This document shows positions 1 through 24,000 of a stretch of 24,000 nt of DNA, piece after piece. The first letter of the stretch is position 1. Every line of letters starts with the position of its first letter. Below the pieces are notes generated by a model that did not search any database, was not told where the DNA came from, and saw nothing but the letters and a program-made list of their open reading frames with translations. The DNA is from Candidatus Saccharimonadales bacterium (GTDB lineage: Bacteria > Patescibacteriota > Saccharimonadia > UBA4664 > SCTI01). The DNA is taken from contig JASLFZ010000061.1 of the NCBI GenBank assembly GCA_030150485.1, forward strand, positions 1 through 24,000. The letters are read 5' to 3'. The position numbers and the translations under genes were made by a program.

Positions 1-108
1 GTTCTCCTTGGCCCAACGGCGATTGCCATCAAGGATAAGGCCGAGGTGGTGTGGCACCGTCGCCGGAGCCTTAATGGTTGGTGGAGTGAGCGGTTGAGTA
101 ACAGGCAT
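1..108 (-). CDS. uppS: Undecaprenyl-diphosphate synthase (cis-isoprenyl transferase), N-terminal fragment; the gene runs off the left edge
   Basis: Minus-strand ATG at 108-106. The translation MPVTQPLTPPTIKAPATVPHHLGLILDGNRRWAKEN carries the cis-prenyltransferase DGNRRWA signature. It is absent from the ORF track because it is truncated. A -10-like TGaTAGAAT (TAGAAT at 120-115) lies 6 nt upstream of the ATG. Confidence 0.75.
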   Translation of the reverse strand, partial: MPVTQPLTPPTIKAPATVPHHLGLILDGNRRWAKEN

Positions 109-138
109 GGCTTAATTCTATCATTTTATTACCGAGAG

Positions 139-1200
139 TTACTGAAATTGCGTGTTAGTCGTAAACTCAAAATCGGCGACGGGCTGGCCGCTGTCGCCAA
201 TAGCGCCCAAGCTTTTCCCAGCTACCTGGCTGTTGGTAACGGTCAAATTGGTGGTGCCGCCGTTGGTGGTAGCGATAGTAACATTGTGGCCACCTTTAAA
301 GGTTTGGGTGGTACCGGGCAGCATGGTGCCGCGGAACCGTTGCTGGCCATCGATTTTGACGGTGATGGTAGTAGCCTTGGTTTGCACCTGTACGCTTACC
401 GCTACGCCGTTGAAGGGAGCTGTTGGCAGTGTTGAACCGGGCGCGGTGTTAGGCACGTGAGCCAAGATGTTACGCGTTACCGTGGTGGTTTTACCAAGCG
501 CATTTTTGGCTGAAATCTGAATGCTGTTAACGCCGCTTTCGAGCGCAATAGCGTCGGTAAAGTTACCGTTACCGTCAACTAGAATCGGTGAGCTGTTAAC
601 AAATAGATCGGCGCCATCGTTGACGCTGCCGGAAACGGTGATGAGGCTCCCGTATAGCACTTGGTCGTGGCTCGGGTTGGACACCACCAAATGGGGTGCG
701 GCGGTAAGCGCGCTGAGTTGGGTGGTAAGGTAGATTAAAACCGCGGCGGCGGCAATCGTGCCCCCCGCGAAGGTTAGCAGGCGCGGGGTCAGAACAAACC
801 GCGCAGCGGTTACGCGGGTGGCATGCTGGCGCTGGCGCTCTTGTTGGCCGCGATCGAGAGCGTAAGAGTCGGCTATCGCTTTGCCATCGAGGCCCAAAAA
901 ATTGGCGTAGCTTTGGACAAAACCGCGGCTGTACACATCGTTGGGAAGCGTGAGGTAGTCATCGGCCTCAATGGCCGTGAGGTATTTGCCACGAATGCGG
1001 GTAGCTCGCTCCACGTCGGCCAAGCTAATACCGCGCTCGAGGCGACGGTCTTTGAGTAGCTGGCCGGTACCCGCAGATACAGGGGGTGCAAAATCAGCGA
1101 CCTCGGCCGCATCACCCACGCTTTTTTTTGGCTGGGTTGAACGACTTGGGGCAGAGCGCGGCCGGGCGCTAGATTTCGGTTTCTTCGCTGGGCTCGGCAT
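139..1200 (-). CDS. RodZ-like membrane protein with an XRE-type HTH, one TM segment and a C-terminal beta-rich domain
   Basis: The ORF track frame is 139..1212. It has a basic N-terminus, then the HTH ERGISLADVERATRIRGKYLTAIE...YSRGFVQSYANFLGLD typical of RodZ/DUF4115 proteins. A hydrophobic helix LLTFAGGTIAAAAVLIYL follows. The track start at 1212 is GTG; I prefer the ATG at 1200. The 5' end overlaps the ftsK 3' end. Confidence 0.7.
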   Translation of the reverse strand: MPSPAKKPKSSARPRSAPSRSTQPKKSVGDAAEVADFAPPVSAGTGQLLKDRRLERGISLADVERATRIRGKYLTAIEADDYLTLPNDVYSRGFVQSYANFLGLDGKAIADSYALDRGQQERQRQHATRVTAARFVLTPRLLTFAGGTIAAAAVLIYLTTQLSALTAAPHLVVSNPSHDQVLYGSLITVSGSVNDGADLFVNSSPILVDGNGNFTDAIALESGVNSIQISAKNALGKTTTVTRNILAHVPNTAPGSTLPTAPFNGVAVSVQVQTKATTITVKIDGQQRFRGTMLPGTTQTFKGGHNVTIATTNGGTTNLTVTNSQVAGKSLGAIGDSGQPVADFEFTTNTQFQ

Positions 1201-3289
1201 CTTCCGACTCACTCACACTACTTACAAGAACCTGGCGTGGCCGGGCGCCATCGGCTGGGCCTACCACTCCTCGCTCTTCGAGAATATCAAGCAGGCGGGC
1301 CGCGCGGGCGTAACCCACACGCAGGCGGCGTTGCAGCAGGCTGGCACTGGCTTTGCCCGAACGGATTACGGTATCGGCGGCTTCCTGGAAGAGATCGTCG
1401 TCGGCATCGCTAAAGTCGCCGCCTCCCCCACCACCGCCACCCATACTAACCGGCTGCGCCAGCACCTCTTCGTTGTACTGGGGCTGACGGGCGTTACGGA
1501 GGTAATCGGTGATCTTTTTGGTCTCCGCCTCGTCGGTGTACACGCCCTGAATACGGCGCGGCTTCGGGGATTCGGCGCTGGCAAACATCATGTCGCCCTT
1601 GCCAAGCAGTTTTTCGGCGCCGCCTTGGTCGAGAATGGTACGAGAATCCACGTAGCCCGGTACGCGGAACGCAATACGAGCTGGTACGTTAGCCTTAATG
1701 AGGCCGGTAATCACGTTCACGCTCGGGCGCTGAGTGGCTAGCACCAGGTGAATACCCGCCGCCCGCGCCAGCTGGGCCAGCCGCACAATCAAGGCTTCAA
1801 CCTCGGCACCGGCCAGCATCATCAGGTCGCTCATCTCATCGATAACAACCACAATGTAAGGCATGCTCTCTTCTTGGGTAATCAAGTTATACTCGTTGAT
1901 GTTGCGTTTGCCAACCTCAGCAAACAGTTTGAGGCGGCGCTCCATTTCAGCCACCGCCCATTTGAGTGCGCTAATGGTTTTTTCCGGCTCAACAATCACC
2001 GGCGTGAGCAGGTGGGGAATGTTGTTATACAGTGTCAGCTCGACCCGCTTTGGGTCAACCAGAATTAGCTTCAACTGGGCCGGTGAGTTCCGATACAGCA
2101 AGCTGGTTAGCAGGGTGTTGATCATGACCGACTTACCAGCTCCGGTAGCTCCAGCAATGAGGAGATGCGGCATGCTGGCAAGGTCGGCTAAAGCCGGGGC
2201 GCCGGCCACATCCTGACCAAGCGCGATGGTCAGAGGCGAGGTGGCAGATTGCCACTCTGGCGTGTCCATGAGCTGCCGCAGACGCACTTGGGCAATCGAC
2301 TTATTTGGCAGCTCCACGCCGACAGCACCCTTGCCGGGGATGGGCGCCTCAATGCGAACACTGCTAGCCGAGAGAGCGTAGGCCAGGTTTTGATCGAGCG
2401 CGGTAACCTTGTTGAGCTTAACGCCGCTGGCTGGCTTCAGGGTGTATTGGGTAACGGTCGGGCCCACGTTCACCTCCCCCATCGCCGCCTCAATGCTGAA
2501 GTTGGATAAGGTGTTCTGGATAATGGCGGCATTTTCCTTGATGTTGCCAGCATCGGGTTTGGTGATGCTTTTATTGAGAAGGTCAAGGCTTGGTGGGGTC
2601 CAATCGGGATCGCTGACACTGACCAGCGCGGTTTCGGGTGCCTTGACCGGCTTGGCTTTCTTGCCTGACCCCCCGATAGTGCCACGGATCTCGAGCTGGT
2701 TGGCCAGTGCGCCGGCCGGCTCGTTGATAGTGATTTCCTCTTTAGGCTCGCGCTTGAAGATGCCGGTAATACTCGCGAGCAGCTGGCTCAACCGCGTGTT
2801 GGCGGCTATAACGGTAAAAATAATCAGCAGTGCAAACAGAATGATGGCGGAGGCGGGTACGTTCAAAATCATCAAGAATAGCTTGCTGAGGCCATAGCCG
2901 AGCAGCCCTCCACCCTGACCTTGCCGAGCAACGCTCAGCGCCACAATCGGCCGGATACTAATATGCAACAGCCCAGCGAGTGCTACCACAAAGCCAGCAA
3001 AGCCAATGTAGTTATGCGCCTGAACCTCGTACTTTTCGGGCTGAAAAACCATGAAGGCGAGCATCAAAAAGATTACCGGCAGGACGTAAGCGGCAAAGCC
3101 GATAGCAAACCGCAGGCCACCAAATAGACCGGTCGCAAGCGAGCCGCCAAAGTTAAACATCGCAAAGATGAGGATAAGCGCGACTACCACCAAAATGATG
3201 GCGCCGATTTCGCGAGCGACGCCATCGCCGAGATTCGGCCGTAAGCTCAAACTGGGAATGGTAGTTTTTTTCTTTTTGCGCTTGGCCAT
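1169..3289 (-). CDS. ftsK: DNA translocase FtsK/SpoIIIE
   Basis: 706 aa. N-terminal multi-TM region, linker, Walker A GATGAGKS, Walker B VVVIDEMSDL. C-terminal winged-helix gamma domain SASLLQRRLRVGYARAARLLDILEERGVVGP. ATG at 3289, with a perfect TATAAT (3305-3300) 10 nt upstream. Confidence 0.95.
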   Translation of the reverse strand: MAKRKKKKTTIPSLSLRPNLGDGVAREIGAIILVVVALILIFAMFNFGGSLATGLFGGLRFAIGFAAYVLPVIFLMLAFMVFQPEKYEVQAHNYIGFAGFVVALAGLLHISIRPIVALSVARQGQGGGLLGYGLSKLFLMILNVPASAIILFALLIIFTVIAANTRLSQLLASITGIFKREPKEEITINEPAGALANQLEIRGTIGGSGKKAKPVKAPETALVSVSDPDWTPPSLDLLNKSITKPDAGNIKENAAIIQNTLSNFSIEAAMGEVNVGPTVTQYTLKPASGVKLNKVTALDQNLAYALSASSVRIEAPIPGKGAVGVELPNKSIAQVRLRQLMDTPEWQSATSPLTIALGQDVAGAPALADLASMPHLLIAGATGAGKSVMINTLLTSLLYRNSPAQLKLILVDPKRVELTLYNNIPHLLTPVIVEPEKTISALKWAVAEMERRLKLFAEVGKRNINEYNLITQEESMPYIVVVIDEMSDLMMLAGAEVEALIVRLAQLARAAGIHLVLATQRPSVNVITGLIKANVPARIAFRVPGYVDSRTILDQGGAEKLLGKGDMMFASAESPKPRRIQGVYTDEAETKKITDYLRNARQPQYNEEVLAQPVSMGGGGGGGGDFSDADDDLFQEAADTVIRSGKASASLLQRRLRVGYARAARLLDILEERGVVGPADGARPRQVLVSSVSESEDAEPSEETEI

Positions 3290-3366
3290 ACTACCGCTTA
3301 TTATACCGCTTTTGCTCTGATAAGTACAGATAGAAATCGGGTTGGGTAGTGGAGAGGCCTCAAAGC

Positions 3367-5400
3367 TTAGCGCGTATCGACTTCGTTGATCACGGGCAGC
3401 ACCATTGGGTTGCGCTTGGTGCGGGCATAGAGGAAGTCGGCGACATCGTCGCGCAGGTTCATTTTGAACTTAGCCCAGTCGCCGTTACGCTGCTTGTCGC
3501 GGCGCTCAAAGCTCTTGCGGATCTCTTGGCGTACCCGGCCGATCAGCTCCTCGCTCTCCTTCATATGGACAAAGCCACGGGAGATGATGTCGGGGCTGGT
3601 GAGCAGGCGGCCGGACTTCTTATCAACGGTGGCGATAATCACCACCATGCCGTCCGAGCCCAGCGCCAGACGGTCGCGCAGTACCAGGTTTTCGACGTCA
3701 CCCACACCGGAGCCGTCGATCAAGATGATGCCACTTGGCACCCGCTCAACCTTCTTGGCGCCGCTGGCGGTGATTTCCAACACGTCGCCGTTATCCATCA
3801 CGTAACTGTTGGACGCGATGACGCCGTTTTTAACGGCGAGCTCGGCGTGACGGACCAACATGTGGAACTCACCGTGGATTGGCAGGAAGTACTTTGGCTT
3901 GATGAGGTTAATGAGCTCAGCGAGATCGTCGTTGGAGGCGTGACCGGAAACGTGCAGCAGCCCGAACTGATCGAGCTCGCGCAAGGTGTTGACGTACACC
4001 CGAGCACCCTCGCGCAGCAATGCATCAACGCTCGCTACCACAGCCTTTTCGTTACCCGGGATCGGGTTGGAGCTCAGAATGATGCTGTCTCCCGATTTAA
4101 TTTTGACGTGCGGGTGGTCGCCGGTGCTCATGCGACTCAGCGCCGAGTTAACCTCTCCCTGCGAACCGGTGCAAAGAATTACTACGTTATCATCGGACTT
4201 CTTGGCGGTATCTTGCACTCGGGTAATAAGCCCCGGCGGAACCTTGATGTAGCCCATTTTGACGGCCAGCTCGACGTTTGCAAGCATGCTGCGCCCAATG
4301 AAAGCGAGCTTACGATTAGCCTTTTCAGTGGCATTAATAATCAGCTGGACGCGCGTGAGCGAGCTCGCGAAGGTACTAATGATGATGCGGCCCGAAGCGC
4401 GACCAAATAGATCGTCAAGCGTGGGCTCAATCAGCTTTTCGCTGGGGGTACGGCCAACACGCTCGGTGTTGGTACTGTCACTCATCAGCAGCAAAACACC
4501 CTCTTTGCCGACCTCTTCAAGGCGGGCCAGGTCCATTTTGCGGCCATCGATAGGATCGGGATCCAGCCGCCAGTCGCCGGTGTGCACGAGCGTTCCAATT
4601 GGCGTGCGGATGATCGCGGCGGCGGCGTCGGGAATCGAGTGGGTCACCCGCGCCAGCTCAACGTTAAAGACACCGAGCTGAACGCGTTCGTGCGCATCGG
4701 GGTCCATCACCCGGAAGTCGGGCGTGCTGGCTAGCTTAAACTCCTCAATCTGCTTTTCGACCATAGCCAGGCTCAGCTTAGTGCCAAACACCGGTACGTG
4801 GAACTTGGGCAGCACATAGCCGGCCGCGCCAATGTGATCCATGTGACCGTGCGTAATAATAATGCCCCGAAGCTTATGGGCGTTCTTTTCGACGTAGGTG
4901 GTATCAGGAATAATGTAGTCGATGCCGGGCTGGTGTTCATCGGGGAAGGCAAACCCGAAGTCGACCATGATCATGTCGTCATCGTATTCGATGGCCATCA
5001 TGTTTTTTCCGACCTCACCGAGGCCACCAAGCGGGATAATGCGGATTTTAGGATCGCGATTGACCTGGTTGGCCTGGCGCCCCTTCACCTGGGTGGCCTG
5101 CTCGCCCCCAGTACCGTTGAAGCTGGATTTATTAACTGGGATAGATGGCGCGTTCATCAGCTTAGCCGCCATAGGGTTAGCTTGTTGCTGACGTCGCCGG
5201 GCCTTGCCATTGCTACCGCCGCCGTTGCCGCTACGACGCGGTGCGCCGGGATTACCGGCAGCCGGACGGTCGGTTTCGCGAACTTGCGGGCGTCCAGCAG
5301 CTGGCTGGCCGGGCCGCGCCGTCGGGCGGGACTGCCGCGGCGGGCGAGCGCTGTTTTGATTGTTTGATGTTTTATTTGATTGGTTGTTAGTTGGTTCCAT
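3367..5400 (-). CDS. rnj: Ribonuclease J (metallo-beta-lactamase/beta-CASP) with a roughly 110-aa low-complexity N-terminal extension
   Basis: 677 aa. HxHxDH motif ITHGHMDHIGA and RNase J-like body (PLGGLGEVGKNMMAIEYDDDMIMVDFG...). SD AAAGGA lies 5 nt upstream of the ATG at 5400. Confidence 0.93.
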   Translation of the reverse strand: MEPTNNQSNKTSNNQNSARPPRQSRPTARPGQPAAGRPQVRETDRPAAGNPGAPRRSGNGGGSNGKARRRQQQANPMAAKLMNAPSIPVNKSSFNGTGGEQATQVKGRQANQVNRDPKIRIIPLGGLGEVGKNMMAIEYDDDMIMVDFGFAFPDEHQPGIDYIIPDTTYVEKNAHKLRGIIITHGHMDHIGAAGYVLPKFHVPVFGTKLSLAMVEKQIEEFKLASTPDFRVMDPDAHERVQLGVFNVELARVTHSIPDAAAAIIRTPIGTLVHTGDWRLDPDPIDGRKMDLARLEEVGKEGVLLLMSDSTNTERVGRTPSEKLIEPTLDDLFGRASGRIIISTFASSLTRVQLIINATEKANRKLAFIGRSMLANVELAVKMGYIKVPPGLITRVQDTAKKSDDNVVILCTGSQGEVNSALSRMSTGDHPHVKIKSGDSIILSSNPIPGNEKAVVASVDALLREGARVYVNTLRELDQFGLLHVSGHASNDDLAELINLIKPKYFLPIHGEFHMLVRHAELAVKNGVIASNSYVMDNGDVLEITASGAKKVERVPSGIILIDGSGVGDVENLVLRDRLALGSDGMVVIIATVDKKSGRLLTSPDIISRGFVHMKESEELIGRVRQEIRKSFERRDKQRNGDWAKFKMNLRDDVADFLYARTKRNPMVLPVINEVDTR

Positions 5401-5458
5401 ATGGTTCCTTTATTTAATGGTTAGTCGACTCCTCATGGGAGCCGAAAATTACTAATTG

Positions 5459-6040
5459 TTATGAGAGCTGGGCTAATACTTTCGGGATACCGGCAAAGTC
5501 ATCCAAGAGCTGCTGGCGCTGGCCGCCGTTATACAGCGCGGCTGCGGGATGATAAAGCGGCATGTACACCTGGCCGCCCTTGCGAAAGGCGCGACCATGG
5601 GCCTGGCTGATCTTGAGCTGTGGGAAGTATACGTTCATGGCGTGGCGACCCAAGAAAACGATGAGCTTGGGCGCGATCACTGCGAGCTGACACTGCAAAT
5701 AAGGCTTAAAGGCCTCGATTTCGGCAGGTAGTGGATCACGATTTTCCGGCGGCCGATATTTTACAATGTTGGTAATGTACACGTCGGCGCGGGCTAGGCT
5801 GATACTGGCCAGCATCTCGTCTAGAAACTTGCCAGCGGCGCCGACAAACGGTCGTCCCAGCTCATCCTCTTTAGCGCCGGGCGCCTCGCCGATAAAAACT
5901 ACCTCAGCGTCCGGACTCCCCTCCCCCATCACGAGCTGGGTGGCGGTGGCAGCCAGCTCAGGCGTCACCTTATCTGCCACAATAGCAGTGGCAATCTTAT
6001 CAAGCTCGATCTGCTGGGGGCTGGTGTTGGCCACGCTCAC
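5459..6040 (-). CDS. Uracil-DNA glycosylase, family 4-like, without the usual Fe-S cysteines
   Basis: 193 aa. Family-4 motif [34 protein letters not shown], and HPAA near the C-terminus. GTG start at 6040 as in the ORF track; the start is uncertain. Overlaps the pnp 3' end by 41 nt. Confidence 0.85.
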
Positions 6041-8159
6041 CGGACTCCTTGGCTGCCTTCATGCTCAAATTGAGGCGGCCTTTATCGTCAATTTCCATGA
6101 GCTTCACCGTTACAGTTTCGCCTTCCTTCAATACGTCGGTAACTTTATCGATACGGTGGTCGGCAATTTGCGAAATGTGCACCAGGCCATCTTTCCCCGG
6201 CATGATCTCCACAAACGCACCAAACTCCATAATTTTCACGACCGTTCCGGTGTAGATGGCGCCCACCTCCGGGCGGGCGGTGAGGCGGTCGATCCAGGCC
6301 ATGGCCTTTTTAGCACCCTCGCCATCGGTTGAAGCGATCATGATCAAGCCGGTATCCTCGATGTCGATTTCGACGCCGGTTTCGGCAATAATCTTGTTAA
6401 TGGTCTCGCCACCCTTACCGATAATCATCTTAATGTCGTTGGGATCGATCATCATTTTACTGATGCGTGGGGCGTGGGGGGCCAGCTCGGCTCGGGGCTT
6501 ATCGATCACTGCCATCATCGCCGCCATAATATGTGCCCGCCCCTTATGGGCCTGCGCGAGCGCCTGCTCCATGATTTTTGGTGTAATCCCCTTAACCTTA
6601 ATATCCATCTGCAGCGCGGTAATGCCGTCTTTGGTTCCGGCAACCTTAAAGTCCATGTCTCCGGCAAAGTCTTCGGCGCCCTGGATGTCGCTCAAGATGA
6701 CGTACTCCTTTTCACCGAGCACCAAGCCCATCGCAATACCAGCCACCGGCTTTTTAATCGGCACGCCGGCGTCCATGAGACTGATCGTGCTGCCGCAAAC
6801 GCTCGCCATACTGGTTGAGCCATTGGAGCTAATCACCTCCGAAACGGTGCGGATGGTGTAGGGAAAATCCTCGACGGCCGGGATGACCGGGAGGAGCGCT
6901 CGCTCGGCCAAGGCGCCGTGACCAATTTCGCGCCGGCCGGGGCTGCGCATCGGACGTACCTCGCCGGTACTATAGCCGGGGAAGTTGTAGTGGTGCATGT
7001 AGCGCTTAGTGGCGTCCAGCTCCATAGTGTCGAGGATCTGGGCGTAGCTGGTGCTGGCCAGAGTGGTGAGGTTGAGCACTTGGGTGGTGCCACGGGTAAA
7101 GAGGCCCGAGCCGTGGGTGCGCGGGATGATGCCTACCTGCATCGAAAGCGGCCGGATCTCTTCCGGCTTGCGGCCATCGGGACGAGCTTTTTCTTCGAGA
7201 ATAGCGCGGCGGATTTCTTTATCGATGACCTTTTCGAAGGCGCTCTCGAGGTCATCGCGGCCAAACTGACCGTCCTCGCCACCGAACTTTTCCACCACCT
7301 CGCGGCGGAGATTCTTAATGGCATCATGGCGCAAATACTGACTTTCGTGGCGGACGGCCTCACCGAGACGGTCTTTCAAGAAGTCTGCTAGCAGCACCTC
7401 GGCATCGTGGTTGTGGCGATGCAGCTCATACTCTTTGGCTGGCGCGCCGAGCTCACGCTTCATCTGCTCTTGGAGCTCAATGACCGGCTGCATGGTTTGA
7501 TGAGCCAGCTCAATTGCCTCAACCATGGTAGCCTCATCGATTTCCTCGGCACCCGCCTCAACCATCATGATGGCTTCTTTGGTACCGGCAACTGTTAGGT
7601 CAAGGTCGCTTCCGGCCATCTCGGCATTGGTTGGGTAAGCGGTTAATTTGCCATCGATGCGGCCGATACGAACGCCAGCCACCGGGCCTTCAAATGGAGC
7701 GCCGCTAATGCTAAGCGCGGCCGAGATCGCAATCATGGCAATCAGATCGGGGCTGTGTACCAGATCTGCGCTTAGAACGGTGGCGACCCCCTGGACGTCG
7801 TTACGAAATCCCTTAGGGAACAGCGGGCGGATCGGGCGGTCAATCAGACGCGCCGTCAATGTGGCCATCTCGCTAGCGCGACCCTCGCGCTTCATGAAGC
7901 GACTGCCAGAAATTTTGCCGGCGGCGTACATGCGTTCCTCGTAATCAATCAGCAACGGAAAGAAATCGATACCAGGACGGGGCGTGTTAGCCATAACGGC
8001 GGTACCAAGCACCATGGTGTCGCCATAACGCACGGTAACGGCACCATCGGCCAAAAAGGCGAGTTTACCGGTTTCAATGGTTAGCGTGCGGCCACAGAAT
8101 TCAGTTTCAAACCGCTGGGTCTTACCCCCAAAGGGGTGAATGATGTCAGATTGTGCCAT
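6000..8159 (-). CDS. pnp: Polyribonucleotide nucleotidyltransferase (PNPase)
   Basis: Two RNase PH-like cores, a KH domain ([12 protein letters not shown]) and an S1 domain ([15 protein letters not shown]). I place the start at the ATG at 8159 ([13 protein letters not shown]...), preceded by AAGGAG at 8168-8163. The track start at 8201 is a TTG extension. Confidence 0.95.
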
Positions 8160-8193
8160 AAGCTCCTTTACTATGCCTACGTGCCGGGGACAA

Positions 8194-8216
8194 GAATCCA
8201 ATCACAGATTGGAATC
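8194..8216 (-). promoter_or_regulatory. Hairpin in the rpsO-pnp intergenic leader
   Basis: Stem tccaatc (8197-8203) / gattgga (8207-8213) with a 3-nt loop, plus 2 further bp after one mismatch. It lies about 35 nt upstream of the pnp ATG. It is positionally analogous to the RNase III-processed pnp leader hairpin known from E. coli, but this analogy rests on position only. Confidence 0.35.
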
Positions 8217-8304
8217 AAAGCTCCATCACGTAAACATTGTTAGTGTTCCGCTCAGGTTTGAGCGCAGTGAGACGCTTTAGGCAAGCGCCCGGCTGCGATC
8301 GCGA

Positions 8305-8571
8305 CTAGCGACGTAAGTCGAGTTTTTTGAGGATGGCGCGGTAACGCTCGGCGTCATTCTTGCTTAAGTAATCAAGTAGGCGACGGCGCTTCCCGACCAT
8401 TTTCAGCAAACCACGGCGGGAGTGCTCATCCTTTTTGTGGAGTTGAAGGTGCTTCGTGAGCTCCTGAATTTGGCGCGTGAATATGCTGATCTGGACCTCT
8501 GGCGAACCAGTGTCCTTTTTATGGGTTTGATAATCGGTAATAACCTTCTTTTTGACGTCGGTTTTTAACAT
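8305..8571 (-). CDS. rpsO: 30S ribosomal protein S15
   Basis: [27 protein letters not shown]...[25 protein letters not shown] is a canonical S15 of 88 aa. The track start at 8610 adds 13 non-conserved residues. Confidence 0.93.
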
Positions 8572-8580
8572 TTCGGACTT

Positions 8581-8609
8581 TAGTGTAGCAAAAAACTGCT
8601 TAAAACGCA
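8581..8609 (-). promoter_or_regulatory. Putative rpsO promoter (-35 TTGCGT, 17-nt spacer, -10 TACACT)
   Basis: Minus strand reads TTGCGT (8609-8604), N17, TACACT (8586-8581). The ATG at 8571 lies 9 nt after the -10, so the leader would be about 2-3 nt with no SD. Confidence 0.5.
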
Positions 8610-8616
8610 ATGGGTG

Positions 8617-8901
8617 CTACACTTCTCCGGTATCGCGGCTCTCGAGACGAGCGATCCGAAAACCGTGCTCGGTAACCATCTGCTTCACCACATGAAGGTC
8701 TTCTTTGGTAATGGATATATCGGTAAAAGCGGTGTGGAACTTGCGGCTGGTCGCGGCAGCGAAGCTATCAAACTCGGTTTTAAACTGACCAAACCGGCCG
8801 TCGCTTTCGTCGAAGCGCTGATTCATCTCATCAAAGCGAGGCTGCATGACATCCGCTATGCTGACTTTTATGTTACTGAGATCGGTAGCTGTTAATGCCA
8901 T
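8617..8901 (-). CDS. Hypothetical 94-aa protein, predicted helical, with RFDE/RFG repeats
   Basis: ATG at 8901 is preceded by AAAGGAG with a 7-nt spacer and by a GCTACAAT -10 element (8929-8924). I recognise no family. Sequence: MALTATDLSNIKVSIADVMQPRFDEMNQRFDESDGRFGQFKTEFDSF... Confidence 0.6.
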   Translation of the reverse strand: MALTATDLSNIKVSIADVMQPRFDEMNQRFDESDGRFGQFKTEFDSFAAATSRKFHTAFTDISITKEDLHVVKQMVTEHGFRIARLESRDTGEV

Positions 8902-8956
8902 CAGTTCGCTCCTTTTGCAGTTAATTGTAGCGCATAAGCGTTTCTAACTCTATGGT

Positions 8957-8975
8957 ATGCGAACGAAATGCGAAC
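8957..8975. repeat. Direct repeat atgcgaac-gaa-atgcgaac (8 nt x2, 11-nt period)
   Basis: Copies at 8957-8964 and 8968-8975, about 28-50 nt upstream of the -10 of the 94-aa ORF. The spacing is one helical turn. This may be a protein-binding site, but that is speculative. Confidence 0.4.
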
Positions 8976-9051
8976 AACAAGACTGGTTCTTTTTGGGGGA
9001 TGGGCTACAATTGCCATCTCATTTTAGCGGGTTGAGATTAACAAATTATTA

Positions 9052-9102
9052 AACGTTTCGTCCTTTTGGACTCATCAGAAAGACTACACAGTCTTTAACG
9101 TT
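9052..9102 (-). ncRNA. Hammerhead self-cleaving ribozyme motif, type III topology
   Basis: Minus strand 9102->9052 reads AACGU-U|AAAGACU-GUGU-AGUCUUU-CUGAUGA-GUCC-AAAA-GGAC-GAA-ACGUU.
- Stem III: 5 bp, 9102-9098 with 9056-9052, including A15.1-U16.1.
- Cleavage triplet GUU: H17 is U at 9097, with predicted scission between 9097 and 9096.
- Stem I: 7-bp hairpin, 9096-9090 with 9085-9079.
- Core C3-A9: CUGAUGA at 9078-9072.
- Stem II: 4 bp with G10.1-C11.1, 9071-9068 with 9063-9060.
- G12A13A14: 9059-9057.
All invariant core positions are present. Confidence 0.85.
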
Positions 9103-9177
9103 GGGCCGCGAGGGACGGAGCAGCAGCAAGGATGAAACATCACTTGTGCGCCCGAACGCCCCTCACGGAAGCGCCTA

Positions 9178-9633
9178 TTAGCTAGGCCGTGGCACCTGGT
9201 TGATCTCGAGCTGTATGGCTTCACGAAGCTCGGCAACCAGGTGGTCTTTTTGCCGCCGCGAGTAACTTTCGTGCTTATCCAGCCATTCGATCACATGATG
9301 TGAGGTGAGGCTCACCAATACGGGTATCTTTGGCCATTTACGTCGAGGTATGAGCAGCTGGCTAACCTCGAATTTCTGCCCATTGTGCGAGGCAAATACA
9401 AGTATCTCGATGTCGTGCCTCCAATCACTCTTTGGGGCTTCCCCCAGAAGAGTGAGCTGCGCCATATACAGCGGAAGGGGCCAGGAGAAGTCGGCCACTT
9501 GCTTCACAGAGACAAATAGCTCCACTGTCGAATTGAGAGACGGCATTACAGCTTTGTTGCCTGATACTATCTGATTCGTCATGTCAATGCTCCCTTGGGA
9601 GGATGGGTAGGTAATCAACCATTCAACTGCCAT
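9178..9633 (-). CDS. Hypothetical protein, 151 aa from ATG 9633 or 134 aa from ATG 9582
   Basis: The open frame comes from the ORF track. The ATG at 9582 has the SD AGGGAG with a 7-nt spacer. The ATG at 9633 lies 17 nt after a perfect extended -10. I recognise no family and see no TM segment. The local sequence looks more AT-rich than the flanking genes (by eye, not computed). Confidence 0.6.
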   Translation of the reverse strand: MAVEWLITYPSSQGSIDMTNQIVSGNKAVMPSLNSTVELFVSVKQVADFSWPLPLYMAQLTLLGEAPKSDWRHDIEILVFASHNGQKFEVSQLLIPRRKWPKIPVLVSLTSHHVIEWLDKHESYSRRQKDHLVAELREAIQLEINQVPRPS

Positions 9634-9650
9634 ATGGCAGGAATATCTAT

Positions 9651-9679
9651 ATTATAGCACTATTCATTAATAATATCAA
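9651..9679 (-). promoter_or_regulatory. Strong sigma70-type promoter for the orphan cassette (-35 TTGATA, N17 with TGn, -10 TATAAT)
   Basis: Minus strand reads TTGATA (9679-9674), a 17-nt spacer ending TGC, then TATAAT (9656-9651). The -35 lies inside the last truB codons. Confidence 0.6.
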
Positions 9680-10397
9680 GCAATACGTTGATAGGAGTTG
9701 TAAGGCTTGCTGCGCTGACGGATTCAAGGGTGGCCGCCTGGCTAATATCATAGCTGCCTACTTGTGTACGGCGCAGACTGCTCAAATAGGCACCAGTTGA
9801 CAGCTGCGTGCCGATATCCTCCCCCAATGTACGGATATAGGTTCCGCTGGAGACGCTGGCCTCAAACCTGACATGGGGGTAAGTGTAATCCAGCAGCTTA
9901 ATAGCGTGGATGGTCACGCGGCGGGGTGGCATTTCGACGGTCTTACCCTGGCGAGCCAGCTTGTAGGCCCGCACACCGTTGATCTTAATAGCCGAGTACT
10001 GGTTAGGCGTTTGGGTAATTTCACCGGTAAAGTACTCTAAAGCGGCTGTAACCTCCTTTTGAGTAGGCTGGCGGTCCGAAACGGGGGTCAACTCCCCTTC
10101 GGCGTCTCCGGTGCTCGAGTTCGCGCCGAGCGTCATTTCAGCTACATAGGTTTTATCGAGACCGACCAGCTGGCTGGCCTGCTTAGTAGCCGAGCCCAAC
10201 AGCATTAGCATCAGGCCGGTTGCCATTGGGTCGAGCGTACCCGCATGGCCAATTTTACGGACGCCGGTCTGACGACGCAGTGCCCGAACAATGTCGAACG
10301 AGCTAATACCAGATGGTTTATCAATCAAGAGGAGGCCACTCGGCCCTAGAGTCGCAGGTATCGGCTTAATACTCAAATTCGTCGAGGCGCTGGGCAA
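9660..10397 (-). CDS. truB: tRNA pseudouridine(55) synthase TruB
   Basis: 245 aa. LLLIDKPSGISSFDIV and GHAGTLDPMATGLMLM with the catalytic Asp motif. The only in-frame start candidate in the track is the TTG at 10397. Overlaps the upstream DHH gene end by 32 nt. Confidence 0.9.
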   Translation of the reverse strand: MPSASTNLSIKPIPATLGPSGLLLIDKPSGISSFDIVRALRRQTGVRKIGHAGTLDPMATGLMLMLLGSATKQASQLVGLDKTYVAEMTLGANSSTGDAEGELTPVSDRQPTQKEVTAALEYFTGEITQTPNQYSAIKINGVRAYKLARQGKTVEMPPRRVTIHAIKLLDYTYPHVRFEASVSSGTYIRTLGEDIGTQLSTGAYLSSLRRTQVGSYDISQAATLESVSAASLTTPINVLLDIINE

Positions 10398-11814
10398 ACA
10401 TGGGGTTGTTGGTCGGGTTGGTGGGCTTAGCTGGCTGGACAGGGCGAGCCGGGCGACGATCGCTGGTGTCGTTGATGAGTGGCTCCGGCTCGGTGGTCAT
10501 GAGCGGGTTAGCTGGGTGACTCGAGGAGTTCGCAGCGGGACGCTCATTCTCGATGTGCTGCGGAGGCAGGAGCTCTTCCAGGGCGGACGATTCGGCCTCG
10601 GCCTCTTGAGGCGACGATGGTACGGCCGGCACGGGGAACTCGGGCTGGTTGGGCTCAGAATCGGACTGCTTAGGCGCCTCGGGTGCGGGTTCTGGTGATG
10701 GTGTGGGGGCAGGCTGCGCTACGGGAGCGGCCGGAAGCTCCGGTTGGTCGTAGCTAGGCGCCGAAGGCAAGGTCGGTTGAGATACCGGTGCCGGTTGTGG
10801 CTCCGGGTCAGCTGGCTGAATCGGCTGAGGACGCGGGGTAGGCGGCTGCGATGGAGCCTGAGACTGAGATTGCGGTGCAGGCGCAAAGGGCTGCGGCTGT
10901 CTTTGGAACATAGGGGCCTCCGGTGATTGGGTTGGTTGGGACGAGCTAGCCGCTTGGGCTACGGGACGCGATTCGCGGTCCTGATTGCGGTTACGCGTCG
11001 GAGCAGATGATTGCGGCGCCGGTCGCTTATCGCGATCAGCCCGCTCGCGCTCGGTGCGCTCTCGGTAGAGACCTTTGACGATCTTTTGTTGGTCGGCGCC
11101 CATAGCGAGCATCTGGGCGGCCACGGTCATGGTTTTGGCGGTAGTGTGGGTCGCGGTAAAGCGATCGGTTGCGGCCATAATACCGGTCAACATAGTTGTA
11201 GCGATTTGCTCATCGATAAGGCCATTCTGGAGCGACTCCGAGAGCGCAATTAAAATTTCAGCCAAGCTGGCAGCTGAGGTCTCTACCAGGTTGATGGCAC
11301 CATACTGTTCATTAATGCGGTGAAAATCGATGTTGGCGAGCGGGATTTTGCGCAAAAGCTCGGCGTTCTGCGCGTACACCTTATCGATACGACTGTAGGA
11401 TGCTACTCCGAGCACGATAATGAGGTCAAACTGGTACTCGCCAAAGGCGTAACCCATATCGCGCGGGCCAAAACTGCCAGCAAAGGGAGTGATGTGGATA
11501 TTGAGCTTCCCCTCTTCGATGGTGTACTTAAGCTTATCAACCTCGGCGTGGCCTAAATCGACTTGCACGATAAAATCGCGCAGGCCACCAAGCGTGCGCT
11601 CAATCAGGTTGGTAGACAAAAACTTGGTACCGGCCGGAATGTCATCGCTGATGACGGCCGTGACTTTTTTGCCATATTTCCGCAGGAGAGCTGATAGCGC
11701 AATAGTCGAAGCCACCTGGTCGATTGACGGGTGTTGACCGGTCATAATCAGGATGGTTTCGGCTTGGCGGATCGCCTCCGACGTTTGTTGTTTGGGAGTT
11801 AGTTCTTTATCCAT
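10366..11814 (-). CDS. DHH-family (NrnA-like) domain protein with degenerate catalytic motifs and a roughly 230-aa Pro/Gln/Ala-rich C-terminal tail
   Basis: 482 aa. The N-terminal 250 aa or so align by eye to the DHH motifs, all altered:
- Motif I: QHPSIDQVAST
- Motif II: IIVLGVAS
- Motif III: NIDFHRIN
- Motif IV: GIMAATDRFT
There is no DHHA1 GGGH motif. The tail is PAPQSSAPTRN...PQPIQPADPEPQPAPV... Confidence 0.8.
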   Translation of the reverse strand: MDKELTPKQQTSEAIRQAETILIMTGQHPSIDQVASTIALSALLRKYGKKVTAVISDDIPAGTKFLSTNLIERTLGGLRDFIVQVDLGHAEVDKLKYTIEEGKLNIHITPFAGSFGPRDMGYAFGEYQFDLIIVLGVASYSRIDKVYAQNAELLRKIPLANIDFHRINEQYGAINLVETSAASLAEILIALSESLQNGLIDEQIATTMLTGIMAATDRFTATHTTAKTMTVAAQMLAMGADQQKIVKGLYRERTERERADRDKRPAPQSSAPTRNRNQDRESRPVAQAASSSQPTQSPEAPMFQRQPQPFAPAPQSQSQAPSQPPTPRPQPIQPADPEPQPAPVSQPTLPSAPSYDQPELPAAPVAQPAPTPSPEPAPEAPKQSDSEPNQPEFPVPAVPSSPQEAEAESSALEELLPPQHIENERPAANSSSHPANPLMTTEPEPLINDTSDRRPARPVQPAKPTNPTNNPMFAQRLDEFEY

Positions 11815-11909
11815 ACTTGACTCTGGGAATTATTTATTTTATCAAGAAAGTCCCTATCTGTCAATACCTGGACGCTGCTTATGGTTTTTAGGTGTTCGCA
11901 GGCTCCTGC

Positions 11910-11938
11910 TTTACAAGCCGGCTTAGATGCGCTAAAAT
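11910..11938 (+). promoter_or_regulatory. Putative rpsT promoter (-35 TTTACA, N17, -10 TAAAAT)
   Basis: TTTACA at 11910-11915, spacer 11916-11932, TAAAAT at 11933-11938. The ATG at 11949 is 10 nt downstream and has no SD. Confidence 0.55.
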
Positions 11939-11948
11939 CTCATCTGTT

Positions 11949-12317
11949 ATGCCGATTATTGCATCCGCCATTAAACGAGTCCGCCAGCAGGCCAAGCGTC
12001 GCAGCCGCAACCTGCAGGTTAAGCGTGCCATCCACAACGATGTGCGCGCCTTTACGGATGCGGTCGCAACTGGCGACGCGAAAGTAATTAGCGAGACGCT
12101 GGTCGCCGCCATCAGCGAGATTGACCGAGCGGTTAAAAAGGGTACGATTCACCGTAACACCGCCGGGCGGCGTAAGTCGCAGCTGCAAAAGCTAGCCAAC
12201 AGTGCCCAGAGCGAAGCGCCCACCAAGCCAGCCCCTAAGGCTAAACCCGCTACTAAAGCTAAGGCCGCGGCCAAGCCGAAAGCCAAACCAAAGGCCAAAA
12301 CGGCTAAATCCTCTTAA
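11949..12317 (+). CDS. rpsT: 30S ribosomal protein S20 with a Lys/Ala/Pro-rich C-terminal tail
   Basis: MPIIASAIKRVRQQAKRRSRNLQVKRA... is a canonical S20 N-terminus. The tail is APTKPAPKAKPATKAKAAAKPKAKPKAKTAKSS. The track start at 11892 adds 19 non-conserved residues. Confidence 0.9.
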   Translation: MPIIASAIKRVRQQAKRRSRNLQVKRAIHNDVRAFTDAVATGDAKVISETLVAAISEIDRAVKKGTIHRNTAGRRKSQLQKLANSAQSEAPTKPAPKAKPATKAKAAAKPKAKPKAKTAKSS

Positions 12318-12343
12318 AACCCGGTCACGCGACCGGGTTTTTT
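12318..12343 (+). terminator. Rho-independent terminator of rpsT
   Basis: Stem cccggtc (12320-12326) / gaccggg (12331-12337), loop acgc, followed by TTTTTT (12338-12343) and preceded by AAAA. Confidence 0.8.
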
Positions 12344-12357
12344 GATAGACTAATGGC

Positions 12358-12552
12358 ATGAAGGCGACCGCTGATACCCTACGAGCACAGATTATAGAAC
12401 GCAGCGAGACGCTGGCCGAGCACGTTAAGCTGCTGCGTGACTACGCCACCACCCCAGATAATGTGTGGCTCGCGCGCGGTGAGCTTAATCATATTAGTGA
12501 GTATGTCGGCGAGCTCGAGGGGCTACTAACTCAGCTCAAGCAGGCCGATTAA
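12358..12552 (+). CDS. Hypothetical 64-aa helical protein
   Basis: MKATADTLRAQIIERSETLAEHVKLLRDY... A -10-like TAGACT (12346-12351) sits exactly 6 nt upstream of the ATG and there is no SD. Its stop shares the tetranucleotide TTAA (12549-12552) with the convergent holA stop. Confidence 0.45.
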   Translation: MKATADTLRAQIIERSETLAEHVKLLRDYATTPDNVWLARGELNHISEYVGELEGLLTQLKQAD

Positions 12553-13484
12553 GCGGCCACCTTGCCCGCAACATCATAAATAAGCTGCTCAACCAGTATA
12601 TCGGCCGAGCCGGCACCCGACTTAATGCGATAATCGGTATCTACTGCCTGCAAAAAGGCGGCTTTTAGGCAGTCTTTATCAAGAGCATGCCGGTGAGACA
12701 GCATTTTGCCGGCCACAAATGGCGACATGGCGGCGGTTTTCGCCAAGACGGCCGGGGTGGTATCCCCCGCAACTTTAGCGAACAACAGGTTACGCAGCTG
12801 CCAAATCACCATGCTCAACATGTACATTTCATTAAGTCCGTCGTCACGCAGCTGGCGATATAGCCGCGAGGCGACCGCCAGCTTGCCAGCGGTCATGGCC
12901 TCTACCAGGTTAAAGATGGTTTCGGAGTGGCCCTCCTCCACCATATCGCCGACGTCCTCTGCGGTAATCGGCGAGGCGTGGGCGGCCAGCTTGGCAATTT
13001 CGTTACTCAGACGCCACTGATCCTCGCCGGCCAGATCAAGCAAGCGCCCCACAGCGGGGCGCTCGATGGTAGCACCGGCCGCTGCGGCCTGGCGCACCAC
13101 CCACTGATGGAGCTTAGGGGTAGTAAGCGGCTCAAACTTAATGGGTTTTGCGATCTTGGTGAGAGCTTTAAAGTAGGCTGTGCGCTGATCGGCGGCGGCA
13201 TCGTAGAATACCGCTACGGTAGTTTCGGGGACGTCCTCGAGGTACTTTGCAATCTGCGGCGCCACCACTTTATTAGTACCCAGAGCCTCAATAATGACCA
13301 GCCGGCTGGTAGTCAAAAAAGGAGCTGCCTGCAGTGCGCCAACCAGTTCGTCGGCCTTGAGCTTGGCCCCATCGAGTCGCTCGAGGCCTAAATCACCGCC
13401 GGTTTTCTTGCGGTATTCGGCGGTCAGCTTGGCGAGCTGCTGGCGGGCAGCATAGGTGTTAGGGCCATAAAAAAACAGGATCAT
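12549..13484 (-). CDS. holA: DNA polymerase III delta subunit
   Basis: 311 aa. MILFFYGPNTYAARQQLAKL... with typical HolA length and N-terminal pattern. The start overlaps the upstream stop as TAATG. Confidence 0.85.
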   Translation of the reverse strand: MILFFYGPNTYAARQQLAKLTAEYRKKTGGDLGLERLDGAKLKADELVGALQAAPFLTTSRLVIIEALGTNKVVAPQIAKYLEDVPETTVAVFYDAAADQRTAYFKALTKIAKPIKFEPLTTPKLHQWVVRQAAAAGATIERPAVGRLLDLAGEDQWRLSNEIAKLAAHASPITAEDVGDMVEEGHSETIFNLVEAMTAGKLAVASRLYRQLRDDGLNEMYMLSMVIWQLRNLLFAKVAGDTTPAVLAKTAAMSPFVAGKMLSHRHALDKDCLKAAFLQAVDTDYRIKSGAGSADILVEQLIYDVAGKVAA

Positions 13485-13816
13485 TACAGCTCGGTGTACT
13501 TTTTGGAGTTGCCTTTGGCTTTCTCTACTGGATATTTTGCGATATTTTTAGCCATTTTGTGCCGAGCGGCAGCTGGCAAATCAATATCGGCATCGTGACA
13601 GAACAGGAGCAGCCCGTAGAGAATGTCGGCAGCCTCGTCTTTAACGGCCTCAAGGTCACTGATGTCGTCATCCCATAAAAAGTGCTGGAGCAGCTCCCCC
13701 GACTCGACGCTGATCTGGGCGGCCAGGTTGCGTAAGCTATGAAACTGCTTCCAATCGCGCTTGTTTCTGAATTCCAGGATCTGGCGCTGGAAGTCGGCTA
13801 GTGAATCCCCCTGCAT
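13484..13816 (-). CDS. MazG-like nucleotide pyrophosphohydrolase
   Basis: MQGDSLADFQRQILEFRNKRDWKQFHSLRNLAAQISVESGELLQHFLW...EAADILYGLL shows the EXXE/E..D four-helix MazG pattern. I use the ATG at 13816, 4 nt after the fpg stop. The track start at 13876 is an extension into fpg. Confidence 0.85.
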   Translation of the reverse strand: MQGDSLADFQRQILEFRNKRDWKQFHSLRNLAAQISVESGELLQHFLWDDDISDLEAVKDEAADILYGLLLFCHDADIDLPAAARHKMAKNIAKYPVEKAKGNSKKYTEL

Positions 13817-13820
13817 AGAC

Positions 13821-14711
13821 CTATTGTAGCACCGAGCCTGGTGGCTTTTGGCAGCGTGGACAGAGATGGGTGCCACGGCCAGCCACGCGGGTTTTGATAA
13901 TTACGGTACCGCACACCGGGCAGGTTAGGCCCTGCCGTCGGAACACTCGGGAGTGATCGAAGTAGTTACCCTCGCCGCCGAGAGCGTTCACGTAGCTCGA
14001 AAAGCTGGTGCCACCGTATTTTATACCGAGAGCGATGATGGTCTTTATGGCCTCGTAGAGCCGTTTAACCTGGGCATTGGTAAGCTCGCCACAGGGAGTG
14101 GCTGGATGGATTTTAGCCAGATGGAGCGACTCATCGGCATAAATATTCCCGACACCCGCCACGGTAGATTGATCGAGAATAACGGCCTTAATGGGCGACC
14201 TGGGATGGCGCGCCAGCGTAGCAGCAAAACCTTTTAGCTCGAAGGCCTCGGTAAGGGGCTCGGGGCCAAGCCGGGCAATGAGGGTATCGCGTATGATTTC
14301 CGCGTCCGGAACCAGCTTAATCCAGCCAAAGATGCGCTGATCATTAAAATATAAGGTGCTGCCGTCGCTGAGGCGAAAGATAACCTTGGTGCTTTTATCA
14401 GGGAGTGTATCGGCCATACTCTTGGTGGGGTGCCCACCGGCATAGCGCTGGCCGTCAGCTTTGGCTAAAACCATCTGGCCGGTCATTTTAAGATGGAAAA
14501 GGAGACTGTAGCTGGTACTAAGGTGAATAATGAGGACTTTACCGCGACGATCGAGCCCGGTAATGGTGGCGCCAATGGCTTGAGCATCGGCCAGCTCGGC
14601 AGACGACTGGAATGATTTAGGATGCAGCACCTCGATATCGGTAATCTCCAGCCCGAGGGTCTTTTGCTCCAGCCCGAGGCGGATGGTTTCAACTTCTGGC
14701 AGTTCTGGCAT
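13821..14711 (-). CDS. mutM: Formamidopyrimidine-DNA glycosylase (Fpg/MutM)
   Basis: MPELPEVETIRLGL is the catalytic N-terminus (Pro2/Glu3). There is an H2TH region and a C-terminal zinc finger CPVCGTVIIKTRVAGRGTHLCPRCQ. The track start at 14912 is spurious. TACAAT (14723-14718) lies 6 nt upstream of the ATG at 14711. Confidence 0.92.
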   Translation of the reverse strand: MPELPEVETIRLGLEQKTLGLEITDIEVLHPKSFQSSAELADAQAIGATITGLDRRGKVLIIHLSTSYSLLFHLKMTGQMVLAKADGQRYAGGHPTKSMADTLPDKSTKVIFRLSDGSTLYFNDQRIFGWIKLVPDAEIIRDTLIARLGPEPLTEAFELKGFAATLARHPRSPIKAVILDQSTVAGVGNIYADESLHLAKIHPATPCGELTNAQVKRLYEAIKTIIALGIKYGGTSFSSYVNALGGEGNYFDHSRVFRRQGLTCPVCGTVIIKTRVAGRGTHLCPRCQKPPGSVLQ

Positions 14712-14739
14712 GGCACTATTGTAGCCTAAGCGTGCGAAC

Positions 14740-14770
14740 GGCGCGGGAATCTGGTTTAGATTCCCGCGCC
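14740..14770 (-). terminator. GC-rich perfect 12-bp hairpin, a putative terminator or insulator
   Basis: ggcgcgggaatc (14740-14751), loop tggttta, gattcccgcgcc (14759-14770). It lies 22 nt downstream of the stop of the 129-aa ORF and immediately upstream of the fpg -10. No U-tract follows. Confidence 0.55.
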
Positions 14771-14791
14771 GTGGAGTACAGCGATCTGATT

Positions 14792-15181
14792 TCAGGCGGC
14801 CAGCGGAAGTGGGTCGGCGACCGGTAGCGGGGCTACGTTGCTTGTGCGAACCTGGTCGGCTCGCTCGCGGATGAGGGCGACCGCCGGGGGAACCAGGAAG
14901 TTGATGGCCCATATGTGAAGCTGGGAGTCATCCTCCAGGATATCCCTGGTTGGCGGAATCGGTGCGAAGTCCGTCTGTGAGAGGTGCTCGGAAAGCAGTC
15001 CGAGTTCATCTCGAGACATTCTGCCTACCAGCCTTCGAGCGGCTGTTTCGAGGCCAAGTGTGTGCCCCCGAGTGATCCCAAGAGCCTCGTCCTCGAGGCA
15101 CTCGAATACGTCGTTGACGGGGTCGGTTGCGTGCAAAAGCTGGGGCCGTGAATCGGATCGTACTATGGTAAGGCCTGACAT
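14792..15181 (-). CDS. Hypothetical 129-aa protein
   Basis: ATG at 15181 with GAAAGG 8 nt upstream. I recognise no family. Sequence: MSGLTIVRSDSRPQLLHATDPVNDVFECLEDEALGITRGH... Confidence 0.5.
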   Translation of the reverse strand: MSGLTIVRSDSRPQLLHATDPVNDVFECLEDEALGITRGHTLGLETAARRLVGRMSRDELGLLSEHLSQTDFAPIPPTRDILEDDSQLHIWAINFLVPPAVALIRERADQVRTSNVAPLPVADPLPLAA

Positions 15182-15284
15182 GGTCGTTGCCTTTCTATCG
15201 AGTTGCCCTGCGTCATGCTCAGCTACTTCTTGTTATACGCTCAAGTAAGCATAAGCGCAATAACTCACATCTTGACGTGAAGGC

Positions 15285-15312
15285 TTGCAATCTATAGCGT
15301 AAGGAGTATCAT
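15285..15312 (+). promoter_or_regulatory. Putative promoter (-35 TTGCAA, N16, -10 TATCAT) for the 64/83-aa ORF pair
   Basis: TTGCAA at 15285-15290 and TATCAT at 15307-15312. It is divergent from the 129-aa ORF. Confidence 0.45.
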
Positions 15313-15353
15313 ACAAGCGTTCTTCACAACTTGGCTATCAAGGAGAAGTAGTC

Positions 15354-15548
15354 ATGGCGGCTAATGCTAGGGGGCTCTATCGCCTAACGGTAAGGATGAA
15401 TACCCTCGGTGTAAATTTGGTTCGCTGCCAGGATCCAAAGGGGCAAGAACGTATAAAGGCTCGAATTTTTGAGCTCAAAGCCCAATACGATCAACTGGAC
15501 AGAGAAGTTTACGAACAGCAAGTCGGAAAGCAGCTGCAAGCAGCATGA
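15354..15548 (+). CDS. Hypothetical 64-aa protein, helical and coiled-coil-like
   Basis: AAGGAG (15340-15345) with an 8-nt spacer before the ATG at 15354. Its stop overlaps the next start as ATGA (15545-15548). Confidence 0.55.
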   Translation: MAANARGLYRLTVRMNTLGVNLVRCQDPKGQERIKARIFELKAQYDQLDREVYEQQVGKQLQAA

Positions 15549-15796
15549 GTGCCATCGAAACACTGGTTCGATTCACAGGCTCACGCCCAACAGCAACACT
15601 GAGCGTTGCCGGAGCAACCTGCGAGCGCATTCCTCTCGCAACCGCTCGAGCACGTCTCGGCGACCCGCAGCTGAGCGGAGGTGGCTTCCGCCTTGTGTGT
15701 TACAGCGCCGAGTCAGCCTCTTCGGTAGCTGGTCTACTCCAGGAGCTTCAGAAGCGAGGCGGTCTCACCGTTCTCCCAAGGAAGCTAACTCTCTAA
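15545..15796 (+). CDS. Hypothetical 83-aa protein
   Basis: Translationally coupled (ATGA) to the preceding ORF. I recognise no family. Sequence: MSAIETLVRFTGSRPTATLSVAGATCERIPLATARARLGDPQLSGGGFRLVCY... Confidence 0.45.
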   Translation: MSAIETLVRFTGSRPTATLSVAGATCERIPLATARARLGDPQLSGGGFRLVCYSAESASSVAGLLQELQKRGGLTVLPRKLTL

Positions 15797-15798
15797 CT

Positions 15799-15851
15799 CT
15801 GCCGAGGCTCTCGGCAGTCCGCAGGATCTCACTTGGTGAGGTCCTGCGGAC
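15799..15851. terminator. Two tandem hairpins between the convergent 83-aa ORF and polA, a putative bidirectional terminator
   Basis: Hairpin 1: ctgccga (15799-15805) / tcggcag (15811-15817). Hairpin 2: gtccgcagga (15817-15826) / tcctgcggac (15842-15851), with an inner ctcac/gtgag stem. Confidence 0.6.
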
Positions 15852-15860
15852 CTCACGCAA

Positions 15861-18578
15861 TTATAAATCACCCCAGCTTTTACCAATAGCTGTATCGGCA
15901 GCAATAGGTACGCCCAGATCGTACACGTTTTCCATGGTGTCTTTCATCAGCTTGGCAACCACGTCGCCTTGAGACTCGTCGGCTTCGACGATAAGCTCGT
16001 CGTGAATTTGCAGTAACAGCTGCGCGCCTTCGGGAAGTTTAGGCGCCAGGGCGATCATGGCAAGCTTCATAATATCGGCGGCGGTGCCCTGCAGCGGTAC
16101 GTTTACTGCCATGCGTTCGGCAGCGTTACGGATCTGGAAGTTACTGGAATTAATTTCGGGACAGGGGCGACGGCGGCCAAGCAGCGTGGCGGTGTACTCG
16201 TGCTCGCGGGCAAACTCTTTGGTAGCCTCAATGTAGGCGGCCAGTGGCTGGCGAATCTCAAAGTAACGTTTAATGAACTCCCCCGCTTCCTCGCGGTTCA
16301 TGCCGGTCGCCACACTCAACCCATGGGGGCTCATGCCATACATTACGCCGAAGTTAATGGTTTTGGCGCTGTAGCGTTGCTCCTTGGTAACCTTATCGAG
16401 CGAGATTCCAAACATTTCGGCGGCGGTCTGCTGGTGCAGATCAATCCCCCGCTTGAAGGTTTCAATCATGTTCTTATCTTTGCTGAGTGCCGCGGCCACC
16501 CGGAGCTCAATCTGGGAGTAATCGGCGCTCACAAGCACGCGACCCTTTGGCGCTATAAAGGCTTTGCGGATTTCACGACCAAGCTCGGTGCGAACGGGAA
16601 TGTTCTGCAAGTTAGGATCAGTAGAGCTGAGGCGCCCGGTCTGGGCAATGGTCTGATTAAAGCGTGTATGGATGCGGCCGTGCTTATCAACGAGCTGAGG
16701 TAATGCCTCAACGTACGTAGAACGCAGTTTAGTAAGCTCCCGGTACTCGCTAATTAGCGGGACGATGGGATGAGCGTCGCGCAACTTTTCCAGCTCGGTG
16801 GCAGCGGTGGAAAAGCCGGTTTTGCCTTTCTTTACGCCAACTTTATTGAGGTCCAGCTTAGTAAAGAGAATGTCGGCGAGCTGGGAGGGCGAGGCAATGT
16901 TAAACTGATCGCCGGCCAGGTCCCAGATTTGCTGCTGTAGCTTGGCAATTTCGGCGGTTAACTTTTCATTAAACTTAATGAGAAAGTCACTATCGAGCTG
17001 GATGCCGGTGAGCTCCATATCACCTAATACTTCGATAAGCGGCCATTCGGTTGCGGCGCCGAGCTTATCCAAGCCGGCAGATTTGAGCTCGGGACGCAGC
17101 CGTTCGTAGAGGCGCCAGGTCATATCGGCGTCTTCGGCGGCGTAGCGCGTGGCGGGCTCGATCGCTACCGCGTCGAAGGTGATCTGAGTGCGCCCGCTGC
17201 CAATCACCTCACTAATGGGAATCATTTCGAAGCCAAACTCTTTATACACCAGATCATCAAGCGATTGGCTGCGGCCCAGCGGGTTGAGCAAAAAGGCGGC
17301 TATCATGGTGTCGAAAGCGATGTTCCGCGGCGTAACGCCGTGACGTTTGAGGATCTTGTAGTCGTACTTGGCGTTATGGGCCACCTTGGCAATCGCAGGA
17401 TTCTCAAACACCTCTTTGATGGCAGCGCAAACCTCATTACGCTTTAATTGAGTGCCCTCGGTATGCGCCACCGGGATATAGTAGGCCTCCCCTGTCTTCA
17501 CGCTAACCGAGATACCCACGAGATCGGCTACGATTTCATTAACGCTGGTGGTTTCGGTATCAAAGGCAAAGGCGGAAACGGCCGACAGCGTTTTGACTAG
17601 ATCATTAAGTTTGGCAGCCGTATCAACGGTCTCGTAGCGAACGTCGTCGAGGTGGGCGCGCGTTTTCTCCACGGCAACGGCATCGTTAAATAAGGTTGGA
17701 GCGGTAGTAATTTCTGGCGGCAGCTTGGTCAGAAGATTCTTAAACTCCAGGCGGCGGAACAGCTCGTGCGTGGCAGCGCGATCATACTTACCGAGCTCGG
17801 CCGGCTCAAGCTCGAGCTTAATTGGCGCATCACAGACGATAGTGCTTAATTTTTGGCTTAAATAAGCCATATCTTTGCTATCCACCAGACGCTCCTTCAG
17901 CTTACCCTTCAGCTCGTCAACGTGCTCATAGACGCCATCCAAGCTGCCATAGGTAGTGATCAAATCCTTGGCGGTCTTCTCCCCCACCCCCTCAACTCCA
18001 GGAATATTATCGGAAGCGTCCCCTTTAAGCGCCTTGAGATCGATAAACTGCTGGGGGTCCACGCCATAGCGCTCGTGCAGCGCCGCCAGGTCGTAAATAA
18101 CGGTATCGGTAAAACCGCGCCGCATGGTGTAGACCTTGGTGTTTTCGTCGATTAGCTGCAACTCATCAAGGTCGCCAGTCACAATGATAGTCTCAAGCCC
18201 ATGTTTTTTGGCCTGATGGCCCAGCGTACCAATAATGTCGTCAGCTTCATAGTTCTCGAGCTCAATCCAGGGCAAGCCGAGCGCCTCAGTAACCTCGCGC
18301 GTATAGGGAATTTGAGCATAAAGATCGTCCGGCTGCTTCTTGCGGTGGGCCTTGTAGGCGGGGTACAGCTCCTTTCGAAAGGTGGCGCTAGACTTATCCC
18401 AGGCAACAATAGCGTATTTAGGTTTCAGATCGGCTAGGACTTTTAGCAGAATAGTCGTAAAGCCAAAGGTAGCATTGGTGGGTACACCCTCGGAGTTGCT
18501 AAGGTGCGGTATGGCGTGGTAGCCCCGGTGAAATACCGCGCTCCCATCAACCAGAACGAGACGATCTTTTTTAGCCAT
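15861..18578 (-). CDS. polA: DNA polymerase I, full length (5' nuclease, 3'-5' exonuclease and polymerase domains)
   Basis: Exo motifs FAFDTETTS, HNAKYDYKIL and YAAEDAD. Pol motif A SADYSQIELR, motif B RYSAKTINFGVMYG, motif C LQIHDELIVE. I use the ATG at 18578 (MAKKDRLVLVDGS...). TATACT (18590-18585) lies 6 nt upstream and there is no SD. Confidence 0.95.
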   Translation of the reverse strand: MAKKDRLVLVDGSAVFHRGYHAIPHLSNSEGVPTNATFGFTTILLKVLADLKPKYAIVAWDKSSATFRKELYPAYKAHRKKQPDDLYAQIPYTREVTEALGLPWIELENYEADDIIGTLGHQAKKHGLETIIVTGDLDELQLIDENTKVYTMRRGFTDTVIYDLAALHERYGVDPQQFIDLKALKGDASDNIPGVEGVGEKTAKDLITTYGSLDGVYEHVDELKGKLKERLVDSKDMAYLSQKLSTIVCDAPIKLELEPAELGKYDRAATHELFRRLEFKNLLTKLPPEITTAPTLFNDAVAVEKTRAHLDDVRYETVDTAAKLNDLVKTLSAVSAFAFDTETTSVNEIVADLVGISVSVKTGEAYYIPVAHTEGTQLKRNEVCAAIKEVFENPAIAKVAHNAKYDYKILKRHGVTPRNIAFDTMIAAFLLNPLGRSQSLDDLVYKEFGFEMIPISEVIGSGRTQITFDAVAIEPATRYAAEDADMTWRLYERLRPELKSAGLDKLGAATEWPLIEVLGDMELTGIQLDSDFLIKFNEKLTAEIAKLQQQIWDLAGDQFNIASPSQLADILFTKLDLNKVGVKKGKTGFSTAATELEKLRDAHPIVPLISEYRELTKLRSTYVEALPQLVDKHGRIHTRFNQTIAQTGRLSSTDPNLQNIPVRTELGREIRKAFIAPKGRVLVSADYSQIELRVAAALSKDKNMIETFKRGIDLHQQTAAEMFGISLDKVTKEQRYSAKTINFGVMYGMSPHGLSVATGMNREEAGEFIKRYFEIRQPLAAYIEATKEFAREHEYTATLLGRRRPCPEINSSNFQIRNAAERMAVNVPLQGTAADIMKLAMIALAPKLPEGAQLLLQIHDELIVEADESQGDVVAKLMKDTMENVYDLGVPIAADTAIGKSWGDL

Positions 18579-18600
18579 ATTCCCAGTATACCAAGCGGGC

Positions 18601-18647
18601 ACCTCTATCCGAGATTACTCGCCCTTAGAGTAATCTCGGATAGAGGT
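18601..18647. repeat. Perfect 20-bp inverted repeat with a 7-nt loop
   Basis: acctctatccgagattactc (18601-18620), loop gccctta, gagtaatctcggatagaggt (18628-18647). There are no mismatches. It lies 10 nt upstream of the polA -10 hexamer and at the 3' end of the candidate RNA below. Confidence 0.9.
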
Positions 18648-18990
18648 CCGAGCTTCAGCGTTGGCTGAAACTCGGAGAGTGCCACGTGGAAGGAGTCTCG
18701 CTCTTCCGGACGTGAACTGGTCGCGAAGGCCAGTCATCCAGACTCAGGGCTGTTTTCTAGACAGACGTTCACGTTTTGAGCGCTAAAGGCAGTGCACCCA
18801 AAAGGTGAACGTCTAACCAGAAGGTTGGCCGGTAAGCTTCCGTAAATCGCTGCACGCTTTAAGTTGGTTTCGTGAGTATTTGCAGAGGCTTACCGGCTAT
18901 ACCGTTACCGGATTTTCGGCGGATCCATGCGTTGATCCCTCTCGCTTATATTGTTATGGTCCCGACCGGCCGCTGCCGCCTGCTCGATCT
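18648..18990 (-). ncRNA. Candidate structured RNA, unclassified. It could be an independent ncRNA or a long structured polA leader.
   Basis: About 345 nt have no ORF in any frame of the track. They hold a chain of strong helices:
- 18648-18675: 5+6 bp
- 18683-18714
- 18716-18734: 7 bp
- 18764-18813: 9+5 bp
- Long-range 10-bp perfect helix, 18828-18837 with 18888-18897
A consensus-like promoter lies immediately upstream on the minus strand. Strand assignment is tentative. Confidence 0.4.
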
Positions 18991-18996
18991 ACCCCA

Positions 18997-19025
18997 AGCA
19001 TAGCGCGGTACTTATTTTGTGTCAA
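18997..19025 (-). promoter_or_regulatory. Putative promoter (-35 TTGACA, N17, -10 TATGCT)
   Basis: Minus strand reads TTGACA (19025-19020), a 17-nt spacer, then TATGCT (19002-18997). It sits at the edge of an AT-rich tract (19021-19130). The predicted TSS is near 18990. Confidence 0.55.
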
Positions 19026-19120
19026 GAGTTTTTGACGCAAACAATTTATTTAATCACTATTTCTCGATATAAATTGCATTAATTAATGTCTGTTTGTCTT
19101 AACGTATTAACATCTTTGAC

Positions 19121-19147
19121 AAAAAAATAAAGCCTCCTACGGCTTTT
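19121..19147 (-). terminator. Rho-independent terminator, minus strand and possibly bidirectional
   Basis: Minus strand reads AAAGCC-GUAGGA-GGCUUU, then A and UUUUUUU. In plus coordinates the stem is 19129-19134/19141-19146 and the A-run is 19121-19127. Confidence 0.65.
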
Positions 19148-19342
19148 GATTAGTGTATTGAGGGGCAGGCGCCCCGGCTGTTGCCGGGACGCCCACACCG
19201 ATTGGAGCATAATTTACTGGTTTCTCATTGGGTGAAGTCCGTTAAGACTTTTTTGCCCAATCCAGGCTATGGACTGCTCCGACCGAGTTAACTCGGAAAC
19301 GGGACTAAACCCGCAGGACTACCTGTCGGTGTTAGCCCGACC

Positions 19343-19456
19343 CTAGTCTTCGACGCAGGAGCCGCCGGCGCCAAGCGCCGTGCGGATGTGGGTATTCGCC
19401 GTGGTGTCCATGGGGGACCTGCCCTCTGCCTGGGAACAACTTGGCATATATGCCAT
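19343..19456 (-). CDS. Candidate small protein of 37 aa: MAYMPSCSQAEGRSPMDTTANTHIRTALGAGGSCVED
   Basis: AAGGAG (19471-19466) with a 9-nt spacer before the ATG at 19456. This is the 3' part of track ORF 19343..19576. Third codon positions are mostly G/C, as in neighbouring genes. I recognise no homology. Confidence 0.35.
   Translation of the reverse strand: MAYMPSCSQAEGRSPMDTTANTHIRTALGAGGSCVED
19442..19455. promoter_or_regulatory. Perfect 14-bp palindrome TGGCATATATGCCA overlapping the small-ORF start codon
   Basis: tggcatatatgcca (19442-19455) is self-complementary. With flanking acaac/guugu it forms a roughly 10-bp RNA hairpin that buries the AUG while leaving the SD outside. It could also be a dimeric-regulator operator. 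Confidence 0.5.
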
Positions 19457-19633
19457 GTTGTGTATCTCCTTACTCGATGTGTTGTCAGACTCGCCAAGCG
19501 CCACAAGGTGCCTGGCGATGCTAGCCGTCAAGTGATGACAGATGTGATACCGACTTTGGTGAGTCGAGAAAGCCACAGAGCTTTGGTCTGTCTAATGGCC
19601 CTAATTTATCCGCATAACTTGACAACTACCGGC

Positions 19634-19662
19634 ATTGTAGCATAAGATCATTCCTCTGTCAA
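19634..19662 (-). promoter_or_regulatory. Near-consensus promoter (-35 TTGACA, N17 ending TGC, -10 TACAAT)
   Basis: Minus strand reads TTGACA (19662-19657), a 17-nt spacer, then TACAAT (19639-19634). It starts 3 nt after the trmB-like stop codon. The predicted TSS is near 19626. Confidence 0.65.
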
Positions 19663-19664
19663 TG

Positions 19665-20450
19665 TTAGTCGACAGATTTTTTGGGGTGATAATTATCCCA
19701 CGCCAACTCGTAGAGCTGCCGCAGGGCGCCAAGAATTTCTGGACTTTCAATGATAACCCCGATGGTATCGTTCGGGTCGTCCGGATAGCTTTGCATCACC
19801 GCCTTATCTTCGAAAAGCATGATATCAGCTTTGGCCCTCTCTGGTAGGCGCTTAGTTTCGCGCATAGCCTTAGGGTCGGAAGGCAATTCTTTACTAAAGG
19901 AGTAAAGCAAGCGAGTCCCAATCTTCTTTTTAAGGCGTTGGGCAGGGGTACGCTCCAACTCTCCTGGATCAATTTTAAGAACCGCATCAAAGTCGGAGAA
20001 TGAATACAACATAGTATTTGGCCGCGTGCGCTTCAACATCTGGCCGTTTATATTAATGAGCCCCTCCATGCCCTTAAAAAACCGCACAATCGGAGCGCCT
20101 TTAGATTCGCCCTTGCTCCCGACGGCGGAGGCCTGCAGCTCCGGCATGAGCCGCTCGAGCTCCTGCTTACGCAGATCAATCTCGTGCTGCTGGCGGGTAA
20201 ACAAAGTACCGAGCGCCTCGGGGGGCTCGGCCACATACACGGTCTTATTCTTTTCCTGCGACTGGCTAACCAGGCCGTACTCGGCCAGCTGATCGAGAAT
20301 CACGTAAGCGGTGGCGCGGTTAACATCTGCCTGGGTGGCAATGCGCTGCACTGGTGACGGACCGAGAAACAGTGCCGCCACATATACTCGAGCCTCTTTG
20401 TCGGAAAGGCCTAACGGCTCTAGGCGGGCGGCTAAATCGGTAATTTGCAT
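19665..20450 (-). CDS. TrmB-family transcriptional regulator
   Basis: N-terminal wHTH MQITDLAARLEPLGLSDKEARVYVAALFLGPSPVQRIATQADVNRATAYVILDQLAEYGLV, followed by a coiled region and a C-terminal domain. I use the ATG at 20450. TGcTATACT (TATACT at 20462-20457) lies 6 nt upstream, with -35 TTGAAA at 20484-20479. The track start at 20474 is TTG. Confidence 0.85.
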   Translation of the reverse strand: MQITDLAARLEPLGLSDKEARVYVAALFLGPSPVQRIATQADVNRATAYVILDQLAEYGLVSQSQEKNKTVYVAEPPEALGTLFTRQQHEIDLRKQELERLMPELQASAVGSKGESKGAPIVRFFKGMEGLININGQMLKRTRPNTMLYSFSDFDAVLKIDPGELERTPAQRLKKKIGTRLLYSFSKELPSDPKAMRETKRLPERAKADIMLFEDKAVMQSYPDDPNDTIGVIIESPEILGALRQLYELAWDNYHPKKSVD

Positions 20451-20520
20451 ATCCTTAGTATAGCACATTGTCAATGTTTTTCAACGCTTTATTGTGTGAT
20501 TAATGCGGGTACGGCGGCCC

Positions 20521-20538
20521 CGGGACATCCTTGTCCCG
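20521..20538 (-). terminator. 7-bp hairpin downstream of the RlpA-like gene
   Basis: cgggaca (20521-20527), loop tcct, tgtcccg (20532-20538). It lies 17 nt after the stop at 20555 and has no U-tract. Confidence 0.4.
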
Positions 20539-20554
20539 AGACCACCAGATGCAA

Positions 20555-21124
20555 TCAGCCGCTGTGGGCGTAATCCCACTTGACCTCGCCGGTACCTCCA
20601 AAGCCCAGTGCCTCCTTGGGGGCTTGTTGGAGGTCGAATTCGCGGCCAGCCACATAAGGACCGCGGTCAACCACCGTAACGTGCACGCACTTTTCAGTAG
20701 GTTCGTAACAGATACGGAGCCGTGTACCGCAGGGCATGGTCTTGTTGGCGACACCCATTTCGTTTTCCTGATAAACCCCTAGGCCAGGGCAGCCCAGGGG
20801 TCGACCGATGAAGCCAGGGCCGTACCAAGATGCTTCTGCGCTATGTGAGGGATATTTCGGCTTGGGATGGTGTTTGATCCACTCACGGCGCTTGCAGTGG
20901 ATGGTGACGCACAACTGCTTGGGTGTATGTCGAGTTGCTCGCTTCACAAATGCAGGCGAAGCGAGAGAGGTGCCGAGACTATTCGGCAGCGCCGGCGCCA
21001 GAGTGGCACCAGAGCGGGAGTTCGAGTTAGTGCTGGTCTCCGCTCCCGCAGTAGTGGGAATGAGGATCAACATCGAAAGCACGGCTCCTACGAGGATACG
21101 TAGGGCCATTTTGGATTGCGTCAT
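20555..21124 (-). CDS. Secreted RlpA-like double-psi beta-barrel protein, a putative cell-wall lytic transglycosylase family member
   Basis: Signal-peptide-like N-terminus MALRILVGAVLSMLILIPTTAGA. DPBB signature ASWYGPGFIGRPLGC...MGVANKTMPCGTRLRICY...VHVTVVDRGPYVAGREFDL. SD GAAAGG lies 6 nt upstream of the ATG. Confidence 0.85.
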   Translation of the reverse strand: MTQSKMALRILVGAVLSMLILIPTTAGAETSTNSNSRSGATLAPALPNSLGTSLASPAFVKRATRHTPKQLCVTIHCKRREWIKHHPKPKYPSHSAEASWYGPGFIGRPLGCPGLGVYQENEMGVANKTMPCGTRLRICYEPTEKCVHVTVVDRGPYVAGREFDLQQAPKEALGFGGTGEVKWDYAHSG

Positions 21125-21349
21125 CTTACGCCTTTCTTTTGGGCTGGGTGTGAGAAATCTCTCCTCGGTCCTTCAGTGGGGCTTGGGATGGAGCAATCGC
21201 CCTTCGCGACGGTGTCGGGACGACATTCGGGCAGAAGCCCGGAGTCATCCATACGATTCTAGACGATTACTCCAGACTGATCGCGAGCGATGCAGCCTGG
21301 ATGACCCTTTTATCTTATCATTACAGGTTTGGCGGCTCAAGCATGAGCA

Positions 21350-21661
21350 CTATTGGTTGATGTAGGTATCAGGATGTTCGGAGGGGTCTTGGGTGTCCGC
21401 ATCGCTGCCATCGGGAGCTTCCATAGCGGTTTGGCGCGCATCGGCAATGAAGAGATCGTCCGCCCTTAAGTCGTGCTCAACGGCTCTTGCTTCAGCTTCA
21501 GCGGCGGCGGCGTAGTATTCAGCTGCTTCGTTGCGACCGCCGGCGTTATCTACCTTACTATCAGCCAGTTCCTCCAGTGTGCGAGCTAGGCGCCGCTGTT
21601 CATTGGCAGAGGCGCGAGGATCTTCAGGGCCTGACGATTCCGGCGAGGGTGAGCCACTCAT
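21350..21661 (-). CDS. Hypothetical acidic, Ala/Glu/Asp-rich 103-aa protein
   Basis: The start overlaps the upstream stop as TAATG (21663-21659), suggesting translational coupling. The sequence is low-complexity and I recognise no family. Confidence 0.5.
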   Translation of the reverse strand: MSGSPSPESSGPEDPRASANEQRRLARTLEELADSKVDNAGGRNEAAEYYAAAAEAEARAVEHDLRADDLFIADARQTAMEAPDGSDADTQDPSEHPDTYINQ

Positions 21662-22275
21662 TAAAACGTACTCACGTCATAGCGCGGAAGGAGATTGGGG
21701 AAATCGCGAACCATGGCGGCGGCGGCAGCCGTAAGCTGTTCCAGGGTGCCATCGTTTGCGATGGTGGTGTCGGCGGCCGCAATAACCGCCTCAATCTGTT
21801 GAGCGGTACCGGCCCGCTCGGCCTCTTCGTTCGCCTTAAAGGTTTCGAAGCTAATATCATCGCCGGGGCGGGCACGCAGCCTGGAGCGCTCATAGCGAGT
21901 TTCAAGCGGTACATCGATAACGGCAATTTTGTCGCCACGCTCGTGCAGGAAGGTTACCTCAACAGCTTGACGCAAGCCGGGGTAGAGCAGAACCTCAATG
22001 CGGCTGGCTTGGGCTTGGGCAATTGACTGCTCGAGCCAGTAGGTGTAGCCGTGCGTTTCGGCAACGAGGTCGACCACATGGCGGAGCAGCGCGCGGTCGC
22101 CAGGGTCGCCAAGGTTGTGGTCGCGAACGTATTGGCGAATGAGATCGCCTGAGGAAACGAGAGCAACCTTGGTAGTGATGGCGACGAACTCGGTTTTAAG
22201 CAGGGCAGCAAAGGTGTCTTTGCCAGCGCCGGCGTACCCGGCGAGCGCCAGGATGGCGGGTTTTTGATCTGTCAT
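21661..22275 (-). CDS. P-loop nucleotide kinase-like protein (dNMP-kinase-like Walker A GYAGAGKDT)
   Basis: MTDQKPAILALAGYAGAGKDTFAALL... has the GxxGxGKDT P-loop typical of dNMP-kinase/AAA_17-like small kinases. I prefer the ATG at 22275, where TATGAT (22288-22283) lies 7 nt upstream. The track start is 22287. Confidence 0.7.
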   Translation of the reverse strand: MTDQKPAILALAGYAGAGKDTFAALLKTEFVAITTKVALVSSGDLIRQYVRDHNLGDPGDRALLRHVVDLVAETHGYTYWLEQSIAQAQASRIEVLLYPGLRQAVEVTFLHERGDKIAVIDVPLETRYERSRLRARPGDDISFETFKANEEAERAGTAQQIEAVIAAADTTIANDGTLEQLTAAAAAMVRDFPNLLPRYDVSTF

Positions 22276-22376
22276 ACATGTAATCATAGCAGACCTGGGG
22301 CTTCTAAAAACTACTACTCATATTTGAGTACTAAACTAGTAGTAGCGTGCACGGATTTGAGTGGTGGTTTTACAAC

Positions 22377-22396
22377 AAAAAAGCGGCCGAAGCCAC
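22377..22396 (-). terminator. Rho-independent terminator of rpoD with a UUCG tetraloop
   Basis: Minus strand reads GUGGC-UUCG-GCCGC followed by UUUUUU (plus-strand A-run at 22377-22382). The single non-Watson-Crick pair is U-G on the minus strand and A-C on the plus strand. Confidence 0.8.
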
Positions 22397-22418
22397 ATTC
22401 TTGTAGCGTAGGGGCTGC

Positions 22419-23525
22419 CTAAGCTAGATAGTCTTTGAGTTTCTTGCTCTCACGGTGCTTACGGAGCTTGGTGAGGGCTTTGGCTTCAATCTGGCGGATA
22501 CGCTCACGCGTAACACCAAACTCAAGCCCAACCTCTTCCAACGTGTGGCTTTTGCCATCTTCGAGGCCGAAGCGCATCCGGAGGATTTTCTGCTCCCGCG
22601 GAGTCAGCAGTGAGAGAACGCTGGCCACCTGCTCTTTAAGTAGCTGGTTGGCAGCCACTTCGGGCGGGGTGGGGCGATCCTCGTCTTCGATAAACTCACT
22701 CAAGCTAGAGTCCTTATCGTCCCCTACCGGTGACTCCAGCGAAACGATATCCTGCTTAATCTTGAGGATATGGTTGACCTTATCAACCTCAATCTCCATT
22801 TCGGCGGCAATCTCTTCCGGCAGCGGCTCACGGCCGAGCTCCTGGACTAACCGGCGCTGAGTACGGATAAGTTTGTTGATCGTCTCAACCATGTGGACCG
22901 GAATACGGATGGTCCGCGCCTGGTCGGCGATAGCGCGGGTGATGGCCTGGCGGATCCACCAGGTGGCGTAGGTGCTGAACTTAAAGCCCTTGGTGTAATC
23001 AAATTTTTCGACGGCGCGCAGCAGGCCGCTCGAACCCTCTTGAATCAGGTCGAGCAGATCGAGGCCGCGGCCAATATATTTCTTAGCGATAGAGACGACT
23101 AGCCGCAGGTTGGCCTCAACCATGGCGTCTTTAGCGGCCTTATCGCCCTTGGCGATCCGCTTAGCTAGCTCAACCTCTTGCTCGGCGTTGAGTAGCGGCA
23201 CGCGGCCGATCTCGCGCAGGTAAAGGCGCACAGAGTCGTCGGCAATATCTTTAACGTAGTCGTCGCTTTCCTGGGGCGATTCTTCGTCGTCGCCAGAATC
23301 CCAAATGAGACGATCTTTTTGGTCCGTTAGCTCGACACCGTGCTCAAGCAGCGCGGCATAGAGCTCATCAAGCTCCTCAATGTTATCCTCGGCATCGGGG
23401 ATGGCCTGCGAGACCTCTTGTTGGGTAACGAAACCCTGCTCTTTACCCTTCTGCAATAAGCGCTCGACCTCGGGGGTGTAGCGCGATTCGGTTTCTTCGG
23501 TGGAAACGGTAGCTTTTCTAGCCAA
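22419..23525 (-). CDS. rpoD: RNA polymerase primary sigma factor (sigma-70 family)
   Basis: Region 2 [41 protein letters not shown], region 3, and region 4.2 [27 protein letters not shown] start at 23525, preceded by AAGGAG with a 6-nt spacer. Confidence 0.95.
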
Positions 23526-23554
23526 ATGGAGCTCCTTTCGGGATTGGTGGTAGG

Positions 23555-24000
23555 TTATTCTTCTTCGGTGATGAGTGCCTGAAACTGACGCAGAAGCCGC
23601 CCGGCCAAATCGGTATCACCTTTGGCTTCGGCTTCTTGGAGTTTACGGCTGAGTTTGGTTTTGGTGTCTTTGTTGGTGGCGGTTTGCAGTCGTCCTACCA
23701 GCTGAAAGGCTTCAAAGCTGCGATCTGCAGGAGCGAATGAGTCGTACTGCTCTTCGCCCCGTAGTACTAAAATTTTAACATAGTCAGCCAGGTTTGGCAA
23801 CTGAGGCACCAGCTCAGCGACAGTAGCACTTGGAGCGGTCTGCAAAGCCTCGATGATGACTTGGTGATCTGGCTCGGAGAAATGCGCCGGCGTAAGATCT
23901 TCCAGGCTCACGCGCACCTCCGGATAAGCCAGATTAATGGCCAGCACGGACTCCTCCAGCCGCTGCTTTACCCCTTTGGGCTGAGCGGTTGTGGTGGTAG
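23555..24000 (-). CDS. dnaG: DNA primase, C-terminal part; the gene continues beyond the right edge
   Basis: The frame stays open from 23947 to 24000 (..[27 protein letters not shown]..). It sits directly upstream of rpoD, which is the classical dnaG-rpoD arrangement. The helical C-terminal domain resembles the DnaG helicase-binding domain. The assignment rests mainly on synteny. Confidence 0.7.

Follow-up and report, generated by a model that had tools for sequence, protein, structure and literature searches.

What does a self-cleaving RNA do between the core genes of a bacterial chromosome? Hundreds to thousands of bacterial and phage hammerhead ribozymes are known, and their function is listed as an open question (PMC6155905, PMC6765202). 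The hammerhead described here lies in a chromosomal locus of an uncultured bacterium of the candidate phyla radiation (CPR), Candidatus Saccharimonadales, and was analysed within a stretch of 24,000 nucleotides (the window). The locus is unusually clean for a question of function. A single ribozyme lies in a conserved neighbourhood of essential genes, and relatives provide natural 'knock-outs': a cassette without the ribozyme (L014), a ribozyme without the ORF (L010), and loci with neither (L011, L093-L103). The genes for RNase J and PNPase, the enzymes expected to act on products with 5'-OH and 2',3'-cyclic-phosphate ends, are also close by. In the searched library, no paper was found that connects hammerheads to Saccharibacteria or to other members of the CPR.

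The locus and its gene order

The genes are arranged in the order DHH, truB, cassette, ORF94, rpsO and pnp. The cassette itself consists of a predicted promoter, a conserved 5' UTR, a variable ORF of 134 aa, a long hairpin, and the hammerhead.

9660..10397, minus strand: truB, tRNA pseudouridine-55 synthase (Pfam PF01509 and PF16198), the upstream neighbour of the cassette
9651..9679, minus strand: near-consensus sigma-70-type promoter by pattern match (TTGATA, 17 nt, TGcTATAAT; 11/12 positions), in the 3' end of truB
9178..9582, minus strand: variable small ORF, 134 aa, its start set by the conserved CCTCCCAAGGGAG-N-ATG
9106..9168, minus strand: long imperfect hairpin, a 12-bp outer helix (CCGUGAGGGGCG / CGUCCCUCGCGG) around an inner hairpin
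9052..9102, minus strand: type III hammerhead ribozyme, recognized by sequence, Rfam RF00008, a phage-only model (R1) and a descriptor scan
9021..9026, minus strand: conserved TAAAAT (-10-like) box, about 30 nt past the ribozyme
8902..9051, minus strand: conserved leader of ORF94, with blocks ATTGTAGCC, CAGTCTTGTTGTTCG, TACAAT and AAGGAG
8617..8901, minus strand: ORF94, a conserved Saccharimonadales coiled-coil protein, between truB and rpsO
8305..8571, minus strand: rpsO, ribosomal protein S15 (Pfam PF00312), its start at 8571 taken from 88-aa homologues
6000-8201, after rpsO: pnp, with PNPase domains (Pfam)
3367-5400: RNase J gene

The neighbours of the hammerhead are truB, rpsO, pnp, UDG, RNase J, holA and rpsT. 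No phage genes were found among these neighbours, and the ribozyme lies outside any phage or prophage.

A complete type III hammerhead

The initial annotation, made from the sequence alone, had called a complete type III hammerhead on the minus strand from 9102 to 9052, placed to cut between two ORFs that it took for orphans. The motif itself is confirmed at that position. The following segments make up the sequence, all on the minus strand:

9102-9098 / 9056-9052: stem III, 5 bp, AACGU with the 3' strand ACGUU
9097: U17
9097 / 9096: predicted cleavage site between U17 and A1.1, from hammerhead numbering on the sequence
9096-9090 / 9085-9079: stem I hairpin, 7 bp, AAAGACU / AGUCUUU with loop GUGU
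9078-9072: catalytic core C3-A9, CUGAUGA, invariant in 40/40 aligned sequences
9071-9068 / 9063-9060: stem II hairpin, 4 bp, GUCC-AAAA-GGAC, with the G10.1-C11.1 pair
9059-9057: G12 A13 A14 (GAA), invariant in 40/40 aligned sequences

Stems I, II and III have 7, 4 and 5 bp with zero mismatches; a loop caps each of the first two, and stem III is open. Both of the required pairs, A15.1-U16.1 (A9056-U9098) and G10.1-C11.1 (G9071-C9060), are present. The NUH cleavage triplet is GUU (9099-9097), which is permitted yet rarer than GUC in the aligned set. Cleavage is predicted between 9097 and 9096, as the initial annotation had placed it, and would give an upstream product ending in ...AACGUU>p and a downstream product beginning with 5'-OH-AAAGACU. 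In a 66-nt RNAfold prediction, the three-way junction is the minimum free energy structure.

The loops had been judged short, and the element was likened to a minimal hammerhead. That comparison did not hold. When loop 1 is read as a hexaloop UGUGUA on a 6-bp stem I, it fits UN3UA, and loop 2 (AAAA) fits RNnA; both types recur in about 60 phage copies. UNmYN in loop 1 and RNnA in loop 2 are the loop-loop tertiary motifs of natural hammerheads, and the classes UN3UA and RNnA are listed there among the common ones (PMC2632901). In sequence, the two loops thus match the motifs for the loop-loop contact of natural, full-length hammerheads, and both motifs are conserved, which argues against a minimal ribozyme.

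Statistical support and covariance models

The hammerhead is matched by Rfam RF00008 (Hammerhead_3, clan CL00010) at 40.2 bits, with an E value of 1.1e-5 over 24 kb (1.2e-7 on 251 nt), and this is the sole Rfam match in the whole window at E<=0.1. The alignment is full length (positions 1-54 of 54) and the core and the three helices match. Compared with the RF00008 consensus, the hammerhead has a longer stem I and a shorter loop 2. The initial annotation had looked for a match above the gathering score, and in this it was disappointed: the score required is 48.5 bits, although this is a curated annotation cut-off, not a requirement of the structure, and is conservative for a 54-nt model. As a result, a default Rfam scan of the window shows nothing, and genuine members of the phage-type subclass are hidden by the gathering score.

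A covariance model built from 33 phage hammerheads only (R1) scores the window hammerhead at 69.3 bits (E 2.3e-17). Across about 197 kb of Saccharimonadales loci, R1 matches only seven hammerheads and one Logan contig, which is from the window organism. The covariance-model matches to the hammerhead reach 9050-9104. A diverged copy in a more distant locus (L001) was missed by an Rfam scan of 58 kb of related loci (E<=1) because of the filters, and a short-range scan matched it at 23.7 bits but mis-aligned it. We therefore relied on the descriptor scanner and on our own model.

Could base composition produce such a motif? The strict motif (stems of at least 5/4/5 bp) occurred in 0/1500 first-order Markov simulated 24-kb windows, and a very loose motif in 17/1500, in agreement with the initial view that the motif is no artefact of composition. 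Besides the copy in the core, CUGAUGA occurs five times in the window, four times on the minus strand and once on the plus strand, which is one more than had been counted; as had been stated, none of these heptamers forms a hammerhead in the descriptor scan. Over both strands, the 24 kb contain a single hammerhead.

Conservation in related loci

Five related metagenomic loci (L007, L010, L012, L013 and L015) carry a hammerhead at the corresponding place. In L001, a diverged hammerhead lies in the same spacer, with all three stems changed yet paired; its stem II, for example, is GCUG-GAAA-CAGC. On average, two loci share 91% identity in the ribozyme, 73% in the leader beside it and 78.5% in the DNA of ORF94. 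Within the ribozyme, all variable columns fall in stem III, where the changes are compensated, at H17, in the loops, at one U-A pair that has become U-G, or at a single position 3' of stem III. In stem III, a C-G pair has become U-A in L010 and an A-U pair has become U-A in L012; in stem II, the U-A pair has become a U-G wobble in L015; and at H17 the homologues have either U or C. The motif and the covariation that the initial annotation had proposed to look for in related genomes are thus both present.

Covariation also extends across the subclass. Double changes are seen in 13/17 pairs and 94.9% of cells are paired, a percentage that is inflated since the phage rows were chosen by a scanner demanding perfect pairing. 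None of 500 shuffles equalled the observed value, and slid controls gave 32-43% paired cells. Stem I alone shows double changes in 6/7 pairs, with 100% of cells paired. Taken together, the comparative evidence identifies the hammerhead as real, evolutionarily conserved and not a chance match.

The cassette upstream of the ribozyme

The predicted cassette promoter is found with 11/12 positions in L013 as well, and is visible in L007, L010, L015 and L001. It precedes an ORF that the initial annotation had given as 151 aa by counting from an upstream in-frame ATG. The true start is M18, which leaves 134 aa, and the CCTCCCAAGGGAG-N-ATG start is common to the window, L007, L013, L014 and L015. The proteins of these five loci, 18-25% identical, form a family that evolves fast; dN/dS is about 0.19 (L013 vs L015). 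The 134-aa protein matched nothing in Pfam, PHROGs or PADLOC, and was itself the sole match in a database homology search. The alignment of the variable ORF is too divergent for a locus search, and the predicted structure has a pLDDT of 56, below use for a fold search.

The long hairpin that separates the ORF stop from the ribozyme is kept in L007, L013 and L015; the fold of the hairpin region (9040-9185) is unusually stable, with -53.7 kcal/mol and z = -4.5. The hammerhead follows 75 nt past the stop codon of the ORF (9178-9180). A pattern scan found no terminator-like site in 8200-9800, and none in place of the ribozyme in L014.

ORF94 and its leader

On the other side, the hammerhead lies 150 nt ahead of the ATG of ORF94 (8901). 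This ORF too had been called an orphan, but it has homologues in 39 clusters, always in the truB-rpsO spacer. It is 76-91% identical in close relatives, and its dN/dS is about 0.03. The predicted structure, one long helix (residues 5-90, pLDDT 75), is uninformative, and among solved structures the only matches by sequence were weak and to coiled coils; no Pfam, PHROG or PADLOC family was found.

The leader of ORF94 aligns in 15 loci with a mean pairwise identity of 73%. Its TAAAAT box aligns with TATAAT, TAGAAT or TACAAT directly after the truB stop in ribozyme-less genomes, and is likely the ORF94 promoter. Since the ribozyme lies upstream of this promoter-like box, its place is at the 3' end of the cassette. 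The initial annotation was thus right to place the hammerhead between two ORFs, but the interval is not a simple bicistronic spacer. The cassette is inserted between the truB stop and the putative promoter and leader of ORF94, in one subclade of Saccharimonadales.

Relationship to phage hammerheads and other known systems

In bacteria and phages, hammerheads flank small non-conserved ORFs, and processing of polycistronic RNA has been proposed (PMC3088659, PMC6155905, PMC6765202). The window hammerhead closely resembles the intergenic hammerheads of phages and prophages: the core is identical, stem II is GUCC-NAAA-GGAC, stem I has 7 bp and the loop is UGUGUR / UGAGUG. Core and stem II are matched in 77 viral contigs. 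The setting is also similar. The phage copies lie about 30-80 nt past an ORF stop, with a stable hairpin first and a same-strand gene next, and according to the literature they are paired with small, non-conserved ORFs, as in the window. Among 90 phage copies, the median distance from a same-strand ORF stop is 31.5 nt (94% within 100 nt), and in 87% the ribozyme is immediately preceded by a hairpin of -10 kcal/mol or better. By these resemblances, the window hammerhead is another example of the known type III, phage-abundant subclass, and no new class.

There are also differences. The host locus is the core truB / rpsO-pnp operon of a CPR bacterium; the hammerhead is a single copy, unlike the clustered hammerheads of phages; and its next ORF is about 150 nt away with a promoter-like box between, whereas the next ORF of the 90 phage copies is a median of 39 nt away.

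The plus-strand hammerheads found in plant virusoids and satellite RNAs (sLTSV-, vVTMoV- and sTRSV-like) are nearly alike in the periphery, with a stem I of about 7 bp and a GUGU or GCGU loop. Their stem II is GUCC-GAAA-GGAC, and the UNmYN and RNnA motifs also apply. The virusoid-like records among the viral matches are 322-457 nt long, and three of them (L036, L045 and L089) have a near-identical peripheral design. However, these hammerheads process rolling-circle multimers made by circular RNA replicons, whereas that of the window is a single chromosomal copy in an mRNA context, with no repeat unit.

Two further systems are instructive by analogy. RiboJ is reportedly a synthetic insulator made of the sTRSV hammerhead and a hairpin. 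The window element may act in a similar way, in that upstream RNA would be cut away and the downstream message left with a defined 5'-OH end and a hairpin at its start, whatever is transcribed ahead of it. RiboJ is engineered, however, whereas the extra hairpin of the window element sits upstream of the ribozyme, in the 5' product, and insulation would be its presumed effect. The glmS ribozyme is said to self-cleave and to leave a 5'-OH product that enters an RNase J1 pathway. A 5'-OH product is likewise predicted here, in an organism that encodes RNase J, so degradation of the downstream product is possible. In contrast, glmS belongs to a different, metabolite-dependent class, and the 5' end in the window is base-paired in stem I, a pairing that could obstruct a 5' exonuclease.

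Proposed role of the ribozyme

The reading that best accounts for these data, to which we give a probability of roughly three in four, is that the ribozyme is a cis-cleaving type III hammerhead that forms the last module of the cassette and uncouples it from ORF94-rpsO-pnp. Judged from the layout of the locus, its most likely role is to separate the cassette transcript from the ORF94-rpsO-pnp RNA. The central idea of the initial annotation, a type III hammerhead placed to cut between ORFs, is in this respect supported. Several points weigh against the reading: the score lies below the Rfam cut-off, the GUU site is the rarer one, relatives such as L011 and L014 dispense with the ribozyme, the operon may have a promoter of its own past the cut, and flanking sequence could compete with the active fold.

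We infer the following course, from the start of the transcript through cleavage to what becomes of both products. Transcription would begin from the promoter of the cassette, or come in from truB by read-through, and would meet no intrinsic terminator. Once transcribed, the ribozyme would fold and cut after U9097. The upstream product would be the mRNA of the small ORF, with the long hairpin near its 3' end, about 10 nt beyond that and a terminal 2',3'-cyclic phosphate, and the downstream product would carry a 5'-OH with the stem I hairpin at its very start. The weak 5-bp stem III would permit the two products to separate. The inserted gene and the essential ORF94-rpsO-pnp operon would thus be uncoupled in stability and expression, with the ribozyme acting as both a 3'-end maker and an insulator.

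A wider version of this proposal is tentative. The hammerhead may be a constant module that marks the 3' boundary of a hypervariable small-gene cassette with its own promoter, a cassette that has colonised the truB-rpsO spacer of Saccharimonadales, and may act as a natural RiboJ-like insulator. If so, a rapidly changing accessory gene, perhaps one involved in host-episymbiont or phage conflict, could use a strong promoter beside the essential rpsO-pnp genes and leave them undisturbed, and prokaryotic hammerheads would have a concrete, testable biological role.

Alternative explanations

It can be reasoned that the ribozyme serves the downstream genes instead, by trimming the ORF94-rpsO-pnp mRNA to a hairpin-capped 5'-OH end that sets its stability or translation. 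We consider this rather unlikely. Two properties of the locus speak for it: L010 keeps the ribozyme though the variable ORF is gone (promoter, hammerhead, leader and ORF94 are left), and in the window subclade the ribozyme is always about 145-165 nt upstream of ORF94. The short distance to the next ORF in phages, where the 3' product must be a working mRNA, points the same way. However, at least nine distinct loci have ORF94-rpsO-pnp without a hammerhead (L011, L014, L093-L098 and L103); L011 keeps ORF94, and L014 keeps both ORF94 and the variable ORF. In more distant genomes the order truB-ORF94-rpsO is found with no cassette and no ribozyme, while L001 has the hammerhead in its truB-rpsO spacer and no ORF94. 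By this distribution the ribozyme is dispensable. Moreover, the -10-like box past the ribozyme matches the box that follows truB in ribozyme-less genomes, so the ORF94 operon may not need the cleaved RNA.

The ribozyme could also be an evolutionary leftover of a cassette derived from a phage or mobile element, without present function. The subclass is typical of phages, the cassette is found in part of the clade only and the ribozyme has been lost at least twice, and GC content dips to 0.49-0.51 over 8001-10000 vs about 0.56 elsewhere in the window. Against these points, no other non-coding part of the locus is as well conserved as the ribozyme, and its changes all preserve the fold although synonymous sites are near saturation: between L013 and L015, dS is about 0.9-1.1, and the ribozyme differs at 3/52 nt. 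A neutral relic would have gained mutations that break the core or the helices. Phage ancestry is not apparent either. Searches of phage genomes (blastn, tblastn) and PHROGs gave no match to the cassette or ORF94, and neither relatives of ORF94 nor the exact stem I of the window hammerhead were found in viral contigs. A functionless relic is accordingly improbable.

Still less probable is a conditional ribozyme, in which flank pairing or a bound factor toggles cleavage so that it is regulated and not constitutive. Regulated cleavage was raised as a possibility for phage hammerheads by Perreault et al. (2011, PMC3088659). In a 146-nt fold (9040-9185), the minimum free energy structure swaps stem III for a pairing of its 3' strand with sequence beside the ORF stop codon, so the flanks could compete with the active fold. 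The canonical structure is nevertheless formed in the 66-nt fold, and the alternative pairing is impossible in L010, where the upstream sequence is deleted. There is also no ligand-binding or extra domain, and stems I and II are minimal-length hairpins.

Finally, a chance match to the consensus, suggested by the short motif and a score below the Rfam cut-off, and a part in a circular-RNA or retrozyme-like replicon were both rejected: the former by the simulations and by retention with compensatory changes in six further loci, the latter because a single hammerhead in 24 kb with no repeat unit makes excision of a unit-length RNA impossible.

Further observations on L001

The window clade and L001 have unrelated ORFs in the spacer, yet in both a hairpin and a hammerhead close the cassette, a pattern that belongs to the tentative idea of a fixed boundary module. 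The palindromes of L001 were considered as integron-like attC sites, but by eye their terminal heptamers misfit RYYYAAC / GTTRRRY. The repeats between its cassettes, among them one at 7560-7678 of L001, were considered as another class of ribozyme; they have no Rfam support, and resemble a GC hairpin with a promoter-like box.

The ribozyme and its setting

The long ORFs on the minus strand of the window encode RNase J, a UDG-family glycosylase, PNPase, S15, TruB, a DHH-family protein, the DNA polymerase III delta subunit (holA), and a MazG-like protein; S20 is encoded on the plus strand. The nearest genomes are Candidatus Saccharimonadales MAGs (CPR/TM7 bacteria). This gene content places the ribozyme in the classical truB-rpsO-pnp neighbourhood, in the order truB, small variable ORF, hammerhead, a 94-aa ORF (ORF94), rpsO, and pnp.

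Features between truB and rpsO
9660-10397, minus: truB
9679-9651, minus: near-consensus sigma-70-type promoter (TTGATA, 17 nt, TGcTATAAT; 11/12 positions; extended -10)
9583-9650, minus: 5' UTR of the variable ORF
9178-9582, minus: variable ORF, 134 aa
9106-9168, minus: long hairpin between ORF stop and ribozyme, 12-bp outer helix
9102-9052, minus: type III hammerhead, AACGU-U/AAAGACU-GUGU-AGUCUUU-CUGAUGA-GUCC-AAAA-GGAC-GAA-ACGUU (slash, predicted cut)
8617-8901, minus: ORF94

All core positions of a hammerhead are present; A15.1 pairs with U16.1 and G10.1 with C11.1, the cleavage triplet is GUU (NUH), and helices I, II, and III form 7, 4, and 5 bp without mismatch. The three-way junction is the minimum free energy structure of the ribozyme (RNAfold, 66 nt). 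Sequence and fold thus agree with the initial annotation, which had reported a complete core and these helices, and the predicted cut falls, as it had stated, between 9097 and 9096. A descriptor scan of both strands recovers this hammerhead alone; the CUGAUGA heptamers in the window number six, not five. In simulated windows (first-order Markov, same composition), a motif with stems of at least 5/4/5 bp and short loops occurred in 0 of 1500, and a very loose motif in 17 of 1500. An Rfam scan at the gathering threshold reported nothing in the window; the type III match above that score, which had been proposed as a check, was not obtained, since the gathering score is 48.5 bits and RF00008 (Hammerhead_3) reached 40.2, though with an E value of 1.1e-5. 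It is the sole Rfam family match at E<=0.1 in the whole 24 kb.

The ribozyme had been likened to a minimal hammerhead, a view that its loops contradict. Loop-loop motifs of natural hammerheads are UNmYN for loop 1 and RNnA for loop 2, the commonest classes being UN3YN/UN3UA hexaloops and GNRA and AAAA tetraloops, respectively (Dufour et al., PMC2632901). With stem I counted as 6 bp, loop 1 here becomes UGUGUA; loop 2 is AAAA, and both fit. The loops of the diverged L001 copy are UGUGGUA and GAAA; Saccharimonadales copies all share the 5'-side U of loop 1 and the AAA of loop 2. From these sequences, a loop-loop tertiary contact is inferred.

Conservation in related loci

Related metagenomic loci were fetched via TruB and ORF94 homologues and scanned with the descriptor and a covariance model.

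Arrangement of related loci (L handles)
L007, L013, L015: truB, variable ORF (5819-6205, 2315-2725, and 2318-2725, respectively), hairpin, hammerhead, leader, ORF94, rpsO
L012: contig begins inside the upstream hairpin; hammerhead, leader, ORF94
L010: truB, promoter-like box, hammerhead, leader, ORF94 (5977-6261); variable ORF deleted
L014: variable ORF (2379-2771) and ORF94; no hammerhead
L011: truB, leader, ORF94 (5821-6105); no hammerhead
L093-L098, L103: truB, ORF94, rpsO; neither cassette nor hammerhead
L008, L009: truB immediately adjoining rpsO
L001: same spacer; different small ORF, hairpin, diverged hammerhead (UGCAGUC/AUAAGAU-GUGGU-AUCUUAU-CUGAUGA-GCUG-GAAA-CAGC-GAAACUGCA), two other small ORFs; no ORF94

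The ribozyme (52 nt) averages 91% pairwise identity across the six close copies, compared with 73% for the leader beside it and 78.5% for the DNA of ORF94. The core is constant and every pair is intact. The covariation looked for in related genomes is found in stem III, where compensatory changes convert the outer pair from A-U to U-A in L012 and pair 16.3-15.3 from C-G to U-A in L010; stem II varies once, from U-A to U-G, in L015. H17 is U or C, and the remaining variable columns are two in loop 1, the first of loop 2, and one 3' of stem III. Although synonymous sites are near saturation between L013 and L015 (dS ~0.9-1.1), only 3 of the 52 ribozyme positions differ.

The cassette and its small ORFs

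The promoter, which shares sequence with the final codons of truB, is a conserved feature of the cassette's left edge; its equivalent in L013 (2198-2226) likewise matches 11 of 12 positions. The hairpin region folds far more stably than shuffles (z = -4.5), and no terminator-like sites were found in 8200-9800. In a 15-locus alignment, the sequence just 3' of the ribozyme, containing a TAAAAT box (9026-9021), a CAGTCTTGTTGTTCG block, and a TACAAT block, is homologous to the sequence following the truB stop in ribozyme-less genomes. Therefore, promoter, 5' UTR, ORF, hairpin, and hammerhead form one unit, which this alignment positions after the truB stop and ahead of ORF94's leader and putative native promoter. 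In ribozyme-less genomes (L011 5670-5700; L103; L093-L098) a TAnAAT box comes immediately after the truB stop (..TTTAA), and in ribozyme-bearing genomes the 3' strand of stem III, with its flanking bases, is made of the same ..GTTTAAT. One insertion edge thus coincides with the ribozyme 3' end, an edge that would be compatible with either insertion or deletion.

Both neighbouring ORFs had been described as orphans, but neither is one. The upstream one, initially given 151 aa, starts at M18 (9582), as set by the conserved upstream CCTCCCAAGGGAG-N-ATG. It belongs to a fast-evolving family whose counterparts in L007, L013, L014, and L015 share just 18-25% identity; it is coding (dN/dS ~0.19, L013 versus L015) and had no match in family, defence-system, phage, and Pfam collections. 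Its conserved 5' UTR terminates in CAUCCUCCCAAGGGAG, and the Shine-Dalgarno sequence could pair with a preceding CCUCCC. ORF94 has 39 homologue clusters (L093-L103 among the loci) and lies between truB and rpsO at each locus examined. This family of 92-106 aa is conserved and unannotated, without a family match, evolves slowly (dN/dS ~0.03), and is predicted to form one long helix (pLDDT 75). Its fixed position beside S15/PNPase suggests a role tied to RNA or the ribosome.

Phage hammerheads of the same subclass

Among viral contigs, 77 contain the pattern CTGATGAGTCCNAAAGGACGAAAC, and 69 of 78 matches adopt a type III fold whose stem I has 7 bp (or 8 bp) and a loop of the UGUGUR/UGAGUG type; a few are short records of plant-virusoid-like length (322-457 nt). 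A covariance model trained solely on 33 phage copies gave 69.3 bits (E 2e-17) for the window, 64-69 bits for the five close homologues, and 50.6 for L001; in ~197 kb of Saccharimonadales loci it found nothing further except in L006, a Logan contig of the window's own organism. In a joint alignment of 40 sequences, 94.9% of cells are paired, a value inflated by selection of the phage rows with a pairing-demanding scanner, yet 69 of 78 raw pattern matches passed. Double changes occur in 13 of 17 pairs; shuffles reached the observed values in 0 of 500 cases, and slid controls were 32-43% paired.

Phage copies of this design (n=90) lie a median of 31.5 nt from the preceding same-strand ORF stop (94% within 100 nt) and 39 nt from the next ORF, and in 87% the 45 nt upstream contain a hairpin of -10 kcal/mol or better. 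On several contigs, ORFs are flanked by 2-4 copies. This is the arrangement described by Perreault et al. (PMC3088659) and de la Pena (PMC6155905), small non-conserved ORFs flanked by hammerheads, for which polycistronic processing is a proposed, unproven role (PMC3088659, PMC6155905, PMC6765202). Ribozyme class, subclass, and context type are all already known; the lineage is new, and the locus is unusually informative. In the literature searched, no paper connects Saccharibacteria or the candidate phyla radiation with hammerheads, and no cassette similarity to sampled phages was found.

Proposed role of cleavage

Beyond the observed motif, its conservation, its architecture, and the absence of terminators, the following mechanism may be proposed. 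RNA from the cassette promoter, or truB read-through, would be cut after U9097. The 5' product would be the small-ORF mRNA, with the long hairpin, ~10 further nt, and a 2',3'-cyclic phosphate at its 3' end. A 5'-OH followed at once by the stem I hairpin would open the 3' product, and stem III, being short and A/U-rich, would favour separation of the two. The accessory gene would thereby be uncoupled from ORF94-rpsO-pnp, which appears to have its own promoters. In Bacillus, glmS ribozyme products are degraded by RNase J; the window's own RNase J (3367-5400) may act likewise on the 3' product, which might instead be shielded by its 5' hairpin.

It is also plausible that the ribozyme makes the 5' end of ORF94 mRNA, as L010 keeps it despite deletion of the variable ORF; the many ribozyme-less ORF94 loci and the promoter-like box downstream of the ribozyme weaken this explanation. 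Regulated cleavage has a sole hint, an alternative minimum free energy pairing: in a 146-nt fold (9040-9185, minus), the stem III 3' strand CGUUUA pairs with UAGGCG by the ORF stop and stem III is absent, a possible competing fold. That the ribozyme is a relic is contradicted by its conservation pattern, and a chance motif or circular RNA was rejected.

Additional observations

GC content is 0.49-0.51 over 8001-10000 against ~0.56 in the remaining window, the dip spanning rpsO, ORF94, leader, ribozyme, and cassette. Long low-complexity extensions occur in three housekeeping proteins, RNase J (3367-5400, minus; N/Q/P/R/G-rich N-terminal extension of ~115 residues), the DHH protein (10366-11814, minus; Pro/Gln/Ala-rich C-terminal half, ~230 residues), and S20 (11892-12317, plus; Lys/Ala-rich tail). 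In L001 (7560-7678, 8096-8175, 7137-7170), the two further small ORFs are each trailed by a shared repeat, a GC hairpin GGGGGCUCGAAAGAGCCCCC inside a ~110-nt imperfect palindrome (GTTGCAGTGGG...CCCACTACAAC), whose right half also lies 3' of the hammerhead. The repeat matched no Rfam family; it may mark a cassette boundary or act as a terminator-like element, or it may be an RNA that has escaped recognition. Four viral contigs (L026, L043, L058, L071) each carry three or four hammerheads of the window ribozyme's subclass, every one with a GUGUCUUCAAAGACAC-type hairpin and an ORF stop before it; multi-hammerhead phage contigs are rich material for the study of ribozyme-punctuated operons.
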